Shown here one piece after another: positions 1 to 63,311 of a DNA stretch of 63,311 nt. The position numbers and the translations under genes are program-made. The notes below the pieces were generated by a model, which searched no databases, was not told where the DNA came from, and worked only from the letters and a program-made list of their open reading frames with translations. This stretch comes from Candidatus Eiseniibacteriota bacterium. Lineage in GTDB: Bacteria; Arandabacterota; Arandabacteria; Arandabacterales; Arandabacteraceae. The stretch covers positions 1-63,311 of the forward strand of contig JBDRNT010000012.1 of assembly GCA_043810925.1 (NCBI GenBank), in the 5' to 3' direction. Position 1 is the stretch's first letter; every line of letters begins with the position of its first letter.

Positions 1-141
1 TACAAGGGCAGGAAACTCAAGCACAGGAAGATCACAAGAGTGACCAAGAAACAAAGACAGGAGGCCCTCAAAGAAGAGGCCTTAAGACAGGGTGACATTT
101 CTATGTTGCAGAATACATGACATTCTTATGTTGCAACTACA
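1..141 (+). mobile_element. Right end of an IS1202/ISNCY-family insertion sequence (transposase C-terminus plus terminal repeats), truncated by window edge
   Basis: Frame 1 reads YKGRKLKHRKITRV...GDISMLQNT* (stop 118-120). Two tandem 18-bp subterminal repeats TGACATTTCTATGTTGCA (93-110) and TGACATTCTTATGTTGCA (118-135) are followed by terminal ...ACTACA (141), the TGT...ACA end layout of this family. Confidence 0.7.
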
Positions 142-156
142 CACCACTCTTTAGAG

Positions 157-185
157 TTGACAATTATCGGTGCATCGGGTACATT
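157..185 (+). promoter_or_regulatory. sigma70-type promoter upstream of radical SAM gene
   Basis: TTGACA (157-162), 17-bp spacer, TACATT (180-185). Confidence 0.55.
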
Positions 186-329
186 TGCCGCAGAGAGCGT
201 GAGTTCCGATATCGTCCGTTTGCAAGAGGGAGACTGCAACATACATTGTCTGATCCGCACTTGGGCCGCCGTCCTTGAATCCAGAGTTCGCCGCACAGTC
301 CGAGACGACAAGAAGGGATAGAAAACCAA

Positions 330-1808
330 ATGAACATCCTCCTGATTTACCCTGAGTCTCCGGACACTTTCTGGGGCTTCAAACATGCACTTAAGTTCAT
401 ACGCAAGCGGGCATACTCGCCGCCACTGGGCCTGCTGACCGTTGCAGCAATGCTGCCGCCCGAGTGGTCAAAGCGCCTGGTAGATGCGGGCGTGACGAAG
501 CTCCGCAAGAACGATCTTGAGTGGGCGGATTGCGCCTTCGTCAGCGGCATGACTGTGCAAAGAGAGTCGGCACGTCAGATCATCACGCGCTGCAAAGAAG
601 CCGGCCTCAGGGTCATTGCCGGAGGGCCGCTCTTTACAATGGAGCATGATCAATTCGAAGAAGTTGATCATTTTGTGCTGAATGAAGCCGAGCTGACCCT
701 GCCGGACTTTCTAAGTGACCTCGAGCGGGGATGTGCCAAGCGTGTCTATACATCATCCGGCTTCGCCGACATTCACACGACGCCTGCTCCTATGTGGGAG
801 TTGGCCGATCTGAATCGTTATGGCACCTTGAGTATCCAGTATTCCCGTGGTTGTCCCTTCAACTGCGAGTTCTGTAACGTGACGTCCTTGTTCGGCCATC
901 GGCCGCGTACCAAGACCGTCAGGCAGATTCTCGCTGAGTTGGATGGTCTCTATGACCTGGGGTGGCGCGGGCACATCTTCTTTGTGGACGACAACCTCAT
1001 CGGGAACAAAGAGAGTCTTAAGACCGAGCTGCTGCCTGCGCTCATCGAGTGGAGGAAAGACAAAAGGGGTGTGCCCTTCAACACCGAAGTCTCCATAAAC
1101 CTGGCTGATGATGAACAGCTGATGCACATGATGGTCGAGGCAGGATTCGGCACAGTCTTCATAGGGATCGAAACACCGGACGAGGACAGCCTGGCTGAAT
1201 GCAGCAAGAAGCAAAACATGAACCGAAACCTGGTCGATGACGTAAAACGTATGCAACGAGCCGGGATCCAGGTGCAGGGTGGCTTCATCGTGGGTTTCGA
1301 CAACGACACGCCGGGGGTCTTTCAGCGGCAGATTGATTTCATCCAGAAAAGCGGGATTGTTGCGGCAATGGTTGGATTGCTTCAGGCTCCACCCGGCACG
1401 CGGCTTCACGAGCGCCTGAAGCAAGCGGGGCGTCTTTTCGAGCAGATGTCGGGAGACAATGTCGACGGTACGACCAATATAGTCCCTGTCATGAACCTTG
1501 ACGTGCTGCGTGAAGGCTACAAACATATATTGCAGCGTATATACTCTCCCAGTCCATACTATCAGCGGGTCAGAACTTTTCTGCGAGAGTATCAGCCGCC
1601 GAAGTTGAAAGCCTCATGGGACTTCGAGCACGTCCTGGCGTTTATTAAGTCAGTCTGCCGTCTGGGCATTATCGGCAAGGAGCGCGCCCAGTATTGGCAG
1701 CTCCTCTGGTGGACGCTTTTCCGACGCCCCAGGTCATTTCCACTTGCAATGGCACTGGCAATTTACGGGTACCATCTTCGTAGGATCTGTGAACTCCATG
1801 TTTTATAG
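330..1808 (+). CDS. B12-binding domain radical SAM protein (DUF4070-type C-terminus)
   Basis: N-terminal cobalamin-binding-like PPLGLLTVAAMLP / IAGGP; CxxxCxxC (CPFNCEFC); FFVDDN; FIGIETP; GFIVGFDND. Confidence 0.9.
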   Translation: MNILLIYPESPDTFWGFKHALKFIRKRAYSPPLGLLTVAAMLPPEWSKRLVDAGVTKLRKNDLEWADCAFVSGMTVQRESARQIITRCKEAGLRVIAGGPLFTMEHDQFEEVDHFVLNEAELTLPDFLSDLERGCAKRVYTSSGFADIHTTPAPMWELADLNRYGTLSIQYSRGCPFNCEFCNVTSLFGHRPRTKTVRQILAELDGLYDLGWRGHIFFVDDNLIGNKESLKTELLPALIEWRKDKRGVPFNTEVSINLADDEQLMHMMVEAGFGTVFIGIETPDEDSLAECSKKQNMNRNLVDDVKRMQRAGIQVQGGFIVGFDNDTPGVFQRQIDFIQKSGIVAAMVGLLQAPPGTRLHERLKQAGRLFEQMSGDNVDGTTNIVPVMNLDVLREGYKHILQRIYSPSPYYQRVRTFLREYQPPKLKASWDFEHVLAFIKSVCRLGIIGKERAQYWQLLWWTLFRRPRSFPLAMALAIYGYHLRRICELHVL

Positions 1809-2159
1809 AGGCACCAGGACACGGGCGACATATGCCCCAATGCAAGTATCAAGATCAAGCAATCACAGTCTGAATACCGTTCGGTTTCAGATTGGAGAAC
1901 GGACTGTGAGGAAAGCAGCCGCATGGCGAAGTACTCACCAGGTTTGGAAGGCGTGGAGGTGAAAAGACTCGAATCTGGAAGCATTCGAAGCATCGAGAAG
2001 TATGGAGTAAGAGAACGTAATATGAAAACCAAAGCGAACAGCTCTGCGTTCCGAAGAACTGAAGGCCCACCGGATTCGATAGAAATGCGGCTGAGTGATC
2101 CATCCGGTAAACCCAAGTCCAAAGACGGTATAACTGTTCAAAGCAAATAGGAGATCAGA

Positions 2160-2447
2160 ATGAATATCTATGTAGGCAACCTTGCGCATGACGTTACCCA
2201 GGATGAGCTGAGCCAGGCCTTTTCAGCCCACGGTGAAGTGGCAAGTGCCAACATCATCTCGGATAAGTTTTCAGGAGAATCACGCGGTTTCGGTTTCGTT
2301 GAGATGCCGAAAGCCGATGAGGCTCGTGCCGCGATCACTGCGCTCAACGGTACCGATCTCAAAGGCCGGACGCTTAATGTTAACGAGGCACGGCCTCGGA
2401 ACGATAAGCCCCGGCGCGGTGGCGGCGGTGGAGGCCGGTCCTGGTAA
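2160..2447 (+). CDS. RRM-domain RNA-binding protein with Gly-rich tail (Rbp family)
   Basis: RNP2 NIYVGNL, RNP1 RGFGFVEM, VNEARPR, GGGGGG tail; AGGAG RBS. Confidence 0.95.
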   Translation: MNIYVGNLAHDVTQDELSQAFSAHGEVASANIISDKFSGESRGFGFVEMPKADEARAAITALNGTDLKGRTLNVNEARPRNDKPRRGGGGGGRSW

Positions 2448-2502
2448 GCATCGCTTCAACGTGATCACGCGACAGTAGACCTGTTACATGATCTGAATAC
2501 GG

Positions 2503-2528
2503 AAGGGCCCCATCGGGGGCCCTTTCTT
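2503..2528 (+). terminator. Rho-independent terminator after rbp
   Basis: AAGGGCCCC-ATCG-GGGGCCCTT followed by TCTT. Confidence 0.7.
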
Positions 2529-2566
2529 CCTCCAACTCCCCCCAGCATCCTGTCGGCGCCTGGCGA

Positions 2567-3271
2567 TCATTGGCCAACACCTGAGCGTCCACTCACTAAG
2601 GGTTCAGAGCCGGTTGCCGTAGTCGCTGCACGCCGAAAAAGGATAGCAAGGGACCACGCAGATCCTGGAAATGTCACTGCCCAAAGCGCCGCGATCCATA
2701 TCAGCGGATGGAAGTACATTTGAAGCGCAATGAACGGGAGCAACAATCCGTTTGCCGTCAAGAACAAGCGCACGACTCGCTCTAATCCCTTACCCGTGAA
2801 CACCCTGGCGGCAAAGAGAGTGGCCACACTCATGAAGCTGTATCCAAGAATGTCGACCGAGTATAAGAATGAATCGAAAGGCGTGAAGAGGAACATCTCT
2901 ATGCCTTGGGTCCGGCCGGCAGCAAGTCGTGGTGCTACCCACGTGAGCTGCACAAAGTAGTTGATGCTTATGAGGACTGCGTAGGCGGTGGCGAATACCA
3001 CGGCTGAGTGGCTCCAGATCTTTCGATCGGGAGACGACAGTTGATGGATGCTCACAACGAGCACGAGAAATGAGGAACCCAAGAACAGCGAAGGCGTGAG
3101 AAGCACGACCAACCCGAGCGTTGTACTGGCATTCTCGGCTCCTCCCCCGGATCCCATCAATCCCGCCCACTCTGCCAACTGACCGACGACATACGTCATG
3201 CTGAAAACCGTAGCAAGTACGGCGGACCAGAATCCGACGGTTTTCGTCGATGGCGAAGTGTCTTTAACCAT
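2567..3271 (-). CDS. Hypothetical integral membrane protein (~6 TM)
   Basis: 234-aa ORF with multiple hydrophobic segments; GGAGGAG RBS. Confidence 0.75.
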   Translation of the reverse strand: MVKDTSPSTKTVGFWSAVLATVFSMTYVVGQLAEWAGLMGSGGGAENASTTLGLVVLLTPSLFLGSSFLVLVVSIHQLSSPDRKIWSHSAVVFATAYAVLISINYFVQLTWVAPRLAAGRTQGIEMFLFTPFDSFLYSVDILGYSFMSVATLFAARVFTGKGLERVVRLFLTANGLLLPFIALQMYFHPLIWIAALWAVTFPGSAWSLAILFRRAATTATGSEPLVSGRSGVGQ

Positions 3272-3506
3272 AGATCTCCTCCCTCAGGGTGGAAAACAGC
3301 ACAATTGGAATGCCGACAACGGCAGCAGCAGCGATCAGTTCAAGCACCATCCCTGTTATCACGCGGATCCTATTTGGATAGGTACTAATCAGATAGTCCG
3401 GAGCATGTATAATACCTTCTATGAGATCCCCACCTATAAGATCTGTAACCAACGCGGTTAGAAACAGCGCTCCCACAATTGCCGGGGTCTTTCTGTTTGA
3501 ATTCAT
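3264..3506 (-). pseudogene. Truncated DUF4386-like membrane protein (N-terminal ~80 aa only)
   Basis: MNSNRKTPAIVGALFLTALV...PDYL...GMVLELIAAAAVVGIPIVLF resembles the N-terminus of ~230-aa DUF4386 proteins; the ORF ends abruptly inside the RBS of the next gene. Confidence 0.55.
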
Positions 3507-3644
3507 TTCTTTCCTCCCTGCATACCGCCCAAGTACCATACTCTCAAACAGTTGTCAAGAGACCAGCCAGTTGCTTATGGTCTTATGCGGTTTCCAGACA
3601 CAGTCGGAGAGGATCTGGGCAAGCCGGGCCTCCGGCCGCACTCG

Positions 3645-3697
3645 CTGACATGTTCCGCACGGGTCCCCAAACTGCACCATCGGCAGAACTTTCAGGG
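3645..3697 (+). repeat. 53-bp direct repeat, copy 1
   Basis: CTGACATGTTCCGCACGGGTCCCCAAACTGCACCATCGGCAGAACTTTCAGGG; 48/53 identical to 6141-6193. Confidence 0.85.
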
Positions 3698-3895
3698 CGG
3701 TCTTACGGCTGCCGGTAAGTGTCTGAGAAGGCCGCTGTGCGGGGTAGGTGGGTCCGCGCTGGCATCTGGAGTCGTATGGAACTGCGAAGGGTACGCCGAC
3801 TTCGGGCTGATGCTTTTTGATTGTGTGGTGGGGCCTCAGGTGGTAAAATCGAATAGGCCCAATACCGGGAAAGGCAGAGGACTGAAGGTTTTGCA

Positions 3896-4978
3896 ATGAA
3901 GAGATGTACTCGCTGTATTAACCCGAATACGGTTCCAGGCTTGGAATTCGACGAAGAGGGCGTATGCGATTTCTGCCGTGCATATCAGCAGACGCCTGTT
4001 TCAGGAGAAAAGGCACTGGAAGAAGTCGCAAAGGCTGCCAAGAGCAAGGGTGCTGCATACGACTGTCTTGTGCCCATCAGCGGCGGCAGGGACAGCGCGT
4101 ATGTATTATACGCGGTGAGCAGGCTTCTGGGCATGAAGCCGCTTGCTGTGAACTATGATAGCGAATTCCGTACACCGGAAGCTGTCGAGAATATGAAAAA
4201 CGCCTGCGCCACACTTGGTGTGGACGCAGTGGAATATCGTTCTAAGAGGGATATCGCCCACAGTATTGTGAAACGCGATATCCGTTATGCAGAGCCGTTG
4301 CGCAAGTATAATGTGTGCAATGCTTGTGCGTATGGATACAGGGGCGTGGCGTATCGCGAAGCGCACAAGAGGAGGATCCCACTCATTGTGTGGGGTTCTT
4401 CCCAAGTCGAAGACATGGCTGATTCCCTGGTTCACGCCAATCGATTACTGGATCAACAATATGGGGAGAAACTTTCCTTCGTCCGGAGATTAGCTCGCAA
4501 ATATCTTTCTCCGTGCCGATACCGCGTGGAATATGCCAAGTTTCTTCAGCGCATTGAATTCCCTTCGCCCGGTCATGGCGTTTTCAATCGCAGATTCCCA
4601 CGTTTGAGAGAGAGTACGATCCAGGAGATTTCCTACTTCGATTATGTGCCATGGAACCGGCAGAAAATCAAACAGACTATAGTCAATGAACTGGGATGGA
4701 AGAAGCCGGAGCATGCTGTTTCCACGTGGCGGATTGACTGCACACTTGGCGCGCTTGTGAATTTCTATTTCATTAAGCTGTTCGGATGTACCAAGGACGG
4801 CTTCGGCTATTCCAGAATGATCAATGCCGGTCAAATGACAAGAGAAGAGGCCCTCCAGCAGGAAGAAGAAGTGCTGCGCAGAATGCAGGATACTCGTTCG
4901 ATTCAAGCCCTTCTCGAGGAAATTGGGCTTACACCTGGAGAAATCGCCGAAATTCTGGTGTACCAGCCAGGCAACTAG
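3896..4978 (+). CDS. N-acetyl sugar amidotransferase-like PP-loop ATPase (WbpG/WbuX-like)
   Basis: N-terminal CxxC...GVCxxC, PP-loop YDCLVPISGGRDS, ELGW...IDC, C-terminal GQMTREEAL. Confidence 0.85.
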   Translation: MKRCTRCINPNTVPGLEFDEEGVCDFCRAYQQTPVSGEKALEEVAKAAKSKGAAYDCLVPISGGRDSAYVLYAVSRLLGMKPLAVNYDSEFRTPEAVENMKNACATLGVDAVEYRSKRDIAHSIVKRDIRYAEPLRKYNVCNACAYGYRGVAYREAHKRRIPLIVWGSSQVEDMADSLVHANRLLDQQYGEKLSFVRRLARKYLSPCRYRVEYAKFLQRIEFPSPGHGVFNRRFPRLRESTIQEISYFDYVPWNRQKIKQTIVNELGWKKPEHAVSTWRIDCTLGALVNFYFIKLFGCTKDGFGYSRMINAGQMTREEALQQEEEVLRRMQDTRSIQALLEEIGLTPGEIAEILVYQPGN

Positions 4979-5069
4979 GAATCTCGCCCCGAGTCTTCAC
5001 CCACGCCGGATACGAGCTTAAGTGCATTGAAAGGTTGTGTTCGAGTTGTGATCTGGCTTGCTGGAAAAG

Positions 5070-5627
5070 TCATGTACGGGAACGCAATGTCGGTCCTGAG
5101 ACAAGACGGTCCTTGATCTGTCTGAATTCGTCCAGTTTTCCTTCAACTTCCGACCAGCGCTCCACCTCGGCGAGGTCGATCTTTCTGGCCTGAGCCACGA
5201 GGGATGCCTGCTCCAGGCACTGTGCATCGTTCCAATAGTAGTAGGCTGCCAATCTGTTCTTGACGCAATCTGTCGGTGAGATGATCTTGAGGGTTCCGGT
5301 ATCGAGAGTGATCTCATGTACTTCCTTTACCGGTTCTTCACCGACAGCGAGGGGTCCCGCGGGGAACTCGACAAAGAAGTCGGTTTCTGGGTGTGTGAAG
5401 TGCCGACCCTCCTCCCGGAAGCCGATCTCTCGCATCACAGCACTGATTTCGCTTCTCTTCGCAAAGTGTGCATTGACGAGATCCAGATCCATTGAAACAT
5501 ATCTATTCTCACTGTAAATGGACACACACGTGCCGCCTGAAAGAACCACATCGATCCCCTTCTTACGAAGGCAAGACTCGATGAACGCCGCAAGTTCAGC
5601 ATTTGTCATTGACCTGATCGGCTTCAT
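5070..5627 (-). CDS. Predicted nucleotidyltransferase-fold protein (AbiEii/DUF6036-like), putative toxin
   Basis: VVLSGG...SIYS...YVSMDLD matches the GG...DxD NTase motif; ATGA overlap with upstream wHTH gene. Confidence 0.65.
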   Translation of the reverse strand: MKPIRSMTNAELAAFIESCLRKKGIDVVLSGGTCVSIYSENRYVSMDLDLVNAHFAKRSEISAVMREIGFREEGRHFTHPETDFFVEFPAGPLAVGEEPVKEVHEITLDTGTLKIISPTDCVKNRLAAYYYWNDAQCLEQASLVAQARKIDLAEVERWSEVEGKLDEFRQIKDRLVSGPTLRSRT

Positions 5628-5953
5628 GAGGGTTTCCCCCCCCGCCGTGGTCTTCGTCGGTTAAGGACAAGATGGTCACGCTCTTCCTGACGGTAGAAGG
5701 TCAGAGCCTTCTCAAGGAGAGCCTTCAACTGTTTTAGAAACGGATAACCCGGGTTGAGAGAGTAAACACGAGTTCTGCCAAGCGATCTCCCCACGAGAAC
5801 CCCACCAGCCTCGAATTTGACCAGTTGCTTCTGGATTGAATCCGGGTCTGCGCTGAAGAATCTGGCGATTTCTCTGGCATACCCATCTTCTCTTGCCAGA
5901 AGGAAAATCAGCACACGCTCCGCGCTCTTAGATCCAAGCAATGGTTCCAGCAT
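5624..5953 (-). CDS. Winged-helix (ArsR-like) transcriptional regulator, putative antitoxin
   Basis: MLEPLLGSKSAERVLIFL...GYAREIARFF...IQKQLVKFEAGGVL...GRTRVYSLNP; start placed at ATG 5953 after GAGGAGG RBS. Confidence 0.75.
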   Translation of the reverse strand: MLEPLLGSKSAERVLIFLLAREDGYAREIARFFSADPDSIQKQLVKFEAGGVLVGRSLGRTRVYSLNPGYPFLKQLKALLEKALTFYRQEERDHLVLNRRRPRRGGKPS

Positions 5954-5999
5954 GGCACCCTCCTCGTTCATCGATAGGATTGTCCGGGACCTCCCAATA

Positions 6000-6067
6000 T
6001 GCCAGATATAGTCTGACATATGTCAGTGATCATCTGACAATATATCGTCTTGGCAGACCGGAGGCAA
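6000..6067 (-). promoter_or_regulatory. Promoter and tandem operators of the wHTH/NTase operon
   Basis: Minus strand TTGCCT-N17-TATATT; two adjacent inverted repeats TGCCAG-N7-CTGACA (6000-6018) and TGTCAG-N7-CTGACA (6021-6039). Confidence 0.6.
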
Positions 6068-6140
6068 GAGGAAAAAACTCAGGCATGATAATTCCCACCC
6101 CTCAGAGGCCAGACACATCCGGTATCGAGTCAGCCTGTGA

Positions 6141-6193
6141 CTGACATGTTGCGCACGGGTCCCCAAACAGGACCATAGGCAGGACTTTCAGGG
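6141..6193 (+). repeat. 53-bp direct repeat, copy 2
   Basis: 48/53 identical to 3645-3697. Confidence 0.85.
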
Positions 6194-6400
6194 TTGTGTT
6201 TGAGCTGTTATTGAGGTGGACCCCTTTTTTGGACAGCCGGCACTCAAGGGAGCGCCGCCTGCGAATCCGGTTGACCCCGTGGATTAGTAGCTGTACCCTG
6301 ACCTCAGGTGGCAGGTTTGTGCAGGCGAGAATTGCCAATCCGGATACGGTCGGAGAAGAGACGTCCCGGCCTGGCGACGTGAATCTCTGGAGGATGTGCC

Positions 6401-8788
6401 ATGGACATCGCACTGGGGATAGGTTTGATAGTCGCTCCGCTGGTTCTGGCTATCGCGCTGGGGAGAAGACTTCAGAGAAGTCCTCGGGTGAAGATAGCAG
6501 TATGGATGCTGTGTTTGGCTGTCGTGGTGGGCGGGGTCTTCAAGATTGCCGCTTCCGATTCGCGGCGGTCGTGGAGGTCGGTGAAGTCCGGGCGGTCGGT
6601 TCGCTTGGTGGACGGCCGCTTCATATTCGACGACGGCCGGCCCGGATCGTACTACGGGGGACTCGCTGGGAGCCCCGTTTTGCGTGAGGCCTTCCAGGAG
6701 GGGCAGACGTGTGAGCTGGAACTCAGATATGCGGATGCCATATCGAAGTACAAGCTGTTCCTGGAAAACCGGGATGCCAAAGCGGAGAACCGACTTGCTG
6801 CGAACATACTCATAGGAAACTGCTACTATGCCATGTCCGACTTCATGAAAGCTGAGGAGTACTATCTGGACGCGGTTGAAGTTAGCGAGCTGGCAAAGGA
6901 GGGCCGGGAACGTGACATGGCGAGGGCACTCGCACTCACCAATCTGGGCCTGGTCAAGGATTGCCTCGGGCAAAGAAGGACTGCCACGAAAATGGTCAAA
7001 GAAGCCCTCGAGATATTCGAGGAAGCGGAGCTCGGGAGGGAGGTGGCGCGATGTCTTGGTATCCTGGGTGCGTTCTCATACGATGCGGGAAATTACGAGC
7101 ACGCGCTTGACTATTACAGAGCCAGCCTCAAAGCCTCACGAGAGACAGGCTACGAGAGTGGTGTCGCGAATGAGTTGTCCAACATCGCCCTGGTGCACAT
7201 AGATCGCGGCAAACACGATGAGGCGTCGGACCTCCTTAATCAGGCCCTCACGATTTACAGGCGGAACGGCAATCAGGAAGGCGCGGCCGCTGTGCTATCC
7301 CACCTAGCGGTGCTCTATAGCGGTTCAGGCCGCATAGAAGAATCCCTCCGAACCTGGGAGGAGTCACTGGAGATTTTCCGCAAGATCGGTGACAAACAGG
7401 GTGTTTCGATGGAGCTCTGTAATATCGGAAACGTCCTTGGCAAGCGCGGCAGACTGGAGGAAGCGCTCGGCTATTACCAGGAGGCGCTGAAGATCAGCAA
7501 GGAGATCGGCGATGTGAGAGCAATCGCCGGTGCTTTCTCCGGTATCAGCAACACATACTTCAGGATGGGCATGCTCAAGGAGGCGGTCAAGAACCACCAG
7601 ACAGCAATGGAGATATATCAGAAGACCGGCGACCGGGAGGGGATGGCGGCGGCTCTCAACAGCATCGGGAACATGCACGTGAGTGTCGGTGATTTCGAGG
7701 CAGGTCTGGGGAGTTTCGAAAGAGCCCTCAAGATCAGTCGTGAGATCAGAAATGTGTCCGGGATAGTCGCCAACCTGCGCGCCATCGCTCAGGTCGATAT
7801 CAACATGGAGAGAGACGATCTGGCATTAGAGCACCTGGAGGAGGCACTGGAGATCCACAGGGATGTGGAAGACGAACGTGGCATTGCTGACGACCTGCTC
7901 CGCATTGGGATCGTACACATCATGAAGGATCGCAGCCGTGAAGCTATTGACTGTTTCCTCGACGCGGCAGAGGCAGCGAAGCGTGCCGGCTACGCCGACG
8001 GGGCTGCAAAGGCCTCCAGACATCTTGGGCTGGCACATCTCGGCATCGGAGAGACCGAGAAGGCGCTGGAGCACGTCACTGAAGCCCTCGCAGCCCATAT
8101 CGAGATGGGCTTCGACCGTGAGGTGGTTATAGACCTCGTTCAGACCGCTCTGGTCCACCTGGCTCGAGGGAGTATGGATGATGCTCTCGCATGCGGCAAA
8201 GAGGGTTTGCGGATTGCCCGGGATAACAACGATTCCGATTGCATCGCAGACGCACTCGGCACGATGGCGATAGTATACGAAAGCTTGGACAGCCTCAGGC
8301 TGGCAGTCCGATGCCGGTTGGAGGTTCTTGAAGTCAAACGAAAGAGCGGCGCTGCTGAGGAGATGGGTCAGGAGCTCGACAGAATAGGTCGTCTGTTTCT
8401 GATGTCGGGTCGGGCAAGGGCCGGAGTCTACTATCTGGAAGCGGCTCTGAGCGCACAACGGCGGGTCGGGGATCGCCGGGCGATAGCGAGCATCCTCAGC
8501 AGGCTGGGCCTGGCCTATGCCTTAACCGACACCCCCGAGCTTGGTGTAGAACGCCTGAAGGAGGCCATTGGTATTCACAGAGATGCCGGCGATGAGCTGG
8601 CTGTGGCTTCGGATCTTCGCAATCTCAGCACTGTTTACTGTCTGGCTGACAGCGTCGATCTCGGCCTCAGCAAGCTCCATGAAGCTCTGGATATATACCG
8701 GCGTCTCAATGCAGATGGCCTGTCCGAAGACGTTGACAAGGAAATCCGCGAGGTTATAAGAATTTGGAGCCCAGACCCCGGGATATAG
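6401..8788 (+). CDS. Membrane-anchored tetratricopeptide-repeat protein
   Basis: Two N-terminal hydrophobic helices, then many ~40-aa TPR_12/MalT-like repeats (e.g. NIGNVLGKRGRLEEALGYYQEALKISKEIGD); GGAGG RBS. Confidence 0.9.
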   Translation: MDIALGIGLIVAPLVLAIALGRRLQRSPRVKIAVWMLCLAVVVGGVFKIAASDSRRSWRSVKSGRSVRLVDGRFIFDDGRPGSYYGGLAGSPVLREAFQEGQTCELELRYADAISKYKLFLENRDAKAENRLAANILIGNCYYAMSDFMKAEEYYLDAVEVSELAKEGRERDMARALALTNLGLVKDCLGQRRTATKMVKEALEIFEEAELGREVARCLGILGAFSYDAGNYEHALDYYRASLKASRETGYESGVANELSNIALVHIDRGKHDEASDLLNQALTIYRRNGNQEGAAAVLSHLAVLYSGSGRIEESLRTWEESLEIFRKIGDKQGVSMELCNIGNVLGKRGRLEEALGYYQEALKISKEIGDVRAIAGAFSGISNTYFRMGMLKEAVKNHQTAMEIYQKTGDREGMAAALNSIGNMHVSVGDFEAGLGSFERALKISREIRNVSGIVANLRAIAQVDINMERDDLALEHLEEALEIHRDVEDERGIADDLLRIGIVHIMKDRSREAIDCFLDAAEAAKRAGYADGAAKASRHLGLAHLGIGETEKALEHVTEALAAHIEMGFDREVVIDLVQTALVHLARGSMDDALACGKEGLRIARDNNDSDCIADALGTMAIVYESLDSLRLAVRCRLEVLEVKRKSGAAEEMGQELDRIGRLFLMSGRARAGVYYLEAALSAQRRVGDRRAIASILSRLGLAYALTDTPELGVERLKEAIGIHRDAGDELAVASDLRNLSTVYCLADSVDLGLSKLHEALDIYRRLNADGLSEDVDKEIREVIRIWSPDPGI

Positions 8789-8796
8789 TGAGAATG

Positions 8797-8848
8797 GGTC
8801 AAGTCCGCGTTTGAGGTGCCCCCGGCTGCGTCAAACGCAGACCTGACC
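8797..8848. repeat. 18-bp imperfect inverted repeat (REP-like hairpin or terminator)
   Basis: GGTCAAGTCCGCGTTTGA (8797-8814) pairs with TCAAACGCAGACCTGACC (8831-8848). Confidence 0.55.
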
Positions 8849-8900
8849 ACTACTTGGTCTGGCGGACGCAGTCGATGACGGTGGCGTCCACCCACTTGAT

Positions 8901-9104
8901 TGTTTGCCGTCATCGAAGTCCGGACACGGAGGGGTTATAATCTCACCTGCACTTTGAGGGCCCGTCCGGCCCCGAAAGGAGGCAGCTACGGGATTCGGGG
9001 AAAGTCGTAATCCTGAGAGAGTGGGAAGAGAGATCCGCCGCAAGCCCCGCCGTAAGTTCTCGAGTGAAGAGAAGGTAGCAGCACACGAGAAAGGCGATTC
9101 TTAA
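8901..9104 (+). pseudogene. Decayed IS3-family element left end and orfA fragment
   Basis: TG...GTCCGGACAC IR-like start; AAGGAGG RBS followed by ACG (probably mutated ATG, 8988); translation ..ERVGREIRRKPRRKFSSEEKV resembles the IS3 OrfA N-terminus (EIRRxTRRKFSxEEKI); stop at 9102-9104. Confidence 0.55.
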
Positions 9105-9124
9105 ATAGCGCCACCCGTTCTGTT

Positions 9125-9149
9125 AGCCTCCCCAAACAGGACTCGAACC
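9125..9149 (-). other. tRNA 3'-end-like fragment (possible att-site relic)
   Basis: Minus strand GGTTCGAGTCCTGTTTGGGGAGGCT = T-loop plus acceptor-stem-like sequence, with no 5' half. Confidence 0.4.
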
Positions 9150-9319
9150 GGGGCTTATTTTAGGCAATTGACACTTCCGGGGGATTTGAGAATAGTAAAT
9201 ATAGATGGGTTGAGATCTGTGCCTAACTAAGGCAACCATGGCTTCGGTGAATTCGGGTAATTATTGCCCGACTTGGTTTGAAGCCGCCTCGAGTGCGCAC
9301 AGAAGGGAGAACAAGAATC

Positions 9320-9658
9320 ATGGGGCGCAAGATTCTACTCTTTGTCGTGATGGGGCTCCTGACTTTCGGACTGCTCGGAATTGCCCTCGCAGAAACCCCT
9401 CCCCGTAGAGACTACGGGGGTGACCCGGGGCCCAGACCTCTGCAGTGGGGCGATCCGGATTGGCCATCCTACAGCAGGGAAGCCGGTGTTGCACGGCGGC
9501 TTGCTGTGGAAGACGCAGATGCGACCATCCGGCCTGACGGCATGGATGCTCACAGGGCCCGGTTTGGCTCGGCCGGTCATGTCCGGGATAGGCACGGAGC
9601 GCCGTCAAGACGTTACGTAGTGAGGGTACTGGGACTCACCATTGTTATCCGGAGATAG
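9320..9658 (+). CDS. Small secreted protein / putative signalling pro-peptide with two GDP motifs
   Basis: GAAGGGAG RBS then ATG 9320; Sec signal MGRKILLFVVMGLLTFGLLGIALA; mature part has DYGGDPGP and QWGDPDWP; 112 aa; ends 2 bp before the TPR-bEBP start. Confidence 0.7.
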   Translation: MGRKILLFVVMGLLTFGLLGIALAETPPRRDYGGDPGPRPLQWGDPDWPSYSREAGVARRLAVEDADATIRPDGMDAHRARFGSAGHVRDRHGAPSRRYVVRVLGLTIVIRR

Positions 9659-9660
9659 CT

Positions 9661-11904
9661 GTGGACATAACCAGTGAGCTGAGTGATCTGCAGCACTTGA
9701 TTGCTGCGGGGAAGCTTAAGAGCGCAAGGGGCAAGTACAGGGCTATTGCCGACCGGATGCAGTGCTCCGGCGAAGAGGAAGAGCAACTGGTCCTTGAATT
9801 CCTCAAGGCGCAGATTCTTGCAGGAGAAGAGGACTACTCGACGGCCATCGGAATCGCCGACAGGCTTCTCGTACGGTTCAGGCAGCTTAATCTGAGGGAC
9901 AGGGCGGCAAGGTGTCACCTGCTTCTCTCGGGCCTGCTGCTTCGGACCGGTGATTACCGCAGTGCCAGATCCCATGCCGAGGCCGCGATCTACTTCTGTA
10001 GCTGGGAGCTGGATGACGAGGCCCTGCGGGGAGACGCGCACAACGATCTCGGGCTGGCGCTAAAGGATCTGGGTGTGTGGGAGGAAGCCGAGCGCCACTT
10101 CAGAGAAGCAATCGATGCCTACGCCGGCACCGGCGATGGTATGAGGAATCTGCGGGTATCACTCAACCTCGCCATTCTCCTGAGGAAGATGGGTAAGATC
10201 GCCCAGGCGAGCGATATATGTATAAAGGGCCTTGAGAAGTCGGAGGAGCTCAGTGTCCCGATAGGTGTCTGCCGCTACGGGCTTGAGCTGGCCAACATCA
10301 GCGTCATAAAGCGTGACCCGGATGAAGCGGCCGAGTACCTGCGTATTGCCAGAAAGGTCGCTGAGACCAATGGTTACAAGCGGGAGAAGCTCCTGGCCCT
10401 TGAGATCGATGGGGACTTGCTTGATCTTCGAGGTGACTCAGCCGGAGCCTTGACTACGTATGAATCCGGTCTCGACCTTTCCCGTGCCCTCGCTAAGGGT
10501 GGGGATCTCGAGGCGGAGTTCTTACGGCGTGCGGCGGCAGTGTGTCTTAAGATGGCCAGGATCGAGGACGGCAAACGTCATGTGAGCGAAGCTCTTGATC
10601 TTAACGATGAAGCTGATGACGCCTATGAACACGGTGTCTGTCTCCGGATTCTTGGTGAGCTCGAGCTTGGCGAAGGCATCGGGGGATGCGGGATTGAGCA
10701 TCTCGAAGAATCGGTTATGGCGTTGACGAATCTCTCACCCTGGTGTTCTGAGCTGGCCGCAGCCGAACTTGCCCTTGGTGAAGCACTTCTGGGACAGAAT
10801 GGCGGCAATGGCGCCGGCTCCGCTGTTGAGCACCTGCTTGCAGCCCGGCGCATTTACTCAAACCTCGGCGTGGGATCGGCGCTCCGGGCCCTCGATGACG
10901 TGATTTTCTCCTCCATTGCGGCAAGCCCGATCGGTCTTAAGAAGCAGATGGCACGGGATGGCAATATCCGTACGGTGTCACGCCACCGGCTGAATCCCGG
11001 GCAATACGGGATTGTGACGGAAGACGAGAGGATAGTCGGAGACCTCGCACGCTGGGGCCCGACGGAGGCACGCATACTCGTTGAGGGTGAGACGGGCGTG
11101 GGCAAGGAGTTGATGGCCAGGGCTCTGCACGCGATGAGCCGGCGCCGTGAAGGCGCTTTTGTGGCGGTTGACTGCGGTGCGCTAAGTGAGACTCTGGCGG
11201 ATAGCGAGCTTTTCGGTCATGTCCGGGGCGCATTTACCGGTGCCATGAAAGACCGGATCGGGTTGATTGAAAGTGCCAACGGCGGGACCCTGTTTTTGGA
11301 TGAAATCGGTGAGCTGAGTGAAGTTCTTCAGGTCAAGCTCCTGCGCGTGCTCGAGGACGGTATTGTGAGACGCGTGGGCGAGAATGTACCAAAGCGAATT
11401 GATGTCCGGGTGATCAGTGCGACTGCGCGTGACCTCTGGGCGGAGGTGGAGGCCGGGAGGTTCAGACGTGATCTTTACTACCGCCTGAAAACAGTTCTTA
11501 TAAGGATCCCTACCCTGAGAGAGCGCCCCTACGACATCGAACCGCTCCTCGAACACTATATGGGGGCATACGGTGACGGGCACGGCGTGACCATCGGGCT
11601 CAGCCCCGAGGCAAACACGGCATTGACCGCGTATGACTGGCCCGGCAACGTGAGAGAACTTAAGAACGTTGCCGAGGCGCTTATCCTCTCAAGCGGCGAC
11701 GGGGACACCGTCGATTGCGAGGAGGTGGCCGCTTTCCTGACGAATGGGACTGCCGAGATGGGTCTAAAGGACAGGATAGCGGATGTTGAGCACGAGGAGA
11801 TCGAGCGGGTTCTCAAGGTCTGTGATGGCAACAAGACCAAAGCCGCCCAGATGCTCGGCATCAGCAGGAAGACCCTCTGGCAGCGACTCAAGCAGGCGAG
11901 TTAG
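9661..11904 (+). CDS. sigma54-dependent enhancer-binding protein with N-terminal TPR sensory region and C-terminal Fis-type HTH
   Basis: ~420 aa of TPR-like repeats; Walker A GETGVGKE, GAFTGA, LFLDE, FRRDLYYRL, WPGNVRELKN; HTH GNKTKAAQMLGISRKTLWQRLK. Confidence 0.92.
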   Translation: MDITSELSDLQHLIAAGKLKSARGKYRAIADRMQCSGEEEEQLVLEFLKAQILAGEEDYSTAIGIADRLLVRFRQLNLRDRAARCHLLLSGLLLRTGDYRSARSHAEAAIYFCSWELDDEALRGDAHNDLGLALKDLGVWEEAERHFREAIDAYAGTGDGMRNLRVSLNLAILLRKMGKIAQASDICIKGLEKSEELSVPIGVCRYGLELANISVIKRDPDEAAEYLRIARKVAETNGYKREKLLALEIDGDLLDLRGDSAGALTTYESGLDLSRALAKGGDLEAEFLRRAAAVCLKMARIEDGKRHVSEALDLNDEADDAYEHGVCLRILGELELGEGIGGCGIEHLEESVMALTNLSPWCSELAAAELALGEALLGQNGGNGAGSAVEHLLAARRIYSNLGVGSALRALDDVIFSSIAASPIGLKKQMARDGNIRTVSRHRLNPGQYGIVTEDERIVGDLARWGPTEARILVEGETGVGKELMARALHAMSRRREGAFVAVDCGALSETLADSELFGHVRGAFTGAMKDRIGLIESANGGTLFLDEIGELSEVLQVKLLRVLEDGIVRRVGENVPKRIDVRVISATARDLWAEVEAGRFRRDLYYRLKTVLIRIPTLRERPYDIEPLLEHYMGAYGDGHGVTIGLSPEANTALTAYDWPGNVRELKNVAEALILSSGDGDTVDCEEVAAFLTNGTAEMGLKDRIADVEHEEIERVLKVCDGNKTKAAQMLGISRKTLWQRLKQAS

Positions 11905-11974
11905 GCGAAGTCCCAGGTTTTAATCCCTCAATCAGCTGATCCCAAAAATCCAAGCCTGACCCCATGGGTATTGT

Positions 11975-12156
11975 GGAAACGGTTTGGGTAACGAGGTAAC
12001 GGTTGGGATGGGTGGCAGCACGCCGTGCGCTCATCACCGACAGGCTCGCCGCGTCGCATATCATCTCTTTCTAATTGTATTTAAATGGGTTACGCCAGCA
12101 CTACGACGTTTGGCTTTTTTCGGCCCTGATCCGTGGCGGGTGGCCCTCTTCTTGCT
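11975..12156 (+). promoter_or_regulatory. sigma54 promoter region (putative UAS, IHF-like site, -24/-12)
   Basis: TGGCCCTCTTCTTGCT at 12141-12156 (GG-N10-GC); three GGWAACG repeats at 11975-12002; AT-rich TTTAAATGGGTTA near 12080-12092. Confidence 0.7.
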
Positions 12157-12237
12157 TTTATGCTCTGCCGGGCGAGCTCTCATAACTCGCTCGAGTCTGA
12201 CCTGCACTTCACCTGGTCGGATTGAGGAGGATACGTG

Positions 12238-12546
12238 ATGTCTCAGACGGCAGCCATCAGGCCTGTGAACAAAGCAACCCGCACGGTGTTTCCACAGACC
12301 TCTGCCCATCGGGCCCTGTACGGCCTTCCCAAGGAGATTGAAGTTGGACAGCATGATGCGGCCCCAGCACTCACGGCTGTTCGTCTCTGGGGCAACTATC
12401 CTCCACCCGCCTCCGCATCCCTTCGTTGCAAGTTTGGCGTCGAGGATATAGGGATTCCATCCCAGGTGGAGTGTAGCTGGGGCCACCATGCACAGTATGC
12501 CAGGGGCAAGGGTGGCTATTTGTCCGGGGGAACGGTCAAGGGCTAA
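12238..12546 (+). CDS. Small hypothetical protein downstream of sigma54 promoter (WGNYPP / RCKFG / SWGHH motifs)
   Basis: AGGAGG (12225-12230) 7 nt before ATG; 102 aa; no recognisable family. Confidence 0.55.
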   Translation: MSQTAAIRPVNKATRTVFPQTSAHRALYGLPKEIEVGQHDAAPALTAVRLWGNYPPPASASLRCKFGVEDIGIPSQVECSWGHHAQYARGKGGYLSGGTVKG

Positions 12547-12565
12547 GGGGCGCCTGTTCGACACA

Positions 12566-12602
12566 AGTGGCGCACAGGGGCGTCTGTGCGCCACTCCTCT
12601 TT
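12566..12602 (+). terminator. Hairpin / probable terminator
   Basis: Perfect 12-bp stem AGTGGCGCACAG-N6-CTGTGCGCCACT followed by CCTCTTTTCT. Confidence 0.55.
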
Positions 12603-12748
12603 CTGCATCAAGACCTTCTGTGATCATCACCTCAGAGGTTCACGATTTGCCAAAAGCTGAGTATAGTTGGGACAGACGAGCTACAAGAACCGTGCGGACT
12701 ATGCAGGCTTTTGCTTTAACAGGCCTGCCTGGGCAGGAGGCAGATTCC

Positions 12749-12943
12749 ATGGGACCAAGAACTGTTATCCCCTGCTTGGTTGCTTTGGTCAAAGGGGCAC
12801 TCACCCCGAGTGCTCGCGCGATGGTTGAGCATCCCAGTTGCGTGGGGCCGCCACCCTTATCACCAAGCCTGGCATCATCCAACGCCCCCATGACTCTTTC
12901 CTCGGGAAGCGATACTGTCCACAAAGAGGTGCACGTCGATTAA
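12749..12943 (+). CDS. Small hypothetical ORF (64 aa), possibly a decayed paralog of 12238-12546
   Basis: AGGAGG RBS before ATG 12749; shares GGGGC-NNN-CACCC nucleotide motifs with the upstream ORF, but in other frames. Confidence 0.3.
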   Translation: MGPRTVIPCLVALVKGALTPSARAMVEHPSCVGPPPLSPSLASSNAPMTLSSGSDTVHKEVHVD

Positions 12944-13113
12944 TCCTCCTGCCCAGAGGACGCACGCCGGCGCGCTTCCAAAACCGCTCACAAAATTCCG
13001 CCTCCGAATGCTATCTTGACGCGGATTGGGTTGCACGGGGAATTAGTTCAAGGTAATATCCCGGCAGGTCGTTTAAGTAAGGAGAGGGCTGTTTTGGAAG
13101 GAGGAGAAGTCAC

Positions 13114-13671
13114 ATGTTGATACTACTCATCGTCGTAGCAGTTATTGCCATAATTGTGATCGGGATGTACAACACGCTTATCAGAAAGAAGAACCAGGTT
13201 AGCAACATCTTCGCCACGGTTGATGCAATCCTCAAGAAGCGGTATGACCTGATCCCGAACCTTGTGGCCACGGCTCAGGAGTATATGGAGCATGAGAAAC
13301 ATGTGCTGACCGAGGTTACGAAGCTCAGGGCCAAGGCTCTCTCGGGGGACGCATCGGATGAGGAGAAGATCGAGATTGATCGCAAGATCTCGAAGGCGAT
13401 TCGCGGCATCCTGGTCGCGGTGGAGAATTACCCCAACCTTAAGGCCAACGAGAATTTCCTTCATCTCCAGGCTACCCTGAATGAGGTTGAAGAACAGATC
13501 TCGGCTGCACGGAGAGCGTACAACGCGGCGGTGACGGACTACAACAACGCTATCGAGGTGTTCCCGACAAATATAATGGCCAATATCATCAACTATCGCC
13601 GGAAACCACTGTTCGAAATAACTCCCGGAGAGCGTGAGGCTGTAGACGTCCACCAGCTCTTCCAGCGATAG
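13114..13671 (+). CDS. lemA: LemA family protein
   Basis: N-terminal TM; YN, KRYDLIPNLV, ENYPNLKANENF, ARRAYN, FP motifs. Confidence 0.95.
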   Translation: MLILLIVVAVIAIIVIGMYNTLIRKKNQVSNIFATVDAILKKRYDLIPNLVATAQEYMEHEKHVLTEVTKLRAKALSGDASDEEKIEIDRKISKAIRGILVAVENYPNLKANENFLHLQATLNEVEEQISAARRAYNAAVTDYNNAIEVFPTNIMANIINYRRKPLFEITPGEREAVDVHQLFQR

Positions 13672-13701
13672 CGGTCAAGAGCCGGGCGCGTCAGTCAAAC
13701 C

Positions 13702-14700
13702 ATGGCCTACCGAAGCGAATCGGATTTCGCACATTTCTATGCCACAGATCTGCACAAGGAGCTCAAGCAGCTTGATGTGCAGAGAAGGGCTGTGCTCAGG
13801 AAAGTGATGGTGGTCATTGCCATCGCGGTCGCGGTGATGGCCGCGGGCATCGCGTTCGTGGCTGCGTACCGGCTTCCGGCCAACGTCCTCATGATAGGCC
13901 TGTTTATGTGTGGAGGCGGGGGCACCTTCTTCTACAGATTTCTCATAAGCGGCTATGTCCATGAGTTCAAGTTGAGAATCATAAAGAAGATCATCGAGTT
14001 CGTGGACCCGGGTCTGGTCTACTCTCCAAAGGGGTTTGTCTCCAAGGTCCAGTTCAACTCGAGCCGGATCTTCCAGAGATTCCCGGACAGGATGAGGGGT
14101 GATGACCTGGTCGAGGGCAGGATAGGAAAGACAGACATCACCTTCTCGGAAGTCCATGCCGAGTACAAAACCCACTCCTCGTCTCGTCACGGAGGAAGGA
14201 AGAAGCAGTATCACACGATCTTTAAGGGGCTCTTCTTCAAGGCGGACTTCAACAAGAAGTTCTATGGGAAGACCGTGGTCCTGCCGGATACTGCTGAAAA
14301 GGTCTTCGGCGGCCTGGGTTCGTTCTTCCAGAAACTCAACTGGACACGTGGTGATCTCATCAAGCTGGATGATCCGGAGTTCGAGCGGTATTTCGTCGTC
14401 TACGCGGATGACCAGATAGAGTCGCGGTATATCCTCTCGACAAGTTTGATGAAACGGATTGTCGACTTCCGGAAGAAGACCGGTAAGCGGATCTTTTTAT
14501 CATTCGTCGGCTCAGAGGTTTTCGTCGCGGTTCCGTACAAGCGGGGACTTTTCGAACCCAGGGTATTCACGAGCATCACGGGTTTTAAGAGCGTGAAGGA
14601 GTACTTCGAGGATCTTCAGCTTGCGCTGGGTATTGTCGAAGATCTCGATCTCAACACACGAATCTGGAGCAAGACAAGCATTCCTTCAGAAACCCCGTAG
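13702..14700 (+). CDS. DUF3137 domain membrane protein (LemA-associated)
   Basis: Two TM helices; FKGLFFKADFNKKF, LDDPEFERYFVVYADDQIESRYILS, LDLNTRIWSK. Confidence 0.85.
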   Translation: MAYRSESDFAHFYATDLHKELKQLDVQRRAVLRKVMVVIAIAVAVMAAGIAFVAAYRLPANVLMIGLFMCGGGGTFFYRFLISGYVHEFKLRIIKKIIEFVDPGLVYSPKGFVSKVQFNSSRIFQRFPDRMRGDDLVEGRIGKTDITFSEVHAEYKTHSSSRHGGRKKQYHTIFKGLFFKADFNKKFYGKTVVLPDTAEKVFGGLGSFFQKLNWTRGDLIKLDDPEFERYFVVYADDQIESRYILSTSLMKRIVDFRKKTGKRIFLSFVGSEVFVAVPYKRGLFEPRVFTSITGFKSVKEYFEDLQLALGIVEDLDLNTRIWSKTSIPSETP

Positions 14701-14756
14701 CGTCGGGCCGCAGTGCGCGACGTAAAGGCCGTCGCCGCGGGAGCAACGACGCTACG
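14696..14756. repeat. GTAG-type REP-like palindromic element
   Basis: CGTAGCGTCG...CGACGCTACG terminal IR between convergent genes; related copies at 24840, 45471, 50265. Confidence 0.6.
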
Positions 14757-14764
14757 ACTTCCCG

Positions 14765-16135
14765 CTAGTAGGTGCGAAAGCGTAGGAAATTCGTCGATCC
14801 CCTTCGTGCGGTGAGTTCCACGCTCTGATACTCGTACCCGGCGATCTCGCTTCCGGGGGCACTGACGCTGAGACTATAGGTTCCGGGGTCGACATAGAGG
14901 ATCGCAACGTAGATGGCCCTGGGTAGTGAGAGCCACCCGCGAAGATCAGCGCGCTCCGTGGCAGCTGTCGCGACGTTTACGAGTCTTCCTGCCAACTTAC
15001 CCCACTTGTCTTCAGCTACGTCGCTGGCCTTGTACTTGATCAATGCGCGGACAAGCGTCTTGGCGAATATCATTGGCATGTCATGATCGAGCTCGGCCTT
15101 GGCCAGTGCAAAGATGTCTTCCGATATGGCAGGTCTTATGGAAAGATCATCGAGAAAGAGCATGGGGGCCGGTGGTCTTGTACGCTGCTCAGCGTAGCGT
15201 GGTACGGCGACCCGGAGGAAATACGCGATATCATCAACGTCAAATGAGTGTCCGTAAAGCCTTGAATAGGCGCCGACTGAGAATCCGTGCCTGTCATCCT
15301 GTACCCTCCGTGCTTCCGACTTGAGGATGGGGATATTCGCGGAGAGTTCCTGTTTGGGTGGCACAAATCCCTGCTCGACAAAGACAACGACCTTCGCAAG
15401 GGAATCTACTTGCGACTCTGGCCCACATCTTTTCCGGTCCTCGGGGCTCACACGTTCTATGTCATCGATGAAACCGAGCGCACCGGCTGTCCGCAGGAGA
15501 TCGCACGTCAGGTGGTCGGGATCGGAAAGCCCAAAGAGCTCCCCGTAGACTTCGTAGCCCCCGAGGGCATTGCGATAAGAGATCAGAGCATCGTTGATTT
15601 CACCGTCCCATTCATAGAGAATGCCGGTCAGATACTCAATGAAGGCATCACGCCGGTAGGGACGCTTGTCCTCTTCCGAATAGAGGGCGAGCTTGTCACT
15701 TGCCTTCCTGCATTCAACGATTGCGTCTTCCTTCTCACCGAGAAACATGTAGTTCAGGGCACGGAAGTAGTTTATCAGCACCTGCTCGAAGGACTTGGGT
15801 ACATATTCAAGTGCGAGATCGCTCGTTACAAGTGCGGCAGCTTCGCGCGATACGCTTTTGGTGTAAAGATCCTCACTGAGGATCTCGGCCCTATCGAAGA
15901 TATCGTTGCTCTCTTGGTAGCGGCCCACATAGTGAAGAAGCAGCCCTCTTTCGAGAAGAAAGAGTACGTCGCTTTCAGACTGGTCGATCTTCTCGAATTC
16001 AACGAGAGCCTTATCGTATTCCTCGCTTGCCATCAGTATCCGTATGGCACTCATGCGATCGGGATGCTGTGAGCAGGTAAGCCCCAGCGTGGCGCATAGG
16101 ATACCAAGTGCAACAAGCTGTATTGAGGTCCGCAT
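14765..16135 (-). CDS. COG3014-like TPR lipoprotein
   Basis: Lipobox-like LGLTC; LERGLLLHYVGRYQESN, INYFRALNY, EDAIVECRK, ERADLRGWLSLP; follows lpoB. Confidence 0.85.
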   Translation of the reverse strand: MRTSIQLVALGILCATLGLTCSQHPDRMSAIRILMASEEYDKALVEFEKIDQSESDVLFLLERGLLLHYVGRYQESNDIFDRAEILSEDLYTKSVSREAAALVTSDLALEYVPKSFEQVLINYFRALNYMFLGEKEDAIVECRKASDKLALYSEEDKRPYRRDAFIEYLTGILYEWDGEINDALISYRNALGGYEVYGELFGLSDPDHLTCDLLRTAGALGFIDDIERVSPEDRKRCGPESQVDSLAKVVVFVEQGFVPPKQELSANIPILKSEARRVQDDRHGFSVGAYSRLYGHSFDVDDIAYFLRVAVPRYAEQRTRPPAPMLFLDDLSIRPAISEDIFALAKAELDHDMPMIFAKTLVRALIKYKASDVAEDKWGKLAGRLVNVATAATERADLRGWLSLPRAIYVAILYVDPGTYSLSVSAPGSEIAGYEYQSVELTARRGSTNFLRFRTY

Positions 16136-16183
16136 ATCAGAGCATACCCCGGGAGGGGGAACGACTGTGATTATCACGCAAAA

Positions 16184-16783
16184 CTAGCTTGAAAATCTCT
16201 TGTGCTCGACCAGTTTCTTGATCTTCTCCTGGCCTATCCAGACCTTCCTGTTGGTCTGTATGTCGGTGAGCGTGAGATCAACCTGGTAGTAAACGGCTTT
16301 TGTCTTCTCCTCCTGATCGATAATAGTGGAGATGTAACCATTGAGCATGTAGTCCGCCCCCAGCTCCATGCCGAACTCCTTCACCGTCTCTTCGTCCGCG
16401 TACCTTGACTGGTCGGCCTTTTCTTCCCTGAGCTCCGTCCTCTCGATTGCGGAGGCAACGACATCCATCAGGCCGGAGTTAATGTATGCGCGCTCGATAT
16501 CCGAGATAAACGTCGTCACATTGATGTGTTCACTGCTCTTGTTCCTGACGATTCCCACGATGACGACGGGCCTCTTCGAGACATCCCGCATGTGTTCGCT
16601 GAGCCAGGGATGGTTGAGGCAGTCCTTGACCATGGTTTCCGACACCATTCTCGAGTCCGTGTCATTCCATCTGCCGGAAAGATCGGTGACCTCATCGGTC
16701 TCCAACCTTGTGACCACTTTCTTCTGGCAGGAAAGACCGAATACAAGACCCAAGCAGATTCCAATTACCATCAGTTTTTTCAT
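16184..16783 (-). CDS. lpoB: Penicillin-binding protein activator LpoB-like lipoprotein
   Basis: Lipobox FGLSC; DLSGRWNDTDSR, RNKSSEHI, GADYML, YYQVDLTLTD, VW...IKK. Confidence 0.85.
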   Translation of the reverse strand: MKKLMVIGICLGLVFGLSCQKKVVTRLETDEVTDLSGRWNDTDSRMVSETMVKDCLNHPWLSEHMRDVSKRPVVIVGIVRNKSSEHINVTTFISDIERAYINSGLMDVVASAIERTELREEKADQSRYADEETVKEFGMELGADYMLNGYISTIIDQEEKTKAVYYQVDLTLTDIQTNRKVWIGQEKIKKLVEHKRFSS

Positions 16784-17081
16784 TGCGGGAATTCCTCCTT
16801 TCGAACCTGTGTGCGACATTGAAAGCAGCAGGGGCAGTGCATAACCCTTCATCCTGCGATATGCTAACCTGCGCGCCGGGTACCAGTCAACCCAAAACCG
16901 TCACCTGCACGTATCGGGGTTTCTTATACGGCCACGGATACCGGCAGGACAACTGCAAACATGATGAAACAGAAGCGTGCGGGGCCTGCCCGTGAGTTGA
17001 CACTCCCTCCGCTGAGGCGCTGATGAACAGAGGGAACGTATCAACACACGGCAGCCGTGGTAAGTCCGGGGGCGACTCGAA

Positions 17082-17110
17082 TTGACAAACCGTCACCGTC
17101 TGAGTATCAT
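17082..17110 (+). promoter_or_regulatory. sigma70 promoter of hflX
   Basis: TTGACA-N17-TATCAT. Confidence 0.65.
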
Positions 17111-17135
17111 CGATCACTTGCAGAAAAGGAGATGA

Positions 17136-18416
17136 TTGGGTTTGCAGGTTCGTGAAAAGGTCATGCTTGTCGGGGTTTTTAAAGGCCAAAGCAATCGCGA
17201 GGATGCTGAGGAGTCTATGGACGAGCTCGCCGCGCTGGTGGAGACAGCGGGCGGCGAGGTCGCAGCCAGGGTCCTTCAGGAGAGAGGCTCGATACATCCC
17301 GCAACCTTCACCGGTAGGGGTAAGGTCGAGGAAATAGGGGCTTTGTGTGAGGAAAGAGACATAGACCTGGTGGTCTTCGATGACGATCTCAGCCCTGCCC
17401 AGGCACGGAACATAGAGGAACTGACCGGCCGGCGCGTGATCGACAGGAGCCAGCTGATCCTCGATATCTTCGCACTCGGGGCGCAAACCAGCGTGGCCAA
17501 GGCCCAGGTCGAGCTTGCGCAAATCGAATACACCCTGCCGAGACTGAGGAGGATGTGGGAGCATCTGTCACGGACCGGTGGGGGGATCGGCACCCGGGGA
17601 CCGGGTGAAACCCAGCTCGAGGTGGACAGGAGGCGGATCCGGAGAAGGATGTTCACGCTTAAGAAACAGCTCGGCAAGTTCGAACAGGACAGGGCCGTCC
17701 GGACATCAAGGAGAGGTCCGTTCGTCAAAGCAAGCCTTGTCGGATATACGAATACCGGCAAGTCCACACTATTTAATGGGTTAACAAAGGCGAACGTAAC
17801 GACGGGGGATCGCCTGTTCGAAACGCTTGATGCAACCACCAGGGTTCTCATGCTTCCCCTGAAGGAAGTCGTACTCCTGAGCGACACGGTCGGATTCATC
17901 AGAAAGATTCCCCATCACCTTGTGGCATCATTTCACGCAACGCTTGAGTGTGTAATAGATGCGGATATCGTCATCCACGTCGCAGATATAAGCCACCCCG
18001 GCTACGAGAGCCAGATAGCCACGGTGAGGTCGGTGCTTGAGGACATCGGTGCGAGCGGCAAGCATGAGATCCTCGTATTCAACAAGGTGGACGTGGTCAA
18101 GGACGAGGACGTGCTCAAACTTGCGCTTCGAAAGCACGAGGGTGCGATACCCCTGAGCGCTCTTTGCGGCTGGGGCGTTGATGCGATCAAGGAGCGTTTG
18201 CTTAAGGATGCCATGGGCAGGAAAGAGAAGATCACCGTCAGCCTGCCGCCGAAGGACGGTAAGATGCTGTCCTACCTTCACAAGTACGGGACGGTTCTCG
18301 GGCAAGAACTGGTGGGTGGAAGGCTGTCGGTCGTGGTCAAGATCGAACGCAGGTACATGAAACCACTGACCGACTACATAGAATCGCCGGTGCCGGAGGA
18401 AGGAAGACAGAATTGA
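17136..18416 (+). CDS. hflX: GTPase HflX
   Basis: LSPAQARNIE, GGGIGTRGPGETQLEVDRR, G1 GYTNTGKS, DTVGFI, NKVD. Confidence 0.97.
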   Translation: MGLQVREKVMLVGVFKGQSNREDAEESMDELAALVETAGGEVAARVLQERGSIHPATFTGRGKVEEIGALCEERDIDLVVFDDDLSPAQARNIEELTGRRVIDRSQLILDIFALGAQTSVAKAQVELAQIEYTLPRLRRMWEHLSRTGGGIGTRGPGETQLEVDRRRIRRRMFTLKKQLGKFEQDRAVRTSRRGPFVKASLVGYTNTGKSTLFNGLTKANVTTGDRLFETLDATTRVLMLPLKEVVLLSDTVGFIRKIPHHLVASFHATLECVIDADIVIHVADISHPGYESQIATVRSVLEDIGASGKHEILVFNKVDVVKDEDVLKLALRKHEGAIPLSALCGWGVDAIKERLLKDAMGRKEKITVSLPPKDGKMLSYLHKYGTVLGQELVGGRLSVVVKIERRYMKPLTDYIESPVPEEGRQN

Positions 18417-19312
18417 AAATAGCCGCATCTACGAAGGTCATGATAACAGGGGCAAGCGGCTCGGTGGGTTGGGTACTCTCGAAGGCCTTGGCCGGCAGAT
18501 GTGCGGTCTCCGGGACCTACGCCTCTCACCCTTATGTGCCCGAGGGTGTGACGGGTGTCAAGATTGATCTGCGCGACCAATGGGCAGTGAAAGAGCATCT
18601 TGAGCACCACAGACCCGATGTCATAGTCCATCTTGCCGCGATCACGCAGCCCGACAGGTGTGAAGAGAATCCGCAGCTTGCATTCAGGGTCAACTTCGAG
18701 GCTACGTCCGAGATCGCCCGCGTTGCAGAAGCCATTGGGGCAAGACTTGTGTGTGCATCAAGCGATCTCATCTTCGACGGTGCAAAGGGAGACTACACTG
18801 AAGAGGACGTGCCGCGGCCGCTCAGCATATACGGAATGTCGAAGCTCAGAGCCGAGGAGGCCGCGCTCGAGCTCTCAAGCGGGGCGCTTGTGGTGAGGAG
18901 CTCGCTGATATACGGATTCGGGAGCCCCGTAAGCAAGACCTTCCTGTCGCGGGTGCTCGAGAAGCTTGCGCAAGGGGAGAAGATGCAGCTCTTCACCGAC
19001 CAGATGCGTAACCCCGTACTCATCGACGATCTCGCTGAGGCAGTTATAATCGCGATTGAGAAGGACTTGAGCGGCATATACCACATCGGCGGGCCTGAGG
19101 CCGTCAATCGTCACGAGTTCGGCAGGAAGGTCTGCCGCATCTTCGGATACGATGAGTCGCTGCTTGTTCCCATCAGTATGCGGGATTTCTCCTACGATGC
19201 CAAGCGGCCGCTCGATTCGACGCTGAATACCGAGAAGTATACCGGGGCCACCGGATTTGTCCCCCGCCCCATGGACGCAGGCCTCAAAGAAGCCAAGGAA
19301 TCTACTCGATAG
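18413..19312 (+). CDS. dTDP-4-dehydrorhamnose reductase family (RmlD-like) SDR
   Basis: ITGASGSVG, SSDLIFDG, YGMSK, DQMRNP, GIYHIGG. Confidence 0.88.
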   Translation: MKIAASTKVMITGASGSVGWVLSKALAGRCAVSGTYASHPYVPEGVTGVKIDLRDQWAVKEHLEHHRPDVIVHLAAITQPDRCEENPQLAFRVNFEATSEIARVAEAIGARLVCASSDLIFDGAKGDYTEEDVPRPLSIYGMSKLRAEEAALELSSGALVVRSSLIYGFGSPVSKTFLSRVLEKLAQGEKMQLFTDQMRNPVLIDDLAEAVIIAIEKDLSGIYHIGGPEAVNRHEFGRKVCRIFGYDESLLVPISMRDFSYDAKRPLDSTLNTEKYTGATGFVPRPMDAGLKEAKESTR

Positions 19313-19664
19313 TGATTTCTACGATCTCATTGTCCGCTTCTATATCAACTACCTTGCCTATGTTCTCCGATACGATCTGGGACAGAACGGTATCGACATC
19401 GACACCCTCATCGGCCAGTTTCCGTTTGGTCTTGGGTGGAATGAACTTGGCCGCGATCCTGGCCAGGCCGAGGGGAATCGTGAGGTTGACTTTCTTCTTC
19501 TTTGTTTCGCTATCGGTGACCCTTATCCGCAGTTTCTTAGCACCCGCCGGTCTGTCCGGGTCTGCGGGTGTCTCCTCGAGGGCGTCGAGGAGTCTTGCGG
19601 CATCCTCCGCTGAAACGCTGCCCTGCTCGACCATCTTCAGGATCTGCATTCTCTCTTCGTCCAT
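19302..19664 (-). CDS. SHOCT-like domain protein (DUF2089-associated)
   Basis: EERMQILKMVEQGSVSAEDAARLLDAL, LRIRVTD, KVNLTIPL. Confidence 0.85.
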   Translation of the reverse strand: MDEERMQILKMVEQGSVSAEDAARLLDALEETPADPDRPAGAKKLRIRVTDSETKKKKVNLTIPLGLARIAAKFIPPKTKRKLADEGVDVDTVLSQIVSENIGKVVDIEADNEIVEITIE

Positions 19665-19668
19665 CGGT

Positions 19669-20079
19669 TTAGTCCTCCTTCAGGCCACTTCCCAGTGAAT
19701 CGACTGCGTCATCGACGCTTATCTCGCCTTTCCTCAATTGTTCGAACACTTCCAGCCTGCGGTCTCTTCCATGTGCGGGGCCGGTCTCCATTCCGAGGCT
19801 CCGGAGGAGGTCATCAAGCCGCTTCCTTACGGTGGGATAGGATATCCCGAGCTCCCGCTCGACCTCCTTTATGTTGCCACGGGCCCTTAAGAATGCATGG
19901 AGGAATACCATAAGGTCTGACCTCAGGTTGCAGAACTGGCATGTCCTGAGATCCGACACGATTCTGGTCTTGCAGGAGGGGCATGAGAGTTCGGTGACCC
20001 TGAGGGCGGATTCACATATGGGACACTTACCTATGGTCCCTCGTGGCTTCATTCTGATTTGATCCTCCTGATCAACCAT
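19669..20079 (-). CDS. DUF2089 family protein (Zn ribbon + HTH)
   Basis: CPIC...CPSC...FC, RGNIKEVERELGISYPTVRKRLD, GEISVDDA. Confidence 0.9.
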   Translation of the reverse strand: MVDQEDQIRMKPRGTIGKCPICESALRVTELSCPSCKTRIVSDLRTCQFCNLRSDLMVFLHAFLRARGNIKEVERELGISYPTVRKRLDDLLRSLGMETGPAHGRDRRLEVFEQLRKGEISVDDAVDSLGSGLKED

Positions 20080-20092
20080 ATAAGAGATCAGA

Positions 20093-20147
20093 TTGATATT
20101 GTCAATAGAATACTTAAGATTATTAATCTATGGCTTGATGATATCAA
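20093..20147. promoter_or_regulatory. Three TTRA-N5-TYAA palindromes at 21-bp period (putative DUF2089 operator)
   Basis: TTGAtattgTCAA 20093-20105; TTAAgattaTTAA 20114-20126; TTGAtgataTCAA 20135-20147. Confidence 0.65.
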
Positions 20148-20221
20148 TATATCATGCTTTATTGCTTGACATTCCGCAGATGTGAGAGTAGCATGGTCGA
20201 CATCGGACTGGAGGCAAGTAG

Positions 20222-21349
20222 GTGGGTGACAAGTTTCTCAGGGCCAGGAAGCTCTTCCCGATAGCCGAAAGGCTCGCGTACCTCAACCATGCAGCGGTAT
20301 CCCCACTGTCTGTCAGGGTGCGTGGGGCAATCAGGAAGCAGCTCGATGAGCAGGTCGAGTGGGGGGTCCTGGCGGAGCAACGGTGGGTGAAACGGGCCGA
20401 AGAGGCGAGGAAGCACGCGGCGGGGCTGTTGAAGGCTAAGCCTTCCGAGATCTCATTTGTGACCAATACAAGCCAGGGGCTCAACCTGTTCGCCCGGGGG
20501 ATCACCTGGAAGCGGGGCGACAACGTGGTGCTTCCGCGGGTTGAGTTTCCCGCGAACGTGTACCCGTGGCTGTCACTTGAAGATCAGGGGGTCCGCATCA
20601 AGTTCGTGCCGGAGCGTGAAGGGAGAATCATCGTCGAGGACATAGAACGGGCAATCGACAGGCGGACCAGGGTGGTCGCCGTCAGCTTTGTCGAGTTCTC
20701 AAGCGGTTACCGGAACGATCTTGAGCTCATAGGGAAACTGTGCCGTAAACGAGGGGTATATCTCGTGGTTGATGGCATCCAGGGCGTCGGAGCACTAGAT
20801 CTCGATGTCAGGAAATGCCGGATTGACGCGCTTTCAGCCGGCGGGCACAAGTGGTTGCTCTCCCCGCAGGGGTCCGGGATATTCTACTGCTCATCCCGGG
20901 TGGTGAAGAAGCTCAAGCACCCCATGCCGGGCTGGATGTCGGTCGTCGGCTGGCAGAATTACTATGAATTCGACTACAAGCTCTTCCCCGATAGCCGTCG
21001 CTATGAGTCCGCCCAGCTCAACTTCCTCGGTATCACGGGTCTTCTTGAGTCTCTGAAACTGGTGAACTCACTGGGAATACACGATGTAGAGACAAGGGTA
21101 ATCGCTGTGACCGATCACCTGTGCGATCTTCTTCGAAGCGGAGGATTCAGGATATACAGTCCCAGGGAGTCCGGTGAGAAAAGCGGCATAGTCTCCTTCT
21201 ATCCCCGCAAACACAAGGCCGAGGCCGTACACGGCCGGCTGCTGAAACGCGGATTCGTGACCTCCGCCCGCCAGGGGCGGATAAGAGTCTCTCCGCATCT
21301 TTACAATACCTTTGAAGAGATGGAAAAGCTAGTCAGGGCCCTGCCATAG
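20222..21349 (+). CDS. Aminotransferase class V-fold PLP-dependent enzyme
   Basis: YLNHAAVSP, NTSQG, EFPANVYPW, VDGIQGVG, GGHKWLLSPQG, IRVSPHLYN; sigma70 TTGACA-N17-TAGCAT upstream. Confidence 0.9.
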   Translation: MGDKFLRARKLFPIAERLAYLNHAAVSPLSVRVRGAIRKQLDEQVEWGVLAEQRWVKRAEEARKHAAGLLKAKPSEISFVTNTSQGLNLFARGITWKRGDNVVLPRVEFPANVYPWLSLEDQGVRIKFVPEREGRIIVEDIERAIDRRTRVVAVSFVEFSSGYRNDLELIGKLCRKRGVYLVVDGIQGVGALDLDVRKCRIDALSAGGHKWLLSPQGSGIFYCSSRVVKKLKHPMPGWMSVVGWQNYYEFDYKLFPDSRRYESAQLNFLGITGLLESLKLVNSLGIHDVETRVIAVTDHLCDLLRSGGFRIYSPRESGEKSGIVSFYPRKHKAEAVHGRLLKRGFVTSARQGRIRVSPHLYNTFEEMEKLVRALP

Positions 21350-21368
21350 TGTGTTGCCGGAGCAGTGC

Positions 21369-23204
21369 CTACTGGACATAGCCGAGGGAGCGGAGCTCCA
21401 TCTCGGTCTCATCGTCGAGCTCCATGGTCGTCTCACTCTTAAAGCCGGCCTTGGACAGCCATATGAGAAAATAAGGGGGTTTGGGCCTCGTGTCCGGCTC
21501 GGTCTTACTGTCGCCATCGTCGACGGAATCCCAGTCGGTGAATGGCATGGTAACCGGCCTTGAGAGCGCATTGCCTATGAACGTACGCTGCGTGGCCGGC
21601 TCGCCGTCTATCTTGAGATCGAATTGTATCGGTGCATCCTTGCGTCTTAACTTGATTGCAAGCGTGAGGGGATCCTTTGCCTTGAGATCGCGGATTTCGA
21701 CCGTTGCCTCTCCGATCTCGGCATTGTCGATGTCCTCCGTATTCATGAGAGTCCCGTCGGCTAAGATCACCTTGTGGAGATCCAGGCGGCCGGCCCCGCG
21801 AGCCACATCGCAACTGACAGCAATGTCGAACGAGTGGGTCTCATATCCACCGACCATTTCAACGAACCAGGTATCTGAGATATTGAACACTGTCCTGAAA
21901 AGGGCCGTCTCAAGCAGACTGAGTGACTGGCTTGGCGCGTCCGAGATGTCGTTCCGCTCTCCGGGATCTTCCGCAAGATTGAAGCATGTTCGCTTCGCGG
22001 TAGCCATGTCATAGATAAACTTCCAGGGGTAGGCCGTCACACTCTTCTGCTCGGTCCCATAAAGGATGGCCTCGGCGTAGGCGATCTCAGGCGGAAGGAG
22101 AGCTCCCTTGTTGGCGACTACGCTGCCCTCGCCCGTGAGCAATGGCTTTAGACTCACTCCCTCAAACCGCGGGTCGGGCTCGAGACCCAGGAGATCCAGT
22201 ATCGTGGGTGCGATATCGACAAGCCGCACCTGGCGGCCTATTCTCACACCCTCAGGCAACCTGCCCGGAAGCGAGAATATGAGCGGCACTCTCAGGAGTT
22301 CGTCGTAGAGGCTGTGTCCATGCTCGAAGCCATCGTGTTCATAGAACTCCTCGCCGTGATCACTTAAGAAAACAATCAGGGTGTTCTTAAGCAGGCCCTT
22401 CTCCTCAAGACCTTCAAGAAGGCTTCCGACTGCCTCGTCCGTGAACGCGACCTCCCCATCGTAGAGTGAGCGGATGTGGTCCCAGTCATCCTGGGATACC
22501 GCCTTCATTTCGTCAAACTTGCGTAACCGGATCGCAGGCAGCCGCTTGGGGTCATAGACATTCCGGAGCCGGCCGCTGTAATCGGGATCGAAGATGGTAT
22601 CGTAAGGTGCGGGCGGGGAGTAGGGCAGGTGGGGATCGAAGTAATGGACAAAGAGGAAGAAAGGGGCATTGCCGCGCATGTCGATCCAGTCGAGAGCGTC
22701 CGAAGTCGTACCTTCGGCGTTGCGGCCATCGATAGGCGTCAAGTTGTAGAAATCGAAACCCCTGTTGAGCTTGTACTGGGCCTTGAGATACGGTGCGTTT
22801 ACGACCCCGTAGGTCGCGTAACCGTTGGCTTTGAGCAATTCAGCAAGTGTGGGACATTCGTCTCTTATCGTATTACGGAAGTGCACCGCCCCATGCTGCG
22901 TCGGATAGAGCGATGTGAAAATCGTTGCAAATGACGGAAGCGTCCAGGGTGATGGTGCGACCGTGTTTTCGAAAAGCACTCCCTCAGCGGCCAGCCTACC
23001 GGTATTCGGCATGGTATCATGCCTGTAACCATAGGACGCCATATGGTCGGGCCGGAGCGTGTCAACCCCTATAAGGACAACGTTGAGGGGCCGGTCGGAC
23101 ACTCCACAGGCGACGGCCAGGCAGAACACGAGAGGCAGCAATAACCGCAGAAGGGCCTTCGCCGCGGATTCGTGATGTGATTCTGATCGTCGTTTAGGCT
23201 TCAT
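21369..23204 (-). CDS. Sulfatase-like hydrolase/transferase lipoprotein
   Basis: Lipobox LAVAC; NVVLIGVDTLRPDH, SPWTLPS..TIFTSLYP, HYFDPHLPY, SDHGEEF, LRSLGYV tail. Confidence 0.88.
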   Translation of the reverse strand: MKPKRRSESHHESAAKALLRLLLPLVFCLAVACGVSDRPLNVVLIGVDTLRPDHMASYGYRHDTMPNTGRLAAEGVLFENTVAPSPWTLPSFATIFTSLYPTQHGAVHFRNTIRDECPTLAELLKANGYATYGVVNAPYLKAQYKLNRGFDFYNLTPIDGRNAEGTTSDALDWIDMRGNAPFFLFVHYFDPHLPYSPPAPYDTIFDPDYSGRLRNVYDPKRLPAIRLRKFDEMKAVSQDDWDHIRSLYDGEVAFTDEAVGSLLEGLEEKGLLKNTLIVFLSDHGEEFYEHDGFEHGHSLYDELLRVPLIFSLPGRLPEGVRIGRQVRLVDIAPTILDLLGLEPDPRFEGVSLKPLLTGEGSVVANKGALLPPEIAYAEAILYGTEQKSVTAYPWKFIYDMATAKRTCFNLAEDPGERNDISDAPSQSLSLLETALFRTVFNISDTWFVEMVGGYETHSFDIAVSCDVARGAGRLDLHKVILADGTLMNTEDIDNAEIGEATVEIRDLKAKDPLTLAIKLRRKDAPIQFDLKIDGEPATQRTFIGNALSRPVTMPFTDWDSVDDGDSKTEPDTRPKPPYFLIWLSKAGFKSETTMELDDETEMELRSLGYVQ

Positions 23205-23390
23205 AGGATCCTGACAGCTAAATATATTGGATTCTACCGGTGACATACACAGTTTTTTCGATTGACACCGGGGCCGGACCGGTATAGACTCCTCGGCGGA
23301 CCTCAAGCGAAAGGAGGTGAGGACTTAAGAGAAAGAGGTTCAAAGCAGTGACATAGGATTTCAACCGGCAAAGCTTGTGAAGGGGAGGTT

Positions 23391-24803
23391 GTGGACATGC
23401 GGTGTGCTTTGCTTCTTTGTATGGTATCCTTCCTGGTTTCCTCCTTGGTTTCACCCGGAACTTCAATTGCTTCTTTGCGGCTGAACGAGGTGCTGCCCGG
23501 TCCCGGAAGTGATTGGAATGGTGATCTTGATGCAGATTCAAAGCGGGATGAGTGGGTCGAAATCGTGAATGGCGGTGGTACAACCTACGATCTGACGGAC
23601 TGTCTGCTTCTAAACGGGGATGGCCGGGCCGTAGTGTTTGGGTTCACGGGCAGTCTCGGTCCCGGTGATTTCACCGTCGTTTACGGGAGCGACGCCGTAG
23701 CATGGGAGAGTGACAACGGGCATTCGGCGATAGGCCTGAGCCTGAACAACAGCGGGGACATTGTCTGGCTTGCGGAGGTCTCGGCCGGCGACACCGTCAT
23801 AGTTGACTCCCTTGAGTACTCGTCCTCCGAGGTGGGTTATGATGTCGCGATCGGGAGATCTCCGGATGCAACGGGTGGCTGGACGCTGATCGATCACTTC
23901 ATGCCGATGGGTGGGACCGATTCGGATCCCACACCGGGGGCGCCCAATTCCTCCGATCCTGCGCCTCACATCTTCGGGATCGGAAGGGACCCTCTCTTTC
24001 CCGCGTCGGGTGACAGCACCCACATCATCGTCGAGGCCGGCGACGCCTCGGGCATATCCCGGGTGTTGCTGGCGTATGTCATCAACCTCGAGGATGGTGA
24101 GGAACCGGAGATGGCTCTCGTGTCGGGAAGCGACGATCTTGGAACCTGGAAGTATACGATCCTTCCATGTTGGACCGGGGATACCGTCTACTACCAGGTC
24201 TCGGTTCTCGATCCTGTCTCATCCACGGTCTCACCACGGATGGGGTACCGGGTACGGGATGCGGGATTGCAGGTACGCTTGAATGAGATACTTGCCGATC
24301 CACCTGCCGATCTGGCCGGTGACGTCAACAGGGACGGTGTTCGGGACGCATCTGACGATGAATTCATTGAAATCGTCAACTGCGGCCCGACCGAAATCGA
24401 CATGTCGGGCTGGCAATTGAGTGACGGGACTTCAGTGAGGCACGTGTTTCCGGATACGGGCATGACTGTGCTTCCGGGTGAGTTTGTCACCGTCTTCGGT
24501 GGCGGCACTCCGACCGGATTCGGCGGCAGGGTGTCTACGGCGTCTTCCGGCGGGCTGGGTTTGTCAAACAGCGGAGATGTGGTCTCGCTGCTTGATAGCG
24601 GATCCTCGCTTGTCGACATCCACTCATACGGCAGCGAAGGTGGACATGATGAGTCGATCGTGAGGTTTCCGGATTGTGCGGATGCCTGGATGAGCGCATC
24701 TGATGCGGGGCTTGAGGACGCTTTCAGTCCGCATGAGCCCAACAGCGGAGGTGCGGCGATCACAACGTCAACCTGGGGGACAATCAAGGCTCTCTTCAAA
24801 TAG
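23391..24803 (+). CDS. Secreted protein with two lamin-tail domains and C-terminal TWGTIKALFK motif
   Basis: Signal peptide; duplicated LNE(V/I)L...DE(W/F)(V/I)EIVN...L(N/S)NSGD LTD modules. Confidence 0.85.
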   Translation: MDMRCALLLCMVSFLVSSLVSPGTSIASLRLNEVLPGPGSDWNGDLDADSKRDEWVEIVNGGGTTYDLTDCLLLNGDGRAVVFGFTGSLGPGDFTVVYGSDAVAWESDNGHSAIGLSLNNSGDIVWLAEVSAGDTVIVDSLEYSSSEVGYDVAIGRSPDATGGWTLIDHFMPMGGTDSDPTPGAPNSSDPAPHIFGIGRDPLFPASGDSTHIIVEAGDASGISRVLLAYVINLEDGEEPEMALVSGSDDLGTWKYTILPCWTGDTVYYQVSVLDPVSSTVSPRMGYRVRDAGLQVRLNEILADPPADLAGDVNRDGVRDASDDEFIEIVNCGPTEIDMSGWQLSDGTSVRHVFPDTGMTVLPGEFVTVFGGGTPTGFGGRVSTASSGGLGLSNSGDVVSLLDSGSSLVDIHSYGSEGGHDESIVRFPDCADAWMSASDAGLEDAFSPHEPNSGGAAITTSTWGTIKALFK

Positions 24804-24839
24804 GGGGCCAACGCCGGCACACCTCTTGGTCCGCTTGCC

Positions 24840-24864
24840 GTAGCGTTGGGGTCCCACCCCCGGC
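24840..24864 (+). repeat. GTAG REP-like half element
   Basis: GTAGCGTTGGGGTCCCACCCCGGCG, similar to the reverse complement of 45504-45528. Confidence 0.5.
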
Positions 24865-24993
24865 GAGTTCGCTTGCGGCCCAGGAGGCTGTGCCGGCACC
24901 CTTCCTGAAGCCACCCTCTCCCCAATTTCGCTTGAGTTGCTGCCGCCAGGGCTTATCATGGGTTACAGCAGAGTGATCGGGAGGTGATTATAG

Positions 24994-25488
24994 GTGGATG
25001 CGATTGACGCGTTGAAGGGAAGACGGAGTATAAGGTCGTATGAGGACAAGCCTGTACCCAGGGAGATGCTTGAGGAGATCATCGACACTGCCAGGCTGGC
25101 CCCGACTGCCAACAATTTGCAGCCATGGGAGTTCATTGTCGTCACCGAACATGACATGAGAGCGAAGGTCGCCGACCTGACCGACTATGGCAAGTTCATC
25201 GCTCAGTCGGGTGCCTGCGTGGTGGTGTTCGCCAAGGACGTGAAGCGCTATATTGAAGACGGCTCGGCGGCGACCGAGAACATACTTGTTGCCGCACATG
25301 CGCTGGGACTCGGTGCTTGCTGGGTTGCGGGTTACAAGAAGGTCTACGCCGAACCTGTGCGAGAGCTCCTCGGTGTCCCGGCCGGTTACAAGCTCGTTGC
25401 CCTCGTAGCCGTGGGCTATCCGGCGGAGAAGGCCGAACCTCACGGGAAGCGGCCTCTAACCGAGGTGCTGCACTGGGAGAAATTCTAA
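24994..25488 (+). CDS. Nitroreductase family protein
   Basis: RRSIRSY, APTANNLQPWEF, ALGLGACWV, VGYP. Confidence 0.93.
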   Translation: MDAIDALKGRRSIRSYEDKPVPREMLEEIIDTARLAPTANNLQPWEFIVVTEHDMRAKVADLTDYGKFIAQSGACVVVFAKDVKRYIEDGSAATENILVAAHALGLGACWVAGYKKVYAEPVRELLGVPAGYKLVALVAVGYPAEKAEPHGKRPLTEVLHWEKF

Positions 25489-25494
25489 AAGGGG

Positions 25495-25806
25495 GTGTTC
25501 AGCGTGGCTGTGGTTGGAATCAGCGTGGTGCCTGTCGGAACGGGCAGTCCAAGCATAAGTGATTATGTGGCGCGTGCCGTCGGTATTGCGAAGAAAAGTG
25601 GACTCAAGTTTGAACTGTCCTCGATGGGAACCTGTCTCGAAGGAGATCTCGCCAGCATCTTTGATGTCGTAAAGCAGATGCACGAGAGCTGTTTCGAAAA
25701 GGGTGCGGTAAGGGTGCTCACATCAATCACTATCGATGACAGGAAAGATAAGACCCTGTCGATCGACGGCAAGAAGGCCGCAGTCAAGGCAAAGGTTCAG
25801 ATTTAG
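25495..25806 (+). CDS. MTH1187/DUF77 thiamine-binding family protein
   Basis: ISVVPVGTGSPSISDYV, MGTCLEG, RVLTSITIDDRKDK. Confidence 0.92.
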   Translation: MFSVAVVGISVVPVGTGSPSISDYVARAVGIAKKSGLKFELSSMGTCLEGDLASIFDVVKQMHESCFEKGAVRVLTSITIDDRKDKTLSIDGKKAAVKAKVQI

Positions 25807-25818
25807 CCTTCAGCCCGG

Positions 25819-26286
25819 CTAAAAAGCCTCGCCGCTTACCGGTCCCGGGTTCTGAGACCTGGCGCCTTCGGGTCTGACTGCCCGGGATATACCACCTTTG
25901 AAGGTTCCCGGGGCAAACTGCCGCTCTTCTATGAGCTGCCCATCCTTAAATCCGAAGCGCCGGCCCTGGTCTACGTAGGTCCACCGCTCCACCAGCCTAC
26001 CCATAACCTCTTCCCTGTATCTTGAGGACGGATAGCCGTATTCGTCGTAAACATCTCTCATATCATCCGTGAGATGGGCCGCCCACCACTTTATCCTGAA
26101 CTGCCGCCGCTCCAGTTCACTCGCGACTACCTTGCGCTGCGAGAGGAGATCCTTGTCCTCTTGAGCCCTTATTTCCGCGGCCTCGGGCGACTCCGCCGAG
26201 CCTGCTTCCTCAGCAAGAATGTAGCTGGAAGCTGCCGGTCCAAGGACTACTGCGAGTACTAGAACACATCCGAAGATCGTCTTCAT
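25819..26286 (-). CDS. Hypothetical secreted protein
   Basis: Signal-peptide-like start MKTIFGCVLVLAVV; GGAGGG RBS; YGYP...ERWTY motif. Confidence 0.6.
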   Translation of the reverse strand: MKTIFGCVLVLAVVLGPAASSYILAEEAGSAESPEAAEIRAQEDKDLLSQRKVVASELERRQFRIKWWAAHLTDDMRDVYDEYGYPSSRYREEVMGRLVERWTYVDQGRRFGFKDGQLIEERQFAPGTFKGGISRAVRPEGARSQNPGPVSGEAF

Positions 26287-26444
26287 GTCTGGTCCCCTCC
26301 CATAATACATACTAACACGAATATGACCTAAATTCAACGTTATAGTTCATGGCTCCATGCATTTTGCAGCCTGCACTCGCGTATTGCAACGCCATCGCCG
26401 GCCCGGCACGAGCCCCCTCAAACCGTGTTCTTAGCTTCTTATCG

Positions 26445-26504
26445 GCCAATGGGTTACAACGCCTTAATAAGTAAGTTTCCGGCTTTGTTGGCACACCACG
26501 TGCA
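26445..26504 (+). promoter_or_regulatory. sigma54 promoter of the minor pilin operon with IHF-like site
   Basis: TGGCAC-ACCAC-GTGCA at 26489-26504 (GG-N10-GC); CCAATGGGTTA upstream. Confidence 0.7.
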
Positions 26505-26562
26505 CGTACCTGGACATGACAGCCAATGTCATGACGGAATCAGTATAACTGGGAGATGGCAG

Positions 26563-27072
26563 ATGAAATCACTCGGACGATCCTGCACCATGACCGGAGA
26601 GACCGGCTTTTCACTTATCGAGCTGCTCGTAGTCGTCGCCATCATGACGGGCCTGCTGGCAGCTTCCATTCCATCGCTACGGAGCCACACCGAATCGATC
26701 AACCTCATAAAGGCTTCTCAGTCCGTGGCAGGAACAATGAAACTTGCTCGCCAGCGAGCAGTTACGACCCTGAACGACGTGGTCGTGATCTTCGATACCT
26801 CTGCCGGTACTTACTACGTGTTTGAAGATGTCGACAAGGATGGGGTCTACGATACGGGAGAGACCAGATCCGGCACTTACAAGATACCCAATAGAGTGGG
26901 GATCGAAGACGTAAGCTTCACGAACGACAAAGTGACCTTTAATGCGCGCGGTGCCGCAAGTGAGACGGGTGCGGTGATTCTTCTGAATACCCGGGACCGG
27001 GCCAAGAGGATAGACCTGACAGCAGCGACGGGGCTCGTCTATGTGTCGGATGTCTATGCATACGGGATCTAA
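26563..27072 (+). CDS. fimT: GspH/FimT family minor pilin
   Basis: Prepilin site G|FSLIELLVVVAIM; LARQRAV; VTFNARG. Confidence 0.85.
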   Translation: MKSLGRSCTMTGETGFSLIELLVVVAIMTGLLAASIPSLRSHTESINLIKASQSVAGTMKLARQRAVTTLNDVVVIFDTSAGTYYVFEDVDKDGVYDTGETRSGTYKIPNRVGIEDVSFTNDKVTFNARGAASETGAVILLNTRDRAKRIDLTAATGLVYVSDVYAYGI

Positions 27073-27095
27073 ACCTGTGACCAGGGGAGACTGCA

Positions 27096-27494
27096 ATGAA
27101 TAGAGGATCGATGGGCATATTCGGTAATGAGAAGGCGATGACCATGATTGAGATCATGGTGGTCTGCGTGATCATGGGTATTACTTTTCTGGGTGTCGCC
27201 GGGCTCTTCCCGCTCAGCACGAGAAACCTCAGCGAGAGCAGGGTAAGAACGGTCGCGACCGATCTTGCTCAGCAGAAGATGGAAGCACTGCTGACTCTCA
27301 AGGTAAATGATACCGATCTTAACGCCGGGTCACACACGGATCCGGATAATCCGGTGAGAACGTCGATGGACAGATACTGGACAATTACGGACAACACTCC
27401 TTTAGCAGGCATGAAGAAAATAGAGGTCCGGGTCACCTATCCGCACGGGACAACAACGCGCGATGTAATCATGGTGACCTACAAACAGAGCTAA
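27096..27494 (+). CDS. pilV: PilV-like minor pilin
   Basis: A|MTMIEIMVV prepilin-like site; ATDLAQQKME; KKIEVRVTY. Confidence 0.8.
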   Translation: MNRGSMGIFGNEKAMTMIEIMVVCVIMGITFLGVAGLFPLSTRNLSESRVRTVATDLAQQKMEALLTLKVNDTDLNAGSHTDPDNPVRTSMDRYWTITDNTPLAGMKKIEVRVTYPHGTTTRDVIMVTYKQS

Positions 27495-27516
27495 TCGCAG
27501 CAATGTGAGGTGAGTT

Positions 27517-30468
27517 ATGAGGAATGACAGAGGTTTCACCATGATTGAAACGGTCATCGTGCTTGCAGTGGCACTGGTGATTGCGGGTGGCGTCCTGCAT
27601 GTTCTGAGCCAGAGCAGACAAGCCTCACGGATCGCAGAACTGGACTCCCAGACGCAGCAGAATGCCAGGGCGGCCATTGACAATGTGATACGCGATCTCA
27701 GGAGCAATGGGTATGGGGTCGACGTCGGGAACGGGCAGACTGCCCTGGTCTTCGCCGGACCGAACGACGTCATCTTCAACGCCAATATCAGCCCCGTCCC
27801 CGATAACGGGAGCATTGCGGGCTATCCGACAGCGATCAGTACTTCGGCGTCACCCCCGACTGTGCCGGCGTCGGGGACGATTCTCTATGCGCCGTCCAGC
27901 ACTTTCGATACGGGTGCGGAAACGATCCGGTTCACATTTGACTCGACAAACGACGGTGTGATCAACGCGAGTGACAAGGTGGATGATGCGGTCGAGCAGA
28001 CCCAGAACCCGAATGATTATGTGCTCATCAGGCAGGTGTATGGCTACGACGGGTCTTCCAACGGTGGGACCAACGAGCCGATCGCACTGCTTCGGGGTCC
28101 TGATGCTTACGACGACGGGACCTACCCGAATCCGCTTTTCACATACTGGTACGATCATGACGACGATACCTCCACACCTGACAGACTATGGGGTGACGGA
28201 TCCGGGAATGGGGAGCTTGAAGATGCCGAGATCGCCGGACTCACTCCTGTATCCCTGGCCAACATAGGGAGGGTCAACTACATAGGGATCACCGCCACCG
28301 GGGCGGCCCGGGCGGTCGACATGGAACACTCCGGCGACGATGCCTTCAGGGAAACCCTGATGACCTCCCAGGTGAGTGTGAGGCGAAGCCGGCCGTCGTC
28401 TGCAGCCTACATCAGGGGCATTGTTTTCGACGATCTTACCGGAGACGGGACCATGCAACATGGCGAGCCCGGACTCAACGGTGTCACGGTCAGACTCAAC
28501 ACAGGTATCCAGAAGCAGACCGGCGCGGACGGGACGTACGCTTTCAGGGTGGATCCGGGTGAATATACAGTCAACGAAACCGACCCCGTGGGATATAACT
28601 CGACTACCCCGAATGCTGTGGGTGTCACTGCCATAAAGGGAGGCGTTGCCGTAGCCAACTTCGGAGACAGGGCGATCGGCGGATACGGCGGCATTCTGGG
28701 GTTGGTACGGCTCTATGATGACACTGACGGAGACGGAGACCTGGATCTAACCGCGTATGGGATTAACGGTGTCCAGATCTATCTTAATACAGGGGAGCGC
28801 GACACGACTGATGTTCGAGGGTCCTACGCGTTTCTGGTTCCGGCCTCTTCATACTCGATAACGATGGTGGTACCCAGCGGATATCTTGCCGTGGGTCCGG
28901 CAACGGTCACGAGAACCATACCCGCGGAGGGCGATACGGTGATGGTCAACTTCGGTCTGGAGGTGACGAGCGAGACCGGAACCATCGCGGGCAAGGTCTA
29001 TGTTGATACGGACGAGGATGGTACGTTGGACCTCGGTGAGTCGGGGATAGCCAGCGTCATGGTCAGACTCAGCACCGGTGATAGCACCGACACGGACGCG
29101 AGCGGCGATTACTCGTTCACGGTGCTTCCGGGCACGTACGATGTCACCGAAGAGGACCTGGGCGGCTATACATCCACCACGATAAACAATGTCACAGGTG
29201 TTGTCGTCGCGACGGACTCGGTGTCCACCGTCGATTTCGGAGACATGCTTGCCGCCGACCTAAGCTTCACCGTGATAACCCTGGGCGAGACCCAGAGGGC
29301 CCTGTGTATCGCCTCCGCCGATCTCGGCGAGAAGGGCGACAGCAACTTAGATCAGGAGATAATACTCGGTACCAAGTACGTCTCAGGGATAAGCAACCTC
29401 AACGTATGGAAGAATCTGTGGGAGAACCAGAGCACGCCGAACTCGGCCGTCTTCGACCAGACTCCGTGGTACAGCGTGACCCCGAACGAGGATATTTTCT
29501 CGGTTGCCAGCGGCGACGTCAACGGAGATTCCAGAAACGATGTGCTGAGCGGTCTTACGTCTTCATCGGGAAAGACGCTCGTATGGATCACAATGGGTAA
29601 CGGAAACAACGCAGGGAAGCTCCCCAGTTCACCGAGCAGTTACTTCATATCGAGCGGCTCGGATATCCTGACGACAGTGCTCCATGATGCCAATATCGAC
29701 GGCGATCTCGATGCTTTGATCGGGACCAAGTACTTTGCGAACCAGGGCAGGTTCGAAGTCTGGTCTAATAACGGGTCAGGCAGCTTCAGTCACAGCGGAA
29801 GCGATGTCTATGAGCTCGCAGGCGGCCACCTGCTCGGGGCGGTGACATCGCTCGCAGTCGGTGACATTGCCGGGAATGGATACAATGATGTCGTACTCGG
29901 AACTGCAACGGGGGCGTATGCGGGCAAGATCGAGATCTTCACTTCAAACGGGGCCAGTGGGACTTACTCCTATTTCACAACCATTGAGGCGACGGGTGAG
30001 GTAAATGCAGTAGCACTCTGTGACATGCTCGAGGATTCCGATGGTGACGTAGACATCATAGTGGGTACATCGACCGGCGTCGGCATGGGCTGGGTGGAGC
30101 TCTGGCACAATAACAGCGACGGCACCTTCGGAGTGGACTACGGCGGTGGCACCTATTCGCCGTCCGACACGATACAGTTCAATGGTGAAGTCCTGTGTCT
30201 CGGGGTCGAGCACTTTGACAGAGATGTGTACCCCGATCTGGCCGTTGGTCTTAAGAACTCCGCTTCGTACACCGGCGAAATCAGGGTCTTCCAGTGCTAC
30301 GGCTACCTGCCGTCGGCGGACAATTCCTGGATAAGCCCTGATATCGGTGAAGCGATCACGATGACCGTGAACGACTTCAACAAGGACTATGCCTACGATA
30401 TGGCTGCGGGAACACGGACAACGCTGAGTAACGGTCATGTCGTAGTCTTCTTCAACGACAACAACTAA
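27517..30468 (+). CDS. Large PilW-like minor pilin with SdrD-B/Cna-like repeats and FG-GAP/VCBS-like C-terminal domain
   Basis: G|FTMIETVIV, QQNARAAI..IRDLR..G; three G.V..D.DGDG....E.G..GV.V.L repeats; repeated GDVNGD/DANIDGDLD motifs. Confidence 0.82.
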   Translation: MRNDRGFTMIETVIVLAVALVIAGGVLHVLSQSRQASRIAELDSQTQQNARAAIDNVIRDLRSNGYGVDVGNGQTALVFAGPNDVIFNANISPVPDNGSIAGYPTAISTSASPPTVPASGTILYAPSSTFDTGAETIRFTFDSTNDGVINASDKVDDAVEQTQNPNDYVLIRQVYGYDGSSNGGTNEPIALLRGPDAYDDGTYPNPLFTYWYDHDDDTSTPDRLWGDGSGNGELEDAEIAGLTPVSLANIGRVNYIGITATGAARAVDMEHSGDDAFRETLMTSQVSVRRSRPSSAAYIRGIVFDDLTGDGTMQHGEPGLNGVTVRLNTGIQKQTGADGTYAFRVDPGEYTVNETDPVGYNSTTPNAVGVTAIKGGVAVANFGDRAIGGYGGILGLVRLYDDTDGDGDLDLTAYGINGVQIYLNTGERDTTDVRGSYAFLVPASSYSITMVVPSGYLAVGPATVTRTIPAEGDTVMVNFGLEVTSETGTIAGKVYVDTDEDGTLDLGESGIASVMVRLSTGDSTDTDASGDYSFTVLPGTYDVTEEDLGGYTSTTINNVTGVVVATDSVSTVDFGDMLAADLSFTVITLGETQRALCIASADLGEKGDSNLDQEIILGTKYVSGISNLNVWKNLWENQSTPNSAVFDQTPWYSVTPNEDIFSVASGDVNGDSRNDVLSGLTSSSGKTLVWITMGNGNNAGKLPSSPSSYFISSGSDILTTVLHDANIDGDLDALIGTKYFANQGRFEVWSNNGSGSFSHSGSDVYELAGGHLLGAVTSLAVGDIAGNGYNDVVLGTATGAYAGKIEIFTSNGASGTYSYFTTIEATGEVNAVALCDMLEDSDGDVDIIVGTSTGVGMGWVELWHNNSDGTFGVDYGGGTYSPSDTIQFNGEVLCLGVEHFDRDVYPDLAVGLKNSASYTGEIRVFQCYGYLPSADNSWISPDIGEAITMTVNDFNKDYAYDMAAGTRTTLSNGHVVVFFNDNN

Positions 30469-30480
30469 GGGGGGATAGAA

Positions 30481-31779
30481 ATGAACTGCTGCCGCAATGA
30501 GAATGGGACCGGGCTCGTGCTCGCAGTCCTTACGGTAGTGGCCCTGTTCGCACTGGGCACGGCTCTTGCTTTTCTGACGAGGACCGATGTCAACATCGCC
30601 AAGCACCAGACCCTACAGGCTGAAGCGATCTATGTGGCCGAGGCGGGTGTTGAAGAAGCCCTCCACAGGTTGTCGATGACCGACCCCACGAATGTGACGG
30701 TCAACGGCTCGACCATCAATGCAGCGATAGGTGACGCCACCAATCCGTATGATCCTGATTGGAAGGCCAGAGTCTTCCTGGCCCGGCCCGGGCAGGAACC
30801 GGTGCCGCCCGTAGGGGTGGATCATACGGTCACAATCCAGGATGCAGGTTCATGGCTCGAGTACAGTGATGACAGCGATCTCAATCAAGCACTTACAATC
30901 GAGCACAAGTGGAAGGATCTTGACGATGACGGCGTAAGGGAAGCGGGGGAGATAGTGCTTTACGATGCTACACAGTATCCCCCGGAGAATTTTGTGTCAG
31001 GCACACCCGTCGAGGTAGTCACGGTCAATGCACGCAGTGCGACGGCCGAAAGACAGGTGCTGGTGGAAGCGGTGAGGTTTCCACTGAGCGTAAATGTCAA
31101 GGCGGCCTTGCTCAGTGATAAGGGCGTCGACGTCCGGGGGAACGTGACCGTTTGCGGCCATGATCATGCGATGGCCACACCACACTACACTATGCTTCCC
31201 GCCTGCCAGGCCTGGGAGCTATGCTCGAACCGGACAACGTGCCCGACCACAGGGTGCCTGGTGGGTATCATGACCACGGGGGATGAGGTGGACCGGCGGG
31301 GCTCGACCGATGTAGCGGGTGAGCCCGCCCCGGTAGATACTTCATCCTCAAACGAGTTCTATACGCTGGCACAGACGCTGGGTATAGGTCAGGACATGGT
31401 GGATGAGATTCTTGCCGGTGCCGACTACCACGCAATCAAGGAAGTCGAGCCTCAGGACGGCATAACCTATATCGACAATGCGGGTGGTTCAGAGGTGCAG
31501 TGGACCGGTGGCGGTAGTGGTTCGGGTCTGCTCTATGTGACGGGTGACTTCAAAATCGCCAGCAACATCCAGTGGAAAGGTTTGATCTATGTCGAGGGCG
31601 ACTTCAGGATCACGGGCACGCCTTCGATCATAGGTGCTATCATCGTCAAGGGCGTCAGCGACTACTGCTTCTCAGGCGGCAATCCCGGCATTCTCTTCAG
31701 CAGCGAGGCCATCATAAATACCATCTCGAAGCACCTCGATTTTGTCAGGATAGGCTGGAAGGAGACAAGCGGGCTTTAG
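30481..31779 (+). CDS. pilX: PilX-like pilus assembly protein
   Basis: ENG|TGLVLAVL (no E5), AIYVAEAGVEEA, C-terminal GLLYVTGD/GLIYVEGD repeats, ends WKE. Confidence 0.8.
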   Translation: MNCCRNENGTGLVLAVLTVVALFALGTALAFLTRTDVNIAKHQTLQAEAIYVAEAGVEEALHRLSMTDPTNVTVNGSTINAAIGDATNPYDPDWKARVFLARPGQEPVPPVGVDHTVTIQDAGSWLEYSDDSDLNQALTIEHKWKDLDDDGVREAGEIVLYDATQYPPENFVSGTPVEVVTVNARSATAERQVLVEAVRFPLSVNVKAALLSDKGVDVRGNVTVCGHDHAMATPHYTMLPACQAWELCSNRTTCPTTGCLVGIMTTGDEVDRRGSTDVAGEPAPVDTSSSNEFYTLAQTLGIGQDMVDEILAGADYHAIKEVEPQDGITYIDNAGGSEVQWTGGGSGSGLLYVTGDFKIASNIQWKGLIYVEGDFRITGTPSIIGAIIVKGVSDYCFSGGNPGILFSSEAIINTISKHLDFVRIGWKETSGL

Positions 31780-31891
31780 CCCGGACCAGGGACAACCGTA
31801 AATCTGCTTGACTGGGCACCTTCCCGGTGCGAACATCCAGATATCGCACTAAACAGGAGGGCCTGCCCTGGTCGGAAGAATCCCCAAAGAG

Positions 31892-32617
31892 TTGAAGGTC
31901 AGCGTTCTCACGATCTTCGGCATCCTCTTCACGGTCGGCATCGGGCTTATGCTGCGGCGCGTCTTGCCCTTCGGGAGTCGTGTAATAGCAAGTGAAGGGG
32001 CATTCGTCTTCTTCATCATATACGGGCTCGCATTTTCTCTCTTATCATCGGCCACCACCGTCATTCGAACAAGAGACGCGGTGATATTGATTTTCGCGGC
32101 GACCATTATATGGGGTGTATTTCTCGAGGGGGATCTGGCTGTCGGCATGATCAGGTGTCTGGCACTTGCCACGTGCATAGTCTTCGCCATAAGGTGGCTT
32201 CCGGTCAGGCGTGTTTCATCAGGTTTCAGGACGATTGCCTGGAGAGATGTCATCGCTGCAGTGTTGGCTGTGAGTATTGTCTGGGGTGTCGTCACCGCGC
32301 GGATCGGTGCGCTCGGGATGGTACGGTTCATAACCTTCGCCACACTTGTGACGTTGGGTTTGCTCATCGGCCGCGGGCTATCATCGGGTTCGGCCGCGGG
32401 TTGGCGGGTGTGTCTGGGGACTGTGTTTCCTGCCGTGCTCTGCGGTATCGGAGGGCTCATATACCGTGGTGTCGTAACCCGGCTTGTGCCTGTGGGTGCA
32501 GTTATCGCGCGACCGGTCGTCGGTTCCTTCTGGGGGCTCTCACTCGGTCTGGCCGTCGGGTTGGGGATCTCGATTGGAAGTGAGGTGGTCGAATGGATGG
32601 TGGGGAGGGTGAGATAG
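31892..32617 (+). CDS. Hypothetical multi-pass membrane protein
   Basis: 241-aa strongly hydrophobic ORF. Confidence 0.6.
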   Translation: MKVSVLTIFGILFTVGIGLMLRRVLPFGSRVIASEGAFVFFIIYGLAFSLLSSATTVIRTRDAVILIFAATIIWGVFLEGDLAVGMIRCLALATCIVFAIRWLPVRRVSSGFRTIAWRDVIAAVLAVSIVWGVVTARIGALGMVRFITFATLVTLGLLIGRGLSSGSAAGWRVCLGTVFPAVLCGIGGLIYRGVVTRLVPVGAVIARPVVGSFWGLSLGLAVGLGISIGSEVVEWMVGRVR

Positions 32618-33399
32618 GGAAGGGCAAGGTGATAGTCGGGACCTCGGGGTACAGTTTTGCCGACTGGGTGGGGAATTTCTATCCTTCGGGCATACGCAAG
32701 GGCGATATGCTCAAGGAGTACTGTAAGCACTTCACAGCCGTGGAGGTCAACTCGACCTACTACCGGATTCCGCACCCGGTGGTGTTTCGGCGGATGGAAG
32801 AGAAGACCCCGGATGGGTTTGAGTTTGTGATCAAGCTCAACCAGGCGATGACTCATAAACTCTCAAAGGAAGAATCTCTCTACAGGAGCTTCGAAGACGC
32901 GATCCAGCCCGTGATCGAGGTGGGCAAGTTCGGCGGCCTGATTGCCCAGTTTCCGTGGGGATTCAAGCGGACACCGGACAATGTGGCCCACCTTGAGTTC
33001 ATAAAGGAGCAATTGAGCGAGTACCCGCTCTTTGTCGAGTTCCGGAACAGTCAGTGGATCACTGATGATTTGTTTGAGGGTCTTACGACACGGGGAATCG
33101 GATACTGTTCGGTCGATGAACCCCGGCTCAAGGGGCTTGTACCGCCCGTGGCGAAAGTGACGACGGACATCGGGTATGCGAGACTGCACGGCCGAAACGC
33201 CAAAAACTGGTGGGGTCGTGGAGGTGGGGACAGATACGACTACCTTTACAGTGAAGACGAGCTCAGGGAGTGGGTTGCCAAGATAACCGAGATGTCCCGT
33301 AAGGCGAAAAAGACTTACATCTTCTTCAACAACTGCCACGCAGGCCAGGCCGCCCGCAACGCCACGCTGATGAAAGAACTTCTGAGTCTACCGCTATAG
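32593..33399 (+). CDS. DUF72 domain protein (true start may be ~32629)
   Basis: VGTSGYSFADW, VEVNSTYY, QFP, VEFRN, YARLHGRN, RYDYLYS..EL, FFNNC. Confidence 0.93.
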   Translation: MDGGEGEIGKGKVIVGTSGYSFADWVGNFYPSGIRKGDMLKEYCKHFTAVEVNSTYYRIPHPVVFRRMEEKTPDGFEFVIKLNQAMTHKLSKEESLYRSFEDAIQPVIEVGKFGGLIAQFPWGFKRTPDNVAHLEFIKEQLSEYPLFVEFRNSQWITDDLFEGLTTRGIGYCSVDEPRLKGLVPPVAKVTTDIGYARLHGRNAKNWWGRGGGDRYDYLYSEDELREWVAKITEMSRKAKKTYIFFNNCHAGQAARNATLMKELLSLPL

Positions 33400-33408
33400 T
33401 CCGGAGAC

Positions 33409-33439
33409 AAAAAAGGGAAGCCGGCAGAACCGGCTCCCC
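33409..33439 (-). terminator. Rho-independent terminator of the dockerin-like gene
   Basis: Minus strand GGGGAGCCGG-N5-CCGGCTTCCC followed by TTTTTT, between convergent genes. Confidence 0.7.
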
Positions 33440-33467
33440 ATGCCTCGTTCTCTTTACCCCACGCCCG

Positions 33468-34055
33468 CTATGGGCAAACGTGCAGATAGTGTGACGCAAA
33501 GATGATGAAATCCTGCAGGTCGACCAGGCCGCTGCAGTCGAAATCACCGCAAGGATTGGTCGTCAGATAATAACCCGCAAACAGGATAAAGTCCTGCAGA
33601 TTGACGATGCAATCGCCGTTTATGTCGGGGCTCCTTACCTCTATGGTCGGAGACGGAGTGAAGACAATGCCGTCACTCTGCGCGCCGAACTGAATCGTAC
33701 CGCAGCCGCCAAAGTCGGTGAAGTAGAAGAAGCACTGACCGTTAATGTCTGTGACATCAGTCTGCAGACTTTCACCAGGGCACCAACAGAAAACACCTGC
33801 GACCTCTTCGGCCCAGCAGTCCACTGTCATACCGGGAAGAGGGTCACCATAGATGTTTCTTACCGTTACGGTCACCTGTATCGCACCGATATCGCTGGCA
33901 GGGCACACAATAGCAATATCAGGATCACATGTACCCGGAGAACCCTGACCTTCTCTTTCTACTGTTGACGTACTGGCATTAGGAATGCCGGCAGCGGCGA
34001 CTCCAGCTACTGCGAGACTCAGGATGACCATTGCTGAAACAACGAAAACTCTCAT
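33468..34055 (-). CDS. Secreted Cys-rich protein with Ig-like region and dockerin/EF-hand-like duplicated C-terminal repeat
   Basis: Signal peptide; VTVTVRNIYGDPLPG; DINGDCIVNLQDF and DFDCSGLVDLQDF repeats. Confidence 0.75.
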   Translation of the reverse strand: MRVFVVSAMVILSLAVAGVAAAGIPNASTSTVEREGQGSPGTCDPDIAIVCPASDIGAIQVTVTVRNIYGDPLPGMTVDCWAEEVAGVFCWCPGESLQTDVTDINGQCFFYFTDFGGCGTIQFGAQSDGIVFTPSPTIEVRSPDINGDCIVNLQDFILFAGYYLTTNPCGDFDCSGLVDLQDFIIFASHYLHVCP

Positions 34056-34464
34056 TTTCCTTACCTCCGTTTGACTTCCCAATTTCTTAAGCCCTCCTGA
34101 TCTACCTAGCACCCCCTTCCGCTTAACTTCTCAATCTCAAGGTATATACTTAGCTGCGACCATCATGTTATAGGATACCATAATACTTGCCATATTGTCA
34201 AGCACTCCCGGTACTATAATTGCAGCAAGTGCTGTGCCGGGAGACGTCCAATTTGGCCTGCTTCGCCGCCTTCATCCCCCTTCTCGTCACGACCAATCGG
34301 CGCGCTGGTACACCCGGTTGTTTGTGTGTTCACGACTTGCAGCTTTTCACAGCTCACCGTGCTGTTGTTTTCACATTTAGAGCAGAATGTACGGAAAGTC
34401 AAGGCATTAGTGATTGACCCGGGATGCCGGCTGATAGTAGCATGAGCGGAGTAAGGGGGACTTT

Positions 34465-36435
34465 GTGTTTGCCAAGACCATCTCGAAGATTTCGGCTGAA
34501 TCATCGGCCGAACGCGCCTTCGATCACGTGACGCGAATATCTCAATTCCATCGCATCCAGGCAAGTCCCGGTTATCGAGAGGCAGCCGAATACTGTCTGA
34601 CTCACCTGCACGAAACGTCACCCGATGCCCGAATGATCGCCTATCCGGCCGAGACCGGTGTGAATTTCTGGCAGTTTCCGTCTTTTGACGAGTGGTCCGG
34701 CAAACGAGGTGTTCTTAAGATCACGGGTCCTGCGAAGCTTGCGGGGAAGGTAGCTGACTTCGAGAACTGTCCTATTTCACTCATCCAGCGAAGCAGGGCA
34801 ACACCACCCAGAGGGCTGACAACCGAGATCGTGTATGTTGGTGATGGTAAAGAAGCCAGGGATTACCGTAAGGCAAAGGGCAAGATCGTTATCTGTGATG
34901 CCCACTGTCCGCACCAGGTATACGATGCTGCCTTAAAGGCGGGTGTTGAGGGTATCATACTCTACAGGCAGCGTCCGCTTCCCGGACTGAGGTTCGGCTC
35001 GGGTCTCAGGGGAATACGTCAGTATAACTCCTTCTGGTGGGATCAAAAGAGTCTGTTTGGATTCGTGCTCACACCGGAGGATGGCGAGAGGATTGTATCG
35101 TACCTGACGTCGCCTGGGTCGAAGAAACAACCGGTCAAGGCATGGGCACTTGTTGAGGGTGAGACATACCCCGGTTCGCTAGAGGTTGTGACTTCGCTGG
35201 TGAATGGTGAAGAGCCCGGTGAGATCGTCGTGGTCGCCCATCTTTGCCACCCTAAGCCATCTGCCGGTGACAATGCTTCGGGTGTGGCCGCCTTACTTGA
35301 AGCTCAAAGGGTGATGACCGGACTCATAGCCAGGTGTGAGCTCCAAAGGCCCCGATACGGAATCAGGTTCTTGATCGTACCAGAAATGACCGGGACTTTT
35401 GCGTTTCTCTCAAGAGAGCACGATATCAGAAAGCGTCTGCTCCTCGGACTCAACCTCGACATGGTTGGGCAGGATCAGGACGTGACGGGTGCAACGCTTT
35501 GCATTGAGGCGCCTCCTCTTTCCGCGCCGTCCTTCACCCCGTTCTTGCTTGAGAGCTTTGTGAGAAAGGCTTTCGCCGGGGGATCGAATCCGGGGGGGAC
35601 CAGTTCGCTCGTCTCACTCAGGATGCAGGCGACGGAGTTCTCCGGCGGGAGTGACCACTACATACTTTCCGATCCGACGGTCGGGGTTCCAACGCCCATG
35701 CTCATTCAATGGCCCGACAAGTTCTACCACACGAGTGGAGATACGCCCGATAAGGTTTCTCCTGATGTCCTCAGGCGAATCGTAGTGGCCACCCTCGCCT
35801 ATGCCTACACATGCGCGCTCGCTCGTGAGGAGGAGATGGTGGAGGTGGCAGTGCTCACAGGCAGAGCCCTCAGGAAGCGGGTGGTCGATGAGATGGGGTC
35901 CTTCGCCACGTCTGAAGCACCGATCTGGATTACACCCGCGTACAAGGCGGCCACCTTGATGAACCATGGCAAGCGTGCACTCGCATCGGTCGGGAAGCTG
36001 CTTCCCGGTTCGAAAAATCTGAAGGCAAGAATCAAGGCAGAGGAGAGGGCACTTGCTCAATGCGTTGCCGGAGAGACTGCGGTGTCCTCATCACAGAAAC
36101 TCAAATCGAAATCGAAAGGCCGGGCGGACCGAGGCAAGCTGGCCGCGTATACGCATCTGCGCGTCAGGCGACTCCTTCCGGGCCCGGTCGATCCCGGTGC
36201 CGCCGTCAGGCGGGTCAGCGCATCTCGCCGGACCCGTTACTGGAAGTGGATGAAGAAGGAGAGCAGGGCATACATGATGCAGACGCTTGCGCTCTACTGG
36301 GTAGACGGCAGGAGGAGTATCGCCGAGATTTCCCGTCTCGTTGCGGCGGAGGTCGGTTACACGAACCCGGAGTTCCTCAAGTTCTATTTCCAGCTACTCG
36401 AGGACGTGGGCGCCGTAGAGATCCTCTCACGCTGA
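34465..36435 (+). CDS. DUF4910 / M28-like aminopeptidase family protein
   Basis: HRIQASPG, PA-like insert, AHLCHPKPSAGDNASG, PEMTG, NLDMVG, GGSDH, FYHTSGD, C-terminal HTH-like segment. Confidence 0.88.
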   Translation: MFAKTISKISAESSAERAFDHVTRISQFHRIQASPGYREAAEYCLTHLHETSPDARMIAYPAETGVNFWQFPSFDEWSGKRGVLKITGPAKLAGKVADFENCPISLIQRSRATPPRGLTTEIVYVGDGKEARDYRKAKGKIVICDAHCPHQVYDAALKAGVEGIILYRQRPLPGLRFGSGLRGIRQYNSFWWDQKSLFGFVLTPEDGERIVSYLTSPGSKKQPVKAWALVEGETYPGSLEVVTSLVNGEEPGEIVVVAHLCHPKPSAGDNASGVAALLEAQRVMTGLIARCELQRPRYGIRFLIVPEMTGTFAFLSREHDIRKRLLLGLNLDMVGQDQDVTGATLCIEAPPLSAPSFTPFLLESFVRKAFAGGSNPGGTSSLVSLRMQATEFSGGSDHYILSDPTVGVPTPMLIQWPDKFYHTSGDTPDKVSPDVLRRIVVATLAYAYTCALAREEEMVEVAVLTGRALRKRVVDEMGSFATSEAPIWITPAYKAATLMNHGKRALASVGKLLPGSKNLKARIKAEERALAQCVAGETAVSSSQKLKSKSKGRADRGKLAAYTHLRVRRLLPGPVDPGAAVRRVSASRRTRYWKWMKKESRAYMMQTLALYWVDGRRSIAEISRLVAAEVGYTNPEFLKFYFQLLEDVGAVEILSR

Positions 36436-36517
36436 CCCCGCCTATCCCGGATTTGTTTGTTCTTGACACCCCGGGCGAATTTGTGGTTAGTATGTGTGAG
36501 TAACTGGAAGGGGGAAT

Positions 36518-37741
36518 ATGCGCAGGTACGCAGTCCTGGTTGTCATACTGCTTTTGGGATCTCACCTGCCAGCCTCACTTTTAGCTCAAGAACCCACCGA
36601 TTCAGCAGCCGTAACGGAGATGATCACTGTCCCCCCACCGGCATATCTTGAAGTCTACGACACACCGAGCGATCATGGCGGGAACATAACTCTCGAGTGG
36701 GGTCTCTCACCCGACGACGGCGCCGGGAGGGATGACGTTACCGGCTATCAGATCCTGCGTGGGGAAGGTCCGACCGGTTATTTCGAGATGGTTGGCGAGG
36801 TTCTCAAAGGGGTCACGCGTTTCGTCGATAACACCACGGCCGACGGTACGCAGTACCATTACAGAGTGGCAGCCGTGGCCGGAGGAGGGTTGAGCGAGCG
36901 AATCCTGGCGGGCCCTGTCACGTCGGGCCAGCAATGGTTCGACCGGACCAGGTCGAATCTGGTGGTGATAGCCATCCTGCTGGTCATTGCAATAACCTAT
37001 TACATATACCAGGGTGCGAAGGGCAAGGACCTCCACATAAGGAAGATAGCGGGGCTTGAAGCGGTCGATGAAGCCGTGGGTCGGGCCACCGAGATGGGCC
37101 GGTCGATTCTCTTTGTACCGGGCATCCAGGACATGGACAACGTGCAGACCGTTGCGGGTATCGCCATCTTGAGCAACATTGCCAAACGTACGGCCATGTA
37201 TGAGACAAAACTTGATGTTCCCGTATCCCGATCGATCACTATGAGTGTCGGACGGGAGACCGTGAAGCAGGCCTATCTTGAAGCCGGAAGGCCGGATCTT
37301 TATAACGATGACATCGTCCATTACATAACCGATGAGCAATTCGGCTATGTCGCGGCGGTTGACGGTATAATGGTGAGAGAGAAACCGGCTGCATGCTTCT
37401 ATCTCGGGGCATTTTTCGCCGAGTCTCTGATACTTGCGGAGACAGGCAGTTCGATCGGTGCGATTCAGGTTGCAGGTACGGCAATGCCGACGCAGTTGCC
37501 GTTCTTTGTTGCGGCCTGTGACTATACTCTGATAGGCGAGGAGTTGTTTGCCGCAAGCGCATACTTGTCCAAGGACAGGAAGATGATGGGGAGTCTTAAG
37601 GGACAGGATGCGGGCAAGGCCATCGCGATGATCTTCATAGTTGTCGGGGTGGGAATTGCGACACTCGCCGCGATGACGGGCAGTGACGGGCTGACGGCAG
37701 CAAGCGAATGGCTGCGCAGGCTGTTCAGTCTGAATTTCTGA
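36518..37741 (+). CDS. Fibronectin-III + DUF6754-like membrane protein
   Basis: Signal peptide, FN3 (LEW...GYQILR...YHYRVAA), IRKIAGLEAVDEAVGRATEMGR, QLPFFVAACDYTLIGEELFAASAYLS. Confidence 0.85.
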   Translation: MRRYAVLVVILLLGSHLPASLLAQEPTDSAAVTEMITVPPPAYLEVYDTPSDHGGNITLEWGLSPDDGAGRDDVTGYQILRGEGPTGYFEMVGEVLKGVTRFVDNTTADGTQYHYRVAAVAGGGLSERILAGPVTSGQQWFDRTRSNLVVIAILLVIAITYYIYQGAKGKDLHIRKIAGLEAVDEAVGRATEMGRSILFVPGIQDMDNVQTVAGIAILSNIAKRTAMYETKLDVPVSRSITMSVGRETVKQAYLEAGRPDLYNDDIVHYITDEQFGYVAAVDGIMVREKPAACFYLGAFFAESLILAETGSSIGAIQVAGTAMPTQLPFFVAACDYTLIGEELFAASAYLSKDRKMMGSLKGQDAGKAIAMIFIVVGVGIATLAAMTGSDGLTAASEWLRRLFSLNF

Positions 37742-37753
37742 GGGGGCCGATAG

Positions 37754-38440
37754 GTGAAGCGAACCATACCTCTTTTGATCACCTTCATCGTGGGACTCGC
37801 TCTGATCCTGGCGATTTTCATACCTCATGATCCCTTTCACGGCCTCGACAGCAATTTCTCGATCTTCTATGACGTGATAGCCGTCTTTGCGTTCATCCTG
37901 GGGGGTGGCAACCTTCTCAAGGTTCATCTGAGGAAGATCCAGGGCAAACGCAGGGATTGGAAATACAGCATCGTGACGGTCTCTGGTTTCGCTCTGATGC
38001 TCGGGGCCGGCCTCCTCAAGGTCGGTGTCGATGGAGGTTGGACCGGAGACTACCAGGGGGCAGGGGGTCTGTTTAATTATCTCTACGACGCGGCGTTCCA
38101 GCCTCTCCAGGCAACGATGTTTTCATTGCTTGCTTTCTTTGTTGCGTCCGCTTCTTACAGGGCTTTCAGAGCTAAGACCAGAGAGGCGACCATTCTGCTC
38201 GTGGCGGCATTCATCATTCTCATCCGGCCGACTCCGCTTGGGTACTACCTGACCTTCTGGTTGCCCAAACCGCTCCAGTTTCTGCATATCCCCAATCTGA
38301 GCACCTGGATTCTTTCGGTTCCCAATATGGCAGGCCAGCGGGCAATAATGATCGGAATAGCACTCGGTATTGTGTCCACATCATTGAGGCTGATACTCGG
38401 TATAGAGAGATCGTATCTCGGCAGCGAGGGCAAGGGCTAA
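37754..38440 (+). CDS. Conserved hypothetical membrane protein (DUF6754 operon, gene 2)
   Basis: PLQATMFSLLAFFVASASYRAFRA, W...PN.AGQRAIMIG. Confidence 0.85.
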   Translation: MKRTIPLLITFIVGLALILAIFIPHDPFHGLDSNFSIFYDVIAVFAFILGGGNLLKVHLRKIQGKRRDWKYSIVTVSGFALMLGAGLLKVGVDGGWTGDYQGAGGLFNYLYDAAFQPLQATMFSLLAFFVASASYRAFRAKTREATILLVAAFIILIRPTPLGYYLTFWLPKPLQFLHIPNLSTWILSVPNMAGQRAIMIGIALGIVSTSLRLILGIERSYLGSEGKG

Positions 38441-38445
38441 GGCAA

Positions 38446-39324
38446 ATGGCAGAGGAAAGTAAGAACCTGACATTCTTCGAGAAACTGGGAGCCCTGGACA
38501 GAAGATGGATCTTCCTCCTGATCGCGCTTGCCGTGATCATCCCCTTGATTGTGCGTTACACAACCTCGATACCGACCAGTCCCCTGGTCCAGCGACTGTT
38601 CGATAAGATCGAGGACCTCCCGCCGGGGTCGAAGATCCTGATGAGTTTCGATTACGGACCCAGCACCGCGCCGGAGAATCAGCCGATGGCAGATGCCTTC
38701 ACCCGGCATGCGTTTGAAAAGGGGCATAGGGTCTATCTTATGGCGCTCTGGCCTACAGGTGCGCGTCAGTCGCTGCAACTGATCGATGATCTGATAAATG
38801 TGGAGTTTCCCGAGAAGGCTTATGGAACGGACTATGTTCATCTGGGGTACAAGGCAGGTAACCAGGGACTCATTAACACGCTGCTGTCGAACTTCACAGC
38901 GATGTACACTACTGATATCGCGGGCACGGCCGTGGCTGAGATCCCGATGATGAAAGGTATCAGAACTCTGCGGGATTTCGATCTCATCCTCGGACTCGGC
39001 TCGGGTTTCCCCGGTACCAAGGAGTGGGTCCAGTTTGCAGGGGATCCCGGAGATATCCCGGTAGGTGGTGGGACCACAGCGGTGATGGCCCCCCTGCTCT
39101 ATCCCTACTATCCCAAACAGATGGTCGGGTTCCTCGGAGGGCTTCAGGGTGCGGCCGAATACGAATACGCGCTGATGAAGACATATCCGGAATACGAACA
39201 GAAATCCAGACTGGCAAGTACATCCATGGGGCCTCAGGTCACCGCGCATCTTGTGATTGTGGCCTTTATAATAGTAGGAAACATAACGTTCCTGGTCGAC
39301 CGTCGCCGACGGAAGAAATACTAG
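38446..39324 (+). CDS. Conserved hypothetical membrane-anchored protein (DUF6754 operon, gene 3)
   Basis: DRRWIFL, FDYGPSTAPE, YGTDYVHLGYKAG, GFLGGLQGAAEYE, AHL...GNI. Confidence 0.85.
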   Translation: MAEESKNLTFFEKLGALDRRWIFLLIALAVIIPLIVRYTTSIPTSPLVQRLFDKIEDLPPGSKILMSFDYGPSTAPENQPMADAFTRHAFEKGHRVYLMALWPTGARQSLQLIDDLINVEFPEKAYGTDYVHLGYKAGNQGLINTLLSNFTAMYTTDIAGTAVAEIPMMKGIRTLRDFDLILGLGSGFPGTKEWVQFAGDPGDIPVGGGTTAVMAPLLYPYYPKQMVGFLGGLQGAAEYEYALMKTYPEYEQKSRLASTSMGPQVTAHLVIVAFIIVGNITFLVDRRRRKKY

Positions 39325-39335
39325 GAGGAAGCCGA

Positions 39336-40043
39336 TTGGAGGGACAGGCGATTCTTTCAACACCGCTGGCTAATACAATAGGTGTGTGGATTGGTGCGTT
39401 CCTCACGCTGATGATCTTCAGCTTCCTCTATAAGGACAATCCCTTCTACAAGTTTGCAGAGCATCTCTTCGTAGGGGTTTCAGCCGCCTACTGGATGACG
39501 GTTGCCTTCTGGACAACCTTGATTCCCAACTTGTTCGCAAGGCTCTGGCCGTCGCATATGGGAGGCGTGCTGCCTTCAGCGGTGGGGAATGAACGGGAGT
39601 GGCAGTATGTGATACCGCTGGTGCTCGGCCTGATTCTTCTCACCCGATTGGTCTCACGCATCGCGTGGCTCTCGCGGTGGGCCATGGCTTTCGTAATAGG
39701 TTTCGCTGCAGGCACGAATTTCACGCGCTATCTTCAGTCTGACTTTGTAAGCCAGGTCCAGAGCACGATGGTTCCGCTTTATGAACCGGGAGGTGGTGTA
39801 GGGGCTGCGATTGGCGGCATATTCTCGCAGCTGGTCGTGGTCGGCGGTGTTATCTGCGCAATCATATACTTCTACTTCTCCAAGGAACACAAAGGCGGAT
39901 TCGGCAAAGCGGCGAGGGTCGGCATATGGGTGTTGATGGCCGCCTTCGGTGCTTCCTTCGGCTACACGGTGATGGCGCGAATCTCGCTCTTGACCGGCCG
40001 GATGGACTACCTAATCCGCTGGGTCTCCGGCGCCAACTGGTAA
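39336..40043 (+). CDS. Conserved hypothetical membrane protein (DUF6754 operon, gene 4)
   Basis: Start at TTG 39336 after AGGAGG; SFLYKDNPFYKFAEHLFVGVSAAY, YFYFS, FGASFGYTVMARISLL.GR. Confidence 0.85.
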   Translation: MEGQAILSTPLANTIGVWIGAFLTLMIFSFLYKDNPFYKFAEHLFVGVSAAYWMTVAFWTTLIPNLFARLWPSHMGGVLPSAVGNEREWQYVIPLVLGLILLTRLVSRIAWLSRWAMAFVIGFAAGTNFTRYLQSDFVSQVQSTMVPLYEPGGGVGAAIGGIFSQLVVVGGVICAIIYFYFSKEHKGGFGKAARVGIWVLMAAFGASFGYTVMARISLLTGRMDYLIRWVSGANW

Positions 40044-40162
40044 CCCCATCCCCATGGGCTCTTGGGGTCAGGTCGTGAAATCAAGCGTCTGGTTTCTGTG
40101 CCCGTCGGTCTTTCACCCTGCGGTGCCGGAGCCGGAAAACTGCACAGCGAGGTAACCGGAAC

Positions 40163-41383
40163 GTGGCCAGCCGTGCGACGATAGTAGTGGGTGACAGCAG
40201 GTCGATGAAGGAGCTCGGTGATGAGAGCATAGACCTCGTCGTGACATCCCCTCCCTACTGGCATATCAAGGATTACGGTGCTCCGGATCAGATAGGCTAC
40301 GGCCAGAGTCTTCATGAATACCTGATAGACCTGTACCGCGTGTGGATGGAATGCTTCAGGGTGCTGGGAGCCGGGGCGCGGTTGTGCATCAACATCGGCG
40401 ACCAGTTCGCAAGAGCGGCCGAGTACGGCAGATATAAGGTGATTCCACTGCATGCGGAGATAATAGCCCAGTGTGAAAGCATGGGTTTCGACTTCATGGG
40501 ATCGATCATCTGGCAGAAGAAGACCACAATGAATACGTCCGGCGGGGCGACCGTAATGGGGTCTTTCCCGTATCCACCGAATGGTATCGTGGAGATTGAC
40601 TACGAGTACATTCACATAATGAAAAAGATGGGCCCCTCCCGGCGCGTATCGAAGGAGACCAAAGAGGCTTCGAAACTGACCAAGGAAGAGTGGAAGGAGT
40701 ACTTCAAGGGCCACTGGCATTTCGGGGGTGCGAGGAAGGGCAAACATGAGGCAATGTTCCCTGATGAGCTGCCCGGGAGATTGATCAAGATGTTCTCATT
40801 TGTGGGAGACACGGTGCTTGATCCGTTTGCCGGCAGCGGGACCACGGTCAGGGTGGGTCTTGAGTTGGACCGGAACGTATTCGCTTATGAGATAAGTCGA
40901 GAGTTCATTGAAACTCTTGAGAGCGAGCATGGTACCCGGAGTCCTGTGGAGGTAGTCAGCAGAAAATCCCCGGTCTCCCTTCCTGAGATAACCTATGTTC
41001 CCCGGATTCAGAACATCGAGCAGAAGAAGACCGGTTCGGGCACCAGGAGGAAAGAGGATCTCTACAAGGTTACAAAGATAACGGATGCGCATACACTTGA
41101 ATTGGATGGCGGTATGAAGGTCGGGTTCCTCGGGGTTGTAATTGCGGACGATGCCGCCGCGCTGGACTATCTTCACGGGTACGTCCTCGGCAAGGAAGTG
41201 TTCCTTAGATTCGATGATGAGGTGGAGCCGCGTGACGGGAATACGCGGGCTTATGTCTATCTTAAGAACAAGATCTTCATAAATGCCCATCTTATCAAGT
41301 CGGGATTAGGCACTCCGGATCCTTCCACCGGACACAGACTTGCCGGAAGGTTCAAGTCGCTCGGGGCGGGGGCACGGTGCTGA
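40163..41383 (+). CDS. Site-specific DNA methyltransferase (beta-class N4/N6) fused to degenerate thermonuclease (SNase-like) domain
   Basis: VTSPPY, IIWQK, HEAMFP..L, VLDPFAGSGTT; C-terminal VTKITDAHTLELDGG...AYVYLKNKIFINAHLIKSGL. Confidence 0.88.
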   Translation: MASRATIVVGDSRSMKELGDESIDLVVTSPPYWHIKDYGAPDQIGYGQSLHEYLIDLYRVWMECFRVLGAGARLCINIGDQFARAAEYGRYKVIPLHAEIIAQCESMGFDFMGSIIWQKKTTMNTSGGATVMGSFPYPPNGIVEIDYEYIHIMKKMGPSRRVSKETKEASKLTKEEWKEYFKGHWHFGGARKGKHEAMFPDELPGRLIKMFSFVGDTVLDPFAGSGTTVRVGLELDRNVFAYEISREFIETLESEHGTRSPVEVVSRKSPVSLPEITYVPRIQNIEQKKTGSGTRRKEDLYKVTKITDAHTLELDGGMKVGFLGVVIADDAAALDYLHGYVLGKEVFLRFDDEVEPRDGNTRAYVYLKNKIFINAHLIKSGLGTPDPSTGHRLAGRFKSLGAGARC

Positions 41384-41455
41384 ACCGGTTGTTGCGCTGG
41401 GGTATGGAATCAGCGAACTTAGAAGATAAGAAGGTATGACAAGCCGAACGGAGAT

Positions 41456-42358
41456 GTGATGATGTGTGAGTTTTGCCGTGCGATGACCTCAGACGGACTT
41501 GAGCTCCAGGGTCTCCTCTTCCGCCCGGAGAGCGGAACCAGTACGAGGAGTGTCATCCATGTGCATGGTCTGGCCGGCAACTTCTACGAAAACAGGTTCA
41601 TCGACAATGCCGCAGCCGCGGTTGCCGGCAACGGAGTCAACTTTCTTACGGTGAATACCCGGGGACGGGATTACCTCTCGGACTTCATCCATGAGAAAAC
41701 CGACGGGACGACGGGATACAAGCAGATCGGTGGGATACACGAGATATTCGAAGAAAGCGCGCTGGACATCCGGGCATGGGTCGAATTCCTGGTTTCGCGG
41801 GGAACGGAGACAATCGTTCTTCAGGGTCACAGCCACGGAGCCCTAAAAGTCACATACTACAACCACAAGACCCGGGATTCCAGAGTCGGAGGGCTGATCC
41901 TGCTCTCTCCATCGGATGACTTTGCGGGTCAACGGTCACGGATAGGCGAGCGATTCGACGAGGCGCTCGATGTGGCGGGAAGGATGATCGCCGACGGCAA
42001 GGGTTCTGTTCTTATGCCTGATGAGTACTTCCATTACCCTGTCTCCGCAGCGACGTATGTGGACATATTCGCACAGGGTTCGCACCTGGGTATGTTTAAC
42101 ATCTCAGGAACAGATAGAGATGACTATGCCGAGCTGGCAAGCATCGGGGTACCGGTGCTTACGATAGTCGGAACCGTGGAGGAAGCATTTGTGGGGGAAC
42201 CTCAGGACTACCTGAATGGAATCGGCGGTTTGTGTAAGAATGCTCCGAGCTTCGAGGATCACGTTATCGAGGGCGCCCCGCACAACTATCTGCATTTCGA
42301 GACACAGGTCGCTGAACGGATTGGGCAATGGGTTGCCGCCAACTTCGGTCAGGACTAG
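41456..42358 (+). CDS. Alpha/beta hydrolase (DUF1749-like)
   Basis: HVHGLAGNFY, nucleophile elbow GHSHG, GAPHNY. Confidence 0.85.
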   Translation: MMMCEFCRAMTSDGLELQGLLFRPESGTSTRSVIHVHGLAGNFYENRFIDNAAAAVAGNGVNFLTVNTRGRDYLSDFIHEKTDGTTGYKQIGGIHEIFEESALDIRAWVEFLVSRGTETIVLQGHSHGALKVTYYNHKTRDSRVGGLILLSPSDDFAGQRSRIGERFDEALDVAGRMIADGKGSVLMPDEYFHYPVSAATYVDIFAQGSHLGMFNISGTDRDDYAELASIGVPVLTIVGTVEEAFVGEPQDYLNGIGGLCKNAPSFEDHVIEGAPHNYLHFETQVAERIGQWVAANFGQD

Positions 42359-42394
42359 CCTCAGTGGATCGGCCACCGGAGGTACTTTGACGTA

Positions 42395-43213
42395 ATGGAT
42401 GACATTTTCGGGATCCTGAGAGATCAGGCGCTCAAGAAGACAAAGGGTTTTAAGGACGAAGACTTCATTATCCGCGGTCTCTGGAAAGTCGACCTGGCGT
42501 TCAAACCGAACGTCGATGAACGGACCTTCCGGTACTGGTTCCTGGTCAGCCAGACCATCGGGCAGGGCTCGTGCTATTGTGACAAGGAACTGGAGATCGA
42601 TCAGAGTCTTATCGGCCGTGACGCGCGGGAGATCATAGCCGAGCAGGACTGCTATAGCATCTCAGTCCTCGACTCGATCTATGCATCGATACCCAGGCAC
42701 CCGGAGCGCGTCTTCGAGATAACGGGGAACTCCATTGAAAAGGCCGTCAAGAGAAACGCGATTCTCCTGGATGAGGTTGAGCGCACACTGGCGATGTCGG
42801 GTGTCCAGCCCGGACAGGGAAGGGTCCTCAACGTCGGGGTGTTGGGAAACCTCATCAAGCTACTTACCGACAAGGGGCATACCGTCATTGCCACAGATCT
42901 CGACGAGGAGATTGTGGATAAGCCGATTCATGGGGTCACGGTCGAGCACGGAAGCAAGACATTTAACCTGATAAAGGACGCCGACGTTGCTGTGATCACG
43001 GGGATGACGCTTACGACGCATGCTGCGGGGGACATCGTCGATGTGTGTAAGGAATACGGCACCAAAGTCGTTATGTTCGCGGAAACCGGTGCGTATTTCG
43101 GTGAGGAGTACTGCCAGACCATCGGCATAGACGCCGTGGTCTCCGAACCGTTTCCGTTCTATATATTCCAGGGTACGAGCAGGATCGAGATTTACAGGAG
43201 ACACGACGATTGA
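42395..43213 (+). CDS. DUF364-like Rossmann-fold protein
   Basis: GQGSCY, VLNVG, ADVAVITGMTL; weak family assignment. Confidence 0.65.
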   Translation: MDDIFGILRDQALKKTKGFKDEDFIIRGLWKVDLAFKPNVDERTFRYWFLVSQTIGQGSCYCDKELEIDQSLIGRDAREIIAEQDCYSISVLDSIYASIPRHPERVFEITGNSIEKAVKRNAILLDEVERTLAMSGVQPGQGRVLNVGVLGNLIKLLTDKGHTVIATDLDEEIVDKPIHGVTVEHGSKTFNLIKDADVAVITGMTLTTHAAGDIVDVCKEYGTKVVMFAETGAYFGEEYCQTIGIDAVVSEPFPFYIFQGTSRIEIYRRHDD

Positions 43214-44466
43214 TCGAAGATTGCTTTGTGAAAAACGGCGCCTTCGAGGTCGATGGTGTCGGTCTGGAAACGATACTCGGAGAGCATCCCACCCCATTCT
43301 ACGTTTACTCGGCGAGTGCGATCAGGGACAGGTACAAGAAGCTGAGTGAATACTTCCCGGGCTTCGATATCTTCTATTCGTTCAAAGCAAATCCCAATCT
43401 GTCGCTCTGCCGGGATCTGCTTGCCCTGGGGGCCAACGCCGACGTCAGCTCGATGGGGGAGCTCAAGGCAGCCCTCAAGGTCGGCTTCACGGCGCGTAAC
43501 ATCGCCTTTGTCGGCCCGGGAAAAACTGAACGCGAGATCGAATACGCCGTCGAAGAAGGTATCTATGCGATAGCGGCTGAGTCGCAGTACGAGCTCAGCC
43601 TCATTGACACCGTAGCTGCGAGGCTCGACAAACCGGTGGACGTCCTCTTGAGAATCAACACCCTGGAGGAACCCATTGCGCCGGAGATGATGGTGGGGGG
43701 GCCGGGCAAGTTCGGGTTCGATGAAGAGACGGTTGTGGATGAGGTCAGATGTGTGAAGCTCAAGAAGGCAAGGGTCACGGGGGTCCATGTTTACTCCGCC
43801 AGCCAGGTTCTGGATTCCGGGTTCCTCCGAACCCATCTTGAGTATGTCAGCGGGTTGGCGTTGAGGATGGCTGATGAGATCGGGTTTGAGCTCAAATGCA
43901 TCGATTTCGGTGGTGGATTCGGTGTGCCCTACCAGGAAGACGACGCCGAGATTGATCTCAAGCCGGTGTCGGATGCGGCGCGCCGGGTCAGGCGGACCAT
44001 CGAGCGGCGCAGTCCCGGGTGCCGCCTGATATTCGAGGTCGGACGCTTTCTTGTTGCAGAGGCGGGTGTTTTTGTGACCACGGCGATTCGCGTGAAGAAC
44101 TCGCGCGGCAAACATTTCCTGATCACCGACGGCGGGATGAACCACTTCACAAGACCCGTGTTCATCAGGATCAACCATCCGGTGAGGTTGCTCAATAAGA
44201 TCACCTCGAAGCGTGTTACAGAGTGCAACATCGGCGGTCCGATCTGCACCCCTCTTGATATCATAGGCAGGAACGTCATGCTCCCGCAGCCGGAGCGGGG
44301 TGACATCGTGGGCATCTTCTGTGCGGGAGCATATGGGTACACCATGAGCATGATCAACTTCATGAGTCTTGGGTGGCCTGCGGAGCTTCTCGTCGATGAC
44401 GGCGAAGTGCGCGTGATCCGCAGAGCCAGACCCGCAGACACCATCTTCCCCGATCAACCTCTCTAA
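43210..44466 (+). CDS. Type III PLP-dependent decarboxylase (diaminopimelate decarboxylase-like)
   Basis: TPFYVY, YSFKANP, GPGK, KFG, IDFGGGFG, EVGRFLV, DGGMNH, GPICTPLD, GAYG. Confidence 0.88.
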   Translation: MIEDCFVKNGAFEVDGVGLETILGEHPTPFYVYSASAIRDRYKKLSEYFPGFDIFYSFKANPNLSLCRDLLALGANADVSSMGELKAALKVGFTARNIAFVGPGKTEREIEYAVEEGIYAIAAESQYELSLIDTVAARLDKPVDVLLRINTLEEPIAPEMMVGGPGKFGFDEETVVDEVRCVKLKKARVTGVHVYSASQVLDSGFLRTHLEYVSGLALRMADEIGFELKCIDFGGGFGVPYQEDDAEIDLKPVSDAARRVRRTIERRSPGCRLIFEVGRFLVAEAGVFVTTAIRVKNSRGKHFLITDGGMNHFTRPVFIRINHPVRLLNKITSKRVTECNIGGPICTPLDIIGRNVMLPQPERGDIVGIFCAGAYGYTMSMINFMSLGWPAELLVDDGEVRVIRRARPADTIFPDQPL

Positions 44467-44548
44467 TGGGTTGAAAAACGCCGCCCCGGCTGATATGGTA
44501 AGATTATCGGATCTTCGCCAACAACACAATCGGCAGAGGAGGGTAGAG

Positions 44549-45466
44549 ATGTCGAAGTATGCATACTTCAAGGGAGAGATTGTCCCTATTGAAGAGGCCA
44601 AGATCAGCATAATGACCCATGCCTTCAACTACGGAACCGGAGTCTTCGAGGGGATTAGGGGCTACTGGAACGAGAAGGACGAGCAGCTTCACATCTTCAG
44701 GCTGGCCGAGCACTATGAGCGGTTCCATCAGTCATGTCGGATAGTAAAGATAGGACTTCCCCACTCGGTCGAGGAGTTGTGCGATACGACCTGCGAGCTC
44801 ATGCGGAAGAACGGTTTCAAAGAGGACACCTATATCAGGCCGCTGGCATACAAGGCGACCGAGGGCATCGGAGTCAGACTTCACAATCTGGAAGATGGTT
44901 TCTGTATTTTCGCGCTTCCTTTCGGCAGGTACATCCAGAAGGAGGACGGTGCCCGGGTTGCTGTGTCGTCATGGAGGAGGATCGAGGATAACGCTGCTCC
45001 TGCGCGGGCCAAGGTGACGGGCATCTACATAAACTCGGCCCTCTCCAAGACTGAGGTAATGGAGAGCGGCTTCGACGAGGCGATTGTCCTTACGCACGAC
45101 GGCCACGTGTCGGAGGGCAGCGCGGAGAACATCTTCCTGGTAAGGAACGGTCAACTCATCACTCCCGCGGTTACTGAGAACATCCTTGAGGGAATAACCC
45201 GGGAAACGATGATGCAGCTTGCCAAAGATGAGCTCGGGATCGATACCGTGGAGAGGCAGATTGACCGGAGCGAGTTATACGTTGCCGATGAGATCTTCTT
45301 CTGTGGTACCGGTGTACAGGTTGCGGCGGTGATCGAGGTCGACAGAAGGCCTGTAGGAAACGGGAAGATAGGCCCCATCGCCGAGAAGCTCAGAAGTCTC
45401 TACTACGATATTGTCAGAGGCAGAGTGGAAAAGTACAAGCACTGGTGTACCCCCGTGTATAAATGA
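44549..45466 (+). CDS. ilvE: Branched-chain amino acid aminotransferase
   Basis: YGTGVFEGIRGY, YIRP, AKVTGIY, SEGSAENIF, ILEGITR, ADEIFFCGT; ATG 44549 after GGAGG. Confidence 0.93.
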   Translation: MSKYAYFKGEIVPIEEAKISIMTHAFNYGTGVFEGIRGYWNEKDEQLHIFRLAEHYERFHQSCRIVKIGLPHSVEELCDTTCELMRKNGFKEDTYIRPLAYKATEGIGVRLHNLEDGFCIFALPFGRYIQKEDGARVAVSSWRRIEDNAAPARAKVTGIYINSALSKTEVMESGFDEAIVLTHDGHVSEGSAENIFLVRNGQLITPAVTENILEGITRETMMQLAKDELGIDTVERQIDRSELYVADEIFFCGTGVQVAAVIEVDRRPVGNGKIGPIAEKLRSLYYDIVRGRVEKYKHWCTPVYK

Positions 45467-45470
45467 GCTC

Positions 45471-45528
45471 GTAGCGTCCGGGTTCCGTACCCGACGAATA
45501 GACCGCCGGGGTGGAGCCCCGATGCTAC
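45471..45528. repeat. GTAG REP-like doublet between convergent genes
   Basis: GTAGCGTC...GATGCTAC terminal IR with internal hairpins. Confidence 0.6.
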
Positions 45529-45542
45529 ACTGCACTCTCACC

Positions 45543-46967
45543 TCAGCCAAACAGTGTACGGAGGATTGTCTCTTCGCTGTGGGGGCTGGTGTCGTCGGAT
45601 ATGATTGTCACATCGCAGGTGGGCAGAATCTCTGCCAGGTGCTCGTAAGTAGTGATAAGCACGGTGCGCCGGGCTGATTCGATCAGACCTCGCACCACTT
45701 CAAACGGTACCCTCGGATGAAAGGGCTCCATGAACCAGAGAATCAGTGTGCTGCCCGTAGCATCCGTAACAGCTTCGCCTTCGGCTAGGGATGGGATGTG
45801 TTTCCTGATCTTCTCGGTGACGGTCTCCGAGGTGCTAACGATCACTGCGCGGTCATATGACAAGGGAAGAACACCACCGGCGTCTCTGACCGTCACGGAT
45901 TTCGCCCGTACCTTCGCGAGGAGATCAAGATATTCGTCTTCCTGGTAAGCACTCCTCTTGCTTCGTGCGAAATCCAAACGATCTATAAGATACTCCCGGC
46001 GCTTGACGGATCTTGCCAGACGTTCGCTTCTCATCCGATCCATGAAAACGGCCTCGAGTATCGCTTCGAAGGATCGCTCGAATCTATCCGAGTACTCGGT
46101 ATAGAGCAATATATCGTTTCCGGCTTCAAGCGCGAGCATGCCGACCCGGTGAGGATCGATCTTGGCTGTAACGGCTCGCATATCGAGGGAATCCGTGATC
46201 ACCAATCCATCATACCTAAGCTTCTTCCTGAGGATATCACCAACCACCTGTTTGGACAGCGAGGCCGGGCGGTCGTCATTCTGAAGAGACAGGTAGAGGC
46301 AATGGTTGACCATGATTCCGTCTGCACCGGACCTGACTGCTTCCCTGAACGGATTGATGTGGATGTAGTCAAGTCGCTCGCGTGGGAGCTCAACCGTCGG
46401 CCGGTCAAGATGAGAATCAAGCCGTGTCATCCCGTGACCCGGGAAGTGTTTGACGATACAGGCCGTATGTGCCCGGGACGAACGGATGGCAGCTCTTGTG
46501 TACATCGAGACATCTTCGGGCATTGATCCGTACGATCTGGTTCCTATTACAGGATTCAAGGGCTCGGTACCCACATCCACACATGGAAACAGGTTGATGT
46601 CGATACCGAGATCGGCCACATAAGCCGCCATGTGCCCGTACAGCCTACCCGCTTCCTCAGGTTTGAGCGTTCGGGAGACGGCCCTGGCGCTGGGTGCAGA
46701 CTCGAAAAACCTGGATATCTGGGTCACCCTGCCTCCCTCTTCATCCATCATGAAGAGGGGCTCGATGCCCTTTGCCCGTAGAGACAACCTGGCCTCTGCA
46801 AGCCTTCTCTGGGAAGCCTCAAATGACGTTTCCAGGTTATCGCGAAAGACGATGTAATTTGCAACTGGAAAGCGGTCCAGCTGCAACTCGTTCAGCGAGG
46901 CCGGGAGTCTCAGGGTGAAGAGCTTGCCGAGGATGTGCCTGACTTCGGTCTCTTTGTCCATCGTCAA
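45543..46967 (-). CDS. nagZ: Glycoside hydrolase family 3 beta-N-acetylhexosaminidase
   Basis: DEEGGRV, IGTRSY, KHFPGHGMTRLDSH, ITDSLDM. Confidence 0.88.
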   Translation of the reverse strand: MTMDKETEVRHILGKLFTLRLPASLNELQLDRFPVANYIVFRDNLETSFEASQRRLAEARLSLRAKGIEPLFMMDEEGGRVTQISRFFESAPSARAVSRTLKPEEAGRLYGHMAAYVADLGIDINLFPCVDVGTEPLNPVIGTRSYGSMPEDVSMYTRAAIRSSRAHTACIVKHFPGHGMTRLDSHLDRPTVELPRERLDYIHINPFREAVRSGADGIMVNHCLYLSLQNDDRPASLSKQVVGDILRKKLRYDGLVITDSLDMRAVTAKIDPHRVGMLALEAGNDILLYTEYSDRFERSFEAILEAVFMDRMRSERLARSVKRREYLIDRLDFARSKRSAYQEDEYLDLLAKVRAKSVTVRDAGGVLPLSYDRAVIVSTSETVTEKIRKHIPSLAEGEAVTDATGSTLILWFMEPFHPRVPFEVVRGLIESARRTVLITTYEHLAEILPTCDVTIISDDTSPHSEETILRTLFG

Positions 46968-49072
46968 TCATCCCTGAGCCCCGCGGCTCTGTCGGACAGT
47001 AACCGCAACGCATTGGCTATGACGATCAGTGATGCGCCCATATCTGCGAACACGGCCATCCACATCGTGGCTGCGCCGCTTGCCGCAAGGATAAGGAAAG
47101 CAGCTTTTATGCCTATGGCGAGGATAATATTCTCAAGTGTTATGGCTCGTACTCTTCTCGATAACCTGAAGAGAGGGACAAGCCTGCTTATATCGTCTGA
47201 CATCAATGCAACGTCAGCCGTATCGATCGCCGTATCCGAACCCGCCGCACCCATCGCGATCCCCACATCGGATGCCGCCAGAGCCGGAGCATCGTTTACC
47301 CCGTCTCCCACCATGGCGACCGAACCGAAATCCGCTTTGAGTTTGTGGACAAGATCAACCTTCTGGTCGGGCAAGAGATCGGCATGATATTCATCCACGC
47401 CGATAGTCTCCGCAACCTTCTTCGCAGTTTCCTTGCGATCACCTGTCAGGAGGACACTCCTCACGATGCCGAGCTCCTTAAGGCGGATGAGAGTCCTGGC
47501 GGCAGCCGGTCTTATCTCATCATCGAACTGGATCAGACCCAGAAGCGCGGTGTCGGTACCCACCCCGACCGTAGTCACTCCTTTCAAGCCATCGATGAAA
47601 TCACCATCCACACCCGGGCGCCCGGCAAAGAACTCCGGTTTGGCTACATGGTACCGAACCCCATCCACGGTTGCAGACATGCCGCTTCCGGTTATCGCTG
47701 TGGCGTTCTGAGGTTCACCGAAGTGCAGCCCCCGCTTTCTTGCCTCTGACATGACTGCACCTGCAAGCGGATGCGTCGAGGCGGACTCTATGCTCGATGC
47801 GATGCGAAGCAGCTCCTCCTCTTCAATCCCACCAAAAGGGTTTACACTTGAGACGGTCGGTCTGCCTTCGGTCACCGTTCCGGTTTTATCAAGGGCGACT
47901 ACCTTCACCCCTGCGGCCTGTTCAAGATGAAGGCCTCCCTTTACGAGGATGCCCTTCCTTGCGGCGGTTGTCAGGCCGGATACGACTGCGACAGGTGTTG
48001 CCAATACGAGTGCGCACGGGCAGGCTATTATCAAAACCACTATTGATCTGTATATCCACTGTCCTTCAAGTCCGAGGATGCTCGGTATCACCGCCATTAG
48101 GACGGCCGCGCAGACCACTGCCGGTGTGTAAATCCGTGCGAACCGGTCCACGAAGCGCTCAACCGGTGCCCTTGATTCCTCCACATGCTCCACCAGATGT
48201 ATGATTCTGGCAAGTGTGCTTTCCTCCCTGGGCTTGGAGACGGACACCTCTATGAGACCTTCCTCGTTCAGGGTTCCCGCAAAGACCTGAGAACCCGGCT
48301 GTTTGGTCACAGGCATGGGCTCACCCGTTATCGGTGATTCGTCGACCGAAGTCTTCCCGGAAGTCACATTCCCCTCAAGCGGTATCCGCTCGCCCGGTCT
48401 CACAACGATTGTCTCACCCGGGGAGACCTCTGATGCATCGACCGACACCTGCTCCCCGTTGCGTCTCACTGTTGCCTTGTCCGGAGACAGGTCCATGAGC
48501 GACTCTATGGCCTTCCTGGTCCGGGCCATTGCAAGGGCCTCGAGGATGATGGCGATCGAAAAGAGGAATGCAACCATCCCGGCTTCTTCCCACTCTCCAA
48601 TAACCGCCGCGGCTACTATGGCCACACTCATCAGGACGTTCATGTCTATGGAACGACTCCTGACGGAGCTGACCGCCCGGAAAAGTGTCAGCGGGATCCC
48701 GGCCGCCGTCGCGGCAACCAGCATTAGGCGGATGATACCCGGTGACAGGGCAAGAATGTGAGCGGCAAGGGCAGCAAGCAAGAGCCCACCGCAAAGGCAT
48801 GTAAGAAGCAGCCGTCTTCGGGAGACCGCACTCCTGAGGGTTCTGAGTTCGGCCGGCGTCTCCCCGTCAATGGGTATGACCTCATAGCCCTTCCTTCTCA
48901 GGCTGCGTATTACGGTCTTCCTGTCCTGGCCCTCATGGAGAGTGATTTCAAGAGTCGAGAAGGTGAAACTTACTCTTGCATCGTCGACCCCGTCAATCGT
49001 CTTCGCTGTGTTCTCAAGGGCACGTGCACAATCCATGCAATCGAGATCTTTGACCCTGAGCTTCATGTCCAT
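46964..49072 (-). CDS. zntA: Heavy-metal translocating P1B-type ATPase (Zn/Cd/Pb-like)
   Basis: N-terminal HMA CMDC, TGE, CPC, DKTGT, HP, GDGVNDAP, TM Lys and FADMG (P1B-2 signature). Confidence 0.9.
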   Translation of the reverse strand: MDMKLRVKDLDCMDCARALENTAKTIDGVDDARVSFTFSTLEITLHEGQDRKTVIRSLRRKGYEVIPIDGETPAELRTLRSAVSRRRLLLTCLCGGLLLAALAAHILALSPGIIRLMLVAATAAGIPLTLFRAVSSVRSRSIDMNVLMSVAIVAAAVIGEWEEAGMVAFLFSIAIILEALAMARTRKAIESLMDLSPDKATVRRNGEQVSVDASEVSPGETIVVRPGERIPLEGNVTSGKTSVDESPITGEPMPVTKQPGSQVFAGTLNEEGLIEVSVSKPREESTLARIIHLVEHVEESRAPVERFVDRFARIYTPAVVCAAVLMAVIPSILGLEGQWIYRSIVVLIIACPCALVLATPVAVVSGLTTAARKGILVKGGLHLEQAAGVKVVALDKTGTVTEGRPTVSSVNPFGGIEEEELLRIASSIESASTHPLAGAVMSEARKRGLHFGEPQNATAITGSGMSATVDGVRYHVAKPEFFAGRPGVDGDFIDGLKGVTTVGVGTDTALLGLIQFDDEIRPAAARTLIRLKELGIVRSVLLTGDRKETAKKVAETIGVDEYHADLLPDQKVDLVHKLKADFGSVAMVGDGVNDAPALAASDVGIAMGAAGSDTAIDTADVALMSDDISRLVPLFRLSRRVRAITLENIILAIGIKAAFLILAASGAATMWMAVFADMGASLIVIANALRLLSDRAAGLRDD

Positions 49073-49179
49073 GTCGGTTTTATCCCTTGCGAACCATCCA
49101 ACGTACCTTATACTACTCCATACGTCGGCGTCTAGTGACGCACAGATAACAGTATGAGATTAGACTGAGAAATCAAGCC

Positions 49180-50211
49180 GTGTCCAACGAAAAACCTCGG
49201 GTGTCAGTGATCATACCCAATCTCAACGGCAAGAAGCTTGTCGGGGAGTGCCTGGCTTCGCTCGAGCGCCAGTCTTTCAAGGATTTCGAAGTCATACTGG
49301 TTGACAACGGAAGCGCGGATGGATCGGTCGGGTATGTCAGGGGCGAATTCCCCTGGCTTGATAAGATAATCGAGAACACATCCAACCTGGGCTTCGCAAA
49401 GGCATGCAATCAGGGGATTGAGTTGTCATCAGGTGAATACATAGCCCTCTTAAACAACGACACCGAAGCCCATCCCTCCTGGCTCGCCGAACTTGTCAGA
49501 GTTGCCGGTGAGAATCCGGATGCAGGTATGTTCGCATGTAAGACACTGGCTTATGACAAGCGTGACATCATCGATACTGCGGGGCACCTCATCTATCCCG
49601 ACGGTCTCAACAGGGGTAGGGGGCGGCTTGAGGTTGACCGGGGACAGTACGACGAGAAGACGGATGTCTTCTTTCCCAGTGGATGCGCTGCCCTCTACCG
49701 TAAGAAGATGTTCGATGAGATCGGTCTCTTCGACGAGCACCACTTTGCTTACGGTGATGACACCGACGTTGGAATAAGAGGCAGGCTTGCCGGCTGGAAG
49801 TGCATCTTCGTTCCTGGATCGATCGTCTACCACAGGTACTCAATGACCACCGGTGAGTACTCACCGGGGAAAGCCTACCTTGTTGAGCGAAACAGGATCT
49901 GGATCGTCTGGAAGTACTTCCCGATGAAATACCTTCTGTTGAGTCCCTTTTATGCTCTGGCGAGATACATCTTTCAGCTCTACGGTGTTCTAACGAGCAA
50001 GGGGGCGGCAGGTAAGTCGGCAAGTCAGTATTCGGTCTGGAGCCTTGTCGCCGGCGTCATCAAGGCATATGTCTCTGCATTCGCAGGTGCGCCACGGGTC
50101 TGGGGCGAGCGCAAGCGAATGATGAAGCTTAAGAAAGTGCCGGACTCTGAGATAGACCGCTGGTTTAAGGATTACCGGATGTCCGTCCGCGAGATCGCCC
50201 TCAAAGACTGA
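49180..50211 (+). CDS. Glycosyltransferase family 2
   Basis: VSVIIPN, VDNGSADGS, NLGFA..CNQG, LLNND, YGDDTD. Confidence 0.93.
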   Translation: MSNEKPRVSVIIPNLNGKKLVGECLASLERQSFKDFEVILVDNGSADGSVGYVRGEFPWLDKIIENTSNLGFAKACNQGIELSSGEYIALLNNDTEAHPSWLAELVRVAGENPDAGMFACKTLAYDKRDIIDTAGHLIYPDGLNRGRGRLEVDRGQYDEKTDVFFPSGCAALYRKKMFDEIGLFDEHHFAYGDDTDVGIRGRLAGWKCIFVPGSIVYHRYSMTTGEYSPGKAYLVERNRIWIVWKYFPMKYLLLSPFYALARYIFQLYGVLTSKGAAGKSASQYSVWSLVAGVIKAYVSAFAGAPRVWGERKRMMKLKKVPDSEIDRWFKDYRMSVREIALKD

Positions 50212-50264
50212 GGCTCTCTTCAGCGCACTCTTCATAATTCCGGTGACACCATACTTAATTATCG

Positions 50265-50320
50265 GCAGCGTCGGGGTCCACCCCCGACATAACGGCAGTC
50301 GCCGCAGGATCGACGACGCT
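50265..50320. repeat. REP-like element related to 14696-14756
   Basis: GCAGCGTCGGGG...GTCGCCGCAGGATCGACGACGCT aligns with the 14697 copy. Confidence 0.55.
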
Positions 50321-50391
50321 TAAGGCTGAGATGGGGTCGCAAAGATGGGGTCTGACCCCGGGTTAACGGGGTCTGGCCTCGTATTTTTAGC

Positions 50392-50420
50392 TTGACTACT
50401 GCACATTTGTGCAGTAGTCT
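50392..50420 (+). promoter_or_regulatory. lexA promoter with overlapping LexA box
   Basis: TTGACT-N17-TAGTCT overlapped by perfect palindrome GACTACTGCACA-TT-TGTGCAGTAGTC (50394-50419), core TGCAC-N4-GTGCA. Confidence 0.85.
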
Positions 50421-50426
50421 GGAAGT

Positions 50427-51032
50427 ATGGATAGAAAAGGCCAGATCTACCGGTACATCAAGACAGAAATCTCTGACAAGGGTCTCCCACCGACCATCAG
50501 GGAGATAGGAAGCCGGTTCAATATCTCCTCAACCAATGGAGTGAGATACTTCCTGAACAAGCTTGAGGATGACGGTTTGATTGAGCGCCAAAACAGGACA
50601 GCCAGGGGAATAAAAGTGATTGAAAGGCTACATGCCCTCACCGGTACACCGGTTCCCATCCTTGGCCGTGTTCCTGCGGGTAAGCCGTCGTTTTCGGAGG
50701 AAAACGTCGAAGACACTATTCTTCTCGACAGCAATTTAGCCAGGGGTCCCGGCGTGTTCGCTGTCAGGGTCCACGGCGACAGCATGGTCGGCGCAGGTAT
50801 AAATGATGGAGACATCGCAGTTGTGAAACCGAATCCGTTGCCTCAAAGCGGTGAGATAGTGGTTGCTCTTATCGAAGATGAAGTGACCTTGAAACGGATC
50901 ATAAAGAGAGGTCGGGAAGTGATCCTCAGACCCGAAAACGATGACTATCCCGAGATGAACCTTACGAAACTCGGACATGACCGCATAAGGATACTAGGCT
51001 CCGTTCTTACAATCATAAGAAGGTTCTATTGA
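50427..51032 (+). CDS. lexA: SOS repressor LexA
   Basis: wHTH PPTIREIG, cleavage site VPAG, catalytic Ser GDSM and Lys VTLKR. Confidence 0.96.
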   Translation: MDRKGQIYRYIKTEISDKGLPPTIREIGSRFNISSTNGVRYFLNKLEDDGLIERQNRTARGIKVIERLHALTGTPVPILGRVPAGKPSFSEENVEDTILLDSNLARGPGVFAVRVHGDSMVGAGINDGDIAVVKPNPLPQSGEIVVALIEDEVTLKRIIKRGREVILRPENDDYPEMNLTKLGHDRIRILGSVLTIIRRFY

Positions 51033-52192
51033 TGAGAAGAATATTCTTCCATCTTGATATGGATGCCTTCTTCTCGGCCATCGAGCAGTTGTCTAATCCT
51101 TCTCTAAAAGGGAAACCGGTTATTATTTGTGGCGATCCCCACAGGAGAAGTGTTGTATCAACAGCTTCTTATGAGGCAAGGAAGTACGGGCTGAAATCAG
51201 GTATGCCCATTGGTGAGGCGAGAAGACTTTGCCCTCATGGGATTTACGTAACAGGCAACCCGAAGAAATACGTTTATACATCGGTTCAGATTCTTAACAC
51301 GCTCCGGGAATTCACTTCTCTCGTCGAGCCCTTTAGTGTTGATGAAGCCTTCCTTGAATTTCATGATCTTGGACTTGATGAAACACCCCGTGTGGCGAAC
51401 GCAATAAAACAGAAGATAAGACAGCGTTTCGGGTTGACCTGTTCGATAGGGGTGGGTCCGAATAAGATAGTTGCCAAGATGGCGTCGGAGATAGAGAAAC
51501 CCGATGGGTTCACGATTATAGAGGAAGGTAAGTTCCTCGATTACTTCGGCGATAAAGAAGTCAGGACCCTGTGGGGGATTGGTGAGAAGACATCTGAGAA
51601 GCTTAATGCCCTGGGGGTAAGAACCATATGTGACCTGGCTCAATTCCCCGAGAAGACCCTCACGACTATTTTCGGGGAGTACGGTACTTATCTGAAGATG
51701 ACGGCAAACGGCAGGGATGAGTCTCCACTTGTTCCCTACTTTGAAGGCATAGAGCCTAAGTCCATAGGCCATGAGTACACCCTGTCCTCCGATACCTCGG
51801 ATCAGCGATTCCTGGTTTCCACACTCTTAAGATTATCCGAACAGGTTGGAAGGCGGATGAGGAAGAACGGATACGTTTGCGATACCGTTACCGTGAAGAT
51901 AAGGTATAAGGACTTTAAGACACTGACGAGACAGCACAGGCAGGATAAGTTTATTGAGCGGGATGATATGATATTTGAAAGAGCCAGGAAGCTGTTTCTT
52001 ACGAACTACAATGGAGATGAGATCAGGCTCCTGGGTGTCAGTGCCTCCGGTTTGATCAAGAAAGACAGTTACAGGATCGACCCGATGTTTTCAATTGATC
52101 GAAGGAAAGATGTATTCGTCCAGGTCGCGGATTCTATAAAGGATAGGTTCGGAGAGGAATCCATTAAACGAGGTGGGAGCTTCCGAACCTGA
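51029..52192 (+). CDS. dinB: DNA polymerase IV
   Basis: HLDMDAFF, STASYEARKYG, SVDEAF, AKMAS..KPDG, LWGIG, IRLLGV. Confidence 0.95.
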   Translation: MMRRIFFHLDMDAFFSAIEQLSNPSLKGKPVIICGDPHRRSVVSTASYEARKYGLKSGMPIGEARRLCPHGIYVTGNPKKYVYTSVQILNTLREFTSLVEPFSVDEAFLEFHDLGLDETPRVANAIKQKIRQRFGLTCSIGVGPNKIVAKMASEIEKPDGFTIIEEGKFLDYFGDKEVRTLWGIGEKTSEKLNALGVRTICDLAQFPEKTLTTIFGEYGTYLKMTANGRDESPLVPYFEGIEPKSIGHEYTLSSDTSDQRFLVSTLLRLSEQVGRRMRKNGYVCDTVTVKIRYKDFKTLTRQHRQDKFIERDDMIFERARKLFLTNYNGDEIRLLGVSASGLIKKDSYRIDPMFSIDRRKDVFVQVADSIKDRFGEESIKRGGSFRT

Positions 52193-52207
52193 CCCTCCCG
52201 GTCGAAG

Positions 52208-54538
52208 ATGGAAAAAACATCGCACATATCGAGCTTCCTTGAGAGTATCCAATCCTCGGATGGATACAAAGGGCAGATCGCACACATTAACCAGATCCCT
52301 CCCAAAGATGCCGTTTATCAGGATCCTCAAACTCCGATTTCACCTGTGGTCAGATCTGCACTGGACGTCATGGGTATTTCATCTTTCTATTCTCACCAGG
52401 CAAAGGCCATCGATCTCATATCCGGCGGGAAGAACACCGCCATAGTCACTTCTACTGCCAGCGGCAAGACAATCTGCTACAATGTCCCTGTCCTTGAATC
52501 GCTTCTTGCTGATCCCAAGGCCACTGCCCTGTTCCTGTTTCCCACCAAGGCACTTGCTCAGGACCAGTTGAGAGTACTAAGTCACTTCTGCTCGGCCCAT
52601 CAGGCGCTTCGGGATGTCGTTCGGGCGGGAACCTATGACGGGGATACACCCAGAGAGAGCAGGAGAAAACTCAGGAACGAAGCCAATGTAATTCTTACGA
52701 ATCCGGACATGCTTCACCAGGGGATTCTCCCGTACCATTCACGGTGGAGCAGGTTCTTCTCGAGCCTTCGCTATGTGGTCGTCGATGAGATGCACACCTA
52801 CCGGGGGATCTTCGGATCGAATGTTGCCAATGTCTTAAGAAGGCTCAGGCGGATACTCAAACACTACGGGGCAAATCCGACCTTCGTCCTTTGCTCCGCG
52901 ACGATTGCGAACCCGGATGAGCTTGCCCGGACGCTGATCGGGGATACCTGTGAGGTGATATCAGATGACGGTTCACCGCGTGGGCCCAAGTTGTTCGTGC
53001 TGTGGAATCCTCCATTTCTCGGGGCAGGCAGCATGGAACGCAAGAGCTCCAATGTTGAGGCTCATGAGCTGATGGTGAGGTTGATGGAGGAAGGTATTCA
53101 GACGATAACCTTCACCAAGGCGCGGGTTGTGGCGGAGCTCGTGCTCCGTTACGTCCGGGACTCTCTATCAAGAAGGAATCCCCAGCTCGTAAGTAAGGTC
53201 AGTGCATACAGGGCGGGATATCTTCCGGAGGAGCGAAGGGCGATCGAAAAGGCCTTATTCTCCGGAGAACTGCTCGGGGTGGCGAGCACAAATGCGCTTG
53301 AGCTTGGAATCGATGTCGGGGGTCTCGACGCTTCGATCATCGTTGGTTTCCCGGGCACAATCGCCTCGACCTGGCAGCAGGCCGGAAGGGCGGGGCGAAA
53401 GACCGACGAGGCTCTGGTTCTGTTCGTTGCCTACAACGATCCCATAGACCAGTATCTAATGAGGCACCCGGATTACTTCTTCGGGCAAACACCGGAACAC
53501 GCCGTTATAGATCCGGTTAACCCTTACATACTTGCAGGACACCTGAGTTGCGCGGCATTCGAACTTCCGCTTTCAGATGAAGACGAAGCGATCTTCGGCA
53601 CACTCACCCAGCCGGTGATGACAGTGCTTGAGGATGTTAAGAAGGTCAAGAAGATCGATGACCGCACTTACTGGGCGACGACCGAGTTCCCGGCTGCAGG
53701 TGTCGGCCTAAGGACGATATCCGACGACACGTTTACGATAGTGGATAGGACGGGCACCGAAAGTGTGATCGGGGTTGTTGATGCCATAAGCGCGCCCGAG
53801 CTTGTCTATCCCGAAGGTGTATACATGCACGATGGCGCGACCTACCTCGTAAGAGAGCTCGACCTCGGGGGGAAGGTCGCCTATGTGGAGAGAAAAGAAG
53901 TCGACTACTACACGCAGCCGATACTAGACTCTTCCATAAGGATCAAGGCCGAGCGGAAAACGGCGAACTGGTGCGATCTGAATGTCTCCTACGGCGATGC
54001 TACCGTAAGCTGGAAGACAACGTCGTTTAAGAAGATCAAGTTCTACAGCCTGGATTCGATCGGCTACGGTTCGGTGGATATCCCCACCCAGCACCTTGAA
54101 ACCGTCTCGTTGTGGTTGTGTCCCGATAAGGAGGTCGTATCCTACCTGAGAAAGAAGGGCAAGAACCCGGTTGAAGGACTTGTCGCGCTCAAGAATGTGT
54201 TGATAAACATCCTCCCGCTCTTCGTGATGTGTGACAGGAAGGATATCGGTGGCATAGTCGAATCGAGCAATCTCGGGAGTCCGGCGATCTTTCTCTATGA
54301 CAGGTTCAAGGGCGGGCTGGGTTTCTGCGAGAAGGGCTATGGCTTGCTGCCGGCGATAATCCGCGAGGTACTTCATGTCATAGAGGACTGCCCCTGTGAA
54401 AACGGCTGTCCATCCTGTGTCGGGTTGCCGGTCCTCATACCTGCTCAGCACCAGGATCCCGATCCCGGCCATGGCTTTCCGATTCCGGACAAAGAAGCTG
54501 CGGTCTTGCTTGTCAGGAGAATCATCGACAATGCTTGA
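52208..54538 (+). CDS. mrfA: DEAD/DEAH helicase with DUF1998 C-terminal domain (MrfA/YprA family)
   Basis: TASGKT, FPTKALAQDQ, DEMH, SATIANP, TNALELGID, QQAGRAGR, CPCENGCPSC. Confidence 0.9.
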   Translation: MEKTSHISSFLESIQSSDGYKGQIAHINQIPPKDAVYQDPQTPISPVVRSALDVMGISSFYSHQAKAIDLISGGKNTAIVTSTASGKTICYNVPVLESLLADPKATALFLFPTKALAQDQLRVLSHFCSAHQALRDVVRAGTYDGDTPRESRRKLRNEANVILTNPDMLHQGILPYHSRWSRFFSSLRYVVVDEMHTYRGIFGSNVANVLRRLRRILKHYGANPTFVLCSATIANPDELARTLIGDTCEVISDDGSPRGPKLFVLWNPPFLGAGSMERKSSNVEAHELMVRLMEEGIQTITFTKARVVAELVLRYVRDSLSRRNPQLVSKVSAYRAGYLPEERRAIEKALFSGELLGVASTNALELGIDVGGLDASIIVGFPGTIASTWQQAGRAGRKTDEALVLFVAYNDPIDQYLMRHPDYFFGQTPEHAVIDPVNPYILAGHLSCAAFELPLSDEDEAIFGTLTQPVMTVLEDVKKVKKIDDRTYWATTEFPAAGVGLRTISDDTFTIVDRTGTESVIGVVDAISAPELVYPEGVYMHDGATYLVRELDLGGKVAYVERKEVDYYTQPILDSSIRIKAERKTANWCDLNVSYGDATVSWKTTSFKKIKFYSLDSIGYGSVDIPTQHLETVSLWLCPDKEVVSYLRKKGKNPVEGLVALKNVLINILPLFVMCDRKDIGGIVESSNLGSPAIFLYDRFKGGLGFCEKGYGLLPAIIREVLHVIEDCPCENGCPSCVGLPVLIPAQHQDPDPGHGFPIPDKEAAVLLVRRIIDNA

Positions 54539-55304
54539 AGAGTCGATAAGACAGCGAATTGAGAATCTGCGACTTGTACTGCGCGAAAGGACCTCCAGAG
54601 AGTTCACCGCGGATACGAGTCACGAGCCGCTCTCCGTCGAAGATCTCGAAGATGCAAGCGAGGTAACGTGCTGCAAGGGTGGATGCCTTCTAATCGAAAA
54701 GCAAGTTGACCGGTATCTGAGCAGCGAGGCTCTTGAGGGTGCTGCTGAGATACTTCTTGAAGGTGACGGATCAGCACCGTCGTTTATCTTCCTCGATCTT
54801 GAGACCACCGGGTTTTCGGCCACACCTCTGTTTCTTGCCGGGACCCTCTTCATAAAGGACGGCCATGTAATGCTGATGCAGTTTCTTGCGCGTGATTACT
54901 CCGAGGAAGGGGCAATCATAGCCATGCTCGATGAACTTCTCACGGGATTTAACTTCTGTGTCACATTCAACGGTAAGTCTTTTGACGTACCCTACGTCAG
55001 GGAGCGTGCCAAGTACCACAAGATCGAGCTTAAGGCCGCGCCCCGGCAGTTCGATCTTCTTCACCCCGCAAGGCGAATGTGGAAACATTCTCTGCCAAAT
55101 TGTAGACTCGTGACCCTTGAGTGGCATATCCTCGGCAGAAGACGGATAGGGGATGTGCCCGGTTGGGAAGTCCCTTGCATTTATCACGACTTTGTGCATA
55201 CTAAGGATGCAAGGAAGCTCAGGGACGTTTTGAGGCACAATCTTATTGACGTTGTCTCAATGGCGGAGTTGTTTGTAAATCTTGCGGGGGCCGCAACGTG
55301 TTGA
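54531..55304 (+). CDS. mrfB: RNase_H_2 / DEDDh exonuclease (MrfB/YprB family)
   Basis: FLDLETTG, TFNGKSFDVP, DLLHPARRMW, HNLID; ATG 54531 overlaps the mrfA stop. Confidence 0.85.
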   Translation: MLEESIRQRIENLRLVLRERTSREFTADTSHEPLSVEDLEDASEVTCCKGGCLLIEKQVDRYLSSEALEGAAEILLEGDGSAPSFIFLDLETTGFSATPLFLAGTLFIKDGHVMLMQFLARDYSEEGAIIAMLDELLTGFNFCVTFNGKSFDVPYVRERAKYHKIELKAAPRQFDLLHPARRMWKHSLPNCRLVTLEWHILGRRRIGDVPGWEVPCIYHDFVHTKDARKLRDVLRHNLIDVVSMAELFVNLAGAATC

Positions 55305-55939
55305 TATTTCTTGTCAGGCATGCCGAATCGACCTGGAATCGTCTCAAGAAGATCCAGGGCCAAAAAGATCCCCAGTTGAGTCCTTACGGAAAGAAGGAAG
55401 CGAAACTGCTTGCCCGGAGGTTCAAGGGCCTCACCTTCGATGCCGTCTATGTGAGCCCGCTGTGCCGGGCGCAGCAGACGGCCGAGCTGACGGCCGGCAA
55501 GCGGACCGAGATCACCGTCGATGATGGACTCCTGGAAATCTGTCTCGGGGACTGGGAGGGGAAGACGCTGGCCCAGATAAGGAAGAAATACGGCGAGTCA
55601 TTCGATCGGTGGGCCGTGAGACCGAGCCGGATAGCGATCCCGCACGGGGAGGACTTCAAGGCCTTTGTGAGCAGAGTGAGACGCACGCTCCGGAAGATAG
55701 AACGAAGGCACCCCGAAGGAAACGTACTGGTGGTGTGCCATGGTGGGGTGATCTCCACGTATGCCACGCTTGTGCTCAACCTGCCCCCGGATGACGTATG
55801 GTGCCTCACGGTTAAGAACGCCTCGCTGACCATCGTCGAGGCCGGCAAAGACATACATAAGTTGGTGACATTCAATGACATAAGTCATCTCATAAGTCTC
55901 AAAGAGATCAAGATGACGGACGTTACCCATGTCGACTGA
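55298..55939 (+). CDS. Histidine phosphatase family protein
   Basis: LVRHAES, SPL.RAQQTA, EI..GDWEG, VCHGG. Confidence 0.93.
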   Translation: MLIFLVRHAESTWNRLKKIQGQKDPQLSPYGKKEAKLLARRFKGLTFDAVYVSPLCRAQQTAELTAGKRTEITVDDGLLEICLGDWEGKTLAQIRKKYGESFDRWAVRPSRIAIPHGEDFKAFVSRVRRTLRKIERRHPEGNVLVVCHGGVISTYATLVLNLPPDDVWCLTVKNASLTIVEAGKDIHKLVTFNDISHLISLKEIKMTDVTHVD

Positions 55940-56666
55940 GCAAGCATCGAAATATCCGCATATGATTATATGTATTCTGCTCCTGGCGGCCGTCCTTGCT
56001 TCCGGGTCGTCCTGTCAGAAGCGGCCGGCGGAGGACTATGATGCTGCCAGGCGCCGGATGGTGGAGAAGCAGATCATAGCGAGGGGGATCGATGACCAGT
56101 GTGTCATAAACGCGATGCTCAAGGTACCGAGGCACCTCTTTGTGCCTGAGGACTACAGGCACTACGCCTACTCGGACACGCCCGTTCCAATCGGCCACGG
56201 CCAGACCATCAGCCAGCCCTATATCATAGCTCTGATGACTGAGGAGCTCAACGTCAGCAACGCCGACCGTGTACTTGAAATCGGTACGGGATCCGGCTAT
56301 CAGGCGGCCGTACTGGCTGAGATAGTCAAGGAGGTCTACAGCATCGAGATCGTTGGGCCTCTCGGTGAATCCGCCGAAGCCAGGCTCAAGGAACTCGGCT
56401 ACGAAAACGTCAGTATCACTGTGGGTGACGGATACCTTGGATGGCCGGAGCATGCGCCATTTGACCGCATTATCGTCACCTGCGCTCCGACCGATATCCC
56501 GGAACCGCTTGTCGATCAGCTCAAGGAAGGCGGGATAATGATGATCCCTGTCGGAACGGCAGGGTTCCAGTATCTTTACCGGGTCAAGAAGTACATGGGT
56601 GAAGCCGAGACTGAGAAAGTGATCCCTGTCAGTTTCGTTCCTCTTACGGGTCCGAATGCGGAGTGA
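55929..56666 (+). CDS. pcm: Protein-L-isoaspartate O-methyltransferase with N-terminal lipoprotein-like signal
   Basis: VPRHLFVP, GQTISQP, VLEIGTGSGYQAA, APFDRIIVT, FVPL. Confidence 0.95.
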   Translation: MSTEQASKYPHMIICILLLAAVLASGSSCQKRPAEDYDAARRRMVEKQIIARGIDDQCVINAMLKVPRHLFVPEDYRHYAYSDTPVPIGHGQTISQPYIIALMTEELNVSNADRVLEIGTGSGYQAAVLAEIVKEVYSIEIVGPLGESAEARLKELGYENVSITVGDGYLGWPEHAPFDRIIVTCAPTDIPEPLVDQLKEGGIMMIPVGTAGFQYLYRVKKYMGEAETEKVIPVSFVPLTGPNAE

Positions 56667-58151
<1,485 letters not shown>

Positions 58152-58186
58152 CGCCTGCGTCAGCAGGCCGCCGGAAGGATACGTTC

Positions 58187-58879
58187 TTGAATCCGGAACA
58201 ACATCGGCAGGCGATCGAATCCATCGCCCGCGGCATGGGTGCGGTGCTCTTCGGTGTTGCCGACCTGGGGGACGTGTCCGACGCTTCGGGTGAGGTCCCG
58301 CTTTCCGGACTCACGACGGGCATATCCTTCGCCTTCAGGCTCAGCGATGTTGTACTCGAAGGCATAACTGACCATCCCACAAGAACTTATCAATATCATT
58401 ACCGGCAGGTGAACCTCCTTCTCGACCAGATCGGTCTTCGCATCGCCGCGCATATCCAGGCCTCGGGCTTCAGGGTCTTCCCGGTGCCGTCATCCCAGAT
58501 TGTCGATTGGGAGAACCTCAAAGGTCATGTATCTCACAGGGCAATCGGAAGGCTGGCCGGTCTGGGCTGGATCGGTCGGAATAACCTGCTTGTCAATCCC
58601 CGCTATGGGGCCAGGCTGAGGTATGCCACCGTTCTCACCGATCTCGTGCTCCCCGCGGATGGACCCATGGATGATGGTTGCGGAAGTTGCAGACGGTGTG
58701 TGGCGGCCTGTCCAGGAGGGGCTATCGGTGACAGTCCCGAGACCTTCGATCTCGACAAGTGCATCAACACCATTGATACCATCAGAAAGAAGCCCAACAT
58801 AGGGTCCCACATCTGCGGTATCTGCATCAAAGCCTGCGCCGGCAAGTGCGACTACCGGGCGAATGGCGATACCCAATAG
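58187..58879 (+). CDS. Epoxyqueuosine reductase (QueG)-like 4Fe-4S protein
   Basis: SHRAIGRLAGLGWIGRNNLL, YGARLR..TVLTD, CxxCxxCxxxCP and CGICIKAC. Confidence 0.8.
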   Translation: MNPEQHRQAIESIARGMGAVLFGVADLGDVSDASGEVPLSGLTTGISFAFRLSDVVLEGITDHPTRTYQYHYRQVNLLLDQIGLRIAAHIQASGFRVFPVPSSQIVDWENLKGHVSHRAIGRLAGLGWIGRNNLLVNPRYGARLRYATVLTDLVLPADGPMDDGCGSCRRCVAACPGGAIGDSPETFDLDKCINTIDTIRKKPNIGSHICGICIKACAGKCDYRANGDTQ

Positions 58880-59071
58880 CCCGGTAGCAGGCCTGACTTC
58901 AGTCCCCTCGGCAACTCTCACAGCCGGAAGCATGTCGCCGCCTGCCGCCTGCCGTCTTCCCGGCGACTGAATAGACTCAACTCGATCTCGCCAACGCTCG
59001 ATACCCTATATGGGGAGCTCTACCGATGCCCCTTCACGCCTTCGGCATCAAAGAAGGTGGGGGACAGTGCG

Positions 59072-60775
59072 ATGGCAAGGACAATTGAAAGACCGCCGAC
59101 AACGATCATTTCAAGGCCGATCTCTTCCTCGAGACGGGAGCTCATAGAGATTCAGCGGGAGATAGTTGAAGAGCTCAAGCAGGAGATTGAAATGTCCGTC
59201 GGCAAGGCCACCACAGAATCCCAGGTCTATCTCGAAGAATACGCCCGGGAGTTCGAGCAATATCAACGCCTTTCCAACTGGGGGGAACTGATCGCCAACG
59301 TCCGGAAGGCCGATATCGTATATAACGGCGACTATCATACGATGGCTCAAGCCCAGCGGATACCCTTAAGACTGCTCCGCGAGATCGTGCCGTACCATCG
59401 CGAAGTGACACTTGCCCTTGAGATGGTCCGTATCGAGCACCAGAAACAACTCGACTCATTCATGAGGGGTAAGCTCACCGAGGAGAAATTCCTCGAAGCC
59501 ATCGACTACGACCGGACCTGGGGTTTTCCGTGGGAGTATTACAAGGATCTCTTTATCTTTGCCAGGGAGCGCGGGGTCAGAGTGATCGGGATCAACTCGG
59601 AACCCAAGAAGGGTCGTGGCGTTCTCAAGCGCAGGGACCGCTCGGCAGCGCGGGTGATCGCACGGGAGCACCTCGCAAATCCGGAGAGGCTGATATACGT
59701 ATTCGACGGGGACCTGCACGTTGCACCTACGCATTTGCCTGCAGCCGTAAATGCGCTGCTTGCAGAGTTTAACGGCAACATCAAGAGCGTCATCGTCTAT
59801 CAGAACAACGAGCAGATCTACTGGAAGCTGGCAAGGCTGGGTATTGAACAGGAGACGGATGTTGTCCTGATATCGAAGGGCAAGTTCTGTGTAATGAGCA
59901 CCCCACCGGTCATCAAGTTTCAGTCCTACTTCAACTGGATCGACAATACCAGAGAGCTGACCTCGCCGGTCACACAAACCTGGCGACCCGATTTGGCCGG
60001 CGAAGAAGACCTCTATAGCCAGGTACTCCGGCTTGTAAGAATGATCGCAGAGTTCCTTGAGATCGAGGTCGAGGGATTAGCTGATTTCGTGGTCTACTCG
60101 CCCGCCGACCTGGACTTCCTGGACGAGTTGAAGACGGATGCGCAATTCACCCCTGCCGAGCTGGCGGCTATCTCGACCCACATACGTACAAATGAATCCT
60201 ATTTCATTGAGAAGGGAAGCATCATATACATCGCCAATCTTTCCATAAACCACGCCGCCGAAGAATCCGCGCATTTCATACACACCGTGTGTGCCGGACC
60301 CAGGCGGAGTGACATCAATATGGTCGAAGACTTTTACTGCCGAGTTATGCGGGAGGCCGTGGGCTTCTTCGGGTCCAAGGTGGTCAATCACAAGCGGCCG
60401 TGCTTTGGGCTCAATGACTTCAAGTACCTCAAGCGTAGATACCCCACCAAGCCACCCGAGCAGACTACCGAAATGATCTCGATAGGCAAGCTCGTACGCA
60501 AACACAAGCAGTGGGAGAAATCCTATCTTTCACGGGGAAAGCCCTGGAAGACCGAGGGCCCCATGTACAACCTTCCCCTTGGAATTCACATCGGTGTTAC
60601 CCATGCACTGGGCTATATGCTGGGCTACCGGCTGTTTGAAGGTCTGATGAAAGGGACGATCGAGAAGAAGACGGTGCGGGACCTCTTCTTCACCAATCTC
60701 TCGGATCTTTCGCAGTCACTCGGTATCTACCTCAGGAGCATCTCCAGCATGTCGAGGTCCGGCCGGTTGAGATAG
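59072..60775 (+). CDS. ChaN/DUF399-like domain conserved hypothetical protein
   Basis: GDYHT, LALEMV...Q..LD, WGFPW..Y, RD..AA, GDLHVA..HLP; no signal peptide seen. Confidence 0.7.
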   Translation: MARTIERPPTTIISRPISSSRRELIEIQREIVEELKQEIEMSVGKATTESQVYLEEYAREFEQYQRLSNWGELIANVRKADIVYNGDYHTMAQAQRIPLRLLREIVPYHREVTLALEMVRIEHQKQLDSFMRGKLTEEKFLEAIDYDRTWGFPWEYYKDLFIFARERGVRVIGINSEPKKGRGVLKRRDRSAARVIAREHLANPERLIYVFDGDLHVAPTHLPAAVNALLAEFNGNIKSVIVYQNNEQIYWKLARLGIEQETDVVLISKGKFCVMSTPPVIKFQSYFNWIDNTRELTSPVTQTWRPDLAGEEDLYSQVLRLVRMIAEFLEIEVEGLADFVVYSPADLDFLDELKTDAQFTPAELAAISTHIRTNESYFIEKGSIIYIANLSINHAAEESAHFIHTVCAGPRRSDINMVEDFYCRVMREAVGFFGSKVVNHKRPCFGLNDFKYLKRRYPTKPPEQTTEMISIGKLVRKHKQWEKSYLSRGKPWKTEGPMYNLPLGIHIGVTHALGYMLGYRLFEGLMKGTIEKKTVRDLFFTNLSDLSQSLGIYLRSISSMSRSGRLR

Positions 60776-60946
60776 CGGGTCCCGGCCGTCTTTGAATGTA
60801 CGTCAACGCTATGGCAGCGACACACCACTCGTTCTGCCCCGAACACACCTCACCACCCCGGCGGTCTGCATACGATTCTCCGGCCGGTTTGGCTTGACCC
60901 CTGTGCCGGTTGTGTGATATTGAGGTTGAGATTGAGGGGGGCGGTT

Positions 60947-61378
60947 ATGGCAGTCAAACCGTCGCGTGAAGACGGCCATCTCATAGTTGCCGCGGTCAGG
61001 GTGCTGTCTCACAATGCTATGAAGCCTCCGACACCGGAGGATATCGCCGATCTGCTCGGACTGGCACCTGAATTCGCAAGGAACCTCGTGGTTGCGCTTG
61101 GAGATGAAGGTATTCTTCGTGTCGTAGTGAATCCATTTGAGATAAGGGCCGAGGTCGAGGACCACACCAGGCTTGAAGACCTGCCGACCGAAAGCAGTGC
61201 TCCCACGATAAAAGATGAGATCGAGGATTTCGTCAGACGAAGGCAAGAGGCGGTCGATGAGACCGGAAAAATGCTCAACATGGACGATATCAAGAAGAAG
61301 AGAAGGGAAAAGCTCTCACGGCTCGAAGATGAGATGAGGAGGATGAAGGATAAGGGGCGACTTCCACCCTTTGACTAG
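60947..61378 (+). CDS. Hypothetical protein with HTH-like N-terminus and charged C-terminal coil
   Basis: PPTPEDIADLLGL...LGDEGIL; GAGGGGG RBS. Confidence 0.7.
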   Translation: MAVKPSREDGHLIVAAVRVLSHNAMKPPTPEDIADLLGLAPEFARNLVVALGDEGILRVVVNPFEIRAEVEDHTRLEDLPTESSAPTIKDEIEDFVRRRQEAVDETGKMLNMDDIKKKRREKLSRLEDEMRRMKDKGRLPPFD

Positions 61379-61404
61379 ATCTGCCGATCCCCGGTCGGCC
61401 CTGA

Positions 61405-61515
61405 TCAGGGTTCCCGCTTTCTGGCAAGCACCAGACAGACTATAATACCGCCGTAGAGCACGACACTTGTCACCACGAGCATGACTATTGCCGAAGCGGG
61501 CAGCTTCCCGAGCAT
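61405..61515 (-). CDS. MetS-like small subunit of NSS transporter (36 aa, absent from ORF track)
   Basis: MLGKLPASAIVMLVVTSVVLYGGIIVCLVLARKREP*; SAI.M...LYGG single TM directly downstream of the NSS gene. Confidence 0.75.
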   Translation of the reverse strand: MLGKLPASAIVMLVVTSVVLYGGIIVCLVLARKREP

Positions 61516-61528
61516 AGTTGCGATCACG

Positions 61529-63016
61529 TTATGCAGGCCTCCTTGTTCGGGATCTCATGAGCAAGATGGAAATCACCGGCAGTGCGATCACAACGGACCA
61601 GCCACCTGCGAATTCCACCCATCGCGGGATGCCTTCGTATGCCCCGAGAACCCTCGCTTTGATCTCCAGTGCGATCGATATCGAGAGGATCACCGGAGTT
61701 ACGAACATTATCATCACATCCCACCACTTCCCTATTGAGAATTCGGATTTCGAATTGACGTATTCACGGATGTGCTTGGTTCCGTAGAAGTAGCCGATCA
61801 CCAGACACTCCAGAAGCGCGACCGCCACTATGCCGAAACTGTTCATGAAATAGTCGGTCACATCAAGCCAGTAGTAACCGGATCGCGTGGTGAACACAAG
61901 TCCCACGATTATAGCAACGATAGCAACACCGAAGTTGGCCTTGAGCCTTGCGGCGTTGTACTTGTCCATGAATGCTGCGGCGGCGGCCTCAACCAGCGAG
62001 AACGCAGAGTCTATGGCAAGTGTCATCAGCATGATGAAGAAGACCGCCCCGAAGAAACTGGCCGCCCGGCCCAGCTGACTTATTATGGTCGGGTAAGTCA
62101 GAAAGACGAGACCGAATCCCTTGGCCTTATCCGGGTGCAAGGCGAGGAGGCCCTCCATATCAAGCCCCATCTGGTGTGCGTAGTGGCCGAGGGTTGCAAA
62201 GACGGCGAACCCGCCGAGGAAGGATGTCCCGCAATTGGCAAGAGACACGATAAAGGCGTTGTTCACGATATCCGACTTCTTGGGCAGGAAACTGGCGTAT
62301 GCGATCATGACCCCGAATGCGATCGAAAGCGAGAAGAAGATCTGGCCGTATGCTGCAAGCCATACACTGCTGTCACGCAAGGCCGCAAAGTTGGGTGTCA
62401 GGTAGTAGGCGATACCTTGCTCCGCGCCGGGAAGGGACAGGCCCTTTATCACAAACAGGACAAGGCAGATCCATGGCAGAGGTACCGTGAGGTAGACCAC
62501 CTTGCCGACACTTCGTGCTCCCTTCCATACGCAGAGGATGATAAGCACCCAGGATATCAGGAGTCCCGCCAGAATGGGGCCACTGATCGAGAAGATGTCC
62601 TTCATGTTGCTCGATTTGTTGAGGAACTGATTATAGAAGAAGTCCTCGGTATTGGCTCCCCAGGTAAGATTGAACGAGTACCTGAAGTAATTCGCGCACC
62701 ATCCCATGATCACAGCGTAGTAGCAAATGATCATGAAACCGACACCGACGGCCATCCACCCCACCCACTCCCGGCCCTTGCCGGTGCCACGGAATGCCAC
62801 GGGCGCTGATGCTTCCATCTTGTGGCCGAGGCCCATCTCGAGCACCATCAGAGGTATCCCGGCAGTGAACAGCGCGACAAGATAGGGGATAAGAAACGCG
62901 CCTCCCCCGTATTTAACGCAGATATAGGGAAAACGCCACACGTTTCCAAGCCCGATCGCCGACCCGATCGCAGCCAGCACGAAAGACGTCCTTGACGGCC
63001 AGTATTCCTTACTCAC
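61529..63016 (-). CDS. Sodium-dependent transporter (NSS/SNF family)
   Basis: GSAIGLGNVWRFPY, GGGAFLIPY, QIFFSLS, GLVF..YP, SAFSLVE. Confidence 0.95.
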   Translation of the reverse strand: MSKEYWPSRTSFVLAAIGSAIGLGNVWRFPYICVKYGGGAFLIPYLVALFTAGIPLMVLEMGLGHKMEASAPVAFRGTGKGREWVGWMAVGVGFMIICYYAVIMGWCANYFRYSFNLTWGANTEDFFYNQFLNKSSNMKDIFSISGPILAGLLISWVLIILCVWKGARSVGKVVYLTVPLPWICLVLFVIKGLSLPGAEQGIAYYLTPNFAALRDSSVWLAAYGQIFFSLSIAFGVMIAYASFLPKKSDIVNNAFIVSLANCGTSFLGGFAVFATLGHYAHQMGLDMEGLLALHPDKAKGFGLVFLTYPTIISQLGRAASFFGAVFFIMLMTLAIDSAFSLVEAAAAAFMDKYNAARLKANFGVAIVAIIVGLVFTTRSGYYWLDVTDYFMNSFGIVAVALLECLVIGYFYGTKHIREYVNSKSEFSIGKWWDVMIMFVTPVILSISIALEIKARVLGAYEGIPRWVEFAGGWSVVIALPVISILLMRSRTRRPA

Positions 63017-63170
63017 TTTTCGCGTAACCCCCTCTTAGGGTGTTAGACAGTGCTGAAACACCAATTGCTTATCATAGCCTCGGAGCGACTGTCAACCAAT
63101 CTTTGACATGGTTTTGAGGTGTGTCACCGGTTCTGCGGAGGGTATTGCAGGTGCGTGTCGTTACGCCGGA

Positions 63171-63311
63171 CTAGTGTTCTGACCCGGAAATATCTTTACA
63201 CATAGCATAGATGGTCTCAAAGATTTGGTCGGCCGATTTGGTCCAGACGAAAGGCTTGGTGTTGTGGTTGTAGATTTCGAGATAGCGATTGATCTTGATC
63301 ATGAGATCTCG
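63171..63311 (-). mobile_element. Right end of IS630-family transposase (partial, window edge)
   Basis: Minus strand RDLMIKINRYLEIYNHNTKPFVWTKSADQIFETI...ISGSEH* ending in a TAG within a CTAG site. Confidence 0.85.

Follow-up and report, generated by a model that had tools for sequence, protein, structure and literature searches.

A predicted exported GDPD-motif protein, a TPR-sigma54 activator and a probable structured RNA as a candidate signaling circuit

Comparative sequence analysis supports a conserved functional pairing between a short gene for a predicted Sec-exported protein with a GDPD motif and the gene immediately downstream, which codes for a TPR-containing sigma54 activator. Both lie in the window, i.e., the whole 63,311-nucleotide stretch of DNA that was analyzed (Table 1), where an upstream activating sequence with a sigma54 promoter on one side and a terminator on the other bracket a transcript of ~400 nt just beyond the pair. 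We tentatively propose, at somewhat below an even chance, that these elements form a three-part signaling circuit comprised of the small protein as the source of a TPR ligand, the activator, and a sigma54-driven RNA as the output. Under this proposal, a sigma70-type promoter would drive a bicistronic operon for the largely disordered small protein and the cytoplasmic activator, with the acidic G-D-P-D linear motif of the former (WGDPDWP) being the most likely cognate signal of the TPR sensor. Cleavage of the small protein, either within the envelope or extracellularly, would yield a motif-bearing fragment for import, plausibly via an OPT oligopeptide transporter, and the fragment, once in the TPR groove, would shift the AAA+ domain to a different oligomeric or ATPase state. 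The activator, positioned on the GTAAC repeats, would then open the sigma54 promoter for synthesis of the structured RNA. The export and cleavage, processing, uptake, peptide-TPR binding and sign of regulation, as well as the action of the activator on the adjacent promoter, are all putative steps of this scheme.

Table 1. Features of the candidate circuit and their positions in the window
Feature	Nucleotides	Residues	Strand	Remarks
Sigma70-like promoter of the small-ORF/activator operon	9168-9196		+	TTGACA-17-AATAGT, 10/12 matches
Small-protein ORF	9320-9658		+	112 aa from ATG; TAG stop 9656-9658
Predicted signal peptide, small protein	9320-9391	1-24	+	judged by eye and by invariant Ala at -1
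GDPGP within YGGDPGP, small protein		34-38	+	
Core motif WGDPDWP, small protein	9446-9466	43-49	+	near N-terminus of predicted mature chain
C-terminal segment RRYVVRVLGLTIVIRR, small protein	9608-9655	97-112	+	class-specific conservation
Activator gene	9661-11904		+	GTG start, 747 aa
TPR superhelix, activator		1-432	+	Pfam TPR_12/TPR_10, weak TPR_MalT match; N-terminal part, then linker
Sigma54_activat AAA+, activator	11038-11502	460-614	+	Pfam E 1.6e-61
AAA_lid_14, activator		after AAA+ domain	+	Pfam
HTH_8, activator	11776-11895	706-745	+	Pfam E 6.1e-15
Putative upstream activating sequence GAAAC-N7-GTAAC-N3-GTAAC	11976-12000		+	conserved repeats
Sigma54 promoter TGGCCCTCTTCTTGCT	12141-12156		+	-24 GG, -12 GC
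Target transcript, ~400-430 nt	12167-12596		+	5' end ~12167 inferred from promoter
102-codon ORF inside transcript	12238-12546		+	GAGGAGG Shine-Dalgarno-like sequence
Intrinsic terminator hairpin and T-tract	12566-12595		+	13 pairs

The small protein, for which an alternative TTG start lies at 9278, opens with MGRK, a hydrophobic stretch and ALA|E, viz., a basic start and an AXA-type cleavage site. It matches no Pfam or NCBIfam family, a Protein Atlas search with it gave no usable match, and only 21 relatives were recovered among 5.8e9 clusters; it is predicted to be disordered (Atlas model pLDDT 0.57). Judging from the differences between G000 and G007 at the three codon positions (33/39/62), the gene is fast-evolving yet coding, with conservation confined to the signal peptide, the motif with its flanks, and the C-terminal segment, while the rest diverges quickly; A24, G44, D45, and P46 are invariant across 29 sequences. 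Both the motif flanks (WGDPDWP; GGDPDI[FWV][ED]; C[NQ]GDPDEFQ) and the C-terminal segment are class-specific, the latter being β-hairpin-like here (...VRVLGLTIVIRR) and a W/R-rich amphipathic tail elsewhere. The retention of these C-terminal segments suggests a role for the whole small protein, such that members of the family may act as intact proteins. Among other explanations considered for the conserved elements, self-cleavage at the Asp-Pro bond, for which GDPH motifs offer a precedent, was dropped as a general one since other classes have G, D, H, or A in place of the Pro, and a PEP-CTERM-type C-terminal sorting signal was rejected because 50-70 residues separate the motif from the hydrophobic tail.

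The activator displays the hallmarks of a bacterial enhancer-binding protein, namely a Sigma54_activat domain, an intact GAFTGA loop (residue 522), and a C-terminal Fis-type HTH, and rpoN was found in the source genome. Thus, an earlier note on this DNA, which had described a 112-aa signal-peptide gene with YGGDPGP and WGDPDWP ending 2 bp before a 747-aa protein with TPRs, a complete sigma54 AAA+ domain and a Fis HTH, is borne out by the ORF boundaries and by Pfam, which, as the note had held, detects no REC, GAF, or PAS domain in the activator. No NCBIfam equivalog reaches its own cut-off for this protein. Its relatives comprise about 40 cluster representatives, all of ~745 aa, and the differences between G000 and G001 at the three codon positions (33/20/193) indicate that the gene is under strong purifying selection. 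Residues 1-440 were modeled by AF2 as 22 helices (pLDDT 90.1); in fold comparison, the model matches LGN/Pins best (E 3e-9), with Rap bound to its pheromone giving TMq 0.63 and TMt 0.74-0.77, and MalT domain III at rank 28; the model hence resembles peptide-binding TPR superhelices, including that of Rap with its pheromone. Complex prediction with TPR residues 1-440 and the mature small protein (residues 25-112) yielded in both of two runs an ipSAE of 0.02, the mark being 0.32, from alignments of 40 rows for the TPR domain and 28 for the small protein; with no controls folded and an uncertain fold for the partner, this score speaks neither for nor against binding.

The earlier note had named homologous activators devoid of an adjacent secreted GDP-motif ORF as evidence against its reading, and this check did not overturn the idea: in the 745-aa class, a signal-peptide ORF with WGDP[DE] lies directly upstream of the activator at 16/16 readable loci, although one of them (L089) is not independent because it repeats the small ORF of G007. 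The source genome codes for two further TPR activators (C37 and C71), each with its own GDPD ORF upstream, and the association there is specific, being seen in 3/3 TPR activators and 0/10 non-TPR ones. The ~1000-aa relatives are TPR(-GAF)-sigma54 activators, the larger relatives carrying an extra GAF domain, and 13 of 15 examined in the class are preceded by a signal-peptide ORF with the motif (one ambiguous, one without). In distant phyla, a signal-peptide-like ORF is present at 12/12 loci, of which 10 carry the motif in the form used for this wider count (G-[DE]-x-[DE] within a signal-peptide ORF). A search for related loci with five sequences returned four, all already known, and a metagenome scan with the TPR alignment gave four true relatives among the 53 loci listed. 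One might explain these neighborhoods by co-transcription without crosstalk, with the small protein being an envelope or secreted effector while the TPR (and GAF) domains sense another input. The pairing indeed concerns genes rather than an interaction, the extra GAF domain of the larger relatives could be the true sensor, and the targets are diverse, including, besides the RNA described here, a sigma70-family factor in the case of the C37 type and, for paralogues, an operon with a C25 peptidase. However, the persistence of adjacency over phylum-level distances and across several paralogous classes, its restriction to TPR activators, and motif flanks that track the activator class make this explanation improbable.

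The gap between the two genes, which is 2 nt here, is 3-52 nt in most other loci and 16-123 nt in other classes. Such tight coupling would also accord with an export-coupled anti-activator or co-activator, in which the small protein is captured by the TPR domain while still intracellular, be it ahead of export or, through its C-terminal amphipathic tail, at the membrane. The activator would then report the status of Sec or the envelope, or the loss of its partner, in the manner of the anti-activator pairs PspF-PspA and FleQ-FleN or of the FlgM-type partner switch, and no re-import would be needed. The conserved and often basic-ended C-terminal segments favor such a mechanism, as does the capacity of this TPR fold to bind extended partner segments (e.g., LGN with NuMA/Inscuteable). 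It would moreover be untroubled by the GDPD core being identical in the three paralogous cassettes of the source genome, from which crosstalk is to be expected in a peptide-sensing system unless the flanks discriminate; the shared core fits a common processing or docking site as well. Against it, the typical signal peptides with an AXA site and an invariant Ala at -1 argue that export and cleavage are efficient, the C-terminal segments either lack the length or carry too much charge for a transmembrane role, and the co-occurrence with OPT transporters would have to be a coincidence. On balance, we consider it fairly unlikely.

That co-occurrence bears on the uptake step of the ligand-receptor reading. 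An OPT peptide transporter is encoded in 26/26 module genomes examined as against 136/401 sampled genomes (118/383 outside the source class), a comparison confounded by phylogeny and lifestyle, with the 12 distant genomes amounting to only 8 families. Opp-type SBP_bac_5 proteins occur in 15/28 module genomes and none was found in the source genome (91.7% complete). Seven Omp85 matches in this genome indicate a double-membraned cell, in which a peptide signal would need two passages across the outer membrane.

The intimate junction of the two genes also calls to mind secretion monitors of the SecM/VemP type, whereby translation of the small ORF, with an arrest-like C-terminus, would control translation of the activator 2 nt further on. 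Consistent with this, the small ORF has both a signal peptide and a conserved C-terminus abutting the activator start, and its final codons (CGG AGA) hold the GGAG ribosome-binding site of the activator. Nevertheless, conservation is highest at the N-proximal GDxD, which a monitor would not need, the other classes combine wider gaps with different C-termini, and no arrest motif is recognizable, rendering this mechanism highly improbable. As for the start of the operon, near-identity with the same-genus genome covers the block 9160-9250 and is lost further upstream. No sigma54-like site that would point to autoregulation precedes the small ORF in 11 loci of the 745-aa activator class; in the G016/G017 'GDELES' subclass, a sigma54 site is present at that position.

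Turning to the region downstream of the activator, the same triple repeat recurs ~140-165 nt upstream of the promoter in four other genomes (G001, G007, G003, and G009), and GTAAC-N3-GTAAC occurs only three times in the 3.85-Mb genome; an inverted GTTAC is found at 12089-12093. The GTAAC repeats are a putative binding site of the adjacent activator. With respect to the candidate IHF-like site of the earlier note, conservation of the A/T-rich block at 12064-12088 extends only to the same-genus genome. The promoter TGGCCCTCTTCTTGCT is one mismatch from the sigma54 consensus TGGCAC-N5-TTGCW, of which a relaxed pattern has 10 sites genome-wide, and is retained as TGGCCC[TC][CG]TTCTTGCT in five genomes of three genera, each time ~97 nt before a conserved ATG. 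The terminator helix shows compensatory changes between genomes in 5/13 pairs. The UAS-like repeats, sigma54 promoter, and hairpin that had been pointed out here on first reading are accordingly upheld, the first two through conservation across genomes and the third as a 13-bp stem with a T-tract; the 'small ORF' reported between them is more likely a structured RNA.

Several lines of sequence evidence suggest that the ~400-nt transcript is probably such an RNA. Its substitutions show no codon periodicity, with a third-position divergence of 4/98 as against 193/744 in the neighboring activator gene, and in the G005 homologue a conserved block is read in another frame. The predicted structure contains 115 pairs (94% paired), with compensatory changes in 21 pairs versus 10.8 +/- 2.1 in shuffles. 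It is possibly translated as well, since a frame of 102-125 codons with a conserved Shine-Dalgarno sequence and ATG is open in every copy read, viz., g1 (G000, and G001 over the 98 codons seen), g7, g3 (G003, G009), and g5. An Rfam search of 8700-13200 at E <= 1 gave only a chance-level match inside the activator gene, and a tRNA/tmRNA search gave none. Whole contigs from four RNA libraries, in which DNA carry-over is possible, lie inside 12179-12549, and all nine sequencing runs with matching words had small word shares (0.05-0.07); on the activator gene, the four RNA-library runs give no long high-identity contig but only short, loose-ended pieces from AAA+ genes of other organisms, a gap that carries no weight. 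A pattern search of 18 genomes of the class located the transcript in just five already known genomes. The layout recurs in the distant genome G172, where ~110 nt devoid of an ORF lie between the sigma54 promoter and a perfect terminator.

These modules might more broadly represent a widespread, undescribed peptide-signaling family of double-membraned bacteria from several phyla. An exported pro-protein would give rise to a G-D-x-D peptide that is taken up by OPT and acts on a TPR(-GAF)-sigma54 activator, each with one adjacent sigma54 promoter and outputs such as the ~400-nt structured RNA, a short sRNA (G172), or an alternative sigma factor (C37 type). We regard this generalization as rather doubtful. 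To our knowledge, reports of peptide signaling through cytoplasmic TPR receptors come essentially from Firmicutes and their phages, and the sensor domains described for sigma54 activators are REC, GAF, PAS, V4R, and the like; a TPR-type sigma54 activator with a secreted small protein as its partner was not encountered in a literature search. If the pair is one of ligand and receptor, it would constitute a new input class for sigma54 regulation and a peptide-sensing route in double-membraned, mostly uncultured lineages, with each module being an entry point directly testable by a reporter on account of its single adjacent promoter. Whatever the mechanism, the locus provides a conserved, probably sigma54-dependent RNA of ~400 nt that lacks an Rfam family and was recovered from RNA libraries, and a small-protein family lacking a Pfam or NCBIfam model.

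Among known systems, MalT and other STAND regulators likewise fuse a helical-repeat sensor to a transcription-controlling NTPase, and the weak TPR_MalT match recalls them; however, their domain order differs, the NTPase here is a sigma54 AAA+ rather than a STAND domain, and MalT has no secreted partner. In PspF-PspA and FleQ-FleN, a sigma54 activator is also controlled by a separately encoded small partner, but those partners are cytoplasmic or membrane-peripheral without a signal peptide and the activators lack TPRs.

A closer parallel is offered by the RRNPP systems (Rap-Phr, NprR-NprX, PlcR-PapR, and AimR-AimP), to which the earlier note had likened this locus. Common to both are a small ORF with a Sec-type signal peptide (here predicted) next to the co-directional gene of a cytoplasmic TPR regulator, the presence of more than one paralogous cassette in a genome, a small protein that evolves fast except for a short conserved motif, and, in the predicted model, a TPR fold overlapping that of Rap. 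Most RRNPP pro-peptides mature from the C-terminus, whereas here the motif lies near the mature N-terminus and the C-terminus is conserved as well. The host is double-membraned, Opp is inconsistent while OPT is present, and no sequence homology to the named RRNPP families was detected with Pfam or NCBIfam. The RRNPP_detector paper specifies an SEC-secreted propeptide of 10-100 aa and a receptor of ~250-500 aa with TPRs encoded as its direct neighbor, and its authors discard architectures with N-terminal TPRs, expecting these C-terminal to the DNA-binding domain (PMC10075063). Here, the receptor does have TPRs and its gene directly adjoins that of the small protein. The latter has 112 aa (70-148 aa in relatives) and a predicted signal peptide, and the receptor has 747-1050 aa, with N-terminal TPRs, a sigma54 AAA+ output, and a C-terminal HTH. 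Receptor size and domain order thus place the system outside the family, and the inconsistent Opp, the identical GDPD core of the three cassettes, and the class-specific C-terminal segments likewise speak against a strict RRNPP reading; the conserved pair, the UAS and promoter, the OPT co-occurrence, and the Rap-like TPR model lend the earlier likening partial support, and the system may still work like an RRNPP system.

On the output side, the LuxO-Qrr system of Vibrio places a sigma54 activator beside a sigma54-dependent regulatory RNA, much as the activator gene here adjoins a sigma54 promoter that would drive a non-coding-looking RNA. As the response regulator of a phosphorelay, LuxO possesses the REC domain that the present activator lacks, and the RNA here is ~400 nt long, unrelated in sequence, and without an Rfam family. 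Should the widespread-family reading hold, RRNPP quorum sensing would have a Gram-negative counterpart in these modules, with an RNA output akin to Qrr; as it stands, the logic of the proposed circuit resembles RRNPP-like sensing joined to a LuxO-Qrr-like RNA output, in a system belonging to neither family.

Inspection of the ORFs and Pfam searches confirmed and broadened the observation of the earlier note that, on contig C12 of this genome (G000; a 3.85 Mb, 91.7% complete assembly), a small signal-peptide ORF with GDP motifs precedes a gene for a TPR-sigma54 activator free of REC, GAF, and PAS domains. The activator combines N-terminal TPR_12/TPR_10 repeats with Sigma54_activat (residues 460-614; E 1.6e-61), AAA_lid_14, and HTH_8 (706-745) domains, and Pfam detects no REC, GAF, or PAS domain in its 747 residues. 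Its residues 1-440 give an AlphaFold2 model of 22 helices (pLDDT 90.1). The small protein matches no family in Pfam or NCBIfam and is predicted to be exported and largely disordered (Atlas model pLDDT 0.57). The genome has rpoN and also seven Omp85-family matches, which indicate that the organism is double-membraned. No sigma54 site was found 5' of the window small ORF.

Features of the cassette and its surroundings in the window
Feature	Positions	Strand	Description
TPR protein	6401-8788	+	795 aa, just 5' of the cassette; N-terminal membrane helix, ~15 TPR_12-type repeats (E 6e-68)
Sigma70-like promoter of the small-ORF/activator operon	9168-9196		conserved with same-genus genome G001
Hairpin TCGGGTAATTATTGCCCGA	9253-9271	+	8 bp, in the ~120-nt leader from the promoter to the small ORF
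Small ORF	9320-9658	+	112 aa; basic N-terminus, hydrophobic core, ALA|E cleavage-type site, YGGDPGP and WGDPDWP
Activator ORF	9661-11904	+	747 aa; GTG start 2 nt past the small-ORF stop
Terminator to LemA	12600-13113		~500 nt without a convincing gene; overlapping opposite-strand ORFs of 151 and 94 aa
LemA	13114-13671	+	after the target RNA
DUF3137 protein	13702-14700	+	after the target RNA

The leader of the operon is partly kept in G001. The upstream TPR protein lies outside the conserved module, since the same-genus genome differs in sequence there. On the other side of the cassette, the LemA and DUF3137 genes, together with a DUF2207 membrane protein divergently encoded beside the small ORF in the relatives G007, G003, and G012 (L042 10940-12787; L049/L050), may represent a recurring membrane-protein neighborhood.

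Within the set of 40 nearest genomes, only the window's own family has full-length activator relatives, and the small ORF lies directly 5' of these. An ORF with a signal peptide and a WGDP[DE] core occurs in all 12 loci with a readable upstream region (orthologues in eight genomes and paralogous pairs in G005 [two], G007, and G009) and in four metagenome loci among the matches listed, one of which (L089) duplicates the G007 small ORF. Thus, the conservation of an upstream GDP-motif ORF in activator homologues, which had been put forward as a check on the pairing, is seen at 16/16 readable loci, a count outside which lie three more loci truncated by contig ends. Both families are rare among 5.8 billion clusters (21 small proteins and ~40 activator clusters, all unnamed or 'hypothetical'). 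An alignment of 29 small proteins has A24, G44, D45, and P46 invariant; the orthologues share a G-x-PGP-[KR]-P element preceding the core and a C-terminal S-x-x-Y-x-[VM]-R-[VI]-L-G-x-T-I-x-I-R-R. Differences from G001 by codon position (14/15/20 in the small gene and 33/20/193 in the activator gene) and those of the small gene from G007 (33/39/62) indicate that the small gene is coding yet quickly evolving.

The pairing extends to a second class of TPR activators of ~1000 aa, two of which are encoded in G000 itself on contigs C37 and C71. Both show the TPR + sigma54 AAA+ + HTH_8 architecture, to which the C37 protein alone adds a weak match to GAF, and each has its own upstream signal-peptide ORF (motifs ...HDWGDPDIFEG... 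and ...RWHGDPDEFE...). Among 15 fetched ~1000-aa activators with a readable upstream region, 13 have an upstream ORF combining a signal peptide with G-[DE]-x-[DE] (e.g., CNGDPDEFQ, GGDPDTPE, HGDDDIPE, WGGDHDIPQ, and GGGDELES), one (G036) carries WDGDSSP instead, and one is without such an ORF. With the TPR-GAF portion of the C37 protein as query, 401 genomes were searched, and full-length homologues of ~1000 aa turned up in other phylum-level lineages; two of these distant genomes are represented by closed assemblies. All 12 distant loci examined have an upstream signal-peptide-like ORF of 70-148 aa, with GDGD, GDPD, GDDD, GDAD, or GEPD in 10 and G-x-DYNEAEPWDD in two. Pfam assigns no family to any of these 12 small ORFs; the four distant activators checked all combine TPR, GAF, Sigma54_activat, and HTH_8. 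The motif flanks are characteristic of each activator class and retained across genera, and a W/R-rich amphipathic segment forms the C-terminus of many small proteins. As a control, sigma54 activators of G000 were found by pattern: such an ORF accompanies 0/10 of the non-TPR versions vs 2/2 of the TPR ones that this pattern also picked up. Hence, the coupling of a predicted exported small protein to a cytoplasmic sigma54 activator is conserved and TPR-specific; that the two products are merely co-expressed from their operon appears unlikely to us.

One promoter, its predicted target, lies next to the activator gene. Of the downstream layout described in the earlier note, the UAS-like repeats, sigma54 promoter, and hairpin are conserved; the small ORF is more probably a structured RNA, to which non-periodic substitutions and covariation point. 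Five genomes from three genera share TGGCCC[TC][CG]TTCTTGCT ~97 nt ahead of a conserved ATG, a G[TA]AAC-N7-GTAAC-N3-GTAAC repeat ~140-165 nt further upstream, and a terminator hairpin with compensatory changes; GTAAC-N3-GTAAC has only three occurrences in the G000 genome. In G007 this unit is on a different contig from the activator, and in G003 a beta-lactamase-like gene separates the two. This serine hydrolase insert of the g3 genus is in the opposite orientation (L063 790-2034 in G003; L049 4232-4852 in G012).

Within the unit, the 102-codon frame retains its SD-like sequence and ATG and is open in every copy read (125 codons in G005). Its differences between genera show no codon periodicity (37/35/30 and 32/48/32 by position); against G001 they number 3/5/4, with a third-position divergence of 4/98 vs 193/744 in the neighboring gene, and the divergent G005 copy reads a conserved nucleotide block in another frame. 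In the RNAalifold structure 94% of cells pair, and the SD-like GAGGAGG is predicted to pair, with covariation, with a UCCUCC tract located ~165 nt 3' of it. Compensatory changes affect 21/115 pairs vs 10.8 +/- 2.1 in shuffles (0/500 reach 21) and 1-6 with partners slid, counts that are supportive rather than decisive, coming from four sequences of three lineages from which the structure itself was derived. Four RNA-library runs yielded whole contigs of 152-372 nt, all inside 12179-12549 with 0-7 differences and two starting at 12179, as well as ~315-350-nt contigs of a relative's version of the element; such contigs attest presence, not transcription. No Rfam family matches the unit. We read the target as a probable structured RNA of ~400 nt under sigma54 control, with predicted ends near 12167 and 12596; it may be translated as well, and it is probably a new RNA as the output of the circuit.

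Other modules have different targets. Downstream of the paralogous WGDPD/TPR-activator cassettes L044 (G005), L047 (G007), and L048 (G009) lie a sigma54-like promoter and then an operon of three genes, two for unknown proteins that look secreted and one for a C25 (gingipain-family) peptidase, which in G005 bears a Por_Secre_tail (type-IX secretion tail). On C37 (L148 4682-10077), the order, conserved across the family, is a DksA/TraR zinc-finger gene, the GDPD small ORF, a 1016-aa TPR-GAF-sigma54 activator, a sigma54-like site CGGCACGGAACTTGCC, and a sigma70-family gene; in the distant genome G096, too, the module has this sigma-factor target on its 3' side. In G172 (L184 5140-5272, minus strand), TGGCACGGTTTTTGCA stands 3' of a distant TPR-GAF activator, and the ~110 nt after it close with GGGGCGGA-loop-TCCGCCCC-TTTT; this stretch between sigma54 promoter and perfect terminator has no plausible ORF and, judged from sequence, is a candidate sigma54-dependent small RNA. 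In G016 and G017, a sigma54 site is ahead of the small ORF itself. Sigma54-like promoters 3' of two distant activators (G386 L183 9944; G076 L187 9674) have a similar leader (...GCGGAGGGGGGACCTCCA...), which hints at another conserved RNA element.

Fold searches with the TPR model retrieved superhelices holding extended peptides in their groove, with LGN/Pins at the top (E 3e-9), APC5 (TMq 0.77), MalT domain III (rank 28), and Rap with bound pheromone (ranks 32-49; TMq 0.63, TMt 0.74-0.77); the modeled resemblance is generic and non-diagnostic. As for peptide import, no PTR2 match was found, and the Opp-type binding protein (SBP_bac_5) is absent from the matches in the 91.7% complete G000 and present in only 15/28 module genomes. 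An OPT-family oligopeptide transporter occurs in G000 and all 25 other module genomes tested, and in 136/401 sampled genomes (118/383 outside the window's class); the 12 distant module carriers fall in eight families, and this co-occurrence could be partly due to kinship and lifestyle. The conserved TPR-specific pairing, the peptide-groove-like TPR model, and the OPT co-occurrence together lead us to favor, tentatively and at somewhat less than even odds, the proposal that the TPR sensor would have as its ligand a fragment of the small protein bearing the motif. Against it speak the core identical across three cassettes of one genome, the conserved C-terminal segments of the small proteins, and the barrier of the outer membrane. 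A partner-switch between the small protein and the activator, intracellular or membrane-side, is a distinctly weaker possibility. The ribosome-binding site of the activator overlaps the final two codons of the small ORF; we regard a SecM-like translational monitor as improbable.

Regarding known systems, the probable RNA output resembles the LuxO-Qrr arrangement, from which the window activator differs in having no REC domain. Our literature search found no relevant account of TPR-type sigma54 activators or of RRNPP-like systems in Gram-negative bacteria; an earlier mention elsewhere is possible. Bernard et al., 2023 (PMC10075063) list five RRNPP criteria, among them a receptor size of 250-500 aa, and discard receptors with N-terminal TPRs. 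By these, the window pair agrees with RRNPP systems in TPR content and adjacency, its 112-aa small protein is borderline in size with secretion predicted by sequence, and its 747-aa receptor is too large and has N-terminal TPRs, so the pair is not an RRNPP member. The peptide-sensing interpretation of the earlier note gains from the conserved pair (16/16) and the OPT co-occurrence; it is a plausible hypothesis, and the window system may work like an RRNPP system.
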